NCBI GenBank assembly: GCA_964016885.1
Contig: OZ024740.1
Span: 184,636,001-184,700,000 of the forward strand
Reading direction: 5' to 3'
Origin: Eledone cirrhosa
Taxonomy: Eukaryota
Length of the DNA stretch: 64,000 nt
Each line of letters opens with the position of its first letter. Within the stretch, counting starts at the first letter, position 1. Positions 1-64,000 of the stretch are shown here, one piece after another. Both the position numbers and the translations under genes were made by a program. The notes under the pieces are model-generated. The model had not been told where the DNA came from. It worked only from the letters and a program-made list of their open reading frames with translations, and did no database searches.

Positions 1-1480
1 TTTCGCCTTAAGACAATTAAACCTTAGTACAGGTGAGGAAACTAATAGATTGGTCAGTTGCAAATGTTTTTATTAATTTCAGTTCATAATAAGAGATTGC
101 TTTAACCATATCCTAAGAATGGGAAGACTTACAAGCCAATTAATGATTCATGTGTATGCCAAGATTGAAGCTAAATGGTTGGCATTCATTAAAACAACCA
201 AGCTAAACCTAGAGCAGAGCAATACATCCATTTTAGAGACACCATTATAATTGATGGAATGAATTCTTCCAGTGTTGGTCAGCCAGTCATTCTGCCATCT
301 AGCTTCACAGGCAGCCCACGCTATGTGGCTGAGCGCACACAAGATACCATTGCATATGCAAGAAAATTTGGTTGTCCAGATCGTTTCATTAAATTTGCAT
401 GCAACCCTACATGGCCAGAAATTCAAAATGAACTGTTTGAACACCAATATGGAAAAGTTTCATAGAATCATTGCCAAAGTTTTTAATGAGAAACAGAAGA
501 TCTTCACATGATAACCAATTGAATGAAATTAAAACATGCCCAACCGGGAGATATATTTCTAGTAATGAAGCCATATGGAGAATCTTTGGTTTCGACATGC
601 ACAATAGAAACCCAGTAGGAAGTACACAATAGAAACCCTGTAGGAAGTTTCGTGCCTGTCTGAAATAATGATTTCAGACAGGCACGAAACTTCCTACAGG
701 GACGAGAGCCTATATTGTAAACGCTTGCCTCAAAGTCTCAACTATATGACAACAAGTTCAGCGATTGCCTTTGAGGACAAACATGAAAGTGCAGTTGTAC
801 AATGATGCAGAAATTGATACAGAAATTAAAACAGCTAATTACACAGGGTGATGGAAATATGCAACAAAATGAAAATGGAAATATCTGTAATACAACAAAT
901 GAACTAATTGATCAAGTATTTCCAAATGTTGCCTCAAATTATATCAATCTGTTATGGCTATTTGAGCAAGCAATTTTAGCACCAAAAAATAATATGGTAA
1001 ATCAGATCAACTAATGCCTGCTCGATACGCTCCCAGGGGAGGTTCATACGAAGCTGTTAATTATCCTGCAGAGTTCCTTAATAGTCTGGAACTTCCTGGA
1101 CTTCCTCCACATAAATTAATGCTAAAGATTGGAACACCCACCAACCTTTTGAAAAACCTGGACCCACCACGTCTATGCAATGGCATGCGCTTAACAGTGA
1201 TGAAACATCTCCTAGAGGTCACTATTCTTGGAGGCAATCATCAAAGCAAAAATGCATTTATTCCAAAGATTCCACTTATCCCTTCATCTACCGAGCTGCC
1301 ATTAGAGCCAATTTTGCTATGATCATAAATAAAGCTCAATTTTGCTATGATCATAAATAAGTCTCAGAGTTGTAGGATTGAATCTGAGAGAATCATGTTT
1401 TACCCATGGTCATTATATATTGGTTGTACACGAGTGGGAACATCTAGAAATCTTCATATAGTATGCACAGTAAAACAAAG
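1..1480 (+). mobile_element. Internally deleted Helitron RepHel remnant (Rep plus Pif1-like helicase fragments)
   Basis: ORF fragments ILPSSFTGSPRY..QD..AYARKFGCPD.FI.F.CNPTWPEI (Rep), [64 protein letters not shown] and FAMIINKAQ (helicase); many frameshifts and deletions. Confidence 0.9.
636..701. repeat. Perfect 31-bp inverted repeat with 4-nt loop
   Basis: ccctgtaggaagtttcgtgcctgtctgaaat (636-666), then aatg, then the exact reverse complement (671-701). Confidence 0.95.
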
Positions 1481-2924
1481 AATCTGGTGTATCTGGAATT
1501 TCTTTTACTTTTTTTGTCACTCACACACCATGGTCTCACCTCATACTGTAAACCAGACAACGCATCCAATACAGTCGTTTCCTTTTCTACCTGTCTTCTC
1601 TTATCAGGTACCTCATTTAGTACTAAATCAATATAATATGCATATCGAAAGTACTAAATAAATACAATATGCAAATCGAAAAAGATGATCCCTGCTGTAA
1701 GGAATAGCAGCAATCTAATGAATGTTTCATTGGCATGCTGTTCTACGTTCAAGTCCTACTTTGAATCACTCATATGAGACACAATATTACAGACCTATAG
1801 TAATTATGTCACCATTGGACTAAAGTATACTCATGTTCATATCAAAGATTTAAGAAGAAGGATAACCAAGCAACGGAAATATTAGATTAGTGTTTTATAT
1901 GAAAATTATATCGTTGCTAATAGGTATTTCACTATTTGGAAAAGAGTCATGACATAGAAGTGCTAAATGGTGATAGCTTGGCATATATTTTTGTTCCAGC
2001 CTATAGAACAATTAATACATTTCACTTTATATAACTATGTTTCTAAGGAAATAGAGTGCTGATAATTTTCAAATAATTTTGAACATAACCAAGAATTTGA
2101 AGGTATTTGATAATAAAATCATCTTTTAAGTTAGTATTTGGAAATAACTTAACAAGGGTCTTCACATTAAATTATAATGGAACACTTTCAGATAAAAATA
2201 AACACATTAAAACAATAAAAATAATAATAATAATATAGGCTGAACAACATCATGGACGCCTACAAAGAAGCTTCCACAAGATGTGAAATAAATCGGACAC
2301 CAAACAATAGCAAATATAGCCAGAAAACATAAAAGAATATGTTAGACAAGAACCAACAAACCGTTTTTAACACTGGAACGCAAAAATGCAACAAGTTTTA
2401 AAACAGCCACAACACAGCGTATAGAATTTATAACAAAACTAAAAACCGAAAGGAAGAAAATAAAACAACAAACAACAAAAAAAAAGAAACACTAGCACAT
2501 GTAAGAACATAACATTTATTAATTGCATTACCTGTGCTTATATTATAAAAATAGAGAAATTTGTATACAAAAGAATTTCATAGACGTATTGATGTTCGTT
2601 CTTTAAACTTAAGATATAAATTTTATGAAGACCGATGCACGCAAAAACATACAAATTTAGAAGCACAAAGACCGATACCCAATAAAAATAACATTCTAAA
2701 TGATGGGTCGAGTTTTTATCAAGTGCCATCAATAAACTTAAAGAAGACACAAATGTATGCATGAGGAATATGCTTCGATTCTACATGCATATTTTACGGC
2801 ATCATTATGCCCTAAAAACGAAAACACAACACACACATATATAAAATTTGGCAAAAAAAAAAAACACACTCTCATTTAAAACTCGACCCCAACAAATTAG
2901 CAAATTTAAGGAAATACATACTCA

Positions 2925-3250
2925 CTGAGTATACACTGAGGATGAAAAACTCAGAGCTGTATGGGAGCATCCCAAAAGTCAGCTCAAAAGTGACACAGAG
3001 AAGACTGAGGTTGGCTGGACATGCTCACCGACATCCAGAGTTGACATTGCACTCAGTGCTCCTTTGGGAGCCCCTACATGGACACACTAGAAGAGGAAGA
3101 CCAAGGTTAACATATGTTGATGCCCTAAGGACAGACACTGGTCTGTTGGAGATGCAGGATATGGCAGCGATAATGAGGGACAGAGACCGCTGGAGAGAAC
3201 TCGTCCATGGATCTCGGGAATTTTACCCGCCTTAGATAGATAGATACTCA
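2925..3250 (+). mobile_element. RTE-clade LINE 3' fragment (family A)
   Basis: ORF 2942-3235 NSELYG..QRRLRLAGHAHRH..VLLWEP..RRGRPRLTYVD..DRDRWR, a typical RTE C-terminus; same family at 24890-25750. Confidence 0.85.
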
Positions 3251-3309
3251 CTGAGACAACCCCAACCAACAGAGAGATATTTCAAGGGAATCTCTATCAC
3301 CACTACTCT

Positions 3310-3720
3310 CTTGCTATGCACAAACACGATTAACTGAGACACTTAACCAAACTGGACTAGGGTATAAATGCTACAATAACAAAATAATAACCTATATGGA
3401 TGATCTATAACTGTATGTTGCAAAAGAAAGATAACCCAAAACACTGCTACAGACTATAATTTAAGCACATGGATTCACAAAAAATAGGCATGAAATTTGG
3501 AATAGGAAAATGTGCCATGACAACTCTGAAGAGAGGTACACTAATATGTTAGATAAAGAAACTGAGATAAGAGAATTAGATCAAATGCAGACATAGAAAT
3601 ATTTAGGGATCTACAAATTAAATAGGGTTCAACATAAACAGATGAGATTATAAAGGAATACTATAGACATATTAGATTATTACTTAAAACTGAACTAAAT
3701 GCAAAGAATAAGGTAATTCT
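3310..3720 (+). mobile_element. Degenerate R4/Dong-like non-LTR reverse transcriptase fragment
   Basis: Broken frames give LYMDDL*LY, GMKFGIGKCA, KYLGI and LLKTELNAKNK. Confidence 0.65.
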
Positions 3721-3739
3721 CAAAATTAAATGATCACAT

Positions 3740-3990
3740 CTCCAATACTTCGGACATGGTTAGAATATCTCAGGACAGATTTTATGGAAGAAAAGATAAC
3801 CAACAAGAGGCCCAGGGGTAGACCCCATGCAAGATGGGTGGATAATATCTATGAGTTCAGCTGGTGTTGCTCTGGGATCCAGCTGGATGAATTGGAGGCA
3901 GTTGCTTCTGACAGGACCTGCTAGAAGTAGTGTTTGAGTCTTCTGCCCCTACAACCCTCCCAGGAATAAGTGCGCAAAGAAGAAGTGTTT
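3740..3990 (+). mobile_element. RTE-clade LINE 3' end (family B)
   Basis: KRPRGRP..RW.D.I..L.W; shared 3' motif gttgcttctgacaggacc...ctgccc...aaccctc also at 14270, 17200 and 36420 (-). Confidence 0.7.
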
Positions 3991-4792
3991 TTATGCATGA
4001 TATTTAAATGTATTATCATATATTAATCTATAGGGCAGGAGAGAAGTAGACGACTGTCATGCAGAACATTACAGACTATAATTTAAGCACATCTCTTTAG
4101 ATTATATGATCAAATCTTCAGTTTGAATTGATATTTATTTCTCTTGAGTCATCAATCAAATATAATGTACTGCTCTCATTTAAAAATATATCATTCCTCA
4201 TACAGAATGTGTGGTCTAATGTAAAATTCTTGTTTAAATATATTTTAACCTAATAAATAATTACTTAATATTTATGTGGACAGCCTATAGACTTAAATAT
4301 TGAGTTTCAACCCCCAAGACCAAGTGGCATGTTGTGTCCTCAAGCAAGGGATTACTGTTCATGCCACCCCAGTCCACCCAGGAAAAGAAATGGGTACTAC
4401 CAGTAGTGGCTGGGGTTTACCTTTGCTACAGACTGAAGCCCTGTACTTTCTATCACTTAACCTCACATGAAAACTGGCATAAGCACCTGTCTACTGAATG
4501 TCTCAGCTTGAAAGAGACTGTTATCTATGTACATAAATATGGCACCTTCTAACATTATTATGTCTTCAAAAGATTGCAAACTAGATAGCAGCAGCTGGAT
4601 GTATATTATGTATCTTGCATCTTTAGCTGTTATTAAGACAGCTTCAGATTGAACACATGTAAAGCAAAGAGATGTATTCCAACTCTATCTTATTAACTTA
4701 TTTTTGTCAGTGTACATGACTTTATTCAGAAACTAAAATAGAGACAGTTATTTGAAAAGAAAGAATATAATATATTGATATTGAACATAGAG

Positions 4793-5030
4793 TGGAGGCA
4801 TGTAGTCAAGTGGTAAAGGTGTGGATTTATGATCATAATGTCATGGATTTGATTCATGGATTGGGCCGTGTTGTGTTTTTGAACAAAACATTTCACTTCA
4901 TGTTGCTCCAGTGTACTCAGCTAAAAATGAGTACCAGCAATAGCTGGAGTTTTAACACTATAATGGACTGATATCCTGTCAAGGGGGGAGTTGTGTACTC
5001 TCTTTTGAGACTGGGTTATGCACCATCCAG
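4793..5030 (+). mobile_element. tRNA-derived SINE with CORE-like central domain (degenerate)
   Basis: Head tggaggcatgtagtcaagtggtaaagg, then tgtgtttttgaacaaaacatttcacttcatgttgctccagtgtactcagct...aatgagtacc; relatives at 4300-4520, 12770-13035 (-), 26960-27105 (-) and 48670-48940 (-). Confidence 0.65.
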
Positions 5031-6086
5031 ACAGACTTTAGATATTGAACATAAACACATTGCCACATATTTTGTTGGGAATATTGTCAATTAAATTGAT
5101 TCCAAAACTTCATTGGTACTTTTTACGAATCCCAGAAGGATAAAAGGCAAAGGTGACTACAGCATAAATTGAACTCAGAATGTAAAGGACAGTAACTTAA
5201 GGTTGTAAGATGTTTGTCATGTGTTAATGATTCTGATATCCACTACAACACACTGCAACAATTCCAGTGTATAACTGGTATTTATTTCATTGATGCTGAA
5301 AAGGAAAAGGAAAAATAGTTCAATTCAGAAAATGAATGTAACTATATACTTTAATAGCATTTAACATGTCACTCTACAATCTTGTTTATATTTTCAAAGG
5401 TACATTCCCTCAGCTATATATATTGTTGATATTCATAATCCCTGTCAGTACATTTTCTATATATATTGATCGTTTCTAATTGTTGTTAATTGAAATATAC
5501 TTTACTGAGGAAATAAAACACAATTGAAACACGTCCAAAAAGACATGATCCCTTTTATCTGCAGAATTTTTATTTCCCAGTTATTTCAATTAGTTGACTT
5601 TACTGGAGTTATATCCCTAATTGGCTGTTTTTATGTTATAAACATCCCCAGACAGAGTTTTCACCTACTGACTCCATAGATAGTCTCATTTAATTAAGGT
5701 ATTTCAATTTGCTCACTTATTTACGTAAGAATATATTGTATATGAATAGAACACTAATATAGATTTTCTTTAATTTATAGGGAATTAGCAAGACAATTGA
5801 ATCGATTGCAGTATATACCTGCTGCCTAGTTTGTTCATTGAGATGAATGGCACAGTTTATTACAAGAGAGTCATTTGAACTCAGAATGTGGAGGTAGGTA
5901 ACAAAATTGTTTATAGCAGTTACTTCAGGCTTTTCATTGTTTTAAACAAGTCAACTTACTGGATCACTATTGTTGCATACATAGATGAAAGACTTGCTCA
6001 AATACTTAGTTTAACATCACCAATATCTGCTTTGTTAGTAGAGGCCAATGTGGCAAGCATTCAAATTTGGTCTTCTTCTCATTTTA

Positions 6087-6122
6087 TCTTCTGATGAAGG
6101 ACTAATGTCTGAAACATTAAGA
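6087..6122 (+). ncRNA. Degenerate minimal hammerhead ribozyme motif (PLE-type)
   Basis: tctt-CTGATGA-aggactaatgtct-GAAA-ca-TT-aaga; stem I tctt/aaga. Confidence 0.5.
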
Positions 6123-6299
6123 CACTTTTCTTACTATATCAAACATTATAATAACATATACTTTCAAAGCACTGTATCATTCTCCTCTGTTGTTTTTCAA
6201 CATTGACTTTTCACACACATACGAATATATATATTTATATAAACTATACAGATAACATATATATATATATATGTGTGTGTGTGAGTGTGTAATTGATTG

Positions 6300-6690
6300 C
6301 ATTATTGTCTCTGATCTCTTCGATTCTGAGCTGGATGTTTGCATTAAGAGAGGGGCTGAGCTTTCTTAACACAATTTGGTATTCATGCCAATACTAATCT
6401 ATGGGTATCAATCTTGAGTAATAACCAAACAAATATGATTGTGAATACAAGTGGCTGAAATGGGGTTCCTCCAAATGGTCTTTGGAATAATGTTACTTGA
6501 TAGAGTGCGTTTCTCAGAGATCAGAGAGTCACACCAGGTTGAGCCACTACTTCTCCAAATGGAGAGATCACATCTTCGATATTATGGGTATGTAGTTAGA
6601 ATGTTTCAGGAAAGAGTCTCTGGACAGATCTTACAGGAAAACTAACTGGCAGGAGACTCAGGTATAGACTCTGAGCAAGATGGTTGGCAT
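6300..6690 (+). mobile_element. RTE-clade LINE fragment (family B)
   Basis: ORF 6451-6645 AEMGFL...G..LLDRVR.SEIRE...VEPLLL..ERS.LRYYG.V.RM. Confidence 0.75.
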
Positions 6691-9459
6691 ATAGTTACAT
6701 CCCTTTACGTTCTACGTTCAAATCAATCTGAGGTTAGCTTTGCCTTTCTTCTTTACAGGGTTGATGAAATAAAGCAACTGCAATGTACTTGGTTCTATTT
6801 AACTGATTCTCCCCTGCCCCCAAAATTGACTTTGTGCCTAAATCATAAACCATTATTAAACATTTTAGAGTTCTGTTTAAAACTATACAGATAACATTGA
6901 AGAAATATTCTGTTATATATATTTCATACTATGGAATTTTGTGGAGGATTTCTCCATTAATATTCGGAATATTGAATGGAGACAAAGAGAACTAACTGCT
7001 TATGTTTTGTATGTGTAGAGCTGTGTCTTTGATGCAAAAAACATCACATCTATTTTTTTTTTTAGACAGAGCTATTAAGATAACAATATGTTCACAAAGG
7101 TCTAACAATTCCTGAAAATAAACTTCAATAAATGTTTTTTAAAAGCTTTTCTTTAGGGTCAGTAGCCTATAATGAGAAAATAACATTAATGTATTTTAGT
7201 ATTGATGTTGAGTACCATTGAGTATAGATAAGCTCTGGTAAAATAATTTTACAGCCATAGGTGGTTTCAATTTTTGATGATAGTGCTAATGTCTTTAAAT
7301 AGACATGAACATAATCCAATCTTATTTTTCCTCACTAAGAAATGGACATATTTTCATATTGTTATTTTTTTCTATATGTATTATTTTGAATGCAGACATG
7401 GTTGAGTGATTAAGATGGTGTATTTATAATCATAAAGTGATGATTTCAACCTGACTGTGTGATATCTTCAGCTAATATCGTTATCATATCATCAGGTGAA
7501 TCCAAGCTTTGTAAGTGAAATTGTGTAAACAGAAACTAAGTGGAAACACATCGAATTAATTGTACCTGTAATTCAAAGTCCATATTTGTCATTGTGTCAC
7601 ATTGATTTAGCTTGGGAATAACCTATTAGCCTTTAAACCGGCTGTATCCAGCCAAAATTCTTTCCCTTTTTTGAAACCGACTGTAAACAGTAACGCATAC
7701 CAACATTAAGGTGTCTTGAAATAAACATTAACATCATCAAAATCTCATAGACGCGAGATTATGTGAGATAATGCCTTTACCATGAACATACAATAGTTAA
7801 TATAGAGTAATGTAAATGCTACAGCTCTAGGAGTACATATGTTTGGGAGATACAGAAGCAGTTACACATAAATTCACAAGCTAGAAGTTCAATTGATTGA
7901 ACAACTACATGCTTTTCGAAATCAACCAGCGATCTATCATATCCCATCATCAGTTAGAATGTTATACTTGTCACTGATACTATTTACATTATCTTTTTAT
8001 CTTCTAGGTTCTGTATTACATCAATTATAATGTAGAAAATTATGATTATATATTTAAATATGTAGCTTTTAAAATAGCTTTTCAATTTGGTATTAACATT
8101 GGGCTACCTAATATAGCAATTCAGTGAAGATGAACCAATAATGGAGCCTATATTTAGTCACTTGGCCTCTAATATATAATGCTAAATTTCCTATAAATCA
8201 CACCCTTCTGTCTACAAAAGAAATGATGTGCTGTAAATGGCAGTCCTAGATAACACCAGGGCTGGTGCTACCATATAGGCAAAATAGGCAGCCACCTATG
8301 GAACCGATTTCAGGGAGCGCATTTTCTCCCAATCAACAACAATTTGGAAAATAAATAAATTAATTTCATTTTTATTGAGGGTTGTTTTTTATCCTGGTTT
8401 ATTTCATACAGGGACAAATAAATGTTGAAAGATTTTTTAAAAATTTATTGTTATAAATTTTGAAATTGATTTTTGGGAGGTGGTGAGAATCTAAACGGTA
8501 CCAGACTATCTGGCACTGGTTCTGGATACTATGTTTGACAAAAAAATCAAAAAAATAAAGATGTTATGGTCACAATTGAAACACCTTTGGTGTTAGGTCT
8601 GTTTAATCAGAGCTGACCTAGGGTGAAAAAAACACAGTATTCAGTGAAGTGAAATATATATAATTTTTTTTTTAACAAGTTAAAACTTATTGATTATGAA
8701 ACTGTCTTCACATATAATAGTAGTTTATTAAATCAATAAATAAACCCAGTGACAGAGCTGAGCAGAATCAGTGAGGGAGTGCTTCCGCAGAATAATTTGA
8801 CTTGTTAAATATAACTGTCTTTTCTCTTTAAAATAAATACAACAAAATATTATAATTTTTTGGACAGTTAACCTCATTTTTATAGACGAAAAACGTTTTA
8901 ATATTCACATCTATATATAAATATTGAAAGACTTTTGATCATTAAAGTCAAGATTAATAGCCCCAGAAATTATAATCATATAAAAACAACTCAACTGAGA
9001 TATATAAACATTTAAGGAATAAAGTGTGTTATAATTGCATAAAACATAAGACAGCACAGTATATGCTGCAGCAATGGTTATCAGATATTGCACAGCAGTG
9101 CACTTGTATGTCATAGATTTTTTAAAAATATATAATTTAAGACTTTAGAAAAGCTATAGTAAAGCTTGAGTGTCTTGAAAAACATATTCATAATTTTGTT
9201 ATGAAAAAAATATTGATAATAAAATAAAGAATAATTTTATAAAACTTTTTAGCATTAAAACATTGTTTTCTTTTAACTTCCCATGCAAAGAGTGTCATTA
9301 ATTTTTTAAATTTCATTCCTAGTGTGCCACAAAGCCAGAATAATTGTGAACTATTGCTCAAGAGTATATTATGGAGTGCCCTGGTTAGAATGTTGATTTA
9401 GACAATGAGATTTTGGTTAAATTAATACCCTATATATATATATATATTCTTTAATCTTG

Positions 9460-10340
9460 CTTAATGGGATTAGGGTTTTCCTAGGTCAGTGATCCCTGAG
9501 ACAACATTGTGTGTGGAATCGAACAGGTGCACTAGTACAATCGCTGGCCATTCCATGCCAACCCCCTCTACATCCTTCAAGATACATCGAGCTTCTGGAG
9601 ATCTTCCTTAATTACATCCAGTGATTTGGTGTGGGGCCTGCCACTGGGCCACTTTTAGCTATGTCAAACAAGGGTAAGACCCTGGTAGGATGATCTGGTG
9701 GGAGGCAAAGGACTTGTCCATATCAGCAGATGCAACAGATGGGTGTGGGCTGCTATGTGCATATATACAACTCTTTGTTGGAAATTTGGTGATACCATGT
9801 GATGTTTTCAATGGTCCTCAGGGCTCTGCTATCAAAGCTGTTGATCCTCTTTGCCACGTTTCTGCTCCTTAGATGAGAATAGAGTGAACTGACATGTTGT
9901 ACATACAGAGCTTCATCTTCCGGGAGATAGAGTGGTGGCACTAAAGGGTCTTCCATAGGAAATGCATGACCCCAGTGGCCAAACCTCATCTGTGTTTGAT
10001 CTCTGGGTTCAGGTCTCCATTGTTGTTGACTGTCAAGCCCAGGTAAATGAAGGAGCTAACAAACTCTACAATGTTGAGGCCAATATTAAGTGGGGGTAGA
10101 TCGAGGTCATTGCTGACATGAATCAGCTTGGTCTTTGCCCAGCATCCATGAGCTGATCAATTGAGTTACTGAATAGAGTGGTGTCATCCACATACTCCAG
10201 GCTGGTAATGAGGTAGTTCCTGAAGGTAACACCAGAATTCACGCACAGACTTGGTCATCAAATAATCAATGATACAGATGAAGCAGTCAGGGGCAGCCAT
10301 GCAACTCTGTCTGACCATGCTATTGATGGGGAACAAGTCA
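9460..10340 (-). mobile_element. Degenerate RTE-clade LINE reverse transcriptase and C-terminal fragment
   Basis: Minus strand: VRQSC..AP..F....DY, LEYVDD, FIYLG, RINSFDSRALR.I..I.W...ISN.ELY. Confidence 0.7.
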
Positions 10341-11994
10341 GAGTCTTGACAACAGTGTCATCTGACCCAGAATGAAACTGATGTCATTATGAATGTTAGC
10401 ACATCTTAACAACTAAATTACACATCTTCACATGACACACCAAGGAACTCACCAATATGATATGAATAAAAAACAATACTCTACATGGAATTTATTTGCC
10501 TGAATCCTATAGGATATCTCTTTTCACTCTAACCTATCAAAAACCTGTAACTAATAATGTATTGTTCACCAAATGCAATACAAAGTATAATAAATAAATA
10601 TCCTTTCAAACTATTCAGTTATATATATTTTTTACATGTTCCCATTCTTTATATTTTCCTCTATTATTTATATTTAGCTATTCCTTTTCTTAAATGACTA
10701 GTAAACCTGAAAAATAATCACTATTTCAAAAAGTTTCTCAAAGCTTTCATCACTAAATCTGCTAACATGAACTTTTTATTATCAAAACAAAAAGTAAAAT
10801 AACTTTTATTTGAGAACAGCAAATTATTATAGTTTACATTTTCTTTGTAATATAATCTATAAATATGAAAACACAAATTTCAGAAAGAAATAATTGCCTT
10901 CAATTTCAACGGTTGTGAAGTACAAAAGCATTTCTGAAGAAATTTGTTTATAAACATATGAGCATATATGTATATTTACATGTATATACGTGTGTGTAAG
11001 TACATATGTGTTAATTTAAATCAAACTATCTTTACTGCCTCAATCCCTTTACTTTTTCAATTATAGTATAAACTATTTGAAACTAAATATTATATACCAA
11101 AATACTAAGATATATTTTCTTAAGACTTATATTTTATCTTTCTTAAATTAACCCAGTTACTTCAAAAGCACAGTAATCTTCTTCATCTTTTTTTTCAGTA
11201 ACAAAATTGATAATTTGTTCAAATATCTACAAACTGAGAATGTGTTTCTCATGCATGTTGTAAATTATGTAACGAGGAATAAAGCAATAAAATACAATAG
11301 AACATATTGTTCTTTTTGTATGAAATTTCTATGAACAGTAATTGTAATAACTATTATAGGTGTTAAATCTGACTATTTTAGGTACAGATGATATAAATAG
11401 TTGAAAACAAATGCTCTTGTGAGAGAAGAAAACTTAAGAAGATAGGGTAGTAATCAAGAACTTTGCAAATTTAACTAAATCCTGTACAGAGAAAATTTCT
11501 TTTTACATTATCTTGCATACAACAGTTGATCTGTAATGGAAATATACTTCTTCATTACCAACACCACATTCAATAACACCATACTGGAAATAGCAGTCAA
11601 ATTCCTATTAAAATCTCATTCTACAATTAAAAAAAAAATTATGTGGAAGGGAACATTAAGTCAGGAATCCACAAGGCTTTTACACCACCTACCCCTTCAA
11701 TGGAATCCTTGACTCTTCATTGAATACATGCATTGTACAAGAATAGATAAGTAAATAATAAATTAAAAAAATTATCGCTCTACATGGTTGAATACAATAA
11801 ATGTCATCTGAGTTTTTTTAGTACTAATAATAATATTCTACTGACATGGCTTTAAAAATGAGACTGTTTGCATAATTGCAAACGAATCGAATATTATTAT
11901 TAATATTCAAAAAACTCAGATAAGTAAATAATTAAATCAGTAAGCAGGTTATAAAAAAAAAATGTTAATAAGCTGCAAAAAAAATCTGAGAGAT

Positions 11995-12158
11995 CTACAT
12001 CTCAACATCCAACTGATCAAGATCCTGGATGAACATACAGCACGAGGCGTAGCACAAATAAGAGCAGCAGCAACAAAACTCACATTTGCACGAATGGCCA
12101 ACCAGGGAAGTCTGGCTTTTGAGAGTATAGCATAGGTGGCTGTGCCCAAGCCTCTTGG
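11995..12158 (-). CDS. Candidate host exon of unknown product: 75-bp internal exon 12084-12158, or terminal exon to stop at 11995
   Basis: Acceptor aatttgcatttcag at 12159-12172; internal donor GCAAAT|gtgagt at 12084; higher-GC unique sequence in AT-rich, repeat-poor surroundings; no homology recognised. Confidence 0.45.
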
Positions 12159-12769
12159 CTGAAATGCAAATTAATTAATTAATTAAGACTTAAATATCGT
12201 TCTGTATAAGTAAACAGCATTTTATTGTATTATTTGATGTATATTAATTTCTTATACAAACATCAAGTTTTAGCTCAAAAGTTCAATTGATCCCCTAGAT
12301 AATCCCATTTATCGCTGGGGTTCAATATTGGTCAATATGGGGATCCTTGCATTAGATAATGTAGTGCTAAATATACCTAATGAATATGTTTTAGTAATAA
12401 GTTATCATCATCATCTGTATATTTTTATGCCTGCATGGGTTAGACAGAACATCTCAGTCCAAGACTAGATAGGCAAAAGAAACATATCTTGCTCAAACAT
12501 CCCATATTTTGATATGATTTCTGCAGCTGTATGCCCTTTCTGGTGCCAACTACCTTACAGAGTATAATAGGTGCTTTTCATCATGGCACAAGCTATACAA
12601 AAATTTCAAATGCTTTGAGTTTGCTAGTTACGTAATTTAAAGAATATATATAAAATTATGTAATAAACAAAGCTATTTTTGTTTCCACCATTCTTCAAAA
12701 AGGAACCTAAAGTCAATCATAGATATTTCCTTTATTGAAATTATATCTTTGGATATAAAGTCTGTTTAA

Positions 12770-13035
12770 GCTGAAGGCTCATCAGGCCAGTGCTTATCCC
12801 CAGTTTTCTTGGCATTCATTAAGTGACTGAAAGTACAAGACTCTCATTGGAGAGGATGTTAGTCAATCACAGATTTAACTTCCCAGCTACTGCTGGTATT
12901 CATCTCAGCTGGGTATACTGGAGCAATGTGAAATAAAGTATTTTGTTTTAGAGCACATTGCAGCAGCTTGTCCAGGAATTTGACCAATTATATGATGATC
13001 CTATATCAAACATCTTAACCATTAATATACATGGT
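12770..13035 (-). mobile_element. tRNA/CORE-like SINE copy
   Basis: ctggagcaatgtgaaataaagtattttg, matching 26960-27105 and 48670-48940. Confidence 0.65.
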
Positions 13036-13074
13036 TTAAATGGAATCAGGGACATAGGTCAATAATTGATTTTG

Positions 13075-14345
13075 AAATTGTCTCTGATCTCTTTGATTCT
13101 GAACTGGATGTTCATGTTAAGAGAGTTGTCAACTGATCACCATCAAGTTATCTGCAACTTGAGACTATCCAAAGTCAAATAAGTCCACAAGCCTGGCAGG
13201 CTTAAATCCACCTATAGGATAATGTGGGAAGCATTGGTGGATAAAGAAGTCAAGACCAGGTATGCAGATACTACTGCATCCAAACTTAAAAACCTCCCTT
13301 GGTAAATTTACGATGTAGAAATGGAGTGGAAATTGTTCAGATCAGCAGTTTCTGCTTCAACTGTTAAATGCTGCAAATGAAAGAGTTTTGGTGTGGTCAC
13401 AGATGGCAGCATGACTCCTTGGTTCAATCAGGAAGTCAAAGATGCCATCTGAGAAAAGAAGGTTTACAAAACTTGGCTTGGAAAGAAGCCCTCCTAGCAC
13501 TGGTTGTACAAGCAGACACAAAAAGTTGCAGCAAAGACAATAAAGGCATCCAAAGTTGAGACGCGGGAGGACTTTGGAATCTGACTTCAGATCAGCAAAT
13601 AAAGTGTTCTGGCAGAATATCTGCCGACTTTATAATAAGAAGTCCTCCTCCACAGCTACTATCAGGGATTCTCTTCTCTTCAGATTGGTGCATCCTCAGG
13701 ATGTGGAGAGAATACTTTGTTGATATCCTAAACCCGATCACAACAGCATCTTCTGATGTACATGAGGTGCATCTGGGAGCGATGACTAATCTCTCAGACA
13801 TTGAGGTCACATGACCAATTAAAGAGCTCAAATGTGGCAAGACCACTGGGGAAGATGAAATTTAGCCCCAGATATTAAAAGTTTTAAATAGAGAAGGTAT
13901 TCTCTACCCATCATATCTGTACCAGGTGACCTGGATCTCTGCAAGTATATTTTTCGAATAAACCCGTCTATCTAGGATTTGAATGTGTCTTTCGTTATTC
14001 TGTACAAAGGATAAATCAGTATGGATGCCTTTATTGCTTCTTCTCATATTGCAATGTTTTGGTGGTCTTATTAGCACCAGTCACAAATTTGGTACTTTTC
14101 TCAGATCTCTGAATTGAGAGATCACAGCTCTGATACTATGAACCCCTGGTCAGAATGTCTCAAGAAAGATTTTACAGGGCAAAACCAAGGGTAGACATTG
14201 AGCAAAGTGGTTAGATGATGACCATGAGCTCAGCTGGTTTTTCTTGGGGATCCAACAGGATCAATTGGAGATGGTTGCTTCTGACAGGACCCACTGGAAG
14301 ACATGTATGAGAACTCTGCCCCCATAACCCTATTGGCCTAAGAAG
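13075..14345 (+). mobile_element. RTE-clade LINE (family B): endonuclease end and linker fragment plus 3' end
   Basis: LSTDHH, TPWFNQEVKDAI.EKK, SANKVFWQ.I, W.EYF...LNP, LKCGK..GEDEI.P.ILK.L; family-B 3' end at 14100-14345. Confidence 0.7.
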
Positions 14346-14689
14346 CTAATAATAATCTAAAGTAAAGTTGATTAGAATCTAAAAAATTAATTAATAGTAC
14401 ATGTGTTTATTAGATTGTAGATAGAAAAAGTTCTCAAAATATCTATAAAGCATCCCAACCTTTCTGGTTGAAGGACCAAGAACATTTCAAATAAAAACAG
14501 AAAAGTCTCATTTAAACTCTATCTAGCTTCTTTCTTTGACAAGCTCTGGAGAAAAAATGGAAATATCACTCGATTTTTAAAAATTTCAGTTTTTATTTAT
14601 TTATCATCATTATCATTATTATTATTATTTCTATTATTCTTTGAGTCTCAGTTATTGATGTTATTTAACTGGAAAGTTTGTTGAAATGA

Positions 14690-15450
14690 ATATCAAGCCG
14701 TTACCTGCAGCCTCAGATATTCAGGATGTATCAGAGGGTTCTTGCTGTTCCCAGCAAGCATGCCGTTTGAAGTGTTCCATAAAGCAGGGCTGGACTAATT
14801 TTCTTTAACCACCGTTGAAAACTCTTTGAGATAGTACCTAGTGCGCCTATGACAATTGGGATGACTCTGACTTCATGGCAGTTCCAAATCCTTTTTACCT
14901 CCCACTTTAAGTCCTGGTATCGGTTAATTTTCTCCCTCTCCTTTTCTTGCACTCTCGTGTCAAATGGCCAGGCTACATTTACAATCAGGCACGATCTTTT
15001 TTCCTTGTCCAAAACCACCAGGTCAAGCCTATTGTGTTCCAGTTTCTTGTCCGTCTGTATCCTAAAATCCCATAGCACCTTCACCTGATAGTTTTCTATT
15101 ACCAACTCTGGCTTATGCTCATACCATTTCTCAGAATGTGGTAAATTGTTTACTTTGCATAGGTGCCAGTGGATCACCCTGCCCATCACATCATGTCTCC
15201 AGCCTTTATAGTGATTCTGGGGTAGGTGTAAACACCTAGCCCAGACTCACTCGGATACAATGTGAGCCACAGTCTCCTCTCTTTCTCCACAGATCCTACA
15301 CAGTGGGCTAGCCTCCTCCTTGTAAATATGGTTTTTCACCCACTTCGTTCTGAGGGCCATTAGCATTCCTTCTGTAGCCTTTTTAAAGTCTCCTCTTTTT
15401 AACCAGTTCCATGTCTGTGGATCTCTAAATTCAGTTTTCTGAAAGAAGAA
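14690..15450 (-). mobile_element. R4/Dong-like non-LTR retrotransposon C-terminus (CCHC finger plus restriction-like endonuclease)
   Basis: CRICGE.EETVAHIVSE, RHD; ORF 14731-15189 VLWDFRIQTD...HNR.D.VV.DK....K..EK..RYQDL..E..RIW....VIPIVIGALG; flanked by (TAA/ATT)n on both sides. Confidence 0.88.
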
Positions 15451-16229
15451 GGGATTTCTATATTATTATTATTTATCATCATTATTATTTATTATTATAT
15501 TATTATTATTATTATTATTATATTTGGTCGTTCCTCAACTTATTGTTACTGTTTGGATAACACTTTCTGCTACAAAAATATTTTAAGGTTAAAAAAAATA
15601 TGGAACTTCTAGTTTTTAATGATATAAAGAGAATTTTTTTCCCATCTATTTCACTATGCATTGGAAAAGATTGTATATTTTATTAAAATGTTATTTATCA
15701 CTTCATATATTTGGCAAATGCTCTTCTCTTTCACGGAAACTGGATTTTTCACAGCAAACTCAATTATTTTTTCCATAAATGTTATCTTTTGTTTTTATAT
15801 TAAGATCAAAATACCGAGTTCAGATGAATATGATTTGTTAAGTCTGTAGGTTGCAGATAGCATAAAAAATGCTTTTACACATGAGGCCAGGCTATGAATA
15901 AAAAATATAGAAACAAATCAGCAATCAACAAAAAGAAAAACATATTAAATTTAATGGACTGATGTTGCTGATACTCTTACAATTTGTTACCGTATGTATT
16001 GTTATATTTTTGTAGAATCATGCCAATATATTATTTTATCAGTTAATACAGTACTAAGGCTGAAGTATTACATCTGTGGCTGTGATGGACTGACCACATT
16101 AAAAAGATCTTTTATCATCACTTGTTGAATCTGCTATTGTACAGAGAATTGCAAGCAGAAACATTTCTAGTAAAATGTTCTGAAGCAGAAGTACAAGGAT
16201 CAACTAAATTGAGCATTTTAAAATGTTCA

Positions 16230-16830
16230 TACATTTGTGACATGACAAAAATCCCACATGTTAAAGTGGTTGTGTTGGTGACATTATGAAAAGCACCCAG
16301 TCCACATTGTAAGGTGGTTCAGTTGGTGACATGACAAAAAGTGCCCAGTCCACACTCTATGACCCTCCTCATAATGGTGCCATCAAGTTCTACACTGTAA
16401 GCATGGTTGATGTTAGGAAGGGTATACAGCAGTCCTAAAACCCTAGCCAACACACAGTTGTAATATGTGCAAGGTACAGTATGGCAATCTGGCCAGACTT
16501 GTCTCCTAAAAAGACAACCCAGTTGTACACTGTAAACTTGGTTGGCAGTAGGAAGGGCATCCAGCAGCCATAAGAACCCATCCCAAACATGACCCCACTA
16601 TGAGCAAGGCAAGGTGTCTCCAACTGGCCAGACCTCCTCATAATGGGACCACCCAGTTCCACACCGAAAACGTGGTTGTTGTTATGAAGGGCATCCAGCT
16701 GTAAAAAATTTCAGCCAAAATGCGGTGTGGTGCAACTAGTTGGCCAAACTTGTCTCCTAACATAGACAACCCATTTACCTCATGCAAGTAAGGAAAAATA
16801 GACGTTAAATGATGATGATGAGGATGATAT
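16230..16830 (+). mobile_element. RTE family C 3' UTR with internal ~32-bp tandem repeats and (TGA)n tail
   Basis: aaaagcacccagtccacactgtaaagtggt units, aggaagggcatccagctgta, cccatgc.agcatggaaa...gatgatgat; same as the 3' UTR of 40765-41918. Confidence 0.7.
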
Positions 16831-17004
16831 ATATATATAGAGTCAGAAAGAGTTGAGACCAAATGTTTTTATGATGATGATGATGATATGTATATATATG
16901 TAAATATATATAGAGAGAGAGCGGGGACCAAATGCTCTTATTTCTATTTCCAGCCCTTGCAACACCTTGCTGAATTTTATGTAGTGTTCAAAGTAAATAA
17001 ACCA

Positions 17005-17290
17005 TAATGAGTATTGAGAGATCACAGCTCTGATACGATAGACATTTTCTTAGAATGTCTCAGGAAAGAATCACTGAACAGATTTTACTGGTAAAACCAA
17101 CTGGCAGGAAACCCATGGTAGACCTCAAGCAAGATGGTGGTATAATATCCAAGACCTTGGCTGGTCTAGCTTGGGGATCCAGCCAGATCAGTTGGAGATG
17201 GTTGCTTCTGACAGGACCAACTAGAGGGAGTGTTTGCGGATTCTGCCGCCACAGCCCTCTCAGGTATAAGTGGGCAAAGAAGAAGAAGCA
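17005..17290 (+). mobile_element. RTE family B 3' end
   Basis: RMSQERITEQIL..KPTGR.P.GRP..RW, ending in (gaa)n. Confidence 0.75.
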
Positions 17291-18609
17291 GAGGTAGAGG
17301 AGAGTGAGGAGGGAAGTTGCATTAATAATTTGATATTTTTCTCCAAAGTTGTAGTCTTCATATGCTTTATGTCTCAATGTGTTTATATCACTTGATATTA
17401 TTTTTTAATAAGAAATCCTTTCCATTGATTTCATAGAATATTGAAAGAAGTAGTTATTATATTTTAAAAATATTTTCAAAGATTTTATTTAGTTATTAAT
17501 CTGATTTAGTGTCTGCAGATATTTCTAAAGACAAATATTTTTTTTAATCTATTCCTTCTTCCAGTGATGTATTTCATTCAATATTTACAGAGTTGCATAT
17601 CTGCATGGTTGTTGTTTTTATGAGTGTGTATATGAGTTAATTCATGAGGTTTGTGTGTGTGTGCATGCACAAGTGTATGTCTGACCATGTAATGTTGCTA
17701 TATAAAGAAATGAAAATTCCTTCATAATTCTACATCAGTCTTCTCATGGTAGATTAAATATGTATTAAGAGCAGCCAATTTCTAAGTCTCCATTTATCAG
17801 CTCTTTTTATAAGATATTACACGAATTTCTCACTTTTTTTCATATATTGCTCTTTTCTGGAATGCTTTATTGCCTTTAACGAATGTGATATATAACCAGC
17901 ATGGATAATCTCAGTTATTCAAAGATTACAACTCACTATATTACATATGTGAGAATTTTTCTGTATCTATGTTTACTATGCATTATGTTACCCTCAGGTG
18001 TTTTACTCCACAGCCATGATATTCAAAATCAGTATCAATACATTCTTACTTTTTCTATACATATTAATCATCCATAGTTATGCCAACTAAGTAAAGAGAT
18101 ATTTAATGAGATTGAATCATGTCCATTGCTTTCACTAGTTAACTTTACAGTAAAAATCCATTGCTGTCTATATAGTCTTTGTATTCTAAAAATTACAATT
18201 ATTGGAATTATCTCCCTTTTTTTGTTGTTTTTATACTTAACTAGACCCCTGGTGACCAATTGGGTCATGTTCACTTAATAATATATTTTAAAATCTACTA
18301 TCTCACAACTATTATCTCTTTCTCTCTCTCTATTTATGAAGGTTCCCATAAAAACCCTGTATCTCAGGAAACTGTGCCCCGATTTACGGAAACTTGATAT
18401 ATTCCATTTGTATTCCCATTTCAGGGGCAACTTCCTTTCAAACTATTTTCCCATTATGCACCATTTATGTATGTATTAAATTACAAGCAGGCACACAATC
18501 ACAGAGTTTTAGTAGTATATAGATACACCTCTACAGGGAGATTGTATCTTCTATATGCATCATTCATCTCTGTGAGTACAATTTTTTCAGTGCACTATAT
18601 TATAATGAA

Positions 18610-19060
18610 TAAAATCGGAAGAATGAGGAAGTCAGATCTCCCCGGAAAAACCAAAATATCGTTCTTCAGAACTTCTGTTGAGTTAGTGTTGTATGGATCA
18701 CGTACATGGACCCTGACACAAGCATTTAAGAAGAAATTAGTACAGCCCTAATAACTAAAATGGTTAGTGCTGTACAAAACATAAATTGGCATCAACGTAT
18801 TACAAAAGTAAGTTTATATGGAAACATACTAAAGATAATAACTATAATTGCTCTAAGGCAGTTACAATTTACAGGACATTGATAGAGAAGTAGAAAGTTA
18901 TATACAAGCTACTATTGTGGGAGGCAACTCGTGGGAGACACAGTGGAGGAAACCTGCTTGAACCTTCATTGAACCTTCAACTCTCAGACAATACAAGCCT
19001 CAGTTGGGAGCAGTTGCCAGGAGTAATGAAAATCAGGAATGCTCAACTATGGTTGTAATG
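18610..19060 (+). mobile_element. Old RTE fragment related to family A
   Basis: SDL..KTKI.FFR.SVE.VLYGS.TWTLT, NINWH, LLWE. Confidence 0.6.
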
Positions 19061-19825
19061 ATGATATTATAAACATGAGACAACCATATTTGTATTTTGT
19101 ATGCAGAATACACCACTGAGGTATTTTACTGTTAGTCATATTGACCATATCGATGTATGATATTTAGTTTCAGTCTACTTTATTTCACATGTTTTGGAAA
19201 TTAATAAATAAAAAAAAATCAAACATCAAATATGATTTAACAAGAAGCTTTGAACTTTATTCCATAGCTATATATAATCAATTGTATAAATTCATGCTAG
19301 TTTTCACCCTCAAAATTATCAGAGAAACTAATATAGAGATTGTGTTGACAAGGTAACACAACATTATGACTAAAACATGGTAAGAGAATGTTGTAAAATC
19401 CTATAAATATTCACTCATTTATTCCACTGCAATGATTTGAAAAATTCAGTTTCAGAATTCCTTTTCAGAATTTGTAACATAGTTTTAGGAATGTTCAGTA
19501 TTGATAACTCTTTGGCTGTCTGTCAGTCAATCTCTATGTCTTTCTCTTACTCCTTGTCTCATTGTATAATCTTCTGATATAAACACACATACACTCACAC
19601 ACACATACATGTGTTTGTTTGTGTGACTGTATGTGTGTGTGAGTGTATGTGTGTGAGTGTATGTTTGGAGTGAGCATCTGCATAAGTATACATATAAGTG
19701 GGAGTGGGTATATTTATGTGGGTAATAGTGCAATAATAATACACTTTCACTCATGTATAAACATTTGCTAACATGGAAAGCAAACACTAATGATGATGAT
19801 GATGAATTACCTATGTGTGTGTGTA

Positions 19826-19912
<87 letters not shown>

Positions 19913-20898
19913 TAATAATAATAAATGTGAAGACTTAAATAGAGTGCTCAACCAAGGGAGCCAAATAGTAATAATAATAAATGTGAAGACTGCATGTATA
20001 TGCATGCATGGCAGGTGTTTTCGTGTATGCACGTGTATGTATGTATATAGATTCATATATGTATATATTTAATTATTATTACTTTTATGATTTTAATAAA
20101 CTGTGTCATTTTCGTTCTACTAATTTATTTACTTTATTCTTAACTCTGAAGCCGAGAACCATTCGGTTTCCTAAAATTAATATTAGTCTACGACTCCATT
20201 TATGCCATAAACGTGGTTTTGTCTTTGCATGTAATTGTTCTCATCGATCCATCTAACAACGTTTTGTGTTCGCTTTTTCCATTCATTGCCAGGGAACGTC
20301 TTCAAAAACCAAAGTATCATCTTCCTGTTTTCCTTCGGTTGCAACGTTTTTCGAAATATTTACTTTTGCGTTCACAGATTGATTTTTTTAGTTTCAAAAG
20401 ATCCCGTTAAGAGTGAAAGCAGCGATTCTTTGCTTAAACTTTAATCTGTTATTTTAATATATATATATATATATATATAATATATTTAGAAACACACAGA
20501 TACATGCCGACACACACATATACATGAATGCATCCACACCCAACCGTGAGTTAATGGTGCCAACCTTACCGATGTTGCTCAATGAATGACTGGGACAGAC
20601 CAATCCGGTTGAATTAGACTGGACCAGTATCAGAGTTAAAAATACATTATGAAGAGAGAAGAAACATTTAGATATAATTAGTAATAAAATGTATCATACC
20701 TAAACTGTTCCTAGATTCCTCGACTACGTAGTTTCGTGGCATAAACAAAAACAATACATCAATGGTATTTTCTTCGGGGTTATAAGAGGCTTAGCTCTGT
20801 TTCTCGACCGTTATATCGCGTGACTATCTCCCCCTCCGCCTTTTGGGATTCTTTCTCACGTCGTGTAGACGCGTTCTTGAAGCTAGTAAAATGAGGTA

Positions 20899-20988
20899 TC
20901 CTCTTGATAAGTCGGCAGACCTCGCAAGGACTCTATATCTTTATGATGTATTGTTTTTGTTTATGCCACGAAACTACGTAGTCGAGGA
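20899..20988 (+). ncRNA. Type I hammerhead ribozyme, U3-A8 core variant with long stem II insert
   Basis: tcctc-TTGATAA-gtcggca...tgccac-GAAA-c-tacgta-g-TC-gagga; predicted cleavage after 20983. Confidence 0.7.
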
Positions 20989-21491
20989 ATCTAGGAACAG
21001 TTTAGGTATGATACATTTTATTACTAATTATATCTAAATGTTTCTTCTCTCTTCATAATGTATTTTTAACTCTGATACTGGTCCAGTCTAATTCAACCGG
21101 ATTGGTCTGTCCCAGTCATTCATTGAGCAACATCGGTAAGGTTGGCACCATTAACTCACGGTTGGGTGTGGATGCATTCATGTATATGTGTATGTCTGCA
21201 TGTATCTGTGTGTTTCTAAATATATTGTTCATAACTCCCTCTGGTCGAGTAATCTTTGAAGTGTGGTGACTGCTGGAAAGCTGCCATTACTCATACTTCT
21301 CGCCCCCTTCACCACCTCTCCTACGGCTTCGATATAAATACCCCCTCCGCCTCCGTGGCATTTTCTTCGGGGTTATAAGAGGCTTAGCTCTGTTTCTCGA
21401 CCGTTATATCGCGTGACTATCTCCCCCTCCGCCTTTTGGGATTCTTTCTCACGTCGTGTAGACGCGTTCTTGAAGCTAGTAAAATGAGGTA

Positions 21492-21581
21492 TCCTCTTGA
21501 TAAGTCGGCAGACCTCGCAAGGACTCTATATCTTTATGATGTATTGTTTTTGTTTATGCCACGAAACTACGTAGTCGAGGA
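21492..21581 (+). ncRNA. Second identical hammerhead copy
   Basis: Same sequence shifted by 593 nt; GTC at 21574-21576. Confidence 0.7.
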
Positions 21582-21647
21582 ATCTAGGAACAGTTTAGGT
21601 ATGATACATTTTATTACTAATTATATCTAAATGTTTCTTCTCTCTTC

Positions 21648-21694
<47 letters not shown>

Positions 21695-21726
21695 AAGTAA
21701 TGTTTTTTTTAAATTATATCCCACAA

Positions 21727-21935
21727 AGGAAAAAGAAGTTGAAAATGCAATTGGAGTCTTTAAGAATGTTTATTTACAATAACTTGTAACTTTACCGGCT
21801 TCAAAGGTTTCATACTTTTCAAAAGGTAAGAGAGATAGAGATATGTGTAGCTATGCCATGAAGCCAGTAAAGTTACAATTTATTGTAAATAAACCTTCTT
21901 AATGACTCCGACTGCATTTTCACCTTCTTTTTCCT
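21727..21935. repeat. Imperfect ~77-bp inverted repeat between (TA)n tracts (probable PLE terminal fold-back)
   Basis: aggaaaaagaag..ggcttca (21727-21803) vs tgaagcc..ttctttttcct (21859-21935). Confidence 0.8.
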
Positions 21936-21984
21936 CTATATATATATATATATATATGCTGTGTATAAGATATATATTGTGTGT

Positions 21985-22720
21985 AGAAGACGTGCATAGA
22001 TTAGAAAGAAATGAAGCTTGCATGCTCCGATGGATGTGTAATCATTCGGTTTCCTAAATAGACTATTAGTCTACGACTCCATTTATGGCATAAACGTAAT
22101 AGTAATATATGCGAATGGTAAAGCATAAACGAATGGAGAGAGAGACTGAGCATAAGAGGAATCAAATGCTGTGCGAAGGAAAGGAGGTTGCATTGGTATG
22201 GACATGTGATGCGTATCAAGGATGACAGCTGCATAAAAAGGTACAGGGCACTAAAAGCCGATGGAAGCCGTGAAGTGGGGAGACCCAAGAAGAACTGGGA
22301 TGAGGTGATAAAAGCTGACCTTGCCTGATTGCACCTCTCAAATGCGATGACACAGGACCTTAACCTCTGGCGTCACGCAGTAATACAGAAGACCTGACAT
22401 CCCATTGATAAAAGCCGAAACTGAAGCATATAGACAATATGTCCCACCCTCTCCCACTGCAAAGTGGTCGTGGAGATGTCATGACAAAAAAACACCCAGC
22501 CCACACTGTAAAGTGGTCATGTAGGCGCCACAATAAAAAAGCACCCAGTACTCACTGTAAATGAGGTTGGTGTAAGGAAGGGCATCCAGCTGTAGAAATC
22601 AAGTCAAAATCAGTTCCGTAGGAGCCAGACATGGTCACCTGACCTGGCATTGCCCACAACAGGACAACCCATCTAACCCATGCTAGCATGGAAGAATGGA
22701 CGTAAAACAGTGATGATGAT
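21985..22720 (+). mobile_element. RTE family C 3' fragment containing a 53-bp templated insertion
   Basis: Collinear with 41245-41918 (RLERNEACML.WMC...RRLHWYGHVMR...VGRPKK.WDEVI) except for the insert at 22043-22095. Confidence 0.88.
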
Positions 22721-22859
22721 GATATATATATAAAGTTTATTGAAGAAATAGAGAGTGAGAAGATAGAATTAAAAAAAGAAATTTCTTTGAAAATAAGCAT
22801 TATATATTCAGTCTGCCTTTTTGGAGAATATATATATATATAGGAGGAAGTTATAGTTT

Positions 22860-24545
22860 ACTTGAAGCAATGCGTAATGAGGTATAAACGTTTGGAATTG
22901 GAAGGCCAAGACAATGCAGGTATGGATATCGAATATAAATGCAAATGCAAAAGATATTGTCTTTTACCTTAAATTATTTAAATATCCTTAATTTTCGAGA
23001 TAATACCTCTTCTTCGGAGGGAAGTAAAGGAGTTAATCCACTGTTCTAATTAGCTTGCCAAGTCATGCTGACACAACATGATATAGAGATTCCATTCTAT
23101 CTCTAATGTCAAAGAGTGAAGGTTAGGTGGATAAAGAGTTGTCTCCTTTTAAAAGGGGTTTTGTACATGTATGTTTAAGTGTGTGAGAATACGTGAAGGC
23201 GTAAGTATGCATGTGTGTGTGAGTGTGAGAAGATATGTCTATATGTAAATGTGGTGGCTAGATGCTCTATCATGTTAAGACTGGTCTATGTGTGTGTATG
23301 TGTGTGTGAGAGAGAGAATAAGTAGAGGTGTAAGCGTGTGTGTGTGTGTGCATGTGCGTGTGTGAGAGAGGGGGTTGTAAATGTGGGGCTAGGTGCTCTA
23401 TCATGTTAAAAATTGGGTGTTGAATTCTAGTCTATTATTGATTGGTGGTTGTGTTTTGTCTATAATAAGTGCTTCCTTAATTCTAAGATTGCCGAGGTTT
23501 CTTTCCTTAATTTCTATCAATACTGTTATATTTTTGTCGGTGTTTTTGCATTTAACTAGGTGTTTCTTAAATGAGGAAGCGTTAGTATTGAGGTGTCCTT
23601 TTTTTCTTATGTGAAGTGGTCTGGTGGTGCTACCTACGTAGAAATTGCTGCATTTCTCACACTCTAATCTGTATACGACGTAAGCCTGGTGGCATAGGTC
23701 TGTGTCGTTGATGGGTCAGTTGGATAGCCTGCAGCGGTTGTCATGTTTGGTGGAGTGTCTTTTGGTTAGCTGTCCGCGTAGAGAAGGTCCTGAGTGGGCC
23801 AGTTGGATATCTAGTCCCTCTCGTCTGATAACTCTGTGGATGGCTGTTGTTTTTTTCGTCACTGAAGTGTGGGAGCTTCAGGAAGCAGATGTTAGTGCCT
23901 CGGGTGTGGTGTCCTCTGTTGTTCCTGGCAAGCTTCGTGGTGGACGTCGGGTATCCGTTCAGTTTAAGTACTTCCAGGAAATGTGTGGTGTGTGTGTCTC
24001 GGTCTCTAGCGTCGGTGCATCTGTTCCGGATACATGTAGTTCGTTCCGTATGTATCCGAACTTAGCGCTGGCTGGGAGGGCCGATCTGAAATGTATGAAC
24101 AGGTCCCTGCTGGCGGCTTTTTATAGAAGCAGGTGTGGATGTTGCCTTCCTCTGTTTCCCTGAGTTGGAAGTCCAGTAGGGATAGGGATCCGTGGTCATT
24201 GGGGTGTTCCATGCTGAACTTTATACTGGCATCCATGCTGGAGAATTCGTGTATATTTTATGCGTTTCCTCACGGGATGATGTAAGGATGAGTATGTCAT
24301 CTACATATCGGATGAAGAAGGTATGGGAATGGAAGGTGTTGAGGGCTCGGCATTCTAGCTGGTCAATATAGGTGATGGCCAGCAGGCCCGATAGGCTGGA
24401 TCCCATGGGTAATCCTGTTGTCTGTCTGTATGTGTGGTGGTGGAAGGTGAAGTACGTGTTGTCCACTGTGAAGGACAAAATAATAAAGGATTGTAAATAA
24501 AACGAGTAAATCAGACAAAGTTGGAATTCCTTTTATTAATATAAT
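22860..24545 (-). mobile_element. 5'-truncated Penelope-like element (RT plus C-terminal GIY-YIG, Naiad-like), frameshifted, with an inverted terminal piece
   Basis: YRQTTGLPMGSSLSG, RYVDD, IKFSMEHP, FYKK..LFIHFRSALP, CRLSN*P..LC...VVYRLECEKCSNFYVGSTTRPLHIR, LRIKEALII....P.INNR, stop at 23401; 24485-24542 matches the hammerhead-bearing terminus at 27247-27302. Confidence 0.92.
22986..23020 (-). ncRNA. Minimal hammerhead variant in PLE 3' region
   Basis: cct-CCGAAGA-a-gag-gtattat-ctc-GAAA-at-TA-agg. Confidence 0.5.
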
Positions 24546-24575
24546 CTTCTATACACAATCATACACACCCGTGTA

Positions 24576-24654
<79 letters not shown>

Positions 24655-24889
24655 CACTGGACAAATAATAGTAAAGATTATTCTGCTTATATATATATAT
24701 ATATATATATCCATATGTAGTTGATAGATGAAAAAAACATGTACTCAGTACTTAAGTAGAGTTTAAATATTCATTTATTATGGCAAATAATGTGTCTAGT
24801 CAGATGATCCTGCTTTTTCACAGGTGAAACTCTAAAGTAACAAGACTCACTACTTAGCCATAATAAATTAATGAATGTATTAATGAATC

Positions 24890-25825
24890 TAGGGTGGGTA
24901 AATTCCTGAGATGCATGTTCGAGTTCTCTCCAGCGGTCCCTGTTCCGCATCATTTCCGTCATGTTCTGCATCTCCCAGAGACCAGTTTCTGTCCTTAGGA
25001 CATCAATATATCTCATCCTCAGTCTCCCTCTTCTAGTGTATCCATGCAGGGGCTCCCACAGGACCACTGAGTGCAGTGTTAACTCTGAATGTCGGTGAGC
25101 ATGTCCAACTACACTCAATCTCCTCTGTATTACTTTCAAGCTGACTTTTGGGAGGCTCCCATACAGCTCTGAGTTTTTCATCCTCAATATATACTGATTA
25201 ATGTTCAGAGCCATCCTCAGCATTCTTATCTGAGTGAGTTTCTTGGTCAGTGTCGAAGTCTCAGATATGTACAGCAGCACAGACTCCACTGTAGCAATGA
25301 AGAGATGGATCTTCAGATTTTTATGAAGGTCCTACTTCCACACCGATCTCAAAGAGTGGCATGCCACCAAGGCTTTGCTCTTCCTCTCAACCACATTATC
25401 CTCTGTGTTCCCATTATTTGCCTCCACCTACATTCATAATCTCCTCTGGCTTCTTAAATTTTTCTATCAGATAATTCATCTTACTCTCATTCACAGTCTC
25501 CAACTCCTGCATCAACTCCACTGCCTTGGTCACTGTGTTTGACACCAGAACTATGTCATCAGCAAATTCAGCATCTCATACCGTTTTAGCCTTACCTCTC
25601 CTGCTCTGACACAGTGCTACAGTAAAGCCCACCCAAGTACTCCATTGTATGGTACTTACAATAGTCCACTGTGATGATAAAAAGGTATCTCCCTGGGGCA
25701 CTTCAGCCTGTATCTCAAAGAGCTCCATCATCCTGTCAAGTGTAATGGAATCGCCAAGGAAATGGTGGACCTGATATCACTGTTCTACACCAAAACCAGA
25801 GCCCAAGTCATTACACTGGACGGGA
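24890..25825 (-). mobile_element. RTE family A fragment with 5' inversion
   Basis: ORF 24771-25289 matches 2942-3235; upstream QGDT and EFADDIVL; segment 25752-25825 continues the RT on the plus strand. Confidence 0.85.
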
Positions 25826-26219
25826 TATATATGGGTAGGGGTTGTAATTGTTCTCAATATTGCAATGTCACTCATTACACATGCAGCTTCACTCCTCTAC
25901 TTTTATTAAGTTATATTCTGGTGTGGCCCTTTCTCCTTCCAGGTAACATAATCTGGATGGTCCAATGAATTAAGTGCAAGAGAGTTTAAAGGGTGTCTCT
26001 GCCTGCTGATTACTGCTTGGGCACCTAAAATCCTCATATATGTATATATATATATAGCGTTAGGAAGGGCATCGAGCAAAACTTGGTCCTCCAGCCTCAT
26101 CTCTCACAAAGAAGCAGCATGTCCTACCCATGCTAGCATGGAAAATTGATGTTAAACAATGATGATGATGATATAAACTATTAGCACTACAGCTATCATT
26201 TGAAACCAAGTATGATTTG

Positions 26220-26258
<39 letters not shown>

Positions 26259-26403
26259 CTATACCCTTATATCAAATGTTTCTCTGTTTCATACACAAAT
26301 TTACACCGGCATATGTATATATATATATATAGAGAGAGAGAGGTAGAACACTGGAAGGTAATATTGATAGTGGTAGAGTACTCAGTCCATGGGACGAGTT
26401 AGG

Positions 26404-26496
26404 TAGAAGTGGTAACACAACAGTTAGTTCACCATACCGAGAACAATTGTTTCACCTTAGCGGTATGGTGAACTAACTGTTGTGTTACCACTTCTA
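26404..26496. repeat. Perfect 36-bp inverted repeat of a PLE terminus (same family as 63475-63527)
   Basis: Arms 26404-26439 and 26461-26496; spacer contains the hammerhead stem III gaaacaattgtt on the minus strand. Confidence 0.9.
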
Positions 26497-26510
26497 TATA
26501 TTTATATATA

Positions 26511-26539
<29 letters not shown>

Positions 26540-26542
<3 letters not shown>

Positions 26543-26762
26543 ACGAAGGAAAAGTGGTAAGGAACCAGATGGACCATAACGCACCAAAGTACTCAATACT
26601 TAGGGTAGTAGAGTGGCTAATAAGAACGAGTAGGACCCCGACGGCTGAGCTCAAGCCGTTTCGACGGCTAATTCTGGACTAAAAAACAAAAAAAAACAAA
26701 AAAAATGTCCAGAATTTGCCGTTGAAACGGCTTGAGCTCAGCCATCGGGGTCCTACTCATTC
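26540..26762. repeat. Short repeat with a 56-bp inverted arm pair; related copy at 56338-56472
   Basis: Arms 26624-26679 and 26707-26762 around an A-rich spacer. Confidence 0.8.
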
Positions 26763-26959
26763 CTATCATCATTTTCATCATTTTAAGTCCGCTTTTCCCT
26801 GCTTGCAAGGGTGGGACGGGAACTGATTCTGGCTTGATTTCTACAGCTGGATGCCCTTCCTAACACCAACCTTATTTACAGTGAGTGCTGGGTGCTTTTT
26901 TGCCGTGGTGCCTACATGACCACTTTGCAGTGGAATGATTTGGACCCCAGTCCCTATCA

Positions 26960-27105
26960 TCTCATTTCTACAGCTGAGTAAACTGGAGCAATGTGAAATA
27001 AAGTGTCTTGCTCAAGGAAACAACACATCACCCGGTGTGAGACTTGAACTCACAACCTTTTGATTGCAAGGCCAATGCTCTAACCACTAAGCCATGTGCC
27101 TCCAT
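26960..27105 (-). mobile_element. tRNA-derived CORE-like SINE, 5' part
   Basis: A box tggcttagtgg and B box gagttcaagtct, followed by ccttgagcaagacactt. Confidence 0.75.
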
Positions 27106-27146
27106 TTTTAACTGAAAATTGCAAACTTGACTGTCACCACACATTA

Positions 27147-27185
27147 TGAACCTGAAGATTGCGAAAGCATGAAAGTACTTGTTCA
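27147..27185 (+). ncRNA. Minimal hammerhead ribozyme in a PLE terminal repeat
   Basis: tgaac-CTGAAGA-t-tgc-gaaa-gca-t-GAAA-gtac-TT-gttca. Confidence 0.65.
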
Positions 27186-27414
27186 ATTAACACTTAACAT
27201 TTAATATTCTACCATACTATTTCATTCTAATACCATTATAAATTTTAAAGGATTGTAAATAAAACGAGTAAATCAGACAAAGTTGGAATTCCTTTTATTA
27301 ATATATATATATATATATATATATACGGAAGTTGTTTTTCGCTAATTTCCACTAGCCGAAATGCTAATTTATATTTGTATATATATAGATATATATATAT
27401 ATGTGTGTGTGTGT

Positions 27415-27925
27415 GTGACATGTAACCCAGTACAACCTTTCGCATGGTCGGGTCGTCGACGACTAAACCGGCAACCCCACCAAGTTTACTTGGTGAGGAG
27501 CGTGGTTTTGGACACCCTGCAGGACAAAATATAAAACCTGACAAAGGGCGGAAGAACTCATAAGAGTCAATGGCCATCCGAAATGTGTAAATATGTATAT
27601 ACACACGTACCGCGCGGTTCAACCACTGGGAGTGAAGGACCCTTAGCCTTTGTCAGGGCATTCTTCTAGGAGAAGGCAACTCAGGAAACTGGGATAACTC
27701 TGATATAAAACCTGCGGCTCAGTAGTTACCGATGATGTTGATCTTTTCTTATTTTCAGGTTATAGCTACTGTCGCTCAGAGAATGGGATTGGCTCAGCAC
27801 ACAGTCTTTCCTTACTTTAAATATCTTCACGCACAGGGATTGCACGATAGAATTAATTAATAATTATTAATAATGGTATATCATGCAATGCCCATACTAA
27901 GTAACGAGGGGGCAGCCATCATATA
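27415..27925 (+). mobile_element. CpG-rich non-coding repeat in (TA)n, resembling RTE 5'-UTR-derived elements
   Basis: Hairpin caccaagt-tt-acttggtg; motif tctaggagaaggcaactc...actctgatataaaacc; bounded by microsatellites. Confidence 0.4.
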
Positions 27926-27977
<52 letters not shown>

Positions 27978-28354
27978 TGTGATTCTGTGTATGAAATGTT
28001 AAAATATATTGGTAATGGTATATCACTATTAAACACCTGCTTCACATAATATGGTATGACACGTATTCCATTGTCATATGTTTATATATACATATATTTA
28101 TTTATTTATATATGATAAGAATGTGTGTATAATTCATTAAGTAAATCTGAAGCTATATATATGTGTAGGAACAGTATATTATATTTATATTTAAAATTTT
28201 CTTGTATTATTTACATTATTAATTTATGATAGTATTTGCATCATTATTATTTTGTTTGCTTTTTATTGACATGGCAGCAACATTTCAATTGATATATTGC
28301 CAGGAATATATGAAATCTTCAAAGAACTCTACATTGCAGACATTTTTGAATGTA

Positions 28355-28423
<69 letters not shown>

Positions 28424-28429
28424 TCTTAC

Positions 28430-28461
<32 letters not shown>

Positions 28462-29482
28462 TACATTCAAAAATTTCTGCATATCTAGATATGTATAGAT
28501 TAAAAATGTATGCCCACTCCACATACAGACATACATACATATATATATATACACACACACATATGTATACACATATATGCAGATTTATTTTGATTTTTCC
28601 TGCTTTATTTTTAGAAGTTTTAATAAACATTTGGTATTTATGTCAACGAATCTTTTTATTTATTTAAGTTAATATTACTTTCTTAAATTTCTCTAATTTT
28701 TTTTTCTGTTCATATTTCTTTCTTTGATCATTATTATTTGTGTATCATTATCATCATCTCCAGCATCAATGTCTTAATCACCAGTATTTTCGCTACTATT
28801 TTCACCAGCATCAACAGCTCTGCCACCAATAGTCTTACTTTTAGTAGCATCATTATCCTCCCTACCATTGATCCTTATCAAATCATTATCAAATCAAACA
28901 TTTTTACCATTTCAGTTAATTCCCTAACTATTACCACCACCACCACACTCTACATCCTCATCATTATTCTCATCAATCTCAACATCTTCGGCATTAAAAC
29001 CATCATCATCTTGACGATCATCATCAAAACGTATCAATGTCATCCTTGCTGACAATTACCCTGTAGGTGATGGCTTGAACTCCTTGAAATAACAGTCAAA
29101 TCTCCCCCAAATCACAGTCTACCATCTTAGAAATGGACAATGGTTTTTGGTTCCCTGCACAGAAGGAAATAACAGCCTGGTCTTGGATAAAACTCTTTTC
29201 ATCATAGGTTTTCTTGATCAGGGCTTATTTGGTGGCTAAACAACAACATCATCATAAAAGAGTGTCTATAAAAAGATTGTCAAACAGCTAGAAATATTAA
29301 CTACATCACCTTCTATTTACTCCTTACTGTCTTAAATAGAAATGTCATTTTAGGAAATGTAGTTCTTCAAATTAACATGTATTGTGATGATCTCAGTTTG
29401 AAAACATTTGATAAGTCTGCTAAAGTAGAATTGTCCTGAGGCTAAACAACAACAATCAAATCATCTATATATTATTTTCTTC

Positions 29483-29663
29483 TTGGCAGTATTGGTAGAG
29501 GGTTGGACGCCATGCTTTCCAGCATAGTTACGTCCCTTTACGGTCTGAGTTCAAATCCTGTCGAGGTCAACTTTGCCTTTCATCCTTACGGGGTCGATAA
29601 AATAAAGTACCAGTAATGCACTGGGTAATTGCTGGCCTTGTGCCAAAATTAGAAACAATTATT
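29483..29663 (+). mobile_element. Young tRNA-derived SINE (family 1)
   Basis: tggcagtat(c)gg A box, gagttcaaatcc B box, gcctttcatccttacggggtcgataaaataaagtaccag body. Confidence 0.85.
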
Positions 29664-31139
29664 TTCCTGTGGTCATCGTTATCATTATGCACATTGAAAA
29701 TTATTATTGGCAGGAACATCATTGTTGTTAACATCAACATTATTTTCCAACACTTCTGATGAAGATGTTTTCCCTCGAAAATGAAGGTCATATTTCAATA
29801 AAAATAAGAGGCAACCATAGCAGGTCTGTTGCCTTCTTTTATCTTAAATCGTACCAAACCTTTCACAATGTCACAGCCTTCAAATAACATACCTTCTTAT
29901 ATATATATATATATATATATTAATATATATTTAAAAGAATAGAGGTGTAACACACAAGTTATGATATATTGGTAAACGGAAAAGAAAATGCTAACAAATT
30001 GTTCACAATTGTTCTGTGAAAAATAGTTTAATTAGGAATAAGTGAGAATTAGTAATAGTATTGGTTAGTAACATATATATATATACCATTTTGAATATAA
30101 ACATCATATTCTTCAATAATTAAAGGGTTTATTTTAATTGATAAATTCATCAGATTATTAACCTTTGTTAAATTTTGCATCACATGTAAATGAATAAGGC
30201 TTGCATATTGTGAGAATGGTGTCATAGAATTAATCTGTGCATTTATTTATGTTTATATTTAAATATTTCTGGTAAGAGGAATCTAATTTTCCCATAATTC
30301 TGAAGGTAAACCCAAATTTAATATAGTTCCTTCATTCTATATTAATTTTATTTATGGATGCAAAGTACTGCCATACAAACATAGTTTTTCATGCCATTGC
30401 ATTTTAAATTCTGCTTGCCAATTCTATAGTAGAAGCTGAAAAGCAGGGTGTGGATATCAGGATGGTATTCATGCTTATATGTTAATAAAGGCATTCTAGT
30501 AATTTGAAGTTAAGAATTCCTCTTTGCAATTATCAGGTCCCAGATTCAATTTAAGTGAATATATTTAACATCATCATCATTATCATCGTTTAATGTCCAT
30601 TTTCCATGCTTGCATGGGTTAGATGTGTTGTTATGTTATGAGACAAGTCAGGTCCAAAGATCATGTCATACACATGTAGATCTGTATATTAGCTTGGTTT
30701 CTACATGTCTTTCAATTGCTTCAGATACACCCAAGATTTGTGAGTGAAATTTAGTAGATGGAAACTGTATGGAAACCTGTTAGTTGGACTGTCATATTTA
30801 TTCAGCTATGTTACTACATTAAGATTATATCTTCCTGTGGAATACTCAGCCACTTCACATTAATTTAATGAGTCACATGCCCAATTGATTGAACAACTTG
30901 ATGTGCATCGTCAAAACTTACGGAAGATCTATCAGTTATTTCTCAATGTTTTTTAACATGGAATATAACCTTGCACTAGAGCAAGTGTTTGTATATAAGA
31001 TACTTAATGTGCTTGTATGTATGTGGGTTTGTGCCTGCCGACAGATGTACATGTGTGAGTACTTATTTGTGGGAGGTGGTGATGATATCTTTTTTAATGC
31101 TGTGAAAGACATATGGTGTGGATAATTATTATTTATTTG

Positions 31140-31830
31140 TTATGCAATGTAGTGGGCCTAAGTTTGTATTGGTTACCTATGTGTGCTGATAGTTCTGTAA
31201 TAGAGCATCTGGATGAATATTGTCATTTTAATGCCGTTATTGGATTGGTGTTGTGCTAAGAACTTTTTAGGAGTTATCCTGTATGGCTTAAATGTTGGAT
31301 TGGTGTATATTGAGCTGCTTATGCACCAGCAACAAGTACATTTATTTCTAAGGTGTGGAGTGATGTTATGTGTATGTAAACGTGGCCCCATCAGCGAAGG
31401 TTCTTATATAAGCACTAGATCTGGCTGCTGGCACTGAGTGCGATCTTGTGGAGTCTGCTGTTGATTTTTTGATGGAGTCATGCTCATGTATGGGTAAGTA
31501 CTGTGTGGACCTAGGTGTGGGTCTGCTGGTGTGGAGGCAAAATTATATGTGAAAATGTACTGTGTTTACAAAAGTGTGTATATGCTGGTGTGGATGTGCA
31601 CAATGGATGTTAGGAAAATAGTCTTACCATCCTGGATCATAAAGTCTGAAGTTGAGGTATGTTTTGTAAATCCAGCATTAGCACAAAGTCATGAGTTCAC
31701 CCTATTTATTTAATAGGGTGAACATAATTTTGATAATTTTATCTGAGCATAAATTGCAGAGGCAGTGTCCTCCTGTATAAGGCTTGGCCTTGGACAAGGT
31801 ACTCCATTTCAGTATGTAGGTAGGTAAGGT
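31140..31830 (-). mobile_element. Degenerate PLE 3' end
   Basis: Minus strand KWSTLSKAKPY..GHCLCNLC....I....LLNK, followed by a non-coding tail. Confidence 0.55.
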
Positions 31831-31863
31831 TATTATATATATATATATGTATAAACAGAGAGA

Positions 31864-31916
<53 letters not shown>

Positions 31917-31999
31917 ATGGATGGAGTGTTTAAACAAATATAATTTTTAGCACAGAATCTCTGCTTTCATACTTTTCTGGAATCTTCAAAACTGCTGTG

Positions 32000-32000
32000 G

Positions 32001-32033
<33 letters not shown>

Positions 32034-33692
32034 TTCGTTTAACGTCCACTTTCCACGCTAGCATGGGTTAGACGGGAGTTGTCCCACTGGAGGCAAGGTT
32101 TGGTCGGGTGACCGTGTCTCGCTTATATAGGACTATCTGGCAGGTTTTCTACAGCTGGATGCCCTTCCTAACACCAACCACATTTACAGTGTGGAACTGG
32201 AAAGTTTTTACCGTGTTACCTACAGGGCCACATTACAGCATGGACTGTGTGTTTTTTTCTCGTGACACCTACACGATCTCGATCTCATTATCTCATTTAT
32301 TTGGACAGGATGTTGTGGTACCAACTTTATAGAGAGAGGGTGGTGTTGGTGGGAGTGGGAGGATAGAGTAGCGGTAGGGGATTGGGGTGTATATTTGGTT
32401 AAGAGGTGCCTACTGACTGTAGGTTTCGCTTTGTACATCGGCAAGGCGGGTCTTCTGTATTACTGTGTAGTGCCAAAGATCTCGGTCCAGTGACATTGTC
32501 TTAGAAAGGTGCAAGTGTGTAAGGTCGGAATTTATCAGATCGTCCCAGGTTTTTCTGGGTCTACCTACTCCGTAACTAACATTAATTTTTATCTCCCTGC
32601 ACTTTTTTATACAGCTGTCATCTTTCATGCGCATCACATGGCCATACCAACGTAGTCTTCTCTCGAGTAAACAGCATCTGATCCCTCTTATTCCTAATTT
32701 CTCACTTAGTTCACCTATGCTTTGCCGTTCACGTATATTACTATTACACATCCAATGGAGCATGCATGCTTCGTTCCTTTCCAGTCTACGCAGGTCCTCT
32801 GCACGTAATGCCCATGTCTCACTGCCATGTAGCATTGCTGTTCGTATACAAGCATCATACAATCTGCCTTTCATTTTTAGAGAGAAACCGTTTGTAGCCA
32901 ACAGCGGTATAAGCTCTCTGAACTTTTTCCATCCCGTTCTGACTCTGGCTACTGTACTTTCAGAACACCCTCCACCACTGCTGATTTCATCACCCAGGTA
33001 ATGGAAAGTTTCTACTATTTCTATAGAACCATCTGGGCAATAGAAGGGGCTAGTATCCTGTGGACACTTGCTACCTATTGCACCTGAGCATCGGCCACAT
33101 ATAAAGTCTACGTTCTTAGATAGTTTTCCTGTGGCCCACTACATCTTTTATATGCGCATACTTTTCATTTGGGACTTAAAATTGAATTTCTGCCTACTCC
33201 TTTCCTACATACTGAGTAAGGCCATTTCCCTGAGGGTACCTGTGCCTTATTTTCCTTTCTACAAACTAGGACTTTAGTCTTAGGCAAGTTAACTTTAAGG
33301 AATTTTGATTCTAGGCCATGCTTCCATTTTGGGAATTTCTTTTCTAATTCAGCCATCGATTCAGCTATGAGCGTTAGATCATCTGCGTAAAGGAGTTCCC
33401 ATGGGCAGCCAGTCTTGAACTCCTCTGTTATGTCCTGTTAATTCTAACCTTACTGACTGTTTCATTATACATAGCTTTTATAGCTCTCACAAACCATTCA
33501 TCTACACCTAGTTTTCTAAGAGCCCACCAGATAATGGAGCGGGAGACTCTGTCAAAGGCTTTTTCCAGGTCTACAAAAGCTAAGTAGAGGGGTTTACTTT
33601 TAGCTAGGTACTTCTCTTGTAGTTGTCGTACAAGGAAAAGAGCGTCTGTGGTACTTTTACCTGTCACAAACCCAAACTGCATTTCATCTAGA
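32000..33692 (-). mobile_element. RTE family C, 5'-truncated (RT to 3' tail)
   Basis: MQFGFV.GKSTTDA.F.VRQLQEKY...YLAFVDLEKAFDRV, LLYADDL, MLHGSETW, RRLRWYGHVMR; (TGA)n tail at 32001-32033. Confidence 0.93.
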
Positions 33693-34349
33693 TATGTATA
33701 TATTGCTATTTTAGTCAGGAAGAGAAGAGTCATGCACATGTTACATTTTAGACACTACAAGGAGGGAAGAAAAAAGTTATTCTTAAAGCAGATAGCTGGG
33801 CCACATGTTTGCACCTGAGTGGACTCTGTTGAAGACACTGAAGGGCCAGGAAGTCTTGTTTGTTATCACCCTTCAATCATATTTCAGAACATGATTGTAA
33901 TTATCGTATTTATTTAACCATGAAAACAGAGGGCGAAATTGAACATTTACATTGAATGCGTGTCAATGTAGTTAGAATGTCTCAGGAAAGAATCACTGAA
34001 TCCATGAGCTCAGCAGGTCTGGCTTGAGAATTCAGCTGGATTAACTGGAGACAGTTGCTTCTGACAAGACCCATTGAGAGGCAGAAGTAGAAGAGTGCCA
34101 ATTATGATCTAGATAGATTTTCATTAACTTTTCTTTTTTATTACTAGGTAAATATAATGTTTATTATAAAATAACTGAAATGAAAAACAAACAAACATAT
34201 TCAATATACTAAATCTCAAAATGTCTTGAAAAACAATAATCAATATCTGATAAAAACAAAACACACTGTTAAAGGAAACAAAAAGGAAGAAATAAAAGGA
34301 AATGAAAAGAAGAAAATAGGATCAAGCAGCGAAAGAAAGGGAGAAGAGA

Positions 34350-34625
34350 CAGGGCCGGATTTAATGGGAGACAAAATGGGTAATTTCCCCAAGCACCCTG
34401 CAGTGGAAGGCCCTACAAGCAAGGGCCGTAGCAATTAATTTCTAGCCTCAGCTGGGCATTTTAGTTTTAGATGGTCAGAATTTTTGAATTTAATACATGT
34501 ATGTATAATTTTTCAGTTTCAATAACTTGCATCAAGCTAAGGTTGATATGTAAAATTGGGGTGTTTGCTGTGTATAGTAATTTTTTGTGTATGTGAGGCC
34601 CCCCAAAAGCCAAAATCCAACCCTG
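34350..34625. mobile_element. Probable hAT-like MITE
   Basis: Terminal inverted repeats cagggccggattt / aaatccaaccctg; no clear target-site duplication. Confidence 0.5.
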
Positions 34626-34909
34626 GTCAGACACTACATCCCAGTCTGAGAGTTACTGTAGATAATGGCCAAATAGCTGTGTACTATTGCTACCTTTTCT
34701 CCATTGTCTGTGGTAGAGATACTTCCTTCTTTAACACTCTACTTTGCCAATTTACATTAGATGGTGGTTGTTTGTTTAACAATTTCAAGGACTTGCATTT
34801 CTAGGACTGCATTAGCTAATGTATGCTTCCTGTTCTTATGAGGCTTGGGTACCATTTCTAGGAGAATGTGGTTTGCTAATTCTAGTATGTCAAGTAATAA
34901 GAGTTCATA

Positions 34910-34990
<81 letters not shown>

Positions 34991-35145
34991 ACTATTACTG
35001 CTACTACCACCACCACCACTACTACTACTACTACCGCCACCACCACTACTACTACAACCACCACCACCACCACTACTACTACTACCACCACCACCACCAC
35101 AAGTATACTACTACTACTACTACTACAACTAATACTAATACTACT
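34910..35145. repeat. Compound trinucleotide microsatellite (CTG)n(CTA)n(CCA)n
   Basis: Direct reading. Confidence 0.95.
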
Positions 35146-35497
35146 ATTTATTGTGTTTATCTTTGTTGCAGTTGTTTTTCTCATTATGGAGCTAAATGTT
35201 TTCATTGTGGTTGCTGTTCATTTTATATTATTGCAGTTGTAATTACATTGTTTATATTGCTGTTATTATTAATGGGATGTTGATATTGCTATATAGTAAC
35301 TCCCAGCTAGTTGCACTTATGTAGATCTTTAGAATAAATATATGTTCTCAAATTATTGAGATCAATTAGTATGCATGCAATTCTAAAATTTCAAACTTAT
35401 ACATGTGATCATTTTCTTACATTATATATTATACTATAGTATCATATTATATTATAAGTATCGGTAGAGGGTTGGACATATTACATTTTACATTTTA

Positions 35498-35883
35498 GGG
35501 CAGTGGATTGGTAGTATCGGTAGAGAGTCGGACGCCATTCTTTGAAGCATTGAGTTACGGCCCTTGCCATTCTGAGTTCAAATCCCACCAAGGTTAACTT
35601 TGCCTTTCATCCTTACGGGGTCGATAAAATAAAGTACCAGCAATACACTGGGTAATTGCTGGCCTTGTGCCAAAAAGTAGAAACAATTATATTACATTTT
35701 ACTGGCAGTATCGGTAGAGCGTCAGACACAATGCTTTGCAGCATAGAGTTATGGCTCTTTACATTTTGAGTTCAAATCCTGCCGAGGTTAATTTTGCCTT
35801 TCATCTTTACGGGGTCGATAAAATAAAGTACCAGTAATGCACTGGGTAATTGCTGGCCTTGTGACAAAAGTAGAAACAATTAT
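35498..35883 (+). mobile_element. Tandem pair of family-1 SINEs
   Basis: Copies at 35498-35691 and 35703-35883, plus a head stub at about 35457. Confidence 0.88.
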
Positions 35884-36126
35884 ATTATAGTATACTATAT
35901 TATATTATGTTATATTATTATATTTGATTTCATTACATTACATTTTATTGTATTATATTATAAATTTGTGTCAGAGCTCTGAAATAGTGATGTATATATG
36001 AATGTACATATTGTATATTTAATAATATACTGTATGTTTATTTTAAAACATTTTGAAGGTCTTTTACTATGAATTTAATGTAGCAACTATAGACACATAC
36101 CAAGCTTCAGCAAAAACAAAGGGAAA

Positions 36127-36173
36127 TAATCGACGATCGATCGTTTCTAGCTGTTTAGCGGTTATCAAGGTTA
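36127..36173 (-). ncRNA. Minimal hammerhead, U3-A8 variant
   Basis: taacc-TTGATAA-cc-gct-aaac-agc-ta-GAAA-c-gatcgatc-g-TC-gatta. Confidence 0.55.
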
Positions 36174-36289
36174 TATATCGCCTCTATATTATATTATGTT
36201 ATATTATTATATTGAATTACATTACATTATATTTTATTGTATTGTATTTTATTATGTTATATCATTAAATTAAGTTACATTATATTATA

Positions 36290-36410
36290 CTAGCAGAAAA
36301 ACCGCCCTCGGGTGGTTTTTTTGCTAGCATGTGTAGTGTGCATATTGGTATTATACACAAATATATCTGCATATAGATATATGTAAATTGAAAAGTAAAT
36401 TGACAATATC
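36290..36410 (-). mobile_element. Non-autonomous Helitron 3' end (same family as 38827-39310), interrupted by a LINE
   Basis: Hairpin aaaaaccgccc-tc-gggtggttttt followed by CTAG|t on the minus strand. Confidence 0.75.
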
Positions 36411-37090
36411 TTCTTCTTCACCCACTTATTTCTGAGAGTGTGGTGGGGGCAGAGTCCTTCTCAAACACTCCTTCCAGCGAGTCTGTCAGTAGCAAACATC
36501 TCTAACTGGTCCAGCTGGATCCCAAAGCGTGACCAGCCAAGCTCATGATGTTATCCAACTATCTGGCTCAGGGTCTACCTCTGGGTCACTTACCGGTTGG
36601 TTTTGCCTGTAAAATGTGTTCAGCGATTATTTACTGAGACATTCTAACCACATGCTCATAATATCGGAGTTGTGATCTCTCAATTCGGAGAAATAACGGC
36701 TCTACCAGGAGTGACTCTCTGGTCTCTGAGCTATGCACTTTATTGAGTAACGTTACGCCAAAGACTCTTCGGAGGAATCCCATTTCTGCCACTTTTATTT
36801 GCAGTTGTATTCTTTTGGGCATTATTCAAGATTCATGGTCCTCGGTAAGAGTTGGCAGGAATACCAGGAAGACAGCGAGTTTGGCTTTTACACCTACCCC
36901 CTTCATCTGATTGCTGAATGCTGAGGTTGGCGCATTACTGCATCAGCTTTTGCAATTCTTACACTTAATTCAGCCTCCTGCATTCCATCACTCATGAACA
37001 CGGCTCCAAGATACTTGAATTTCTCTAACTGCTTCAGTAGAACTCCATTCACATTTATATACATTTGAGGGACTTCTGTAAACCCGTCCA
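36410..37090 (-). mobile_element. RTE family B 3' fragment
   Basis: LEKFKYLG.VF.SDG..EAEL..RI.KA.AVMR, AEMGFLRRV.G.TL, IERSQLR. Confidence 0.85.
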
Positions 37091-37249
37091 TCACTCAATG
37101 TGTATGTGTGAATGTATGTGTGTGTAAAAGGAAGGAAATGGATATGCACATATATATGTCTAACTTAAAAACAGTGACACACACATGTGTCTATAATTTA
37201 AGAATGCCGACAAACTCACGAGTGCGCACATACACACACTATCCTATTA

Positions 37250-37860
37250 CCACTTAAGAGCTTTGGCCTGGACAAAGATTCCCTCAATTTTGGAACCATC
37301 TGGATTGTCCTGAATTGATGGGAAAAGACTTGATGGTCTTACTCTGTGCTCCTGGTCAAGAGGCAGGTGCCTTACCTGGGACATCACTGTTAGTGACTCT
37401 TTTGCTTCTTCCCACATTCTGGATGCAGCAGTAAGGGAGAGAGCTACAGCATTCACAGCTGAACGGAACAAAAACCTAAAATACCGCGTTTTGTCATTTA
37501 ACTACATTATCCAGCCTGTGGCATTCGAGACGTTTGGGGGAGTCGGGCTACTGACTGCGAGATTCCTATCTTCACTGGCAGCTCGCCAAACAGAGTTAAC
37601 TGGTGATGCTCACGAGGGCACTTGGTTGTTCCAGCACCTCAGCGTCGTCATCACCCCAGGTAATGCTGTGGGAGTGCTGGCCTGCCACAAAAATTATTAG
37701 AGAGGTTTCCCAGTGCTCCTCACTGTATTGCTATATTTTGCTCTGGTAGCGGCTCGTTTTCCCACTCTTTCGTCTGCATTTTGTTCTATGTGGTCTAAGA
37801 TGTGTGTATTACGTGCTTGTGTATTTTTCTCTTTCTTTTTTTCCTTTCCCTTTCCTTTGT
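37250..37860 (+). mobile_element. CRE-like non-LTR retrotransposon C-terminal restriction-like endonuclease fragment
   Basis: LEP.GL...DGKR.DGLTL..W.RGR.L.WD.TV.D, AE..K..KY, PVAFETFG..G, TGD.....WLFQ.LS.....GNA. Confidence 0.75.
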
Positions 37861-37875
37861 ATATATTATATTGAA

Positions 37876-38246
37876 TTGGCAGTATCAGTAGAGGGTCGGA
37901 CGCCATGCTTTCCAGCATAGTTATGTCCCTTTATGATCTGAGTTCAAATCCCATCGAGGTTAACTTTGCCTTTCATACTTACGGGGTTGATAAAATAAAG
38001 TGCCAGTAATGCTCTGGGATAATTGCTGGCCTTGTGCCAAAAGTAGAAACAATTATTAAAAGGGTCGTGGATTGGCAGTATCGGTAGAGGGTCGGATGCC
38101 ATGCTTTGCAGCATAGAGTTACAGCCCTTTGCGATCTGAGTTCAAATCCCAGCGAGGTTAACTTTGCCTTACGGGATCGATAAAATGAAGTACCAGTAAT
38201 ACACTGGGATAATTGCTGGCTTCGTGCCAAAAGCAGAAACAATTAT
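37876..38246 (+). mobile_element. Tandem pair of family-1 SINEs
   Basis: Copies at 37876-38057 and 38062-38246. Confidence 0.88.
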
Positions 38247-38274
38247 ATTTGTTAGTGTTTTCGTTCTATAACCA

Positions 38275-38830
38275 TCTAAACTATAATAAAGCAAGGAGTG
38301 CGGGACTGCGTACGGTTTGTTTTTTTAATCCAGTTAGTAAAATAAGTTTGATTACTTTGAATAAATAATGAATGAACATTACATAATTTATGTGCTAAAT
38401 TTCGTAAACAAATAATTTCGTAAAAATAAATAATCTAAAATTGACTTCTTTTCAAAGTTGCACTTCGGGTATATCGTCGCCACCATCACCAACACCACTT
38501 CAACTACCATATATATAGAAAGAGAGAGTGTGTGATGAGAGAGATAGAGAGATTATGATTTTCTATACACTGACGCGTATGAGTGTGCACATACATACAT
38601 CTATATGTATGAGTATATAATTATAATGGCGCAAACACAAACTTATAAAAATACACACTCACAGACATAATTCACACAAATACACATACTTTCACACATA
38701 TACATTTACACAAACACACACATACAGTCATGATAGCGTTCGGTTTAATTGGAAATGGGAGGGTTAAACAAGTATAACGTTTTATGTATTTATTAACTCT
38801 TTTTTTTAAAAACTAATTTAATATAACTAG
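38275..38830 (+). mobile_element. Non-autonomous Helitron-like element A
   Basis: a|TCtaaactataataaag 5' end; inverted homologue of 39770-40346. Confidence 0.7.
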
Positions 38831-39310
38831 CAGAAAAACCACCTTTGCGGGTGGTTTTCTGCTACCATGTGTAGTGTGTATATTGATATTATACGCAAGT
38901 ATATATGCATGTAGATATGATACATCAAATAAAACCGTAATTGACAATATACACAGGAATTACACGAAGACTGTGTTACACTGACATATGTAATCAGTAA
39001 CGTAATCCATGATACATTAATAAAAGACAATATTATATATAAACTGCATTAGGAGAAAATTAGTGACAGAAATATATGAATATTTATTTAAACGATCGCT
39101 AACCGGAAGTGTTGACATTTGAACATTTTAAAGAAGTGAATCTTTAAATAAGTAATAAAATATATTTAATGAACAGCCACGAAATTTAGTAGATAAATTA
39201 TGTAATATTAATTCATTATTTATTCAAAGTAATCCAACTTATTTTACTAAGGGGATAAAAAATTATAAACCGTACGCAGTCCCGTGCTTCTTACTTTATT
39301 ATAGTTTAGA
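38827..39310 (-). mobile_element. Complete non-autonomous Helitron B
   Basis: a|TCtaaactataataaag ... subterminal hairpin aaaaccacc-cgcaaa-ggtggtttt ... CTAG|t. Confidence 0.85.
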
Positions 39311-39611
39311 TTAAGCACTGTTGTACGCCCATTGATTAGATATATATAAATGTAATAGGATATAAATTATGTCTGATGCAGACACACACACATATATATT
39401 TATTTATATATATATATACACACACATACATACCACACCACACACAAATCGCTTCCGAAGTTAGTGAAGCTATTATTAATCCTCCCCGGGTGAAGTAACT
39501 TGCAAATTCTTTGTAATTCATGAAATGCAATAATACATCTAACGGACACGCACACACAAATATATCTATTCATACATAGACATATATATATATAGGCAAA
39601 GTCTGGGTGAA

Positions 39612-39773
39612 GTGCGCATGCGCGAAGGCTAGTCCGATGTGCGCATGCCCGAAGGCCATACCGAAGGGCGCATGCGCAAAGGCTGGTGCTGGTCCGTACT
39701 GCACATGTGCGAAGGCTTGTCCATACTGCACATGCGCGAAGGCTGGCCCGTACTGCGCATGCGCAAAGGCTAG
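39612..39773. repeat. ~27-bp minisatellite, six units each carrying a GCGCATGCGC-type palindrome
   Basis: tgcgcatgcgcgaaggct... repeated with variants. Confidence 0.9.
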
Positions 39774-40346
39774 GTATATTAAATGAATTTTAATAAAAAA
39801 GAGTTAATAAATAAATAAAGAGTTAATGAATCAATAAAACGTTATACTTGTGTTACCCTCCCATTTCCAATTCACCGAAGGCTATCATGACTGTATGTGT
39901 GTGTTTGTGTAAATGTATATGTGTGAATGTATGTATATTCGTGTGAATGTATGTGTATTTACGTGAATGTCCGTGAGCGTGTACTTTTATAAATTTGTGT
40001 TTGCGCGATTATAGTGATATACTCATAATAGTTATATATACATGTATGCATGTGCACACTCATATGCGTGAGCGTGTAGAAAATCATAATCTCTCTATCT
40101 CTCTCATCACACACTCTCTCTTTCTATATATATGGTAGTTGAAGTGGTGGCAACGAAATACCAGAAGTGTAGAAATGTGAATGAAACTTTGAAAATAAGT
40201 CAATTTTAAATGATTTATGCTTACGAAATTTAGGACATAAATTATGTAATATTCATTCATTATTTATTCAAAGTAATCCAACTTATTTTACTAACTGGAT
40301 TAAAATAAATAAACCCTACGCAGTCCTTACTTTATTATAGTTTAGA
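39770..40346 (-). mobile_element. Non-autonomous Helitron-like element C
   Basis: a|TCtaaactataataaag at 40346; collinear with element A. Confidence 0.7.
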
Positions 40347-40764
40347 TTTTATTGTATTACATTATACTATGTTATAGTATATTAGCTAATAATAGCTTTA
40401 TTATATAGAAACTACATATTATGTCAGCTGCAGCTTGATAACGCCTGTCTTCCCCACTTGTTGGCTGTGGTGTTTGGTTTGGGGTGCTTTCTCAGTGTTA
40501 TATGGACTGATTGGAGCATAAACAGTCTTATTTACGAATATAACAATTACATCATAGAAGATTCATGATAGTCCTTTAAAATATATGTATGTTGTTACAT
40601 TACTTTTTGTATATTTTGAGATAGCATTGTACATTTAAAGTATCAAATATATCATACATAATTTACCAAGTTTATAACACAATTCCATTGCATATTTCAT
40701 ATTATATATAATATAATAGATTATATTATTTGATATAATAGAATTTATTATAATATATTATATT

Positions 40765-41918
40765 ACAAGACTAAGGTCGTTGTAAGTAGATAAGAAAACA
40801 GAACCCAGATCCCCTGAGGGAAATGGCCTTGCTCAGTATCTAGGAAAGGTGTAGGTAGGAACTCCATTCTCTGCCCCAAATGCAAACAATGGGTACACAA
40901 GAGATGTAGCGGGATCTCAGGAAGCTTAATTAAGAATGTAGGCTTCACATGTAGCAGCTGTGCTAACAGCCAGCAGCAAACAGCCACAGGAAACAAGTAC
41001 CACCAATCTCTGGGAGGGCTCTGTAGAAACAGTAGACAGCTTCTGCTACCTAGGTGACCGAATTAGCAGCGGAGGTGGGTGTTCAAAAAGTACAATAACT
41101 AGAGTAAGAATGGGATGGAAGAAGTTCAGGGAACTACTGCCACTGCTCGCTGCAAAAGGCTTCTCCCTCAAAATGAAAGGCAGACTGTATGATGCGTGTA
41201 TCCGAACAGCAATGTTACATGGTAGCGAGACCTGGGCGCTGAAGGTCGAAGACTTACGTAGATTAGAAAGAAACGAAGCCTGTATGCTCCCATGGATGTG
41301 TAATAGTAATATATGCGAATGGCAAAACATAGATGAATTGAGAGAGAGGCTGAGCATCAGAGGAATCAAATGCTGTGTGCAGGAGAGGCGGATGCATTGG
41401 TATGGACATGTGATGCGTATGAAGGATGACAGCTGCATAAAAAGGTGCAGAGCGCTAGAAGTCAATGGAAGCCACGGAGTAGGGAGACCCAAGAAGACCT
41501 GGGATGAGGTGATAGGGGCTGACCTTACCCAGTTACACCTCTCAAAGGCGATGACACACGACCGTGACCTCTGGCTTCACGCAGTAATACAGAGTACCCG
41601 ACCTCCCATGGGTACAAACTGCAGCATATAGACAACATGCCCCCACACCCTCCCACTGCAAAGTGGTCATGGAGGTGCCACGGCAAAAAAGCACCCAGCC
41701 CACACTGTAAAGTGGACGTGTAGGCACCACGGAAAAAAGCACCCAGCACTCACTGTAAATGAGGTTGGTGTTAGGAAGGGCATCCAGCTGTAGAAACCCA
41801 TCCAAAATCAGTTCCTGTATGAGCAAGGCTTGGTCAGCCGACCAGACACTGCCCACAACAGGACAACCTGTCTAACCCATGCTAGCATGGAAGAACAGAC
41901 GTAAAACGGTGAAGATGA
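40765..41918 (+). mobile_element. RTE family C 3' fragment
   Basis: WPCS...GVG.NSI.C..C..WVHKRC insert; ORF 40960-41631 FCYLGD...MLHGSETW...WYGHVMR...GRPKKTW. Confidence 0.93.
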
Positions 41919-43829
41919 TATATTTTAATATAATATAATATCATTATATTATATTTTATAAAATCATATTAAACATTTTATAACATATTATTACATGGTG
42001 ATTATATTATATATATTTGATTGCTACAATGATCAAATCAAGTGATTATATGAAAGACCTCTAGCTGATTGCATCTTCATATTAATAATTTATATATTGC
42101 ATAGTTTTTTACTTACATTTTACCTCATTATAACAACTCTGAATCAGAAATCAGATTTGTATATTTAAACAATAATATCCTTATTTTACAAGCATATATC
42201 TATAAAGTTCAAATTCTAAAACAGATCAAAATCATGAGACAAAAGAAAAAAAACATATTTTATTCTAGATATATTATGTTGAAATATGGCAGTAATGGTA
42301 CCACTATAAAGTATGCTCAGATCTCAACCCACCCTGGAATGTGGAATCACTTGATTCACAATAACATGCATGCAGCCCACTCTGTTAATTGGTACCATGA
42401 TAAAATGCACACATAAATGTTAATTGGTTGGAGTTAGGAAGAGCATAATGTCATAGACATCATGTCAAAATAGAACATATGTACAAGTCAAAGTCATGAC
42501 AACTTTTCCAGCCCATGCAATCATAGAAAATAGATGTAAAGCTGTGATGATGATATGATGGTCTTCATCAACATCAACACCATTTTACAAACATTTCTCC
42601 ATACTACATGGCTTGGATGGGTCATCACAGTCTGAAGCCAGTTGCAGCTGTGAGCCATGATTTACTAATCTGCTCATATCTTCATTATTAGGCTATTTCT
42701 TGGACCACAATTTTTATTCAAACATATTTTCAAAAAATATTTAGAACAAATTTGTTTAAATCAATTAAAATATGAATTATCTACTTTTGTTTCTGTTAAG
42801 GTACATAACACTTAGCTGGTGGAAATGGGTTAATTCCCTTTAATAATACAATGAATCTCAAATGTAAGAAAAGGAAAATTAGAAGATAGAATAAAATTAG
42901 AATGAAATTAGAACAAATATAGATTTAGAAGAGATCAATAGATCAACAATAGGAGAAAGAGGAGTGAATATATATTAAAAGTGAGAAGTGAATGATGACA
43001 AACAAGAAAAACAAAGGAAATGAAAAATAAAGGAGACAAAAGGGGGAAGTAAAACATGTGCTCATGTCAGAGAGAAAGCTTCTAGCTATGGAATTAAAAG
43101 AATTTTTTTTTTTTAAAGATCTAAAACCTAGAAAAACGGAAGCAATGTGATCTTTGCACAGCAGAGAAACAATCTTCCAAACTTACATAACTATGACATC
43201 TATTTGAAAATCAGTTCAAAGATTTTCAGGAAATGTGAGCACTTTCAGAACATGGGTTATGTAATTGGGTCATGCCACTATTCTCAGACTAACTACATAC
43301 AAATGCATGCAATTTCCTTCCTCACTTTTACACATCCCTTCTATATTTCTTGTATTGATCTTTCTACATCTATATTTGTTGTAAATTCACTGCAAGTTTA
43401 ATCTATCTTCGATTTTGATTTTGGTTTCTATTATTAACATTCAAAACTCATTTGATAAAGAGGAGCAAAATAACGCAATTCTGTTCCCCAGGGATTTTGC
43501 ACTTTAACAGAAGTAAAAATCGTTTATGTATTCCTTTAAAATATACTTGAGTAAACAACATAGTCTTCTTCATGGTAAGAATCTGTAGTTTGAACTACTT
43601 CATCTCTCCCTCTCTCTTTCTCTTCTTTTATATATATATATATATATATACATATATTTAATACATTAACAGAGAAAGCTTTTAGCAATACTCTGACCAA
43701 CTCCATCTCACTTAACAAACATTAGGATATACCTAAGTACAATCCCAATTTAATGTCTGTGCTAACTATACTGTATTTCGTGGATAGTTGGTTGTATTAT
43801 TTTATATGAGACATAATTAAATAAATATC

Positions 43830-43863
<34 letters not shown>

Positions 43864-43998
43864 CGTTTTTTAGTTTGTTTTCCAAGATTTCTTATCTGAA
43901 AATGTGTGTTGAAACAGATATCGTTTTACTTTGGGATAAAATCACACAGACCAGTTGGTTTTCACTGCAATTTATCATAAGTTTCTGGTTCATTGGTT

Positions 43999-44407
43999 CG
44001 ATAACTGGAAGTTTGTTTATATATTGTCAACCATCTTTCGTCACACATTATGTGAACTCCTCACTGACTAGGATTTTATTTTGTGTCTTTCCTTTGTTTC
44101 ATCCTGCACCATCTTATTTTTGTGCATTGTGGAATTAAGACATACAGACACACACAAAACCAAACTAACAAAACAAATCAGACACACAGATAGAACAAAC
44201 CAACTAGTCACAAGTAAATAAACACATAAATAAATTAATAAAGACACACACACAGATGTAATGCATGCACAAACTAAGCACACAACACACAAACAAGAAC
44301 GTGTAGGACAGAACATAGGAGAGACAAAATATAAACCTAGTCAGTGAGGAGGTCACAGAATGTGTGACGAAAGAGCTTTGACTATATAAACAACCTTCCG
44401 GTTATCT
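43999..44407. repeat. Diverged ~95-bp inverted repeat in (TA)n-bounded PLE-like terminal sequence
   Basis: ctttcgtcacacattatgtgaactcctcactgactagg vs cctagtcagtgaggaggtcacagaatgtgtgacgaaag. Confidence 0.75.
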
Positions 44408-44618
44408 TGCAAAACAAATTCAAAAACGAATTATATATATATGTAACTGTTATAGAAACACGTGTCAATAAATTCCTTTCAACTAAACTGTATCCATTCA
44501 AATCTTTCTATTTTTCTCCGGATTACTTTTGGAACTACAACTGGAACCGTCGAGCAAACTCTACGTGAGCTGATAATCTACTGTGTGTAATATTTATATT
44601 ACAACACAACGGAAAATA

Positions 44619-44668
<50 letters not shown>

Positions 44669-45039
44669 TGCTAGCCATTTCTCTCTCCTTCACCTCTGCT
44701 GACACACTTGGGATGTTGGCATGGTGAGTGAGGGCTACTGCCCCTACCCATCCTCGTAAATAAAAGCCCCCTTCCCCCACACAACGCACACATGTCACCA
44801 TTATACTATACATATTACACCAGAAACATTCAGTAGGGTACAATGAACTTAGTGAAGCATTGTTGACTATTGCTGACACTGATAGGGAGGATGACTACAA
44901 ACATCTTTGACAAATAATACAATATGTAAGAACCTGTCATGCATATGACTCCCCTGAATATCTCAAATCCCCTGAGTATCTCCAATCAGTTGGGCAGCCC
45001 CTTACTCCCAAAACCCAGGAAAAGAAGACAGCCATGGCG

Positions 45040-46130
45040 AGACCACTGCAGGAGAAGTATTTAGCTAGAGAAAGCCTCTGTATCTAGCATTTCTGGATAT
45101 AGAGAAGGCCCTTGGTAGGGTCCTATTCTCTATAATCTGGTGGGCCCTCAGGAAGCTAGGTGTTGACGAATGGGTTTTGAGGGCCATGCAGACTATGTAT
45201 AACCTACAAAGTGAGAGTTGGCAATGAGTGCAGTGATGAATTTGAAGTTCAGGTGGGAGTCCACCATGGATCAGTCCTCTCCTATTTATCATTATACTTC
45301 AAGCCATCACTGAGTAATTTAAAACTAGCACTCTAGGGGAGCTCCTATACACTGGATCTAGTCCTCATAGCTAAATCTGTAGGAGAGTTAGAGGCAAAAT
45401 TTCAAGCATGGAAGAAAAACCTAGAGTTGAAAACCTAAAATTAAATTTAGCAAAGACAGAAGTCCTAGTAATTAGGAAAGATGACAGGATGGTTATACCA
45501 TCAGGGAAATGGCTTTGTTTGATATGTAGGAAATGGGTGGACAGAAATTCCATATGGTGCACTCACTGTAAACTAAGGATGCACAAGAGATGTAGTTGGA
45601 GTGCAGGTAGGCTAATGGGAAAGATTGACTTTACATGCTGCACATGTACCAAGGAAGTGAGCACAAAGAGCACACGTGAAATGCTTCCCTCGCAGAGTTA
45701 AGGGTAGATTATATGTTGCTTGTGTACAAACTGCAATGTTACATGGCAGTGAAACATGGGCCTTAACTGCAGGAGACCTGCAGAGGCTAAAAAAAAATGA
45801 GTCGAGTATGCTCCAATCAATGTGAATGTTAGTGTGCATGAGGAACATAGAATATGCAAACTGAGAGAAAAACTTGGCATAAGAGGAATTGAATGAAGTG
45901 TGCAGGAGGGAAGACAGCATTATTGTGGACATGTGATACACATGGAAGATAACAGCTGCATGAAGAAATGCAGAGAAACCAAAATTTTTGGGACTCGTGA
46001 AAGGTGTAGACCCACGAAGACATGGGATGAGGTTGCAAAGGCTGATCTTAACAAACTAAACCTCACAACAGAAATTACTAAATCTTTTGAAATGGTTGGT
46101 GATTGGAAGAGCATCCAACAGTAGAGGGCT
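45040..46130 (+). mobile_element. Older RTE family C-like fragment
   Basis: LQEKY, AFLD.EKA, NSIWC..C...HKRC, MLHGSETW. Confidence 0.8.
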
Positions 46131-47074
46131 TACCAAACAAAGGGTTGGGAGAACCCATCAGTCATGCCAATGTATGACAGCCTACCTAGTGTTTGGTGAT
46201 CTACACGATAAATGCACCCTGTACATGCTGTAAAGTGGTTGGTGATAGGAAAGGCATCCAGCCATAGAAAGCTTGCCAAACAAAGGTTTTTTTTTGGGGG
46301 GACCCCTCAATTATGTCAATTATATGACAACCTCTCCAGTGCAATAGAATGTAAGAAGATGAGATTGGTAGAATCATCAGGATACAACCTGGCAGCATGA
46401 TTATTCACCAATCTATTAATAATAGTGATACATTATTTATCAACCCTAAAAAGATAAAAAGCTAAGTTGACCACAGCAGAAGTTGAACTTCAGTTGCAAA
46501 GAGACTGAATAAATATTATAAGGTATTTTGTTTACCAATTCCTTGTCTTTGAATATGTTAACACATACTTATTGGAACATTACATTGTTACTGGTGTACC
46601 AACACTTTTCTTTCTTCCCCATCCATCCTCACATCTGAGGTTTGAGCTTCACGAACACATGGACCAGCACTCTCCATTGTTTCCTGTCTCTCGCCATTGC
46701 CATATATTCTGCCAAATGCCTTCCTTTCCATTCCTTAATATCATCTGTTCATCTCCTTTTCTGCCATCCCCTGGCCCTTTTCCCTTGTATTCATCCTTCA
46801 AGGATGTGGGTAGTCAATGGTAGTTTTAAATAAATAACTACTGAAAGTCATATCCATACACATCTAGTCTCACTATGAAATTAGGTTCCATAGGGCCTTT
46901 TAGCAGTTTAAGATGAATGATTTGATCTGACCAGTTCCGTTGGTACCTAAACATTTATCAGTGACAGCTTATGGTTTTTCTTATATCTAAACAACATTGC
47001 TTACTGCCAAACAATCAAATACTTTTCAGTATGGCAAAATAGATATAACAACTATTTCAATATATTTATATATA

Positions 47075-47150
47075 CAGGGTGTCACCAAAATATGTATATA
47101 TACATTTATTAGAACGCTGTTAAAGTGTGTATACATTTTTTGAGACATCC
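47075..47150. mobile_element. Tiny Tc1/mariner-type MITE
   Basis: ta|cagggtgtcaccaaaatatgtata ... tatacattttttgagacatcct. Confidence 0.5.
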
Positions 47151-47156
47151 TCTCTC

Positions 47157-47188
<32 letters not shown>

Positions 47189-47949
47189 CCATAGTTTCAA
47201 TATATATGTATGGTATATATATATATATACCATAGTTTCAATATATATGTGTATACACATATATACATATATATATACACACCATAGTTTTTTCTTAGCC
47301 TACATTGGCATAAATTTATTGTGATAACCAAAATGTGGCAATGTTCCAACAGCACAGCTCTGAGAAGAAAGATAAAAATACAAACAAAAAAATTAAAGTG
47401 TGTAAAGTATGTTAAACACAACTTTAATAAAAAAGATCTAGTAACATTTTGTTTACCAGAGCATGTATTTATCATAGTAACAGTTGGATATATTTCCTTT
47501 TACTTACAACTATATTTTAGTGAGAATCACAGAGAGGGTTGAGCTGAGGGTGAGGTGGCAGTAAAGAAAAGGGCAAACACAAAAATAAAACAACAGTACT
47601 GAGTCTGGTAAAAAGACATTCTCAAGAAGATAATATTTAAATGACTAAAGATTAAATTTGCTTTCAAGTAGAGATAATGATTCTCTACAGATTATAGAAT
47701 TTGCCATAACAAGTACATCTGATTTAACTAGAAGTAATTCCTTTTTTCCTGTTTTCTTTTAAAATCTCTTCATCTCCCAACTCTCTACTGTATACTATTT
47801 GCAATAACAAATTTCCCACCTGTACACAAACAAATGTTCACACACACACTGACATACATGCATATAGATGTTATAAATGTACATATAAAAGAAGTTTGCA
47901 CTTACAGACAATATACATAGATAGGTACTTAAATATACACAAACAAAAG

Positions 47950-47984
<35 letters not shown>

Positions 47985-48187
47985 GTGTGTGTACATACAT
48001 ATCATTATATACACATACATATCATTATATACACATGCATGTACAAATATACTAGCAGATATAGAATGATTTACACATATAGACTTGCATTCCCAGAAAG
48101 CACACACACGATATAAACAAACTCAAGTACATACATGCAAACAAAAAGAGATATTCACAGAACTAATGTATACCTACCTACCAATAT

Positions 48188-48285
48188 AAATTTGGTAGCT
48201 ATGTTAAAAGAAATTTAGTAGAGATGTTAACAGAAATTTGGTAGGTGCGTAAAAAGAAATCTGGTAGGTATGTTAAAAGAAATTC
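48188..48285. repeat. 23-bp tandem repeat, about 4 copies
   Basis: aaatttggtaggtatgttaaaag units. Confidence 0.85.
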
Positions 48286-48669
48286 TTTGTTCCATATTTG
48301 TTTTTTTTTCCTGTATCTACTTGAGAATATAGCTTAACAATTTACTGAATATATAAATATACTAAACACACCTCATACAGCTCTAGTGAACAAAATCAAA
48401 GTATTTGTCAAAAGAAAACTAGTGTGAACTTTGTAAGAATCTTCACAGTGGTTAAATAAATTAAATATACTTTCTTTAGAAGCTGAAGTTATTTTATATT
48501 CATATACATAATTGGAATGAAATGGAATAGATATCCAGCAGTTTCAATGAAGGGTGCTCCAATTTTTCAATTAACAGGACAGTCTACTAATGAAATTAAT
48601 GTGCAAGTGGCTTAGCATTCCACAGATATCAAGTTCTCTCAATTAAAAAAGTCTAAAGCTTGTCTTGAG

Positions 48670-48940
48670 TCTGGAGGCTCATCAGGCCAGTGTTTATCCT
48701 GTTTTCTGTGGTGTTAAGTGATTTGAGAGTACAAAACACCCCTTGAGATTGGATGCCAGCCTATCATAGCGTTAAACCTTCAGCTATTGTTGGTACACAT
48801 TTTCAGCTGAATATACTGGAGCAGCGTGATATGAAGTGTTTTGCTCAAGATCACAACACACATTCCAGACTAGGAATCTAACCCACAACCTTATGATTTT
48901 AAGTCCCAAACCCTTATCTCTAGGCCACACACTTCCACAA
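48670..48940 (-). mobile_element. tRNA/CORE-like SINE copy
   Basis: Matches 12770-13035 and 26960-27105. Confidence 0.7.
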
Positions 48941-49669
48941 CAAGTAAGGGACTAATCCATTAATATTTGGAGTAGTTATGGTTCAGATATGTGATGCTCA
49001 TGGATGCTGATAACTGGGTGAAAAGAATCAGGAAATCCCAGTGGAAGGAATCTATAGTAGAGGTAGATCAAGGAAGACCTAGGCAGATGTGGTGAAAGCT
49101 GATTTCAAATCATTAAAACTCAGAGAGGATGACAAAGGAACATGATGAGTAGAGAGTTTCCATGTTGAAAAAGACCTGTGCAACCCATGCAGTCCTGGAA
49201 AAATGGATGTAAAAGCGACAACAATTATGATGAGGAGGAGGAGGCTGAGAAGGAGTAGGAGGAACTGCTTTACTTTAGCTTCTTTAGTCACTTGTGTACA
49301 TCAAATCTATTTTCTAATGCAATACACAGTTAATGGCACTGTCCTTTATAATTATGAAATACCAAATGAATAAATAATAATCAGATGTATTGCCTCCACC
49401 CAATGCAACTTTCAGAATCAGCTGAGGTCCTGTAGTCAGGTGATTAATCTTGACCATCAGTAGGATTTGAATCCTGAGGCAGAATTTCAACTCAGAATGC
49501 AAAGTGTTGAAGCATATATTACAAATCTGACACTCTAAACATTTTGCTAATCTGTTGCCACATTATTTTATTGATTCTGAATGGATCAAAGTTAAAGTTT
49601 ACATCACTAGGATAATGTAGTCAGGACATAAGTGAGATGCTGCATGGTATTGAAACATGGACAATGACT

Positions 49670-49980
49670 ACAGAAGACATGTCCATACCAATGTAGTTTT
49701 CGCTTTTGCACACCATTTTGGATTCTTCTTAAACCCAGTTTCCCCCTCAGTTCACTCAAGCTCTGTCTTTCTCCCACATTTAGATTGCACATCCAACGAA
49801 GCATGGTAGCTTTATTTCTCTCCAACCTACACATGTCTTCTGCAGTCACTGCCCTTGTTTCACTACCATGCAGCATTGTATTTCATACATGGTCGTCATA
49901 CAGCCATCCTTTTGTACGTAGGGTGAAACCTTTTGTTGTCATCAGTGAGAGTAGCTTTCTAGACTTCTTCCATCCTAACC
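49670..49980 (-). mobile_element. RTE family C-like fragment
   Basis: MLHGSET.A.TAED..RLERN.A.MLRWMC. Confidence 0.8.
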
Positions 49981-50834
49981 ATATATATTCTATTAAACTT
50001 TCTAAATTTTTGAATAGCTGAGTTCAGCTTCAGAGTTCAACTTCAAAAATTTATTTGTTTTTCAATTGTCTCATATTTTTTTCTTTTTATCAGAACTACT
50101 GCTGTCTGAGAATCTATAATTAACATTGTACAAAGTCTTGTGACATTTCATAGTGAGATTCCGGTATCAAATGAAATAGATGAGCTGTTTTCAACGACAA
50201 AGTAATATTTTAAAAACATTTTTTAGCCATTCTAATGATTCCATGACAACGGAAATTTTATAATCATCAAGCAAAGGTCATCTATTTGTGTTGTCTTTTA
50301 TGAACATGTTGTCTTTCTTCGAAATATTTAAACAAATGCATTATGGCAATTAACCTGAAAGGATTTATTATAATGGGCATTCTTTTTCTTATGAGTAGCT
50401 GCAGGGATATATCACTGTTGGGATTTTAAAAAAGGAAAGAAATTAAATGATATCCACTATTGTATTAAAATATATAATACTTTTCAACGAAGAAATTAAC
50501 ATCTATGTATGCCTTTCAATCGATTTGTAAATCAGGAATGTGAAATTCTTAACAAATGCTTAAAGAATTTGTCTAAAATGTTGATATAATTTATTGAAAT
50601 TCTGTATTCACACACACACATTCACATAAACATTAATATATATATATATCAATTTTTCTCTCCACACAAAGTCGTCTTCCTTGCTGATTAACGTATGCAT
50701 ACACTCTAATTGTTTGGGTTTGAATTTTAATAATACAGACTTAATTAGATTATTGAGTGAGTGAGGAAACAACTGAAGCTGTGTCCATTCTATTCAATAA
50801 GCTTTGTTTATTAATTATATATATATATTATATA

Positions 50835-50878
<44 letters not shown>

Positions 50879-50992
50879 CGGCTCTGTAAAACATCTGATG
50901 TATTTACATTGAGCTATTTTTCTTACTGGTAATAAGGTGGTAATGAATTACTGACTTTTCCTGTTTATAATTATAGTCTATATATAAGTATA

Positions 50993-51158
50993 AATAATTG
51001 TTTCTACTTTAGGCACAAGGCCAGCAATTACCCAGTGCATTACTGGTACTTTATGTTATCGACCAAGTAAGGATGAAAGGTAAAGTCAACCACGGCGGGA
51101 TTTGAACTCAGAATGGCAAGGGCCGTAACTCTATGCATCAAAGCATGGCGTCCGACCA
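50993..51158 (-). mobile_element. Family-1 SINE (5'-truncated)
   Basis: Reverse complement of the family-1 body. Confidence 0.85.
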
Positions 51159-51900
51159 TCAGCATGACCAATTTACAGGGTGGACTGGATATTTTTTGTC
51201 ATCTCACCAACACAACCACTTTTCAGGGTGGACTGGGCTGTTTTTGTATTCATATCAACATGACCCACTTTACAGGGTAGACTAAATGCGTATTTGTCTT
51301 GTTGCCAACAGGACAACTTTACGGTGTTCTTTTATCATGTCACCAGCATATATATATATATATATATATATATCACTGTAAATGAGGTTGGTGTTAGGAA
51401 GGGCATCCAACTGTAGAAGTCAAGCCAAAATTAGTTCTGTATGTGCAAGTCATGGTCATCTGATCTAGCATAGCCAACAATAGAACAACCCAGCTAACCC
51501 ATGCTAGCGTGGAAAAATTGACATAAAACGATTATGATGATGATGATATATACATACTCACACACGCAAATATAGAATCTTCCATAACAAGCAATCAGAA
51601 CTATATACGTCAAGAGTATGTCATTAAGTTGCAGGATTGCATACAACAAGCAGCATGACAGTCTTCTTGTATACTCTCTCTTTTCACTCAATGAAAAACC
51701 ATAACGTGCTCACTGGTGTCCCAACACTTAGATAAATTACAATGTATTACTTTATATGTAAACAAATGTTATTTTAAAGAATAAATATTTATTGATCTGG
51801 CAAACTGATGCAACAGAAGGAATAACATATAACATAACGATATGTGTGTACCCATGCATATGTATGTGTGTATGAATGTGTGAATGAGCATTAGCATATA

Positions 51901-51937
<37 letters not shown>

Positions 51938-51957
51938 GTATATACAAATATATATAC

Positions 51958-51993
<36 letters not shown>

Positions 51994-52095
51994 GTGTATG
52001 TATATATAATACGCACACACATAAGTGTTTATATATGCATGCCTATATATATTTGCCTGTTTTCATCTTCAAATATTATTTCACTCTCATCTATC

Positions 52096-52172
52096 ATATT
52101 ATTTTCTATCAACAAGGTAAACCTAACCTTTCATATAGATTTACTAACAAAATAACGTGCTTTCAATGTGGC

Positions 52173-52250
<78 letters not shown>

Positions 52251-52367
52251 GTATATATATATATATGTATATATATGTATATATATACATGCCACATTGA
52301 AAGCACGTTATTTTGTTAGTAAATCTATATGAAAGGTTAGGTTTACCTTGTTGATAGAAAATAATAT
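52096..52367. repeat. Palindrome with perfect 80-bp arms around a (TA)n spacer
   Basis: 52096-52175 is the exact reverse complement of 52288-52367. Confidence 0.95.
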
Positions 52368-52370
52368 ATA

Positions 52371-52557
52371 TAATTGTTTCTACATTAGGCACAAGGCCAG
52401 CAATTACCCAGTGCATTACTGGTACTTTATTTTATCGACCTCATAAGGATGAAAGGCAAAGTCAACCTCGGCGGGATTTGAACTCAGATCGTAAAGGGAC
52501 GTAACTATGCTGGAAAGCATGGCGTCCGACCCTCTACCGATACTGCCAATCCACCGC
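52371..52557 (-). mobile_element. Family-1 SINE
   Basis: Full-length reverse complement copy. Confidence 0.88.
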
Positions 52558-52595
52558 CAATCCACTGCCAATAATATATATATATATGTATACAC

Positions 52596-52636
<41 letters not shown>

Positions 52637-52651
52637 TATATTTATGTATAT

Positions 52652-52745
52652 ATGTAAAAACTATTTATTTACCTCATATAGCAATATATATATATATGTA
52701 TGTATTTGCAGATTGCTATATGAGGTAAATAAATAGTTTTTACAT
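52652..52745. repeat. Perfect 34-bp inverted repeat
   Basis: 52652-52685 vs 52712-52745. Confidence 0.93.
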
Positions 52746-54931
52746 GATAGCCATTGCAACATTGCAAGACAAACATTTTGCTTCAATTTGATATTTTAAT
52801 CAATACATAGAACATTTTTGTTGATTCTCTCTACTGAACAAATATTATGTTTCATCTAAATCTGTAATTACATAATTAAACATTAAACCTTTTCTCGATT
52901 AACTCAGCCAGATCATTATTTTATTTTTATATTTTTTTTTTATATAATCCTCCTTTCCCTCATCAGCATCATCCTTTTAATTTTTCTCATTGTCTCCATT
53001 TAAATATCTATTTGTTTTTAAATACCAGAACAGTTTGTATGTGTCTAATAATAATATAGCATTGTTTCATAGTTCTTGTTCTTATATGAAATGATCTAGA
53101 CATCAATGATCTCTACTGTGATGTTTCCAGTTTTCTTGATTCTCTCATGGTCTATATTCCTATGGCTCCATTTTTCTCCTATTACTTCATGACAATGTTT
53201 TCAGCCAGCCTGCATGATACATTCATTTAACACTACAGACTTCAAGTCATTTTTCTTATTGTTTTATTTGATAAATTTGGTGTTTGCTTATCTCAAATAG
53301 CTAAGACTCATAGAAAAGATAATGAAGAAACATGACAAGTGGAGAGATGCTGTGCTAAAAGAGGACCCATCCAACTCATGCAAGCATGGAAAAACAAACA
53401 TAAAAACAATGACGACGATGATGATGATGATAATCTACAGTTTTCATTTCTCAACTCACATCAGTTCATCCTTTCTCTTTTATTATTTTTACATTTATAA
53501 GAAGGTCAAAAGTGTGTAAGGAAAGAGTATAGTTAGTTGAATTACCATATTTACTCAAATATAAACCAAGAAATACATGACAAAAAAGGGATGGTAAAAT
53601 GAGGTCGACTTATATTCGAGGTCAACATTTTGCCAGTTTTCACCAGCTTTACATTCTATGTAAATAAGATGCTAAAATAATTGTAGTGATTAGTTCACAA
53701 TGAAACATAGTTTTTCTATATTCATTACATCACCATTAATGTTACTGATGCATTCCTTTGAAAAACTTTCCAAAACATTTTTATAATTTGAAGTTTTAAC
53801 ATATAAATATCCCATACACATACAAGCATGCACACATACATCATTTTCTGACATAATACTTTTTCATTCAATCTTAGGTAATATTAAATTTTACATCTGC
53901 CTTGTATTTTGTTGCTCTCACTCTTTCTCCCTTATCACTCTTGGCCTCTCTTTTTCTTGCCCTGCCTCCCCTCTCTCTCACTTGCTGTCCCTCTCTCTCT
54001 CTCCTATTCTATGAATCTCTATACAAAGTTCTCTTATTCAATTGCTTGCCCTTAAAGTACTCTTAGCATCTGAGTAGCTGGAAGAAAACAAAAATTTGAG
54101 AAACTTGTTGAAACTTCACATTATGGAAACTGGTTCCTAACCACTCAATTCCGGTCTCCCTTCAAATTGTTGCATTTTATCAGAATTCATTACCCACGTT
54201 ATACAGGCATATAGAGTGAAATCATCATACAACTTACACATTTCTTTTATAATATATGTCAAGAAGAAATTAGATCTATTCAATTGCCTTGAATTGTGTG
54301 AAATTTCAAATGTTTTGGGCTTCTGATTTTCCTTTGAGACAACATTTTCTAAGAACTAATGTTTGCCAATGCACATCAATAGATTCTTCATATTCTTAAT
54401 TTTTCCCATGCATTATATAATACATTTTTCATACAAAATAATATGTCTGTACTGATGACAATAGTATTATAACTTTTATCTAAACTCATTAAACAAAGTC
54501 CTTGCACACACTACCACACTTTCACTAGTACAACCTCCAGCAACAATTCAGTTATTTATTAAGTAGATCTAGTATCTTACTTCTAGCTAGCTACATAATT
54601 AGTATAGGATGATCAGTTACATGTCACATCTACTGCTGTAATCTAATTGAGTATATCAGAAGCATCTAAATTTCTGGTTATATCTCTATCTATTATTCCA
54701 CACACACACCTATATATATATATAAAGACTGCAGTACTGAAACCGAGGAGACCACTAATGATGGACGTACTCATCATATGGGGAGATGTAGAGTGGGTAT
54801 AGAGATATGTAAAGTCCCACTGTGGCACCAAGCGGTTTTGGCTTGTAGGTTCAAGTTGAACATACAACCTGAAACGACTTGACACTGTGGTCAGCATTTT
54901 ACTTATCTTTCTCTCCCTCTCCCATCCCACC

Positions 54932-54986
<55 letters not shown>

Positions 54987-55038
54987 TATATAGTGACGAA
55001 ACATAAGTCAATTGCATGAACTCTATAATCCTTTATTT

Positions 55039-55094
55039 ACTGCTATATATATTTCGATGATAGCCATTGAGTGGCTATGACCTCATCAGGCAGT
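55039..55094 (-). ncRNA. Canonical-core minimal hammerhead ribozyme
   Basis: actgc-CTGATGA-g-gtc-atagcca-ctcaa-tggctat-cat-c-GAAA-t-atat-a-TA-gcagt. Confidence 0.75.
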
Positions 55095-55197
55095 TAGTCA
55101 GTTCTTAGATATGCCAGCTCTGTGTTTATGGTGTTGATTGTATCAGAGCCTTGGGACATATGAGCTTGTTAGGAATAATTTAATGTTGTCATTATAT

Positions 55198-55286
<89 letters not shown>

Positions 55287-55709
55287 TATATATTTATATA
55301 TATATATATGTGTATGTTCGGAAAAGATTGTTTTGGTAAAAACAGGAGTAAAGAGGAGAAAGCTCTCAACAATCGTTGTTTTTAGTTACGATGGAGAATT
55401 TTATAAAAATAACAAAATAAGATGCTGAGGTTACATATATCCTTGAATCATAATAATTATTTCCACGGTTCTCCATGCAATCGAGATGTCCTTCATGCAT
55501 TTGCTGTTGATTATGAGAACGGTTTCCTCAGATTAAAATCGATATATTTGATATGTCGCTGGAAGGAAAACACACATCCTAATGCCTGTGCGCCCAGCAT
55601 ACATATATAGATATATCTATATATAGATATATATAGATATATATAATAGTCATTTTAGAAGCCTCTACACTGCCGATGAGTAAATCTCCAGGTAAAAAAA
55701 TCAGATGGT

Positions 55710-55744
55710 CCCTATATTTCAGATTTCACATCCATCAGCAGGGG
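55710..55744 (-). ncRNA. Possible minimal hammerhead (A6C variant)
   Basis: ccc-CTGCTGA-t-gga-tgtgaaa-tct-GAAA-ta-TA-ggg. Confidence 0.4.
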
Positions 55745-56296
55745 GTTTTCTGAGGGGAAAGAGGTATGTCAGGGAAGGGAGCAATGTGTGGCCTTCTTTA
55801 TCTGCCATATTCATACAATTGAAATACACTACTCTCTATCGAGCATGTGTGCGTGCAATATTGGTGTAGTCAACTAAAATTCCTAACAGTCATTCACACT
55901 AGAGTGATGGGATGGTGGATTTGTGTGTACATACCAGTGCTGCCAATTTTTGCATTCCATTAGTGGTAGGTAAGTTGGTGACATGTGGTAGAAGTAGTCT
56001 GTCAATTTCTTGTCTGCCAGTGTCGGTCAGTAGGTGTTATATACAATATACACAATAACATTCACTTGACTGTTATTGTGTGTGTGTGTGTTGTTGTTCC
56101 ATCTATGTGTATATATACATGTATATATATATATTTAATTATGAGTGGATTCTTGATGGAGATAGGGAAGTGACCAAATGGTTCTCAATATGTTGGTATT
56201 GTATAGGCATCTTTATATCTTTATTTTATATAAAAAGACTCTACATGACTAGAACTGTTTTTCATTCATATGGAAGAGTTCTAGTCATATAGATGT

Positions 56297-56340
<44 letters not shown>

Positions 56341-56499
56341 GAGAAAGTATGAGCCCACAGCAGAGCTCTGCCGTCGGGGTCATACTTTCTCCTTACCCAC
56401 TCTACTATCCTAAGTATTGAGTAGTCTAGTGCGTTATGGTCAATCTGGCTCCTTACCACAACTCCTCCGTTATATATATATATATATATATGCATGTAT

Positions 56500-56940
56500 A
56501 TATATCATCATCATCATCATCTTACGTCTGCTTGCAAGGGTGGGATGGGTCTTATTAAGCATGGAATCTCTCCATTTGTCATGGTCCTTTGTCATCTCCT
56601 CTGTGAGCTTCAGCGGTCTGAGGTCTGGTCTCACCACCTCCGCCCATGTTTTTCATGGTCTTCCACGACTGCATCTTCCTTCTACTGGAATTTCTTGGCA
56701 CTTCTTTACCCAGCGATCATCCTCCATGCACATCACATGTCCATATGAACGCAGTCTTCTCTCCCGCACACTACAGCCTATTCCTCTTTTACACAGTTTC
56801 TCTCTCAACTCATCTATGCTTGGTCGTTCACACACATTGGCATTGCACATCCAACGGAGCATGTTTGCTTCATTTCTCTCCGGGCGTCACATATCTTCCA
56901 CAGTTGCTGGCCATGTCTCACTACCATGCAGCATCGCGCA
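56500..56940 (-). mobile_element. RTE family C-like 3' fragment
   Basis: MLRWMCNANV.ER...ELREKL...RERRLR.YGHV...GRP; (TGA)n tail. Confidence 0.85.
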
Positions 56941-56967
56941 TCTCTCTCTCTCTCTCTCTCTCACTCA

Positions 56968-56998
<31 letters not shown>

Positions 56999-57059
56999 AG
57001 TATGTTTATATATATATATATATGTGTATGTGTGTATATATATATATATATGTGTGTGT

Positions 57060-57109
<50 letters not shown>

Positions 57110-57195
57110 CAATATATTAATAAATGGAAACTATATTTATAAAACCAAATTTTTTAAGCTTGTTGAATCCCAACAAATTAAATATAACCTCTGCA

Positions 57196-57249
<54 letters not shown>

Positions 57250-57365
57250 TTTCCCATATCTTACGTTAAATATTTTAAATCTTGACGTAATAGTCACTTA
57301 TATGTATGAATTATTGTTGGCTTCTTGCTCACATTAATTTCTCTATTTTCATTTATATATATATA

Positions 57366-58262
57366 TCATAATCTATAAAGCTCAGTGTGTGGACATGCTC
57401 CTTCGTTATAGAAATCTACGATACAGAATTTCTTCAATTGAAATTTACAATTCTGTACCCGAAACAGCTTCGATTGCGTCTTGACGCAGATAATTTTTTC
57501 AATTTCACCCACAATTACGCAAAAAATAGACAAAACTCAATATTTTACGATTTTTCTCTCTCATTTAAACTGCTGAAATCTTTCTACTACCATTCAAAAA
57601 CTATACAACTTCATACTTTCTGCTACTTTCTCTTTCCAAGCTTGATGGTGATACTCTCCGTTCACACCACTCCCTACTGTCTTAAATTTAGAAAACACAT
57701 ATCCTCTATGAGGTTACTAAACCTGTTAGAAACAGCAGCTAACTCTCCCCCATATCACACCCCTCCCTACTGTCTTAAATTTAGAAAACATATCTTCTAT
57801 GGGGTCACTAAACCTGCTAGAAAAAGCAGCTAACTCTCCCCCATGTCACACCACTCCCTACTGTCTTAAATTTTGAAAACACATATCCTCTATGAGGTCA
57901 CTAAACCTGCTAGAAACAACAGCTAACTCTCCCTCATATCACAACCCTCCCTACTGTCTTAAATTTAGAAAACACACAGACAACCATGCAGAACAACTCC
58001 ATCGCAGCTCTGTTGTTCGGTTGGCATCGTCTACGCGCGTGTTGCGCAAGCACTGTGAAACAATAAATTTCAACACTTTTTTGCACAGAGATAATATCCA
58101 TAGGCGAAACTACAATTGTCACTGCTGGCGCAGCTCATGCTTCCAGGTCTGCAATTCATTCACCCAGTGCCTGGCAGACAAAAATGTGCTGCCATAAAAT
58201 GGGTGGTGCAACCTAACTTTGGTAACTTAATGACCCCGAGCAACGCGGGACTTTAATGCTAG
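57366..58262 (+). mobile_element. Non-autonomous Helitron with internal ~90-bp minisatellite
   Basis: a|TC 5' end (57366 or 57372); 3' hairpin cccg-agcaacg-cggg then CTAG|t at 58259-58262; tandem units at 57655-57977. Confidence 0.75.
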
Positions 58263-58338
58263 TATATATATATATACATACACATATGTGTATATATATA
58301 TACATACACATATGTATATATATATATATATATATATA

Positions 58339-59246
58339 CGAGGTATGTCAGAAAGTTCCAGGACTGATGTCACAAAAGATTTATTTCAAGCCCAAACTTC
58401 ATACTAAGAGTTTTCTCCTTCAAATTAATCCCCCTGGAGTCTAATGCACTTTTCCATCCTTTTCTGCCACACTTGCATGCACTCCTGGAAGGATTCTCCC
58501 GGGATCCTCCACAGTCCCGTCGTTACGGCCTTTTTGATGTCATCCACATCTTCAAAACAGGTCCCCTCCGGGTCGTACTCGAAGATCCATGACTCATCAC
58601 CAGTGATGACTCTCCCTAGCAAGTCTGATTCGGTTTCAAGATGCTCGAGGATGTCCTGGCACACTTGCATGCGTCAACCCTTCTGGTCATCGTTCAGCAG
58701 TTTTGGCACCATCTTTGCGCAGACTTTCCGCATGTCCAAATCTTCAGTGAGAATCTTCCAGATGCTGTCCCTATTCATGCCCAGCTCATTTGCCATCAGT
58801 CGAACAGTCAGCCGACGATTGCTATGCACCATCTGCCTGATGCGCTCAATGTTGACCTCAGTCCTGGTTGTTGAGGGCCTTCCGCTCCTGGGGTTATCTT
58901 TCACGTCCTCACGTCCTTCTTTATCACTCAAAATCAACCTTCTTGCATCACTCAAAATCATGTGAGCATGACATCGTCTCATCTCTATACAGTTGCTGCT
59001 GACCATACAGTGCTTCTGACAGAGTTTTCAAGTTTGTTTGTTTCTCTGTGCTTATTGCTTGACGACCTGAAACAGAGGACATATATATAAAATTATGAAG
59101 AAAAAAGTTTAATCGCCGCAGAGAGCTAAGATTGCAGTTACATACTCAAGGGGGATTACTTTGAAGGAGAAAACTCTCAGTGTAAAGTTTGGGTTTGAAA
59201 TAAATCTTATGTGACATCAGTCCTGGAACTTTTCTGACACACCTCG
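58339..59246 (-). mobile_element. Internally deleted mariner element with ~100-bp terminal inverted repeats, inserted in (TA)n
   Basis: RSGRPST, RRLTVR.MA.ELG, KVCAKMVPKLL, VITGDESWIFEYDPE, W..R.EKCI..QGD; inverted repeats 58339-58440 and 59144-59246; TA flanks. Confidence 0.93.
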
Positions 59247-60540
59247 TATATATAGTCAAATGTTATATATATATATATATATAGTCAAATGTTTGTCAAT
59301 GAATGTGAGAGAGAAACAGGGAGAAAAATATTATTTATGTGTACTTAATACATGACGTAGAATACATATTGTATATTTAACTTAAAGTTTTTCATTCTGA
59401 CACAAGTTTTACAATACTGCAATCTTCAGGTGAGACAATAACTGTTTTCTTTTAGTATTTGAACAAATTCTAGACAATATGGAGTGAGCTTTTACTTTTG
59501 TCTGTGGTTTTCATGTTTGTTGGTTGGTTTCCAATGAGGCTTAGGGCATTGTCTATGGCTCTCAACATGAAATTGCATTTATTTGGTGAATTGATCTGAG
59601 ATTTCATATTGATATCAAAACAAATCTTCATCACCATTTAACATCCATCCTACCATGCTAGCATGGGTTAAATGTGTTCTCCAGTTGTGAAACATGTCAG
59701 ATCAGTCTTCCTCATACTGAAGTATTTCTAGCTTGGTTTCTATGGCAGGATGCCTTTCCTAATGGCAACCACCATTACAGTGTGGACTGGGAGCTTTTTA
59801 TTGTGGTTCCAAAATTACCATTGTACAGCATGAACTGGGTGCTTTTTAAGTGACAGGTGGTTGGACTGGGTTCTTTTTATCATGTCATGAACATGACCAT
59901 TTTACAGGGATCATAGTTACAATTTCAGAACATCCTAAATCTACTACATTCACGTTTGCTTCTTTTTTAATAGTATTTTCTTCTTTGAAGTACCATGACA
60001 TCTCATAACCATACTACTGCTTGGTCACCTGTTACATATAAATGTGTACATATATATATTTGGGGAATTTGAAAGTTAGATAAAATACAATATCCATAAA
60101 AATAGTACCAGCCAGGTACTAGATCGATTCTTCCTCTATATCTCTTTGTCACTTCCATTATCTCATTCTCCATCCTTCTGTGGAAGAATCTGTTGTATTC
60201 AGACCTGGAGAAGGATGGGCACCACTGAGTTTTAAAATGACCAAGAAATTCTGTATGTCAGTACAGTTCCTTTATGACTCCATCTGAGTTATGGGACCAA
60301 ACATACATACTATATCAGCATACTATATCATATGAAACTTTGACTACGTATGGGAAATGAGATTGTCTTTGCTGTTTATCTAAATAGCATTTTTCGGATG
60401 CTGTTGTTCTGAAATTGATTTTCTTTAATTGTTTCTCTGTTTATTGTTTTCCACTAAATAATTCAGTAATTGTTCTGTCTCTGCTTGTTTATGGAGCAAA
60501 TGCATCATGTTTTGCTAGGATTATTTATTTTTGAATAAAG

Positions 60541-60731
60541 GGCGGTGGATTGGCAGTATCGGTAGGGGGTTGGACGACATGCTTTGACGCATAGAGTTAC
60601 GGCCCTTGCCATTCTGAGTTCAAATCCCGCCGAGGTTAACTTTGCCTTTCATCCTTATGGGGTCGATAAAATAAAGTACCAGTAATACACTGGGTAATTG
60701 CTGGCCTTGTGCCAAAAGTAGAAACAATTAT
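60541..60731 (+). mobile_element. Family-1 SINE, full length
   Basis: A box, B box and body; inserted between duplicated ttatttatttttgaata. Confidence 0.9.
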
Positions 60732-61079
60732 TTATTTTTGAATAGCTTATTTATTAGTCCTGGAGATGGGATGAGCTCTACCAGGTCTAAAAATTGTCCT
60801 ATCAATTGCTGTATGTCAATACAGTCTCTTACAACTCCCTCGGGAGTTATGGATCCATACCATACCATTCTTTAGTAGGTTCAGTAGTTGCCTGTTGATT
60901 ACATCATTCATATCCTGTTTAAATAAAGCTGTTTTATCTACTTCATGATTTGATATTTTTGTAAATTTACTAAATATTTTTTTGATGTACTTGTGGGTGG
61001 GAATGGTTGCATCATATCATAGATCCAGTGTCTTTGAGTTGTCATTCTGTTGCATGGGTTAATTTGCTTTGCCATTCTA

Positions 61080-61574
61080 CACGGGTGGGTGGAAAGAAAC
61101 TCCCTATTGAAAATTACTTTTAGCCTCTTGTGACTACTTGGGACAACATCAATGACCTCATATTCTGTCCATTAGTGGTTTGATGTTCAATTTGCAGGAC
61201 ATTGGCTGGGCATTAAGGTATACATGAATGGCCAGCAAGAAGCCCTGTCTTAACGCCATATGATTTTTTTTCCTCTGGGTGTGCATGAAGGAATAAGTTT
61301 ATAGCTCAAAACCAAAATAACTAACTCAATTGGACGAATGAATTTGAGATGTACTGACCAACATACTGTCGGAGTTCCCAATGAAGTTAGTTGAGGATAT
61401 ACCTTGACGATTACAACGACTGATGAACAATGCTGGTGCTTAATGAAGAATGTTAACCCTGCTCTGTATCTCTACAAATATACTGTTAAAAATAAAAGAC
61501 TTTTATAAAATTTGACTAATAATTAACAGAGTTATTAACAATTTTAAATGGTGAGTTTCCTTCCACCTACTCTG
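61080..61574 (+). mobile_element. Deleted Tc1/mariner-superfamily element
   Basis: HWLG...HEWPARSP.LTP.DFFLW.CMK..VY..KP; imperfect terminal repeats gggtgggtggaaagaaactc / gagtttccttccacctactc. Confidence 0.7.
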
Positions 61575-62499
61575 TTGGTATTGTTGCATCTGAGCTGATA
61601 TTTCCGTTTCTATTGCACCACCGAGAGACTAGATAATGTCTTTGGTTAAATCGTCTTCATCATTACAATGATTAATTGTCCTGCCTGAATTGACCATGAT
61701 TTTACTTCTTTCAAAGCGTTTATAAATTAACTACAATACAAATACTGAGGTCAATTTTAGTGACTTGTAGGCCAATCTCTCAAACTATGACATAGTTACC
61801 ATAGCTTTTGTTTACCCTCAAATCAATAATAACCAAGTAGGCATATGAAAGAAAGCTTTGTAGCTGAGACTAACCAGTTTCAGTTTATGGACATTGAGTA
61901 TTCAGGACAATTTTCCCTAAAACACTCTATATTAAAAAAAAAAAAAGTGTGAAGTCTGATTTATGAGAACTTAGCTGCTATTTAAAGAAGGTCATGCAGC
62001 TAAGTGCAGCCTTCCACTGTGATCTTATACAATTTGTTATAAATCAATATTATATATTAAGTAAACACTTCAGTCTATGTGTTAAAATAGAAGCATATTT
62101 GAATTCATCAATAATACTTCCAATAAAGAAAGTACATAACACTTAAATGAGTGCAAGTTATAACACTGGAAGCTAATTTTCCTTAACATGTCACTTTTGA
62201 TATAATTTCACATTTTTTATATATATTGAGATTTTGTTTCCTTGATTCTTATTCAAGATCTTATATTTTATTTTGTTTCTTTACAAAATTATTTAAACAT
62301 TTTGTCATTACATGTTAGATTTTTATACAATTTGTTTATTATGAATTAAAACAAATAAAATATAAAATTTATAGATATGTAAAAATACATAGACATGCAT
62401 ATACATATAAATGTAGCTATAAATATATCAGTCTATCTTTCTCTCTCTCTCTTTCCCTCTCTCTCTATATATATATATTCACAAGGACTCATGCCACCC

Positions 62500-63523
62500 T
62501 CCCACTGTTTTAGAAACTTTGTAAATAATATCAGTACTAGTATCTCAAACCTCTCCTCTAATAAGGCTATCTTTGACAGAGCGGTACCCTACTGTAACAC
62601 GGCGTTAGCTAACAGTGGCTTCTCGCAACCTATCACTTACTCTAACACTAACAAAAACAGCAATAAGAAAACAAAGCGTAACAATAGACAAACTATCTGG
62701 TTCTTTCCTCTCTTCTCACTCAACGTTAAAACCAATGTAGGCAAAAGATTTCTAGCCCTCTTAGATAGACACTTTCTGATAGGTCATAAATACTGTTCCA
62801 TCTTTAACCGAAACAAAGTAAAACTAGATACTCCTGCGCTAAGAACATGAAGTCTCACATCACCAACAGCCCTAAGAGCAACAACTCACCAGGGTGCACT
62901 TGCTGTAAGCCCAAAGCTTGACCCCTGCAACAGCAACACACCCGCTCAAATCAACCAAAGGAGGTCAAATCCTATGTGGGTATGGCGGAGGGCCGATTTA
63001 AGGAATGCTTCATGAACCACCAGTCGACGTTTAGGTACCCGGACAGACGTTCATCCACGAAACTCGCGAGCCATGTATGGTCCCTCAAGGACTCAAGTAT
63101 AGACTACTCCATTCAATGGAAAGCCATACATAAAGGGCAATCCGTCGTGTGGACTATGTATTGATGAATGAATAAATATTCTAAAGAGATTACGCAATAG
63201 CGATTGCCTAAACTCAAGGAATGAATTCTTCACACGTTGTCCACACGTCTGGAAACACCTCTTACAGAACTACAAAGTTCCGGATTGAATTACAACAACA
63301 TCCTAATTTTCTTATCAACTAGAAATTTTTGGACTTTTGCAGTTATCTCCCTTACACCTCTCGCACGCAATTTAGTATTGCCTGAGTGAAGTGACCATTT
63401 CTGCGAATGCGCGTTTGTACAGGTGTCCTTCCTGTTCCGTATAATCATGTCCATTACGAGCTGAGGATCCGGCAAGGTGAAACAATTGTTCTCAGTATGG
63501 TGAACTAACTGTTGTGTAACCAC

Positions 63524-63530
<7 letters not shown>
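62500..63530 (+). mobile_element. Penelope-like element 3' fragment (thumb, GIY-YIG, terminal repeat)
   Basis: IWF.P.FSLNVKTNVGKRFL.LLDRHF, IFNR.KVK..YSC..NM, CTC.KPKA*PL, YVGMAEGRFKE, CGLC..E, LNSRNE...RCPH; ends in (TA)n. Confidence 0.9.
63458..63493 (+). ncRNA. Minimal hammerhead in PLE terminal repeat
   Basis: gag-CTGAGGA-t-cc-ggcaa-gg-t-GAAA-c-aatt-g-TT-ctc. Confidence 0.6.
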
Positions 63531-63564
<34 letters not shown>

Positions 63565-63860
63565 TTGAAGTTCTTCAAGAGATAAGACACACTTGATTCT
63601 GAAAGGCTAAAATGAATCACTTAGAGCTGCTAAACCATGTTCCAGTCTTCCATCCATATATATCTTCCAGGTATTCCTCTATTTCCCAATTGCAAATGTT
63701 CCGCTCACACTATTATTGTTGTATTTATCATTTCACTAGCCTCCACAACACATTTATTTTTACCCTCGTTTTCTTTTCCCATGCTGCCACTATGACTGTC
63801 TCTCTACGAACTCATCTACACCCTTCCTCTCTCTCTTATATTTTATTATTATTATTATTA

Positions 63861-64000
63861 GGGCGGTGGATTGGCAGTATCGGTAGAGGGTCGGACGCCA
63901 TGCTTTGACGCATAGAGTTACGACCCTTGCCATTTTGAGTTCAAATCCCGCCGAGGTTAACTTTGCCTTTCATCCTTACGGGGTCGATAAAATAAAGTAC
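63861..64000 (+). mobile_element. Family-1 SINE (runs off the window)
   Basis: Same head and body as 60541-60731. Confidence 0.88.

Follow-up and report, generated by a model that had tools for sequence, protein, structure and literature searches.

Metazoan non-LTR retrozymes have been described by Cervera and de la Pena 2020 (PMC7229834) and by Li, Clavereau and Pollet 2026 (bioRxiv 10.64898/2026.07.22.740005); in the available text of the latter, their movement is called unresolved and their link to Penelope-like elements (PLEs) is drawn from co-occurrence and pLTR similarity. According to the available text of PMC8557442, PLE insertions are composed of a partial tandem and an adjacent inverted 5'-truncated copy with a bias for (TA)n; Hydra elements prefer (TA)n, one of them with an attached inverted truncated copy, and microsatellites are also favoured by Naiad and Neptune elements. 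As far as the available text of PMC11167929 goes, when AT-rich DNA is offered to a purified PLE protein, both strands are nicked and extended, and synthesis starts inside the RNA at a site not homologous to the target. Hammerhead cleavage was unneeded in vitro in that study, uncut RNA being the chief substrate and hammerhead mutants still being inserted. Among hammerhead traits, the U3-A8 core is a published variant of Schistosoma PLEs, and a bulged helix II and a palindromic helix III are features of the D. virilis Penelope hammerhead (PMC4209133, available text). The non-LTR retrozyme class, its PLE origin, each of the ribozyme traits taken singly and non-autonomous tandem PLEs are already published. 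The literature listings and abstract openings searched contained neither the family described below nor any retrozyme whose insertion in (TA)n includes an inverted arm; supplements, Repbase and Dfam may hold the family. The available portions of the Octopus vulgaris repeat paper mention only Penelope families, and those of the giant squid genome paper only Penelope families and Rfam hammerheads.

The locus described here occupies positions 20479-21652 of the window, i.e. the whole 64-kb stretch of DNA that was analysed, which is from an animal genome, AT-rich and dense in transposons. It carries the PLE insertion signature of a partial tandem plus an adjacent inverted 5'-truncated copy (Table 1), and its family can be assigned with good confidence to a non-autonomous Penelope-dependent retrozyme type. 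An earlier note had reported a 593-nt unit present 1.5 times with 297-nt direct repeats and about one mismatch, a 283-nt inverted arm with about two mismatches, and (TA)n fused to both outer ends; the alignments agreed exactly. The direct repeats (20763-21059 and 21356-21652) have a period of 593 and one mismatch (20766/21359), the inverted arm (20479-20761) is the reverse complement of 20944-21226 over 283 nt with two mismatches, and (TA)n arrays detected with TRF (20457-20485 and 21651-21690) abut both outer ends, so that insertion into (TA)n of the Hydra/Naiad/Neptune type was found on either side. Compared with each other, the arms show 3 mismatches per 580 aligned positions, which suggests a fairly recent insertion of the locus copy; the near-identical arms, earlier read as a sign of recent activity, do not imply current activity. 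The inverted arm begins within stem II of the hammerhead motif and is therefore without a complete ribozyme. Its far end and that of the direct copy lie 243 and 76 nt beyond the predicted cut site (21226 minus 20983; 21652 minus 21576), as had been stated, and with genomic ends at these distances the description "ribozyme-bounded" had to be given up. Further copies of the unit were not found in the 64-kb window, and the head-to-head inversion junction was absent among the joints listed from public run contigs.

Table 1. Coordinates of the element, its target and a nearby PLE in the 64-kb window.
Feature	Position	Strand	Basis or remark
(TA)n target, left	20457-20478		TRF array 20457-20485
Inverted 5'-truncated arm, unit positions 182-464	20479-20761	-	3' end toward left (TA)n
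Head-to-head (5'-to-5') inversion junction, one extra base	20762-20763		Sequence comparison
Full 593-nt unit, 42.3% G+C, non-coding	20763-21355	+	Repeat alignment, family-wide cover
Type I hammerhead-like motif 1	20899-20988	+	Stem I 20899-20903/20984-20988, U3-A8 core 20904-20910, GAAA 20970-20973, palindromic stem III, predicted cut after 20983; descriptor, folding
A/T run, best (TA)n mimic, recurrent 3' end 21225-21229	21217-21229	+	Ranking, loose ends
Spacer, 129 nt	21227-21355	+	Single here; other copies join both its sides (X4, X5)
TATA-like octamer	21333-21340	+	Dominant family form altered at 21336
Second partial copy, unit positions 1-297	21356-21652	+	Pseudo-LTR-like direct repeat; 3' end toward right (TA)n
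Type I hammerhead-like motif 2	21492-21581	+	Core 21497-21503, GAAA 21563-21566, predicted cut after 21576
(TA)n target, right	21653-21690		TRF array 21651-21690
Broken PLE, Hydra-clade-type relatives	62480-63561	+	Hammerhead-like motif 63461 (canonical core), (TA)n at 3' end

Parts of the unit occur in 20 listed public sequencing runs from 16 studies. Four runs (X1, X4, X5 and X7; contigs, kind unrecorded) were mapped onto one permuted unit, 21060-21652, which was covered in 30/30 bins in X1, X4 and X5 and in 24/30 in X7. In X1, 1438 contigs were mapped with a summed depth of 57,000-485,000 over all 30 bins, against 7.6-20 for six of its eight listed pieces; summed depth is no copy number, and unitigs break at branches, where a rare attached coding body might be missed. 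The X1 depth suggests thousands of family copies. A 621-nt contig of X5 circles the entire unit (a 591-nt unit plus a 30-nt overlap) and closes a cycle, which is equally expected from tandem DNA and from a circle. The spacer is bridged on both sides by an X4 contig (21198-21364, depth 118) that is as deep as the rest; since the spacer and both junctions stand at family-level depth, the 593 period is family-wide and not a one-off deletion. Of the observations that the earlier note had named against itself, two, a single-copy sequence and a one-off deletion of a coding PLE, were looked for and neither was encountered: the unit recurs in 1438 X1 contigs with full cover in three of the four runs, and the spacer and junctions are family-wide. 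A head-to-tail arrangement is indicated by the 1.5 units at the locus, the closed 591-nt cycle and the X1 contigs; the joint that goes back by 593 was present in 4/4 runs, is partly built in by the choice of reference and is no proof of tandem order alone. Arrays with two or more complete units were not directly observed. The share of sequence continuing into unlike sequence was 0 in X1 and 0.07 in X4, though a rare coding body could go unnoticed in contigs this short. The dominant family form differs from the locus copy by about 5%.

X5 and X7 represent two other organism labels and carry the dominant alleles of organism A at a depth of 6-8; counting these two and 14 further ones, 0.10-0.30 of the unit words are present under 16 organism labels other than A. 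Dominant alleles under other labels could reflect related species, trace DNA or horizontal spread. At 21483 in X1, four contigs keep the hammerhead region while the upstream sequence has diverged, which suggests a second subfamily. RNA runs were absent among the listed holders of unit words, which has no bearing on expression.

The element was confirmed to have no credible open reading frame. The longest ATG-started frame of the multimer encodes 48 aa on the plus and 38 aa on the minus strand, no Pfam family was detected in the 6 element frames scanned, a tblastn search of 150 PLE-type proteins against the unit gave no match, and the RT plus GIY-YIG frame of an autonomous PLE was not found in the element. 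The TATA-like octamer TATAAATA, pointed out earlier, is present at 21333-21340 and is not conserved: position 21336 deviates in X5, in about half of X1 and, for X4, in 118/131 depth units. As the octamer is common, with 24 occurrences across the 64-kb window, and the dominant form departs from it at 21336, no promoter is supported, and the idea that a TATA box fixes where the forward tract begins was given up.

The hammerhead motif was read by hand as type I, with a U-A 3-8 pair replacing C-G. Stem I has 5 bp, stem II is bulged, carries 52 extra nt and is followed by GAAA, and stem III lies within a perfect 10-nt palindrome (dimer type). A hammerhead in each direct copy had been claimed, and both the motif and the predicted cut sites after 20983/21576 stood; the core is non-canonical, Rfam reported no hammerhead in the element at the gathering score or at E<=10, and the canonical CTGANGA pattern had no match there. 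A variant descriptor was composed after the motif had been seen, with stem II allowed to be long and positions 3 and 8 free to form any Watson-Crick pair. It matched each direct copy exactly once (core at 20904/21497, cut predicted after 20983/21576), the minus strand 0 times and 0/5000 dinucleotide shuffles of the unit, a generous null for a post hoc descriptor. The hammerhead fold is predicted to lie 1.1 kcal/mol over the local minimum and to make up about 3% of the local ensemble. In predictions for the 1.5-mer, the double-hammerhead fold gains 7.4 kcal/mol in stability over two monomer folds but is less stable than the minimum by 6.8 kcal/mol. When the motif was folded freely by itself, z was not significant; the whole monomer folds better than its shuffles (z -3.95).

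Across the four runs, none of the 36 listed family substitutions touches the core or the proximal stems (44 positions; chance 0.06), so U3-A8 is taken as the family state; a reversion to the canonical CUGANGA core was not listed in any of these runs. The motif-bearing segment is less variable than the remainder (7/297 vs 23/296, Fisher p 0.003; 30/36 sites used), and one dominant variant turns a G-U of the extended stem II into A-U. For the monomer fold, covariation was assessed with 30/36 listed substitutions, 6 minor alleles being left out; 11/20 predicted pairs are kept and 9/20 broken by family variants, and a conserved global RNA structure is not supported. The motif is judged, from folding and comparison, to be real and of dimer type, and self-cleavage is predicted only. 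Exact motif scans of metagenome and viral contigs returned 0 matches; 50 metagenome loci found with a looser pattern were put down to chance, as 0/50 had stem III with stem I closure and no alignment exceeded 22 nt.

The 3' loose ends that continue into (TA)n form four rows, all at 21225-21229 (X1, X4 and X7; among the best 18 of 90), and the (TA)n end of X7 closes a 450-nt alignment on a contig spanning unit positions 16 to 464. The 3' end of the inverted arm coincides with this recurrent end, whose site is the best (TA)n mimic, rank 1 of the 593 unit positions. The right end at 21652 lies in a weaker A/T run, where the mapping reference also stopped. The two locus ends are 167 nt apart in the unit, and a 30-40-nt PLE tail was unseen among the best 18/90 loose ends. 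The "variable end points" of the earlier reading were accordingly not borne out, the 3' end recurring at 21225-21229 in 3/4 runs at the same place as in the inverted arm: insertion ends are neither freely permuted nor set by the ribozyme. Recurrent ends may result from microhomology priming or be inherited from donor copies already ending there. At family-variable sites the inverted arm and the forward copy share 12/14 locus alleles and the direct repeats 6/7, and the sequence comparison across the three arms points to one template variant.

A candidate for the kind of helper lies about 41 kb from the element. At 62497-63285, a broken 5'-truncated frame matches proteins of about 700 aa (E 1e-36). 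By eye, these relatives show RT motifs, RWK/RWR, DKT/DKS and CxCX5C, which are marks of Hydra-clade PLEs in the available text of PMC8557442; the PLE assignment of the relatives rests on these motifs by eye, as Pfam and PDB did not name them. A protein search with an endonuclease-like fragment returned nothing, and Atlas gave no hit. DNA shared between the unit and the PLE at 62497-63505 was not found in the 64-kb window, nor was an autonomous PLE with the terminal sequence of the unit, and on sequence grounds this PLE is likely the kind of helper and not the partner. When 8 unit motifs were compared with the Naiad, Hydra and Chlamys consensus files of Craig 2021, 0 hits were obtained, in files whose line breaks can hide hits. 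Stem III of the unit resembles, in a comparison by eye, Hydra-clade motifs in the available part of the PMC8557442 supplement.

Other features of the window were recorded alongside. Two (TA)n arrays enclose 200 nt (54993-55192, minus strand) with a hammerhead-like motif at 55089; its core is canonical, stem II contains a 6-bp hairpin, and stem III alternates between A and T. This stretch has no similarity to the unit and is probably an isolated pseudo-LTR fragment from a different PLE family. The element itself is flanked by a 58-nt repeat (20157-20214 and 22040-22097, 90% alike), the minus strand of which resembles, by eye, a hammerhead in loose outline, its core being unusual. To the right of the element, near a short (TA)n, an older inverted pair (21727-21935; 77-nt arms, 91% complementary) may be another PLE-type inverted remnant. 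The sole Rfam hit in the window is tRNA-like (27037-27094, minus strand) and probably a SINE head; SINE-like tandem repeats of 190-194 nt are present at 35509-35887 and 37875-38246. Coding fragments at 32410-33138, 40942-41631, 22122-22328 and 58674-59027 comprise LINE-like pieces and a transposase-type HTH fragment (PF13565); Pfam had no hit for the one LINE-like fragment scanned, and we take the LINE-like pieces to be RTE-like.

The reading preferred here, to which we would give about an even chance, is that the locus is an insertion from an abundant non-coding head-to-tail family of 591-593-nt units, likely copied by a PLE in trans and probably from uncut RNA. Tandem source arrays would be transcribed into longer-than-unit RNA, and a helper targeting (TA)n, for which the Hydra clade is the best candidate, would nick both strands. 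Each DNA end would then prime internally on the RNA at an A/U-rich site, the left end at the preferred site near unit position 463 and the right end at a weaker site near 297, and the two cDNAs, of 283 and 890 nt, would join head to head. The ribozyme would act slowly as a dimer, turning multimers into monomers and perhaps circles, and cleavage would not set the insertion ends.

Because the forward tract spans two intact cut sites, the template was either an uncut multimer or a religated circle, and the uncut multimer is placed only slightly ahead. That the same family and helper worked instead from a 591-593-nt RNA circle, made by double hammerhead cleavage and ligation and copied for 1.5 rounds, is possible, though we would not expect it. 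Metazoan retrozymes accumulate as circles (PMC7229834, available text), a circle model was proposed for PLE tandems (PMC4209133, likewise), and the well-folding monomer (z -3.95), the closed cyclic contig in X5 and the locus alleles shared by three arms (12/14, 6/7) where the dominant family differs by about 5% all fit it. A homogenised tandem donor, however, yields equal allele sharing and a cyclic contig, and the kind of run behind X5 is unrecorded; the ribozyme fold is predicted to be weak, mainly uncut RNA is used by a PLE in vitro (PMC11167929, available text), and 8/9 Xenopus retrozyme dimers were uncleaved in vitro (bioRxiv 10.64898/2026.07.22.740005, available text). Since a PLE RT starts internally on uncut RNA in the in vitro work available from PMC11167929, a circle is not required; of the earlier interpretation, the retrozyme-like character, (TA)n target, PLE layout and non-coding nature are kept, and the circle as template becomes optional. 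A fuller proposal is doubtful, namely that a family of likely thousands of copies has an active, circle-making U3-A8 ribozyme and that its circles are copied by a Hydra-clade PLE which targets (TA)n and always starts at one A/U-rich site within the unit. If this holds, each insertion would record directly in the genome that PLEs mobilise retrozymes, and recent spread between species could account for the near-identical form found under other organism labels.

Three further explanations are less probable still. The arms could be truncated pseudo-LTR fragments of a coding PLE, with a 593 period that is accidental or an old deletion amplified as a DNA satellite. The recurrent end at unit positions 463-467 could then be a true PLE 3' terminus, as could be the case on the X7 contig that runs from unit position 16 to 464 and into (TA)n; single long unlike loose ends (X1 at 21391, X4 at 21598) are also in keeping with it, and Li 2026 derives retrozymes from pLTRs and allows local tandem amplification (bioRxiv 10.64898/2026.07.22.740005, available text). 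This is nevertheless unlikely, as the spacer and both junctions stand at family depth, one contig closes the cycle, the unit lacks similarity to 150 PLE proteins, and an inverted arm with (TA)n at both ends points to retrotransposition of that very arrangement. It is very unlikely that the hammerhead is a dead relic in a plain spreading non-autonomous PLE, the motif being at most a protein-binding structure: the 3-8 pair is altered on both sides yet Watson-Crick, the 44 critical positions are without a listed variant (chance 0.06), the motif segment is less variable (7/297 vs 23/296, Fisher p 0.003), and one dominant variant replaces a G-U of the extended stem II by A-U. Against these stand the non-canonical core, the long stem II, an active fold above the minimum, the insertion of hammerhead mutants in vitro (PMC11167929, available text) and Naiads that spread without canonical hammerheads (PMC8557442, available text). 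Least probable of all, and barely to be entertained, is an inversion and 1.5-mer created by misassembly of a high-copy repeat; the inversion junction is indeed missing among the listed joints of public run contigs, but three sites distinguish the arms and at two of them the family-majority base is found in one arm, the layout is the standard PLE product (PMC8557442, available text), and the unit and its preferred end recur in independent runs.

Two described systems were rejected as models. Viroid-like symmetric rolling-circle RNA does not agree with a plus-strand motif only, a branched fold and 9/20 broken predicted pairs. A plant LTR retrozyme needs, in the available text of bioRxiv 10.64898/2026.07.22.740005, a type III hammerhead, true LTRs, PBS/PPT and a 4-bp TSD; the motif of the unit is type I, and the element has an inverted arm and is fused to (TA)n at its ends.

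A non-coding unit with the full PLE signature and a fixed 3' end makes mobility testable by copy counts within one genome, which address circle versus uncut multimer, cut site versus internal start, and the helper clade. An abundant ribozyme family can also escape CUGANGA-based searches and Rfam, and retrozyme counts may in consequence be low.

Compared with metazoan non-LTR retrozymes, as far as their published descriptions are available here, the unit is likewise a non-coding tandem unit with one type I hammerhead per unit in a single polarity, a G+C under 45% (42.3%) and a proposed PLE dependence. Its 593 nt fall within the 51-972 bp range of Li 2026 (bioRxiv 10.64898/2026.07.22.740005) and exceed the 170-400 nt of invertebrate retrozyme units. 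All sequence features of a non-LTR retrozyme were found except the canonical CUGANGA core, cleavage and circles being predicted only; with its U3-A8 core and long stem II, the unit would probably be missed by the CUGANGA descriptors used for retrozymes. The inverted arm and the (TA)n junctions of its insertion are not described for retrozymes in the text compared. Unlike the PLE studied in vitro, whose RT start is non-homologous to the target in the available text of PMC11167929, the unit has a recurrent end that mimics (TA)n.

With Hydra-clade PLEs, as covered by the available text of PMC8557442, the unit shares the (TA)n target, an inverted 5'-truncated copy beside a partial tandem and a type I hammerhead with palindromic stem III; these PLEs differ in having an RT-endonuclease frame and tabulated motifs that all have a C3 core and a short loop 2, no sequence shared with the unit was found, and their 30-40-nt tail was unseen at the locus. 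Non-autonomous Chlamys PLEs such as MRC1 (same source and extent) are also non-coding, pLTR-forming, multicopy, head-to-tail and moved in trans; they differ in belonging to a green alga, in being mostly without hammerheads and in having 3' sequence in common with an autonomous family. The ribozyme itself is closest to those of Schistosoma mansoni Cercyon (U3-A8) and Drosophila virilis Penelope, with which it shares core covariation, the bulge and a dimer-type stem III (PMC4209133, available text). The Cercyon and Penelope motifs are mostly single and located in the pLTRs of coding or truncated PLEs, whereas here the traits occur together, along with a 52-nt extension, in one non-coding unit of a tandem.
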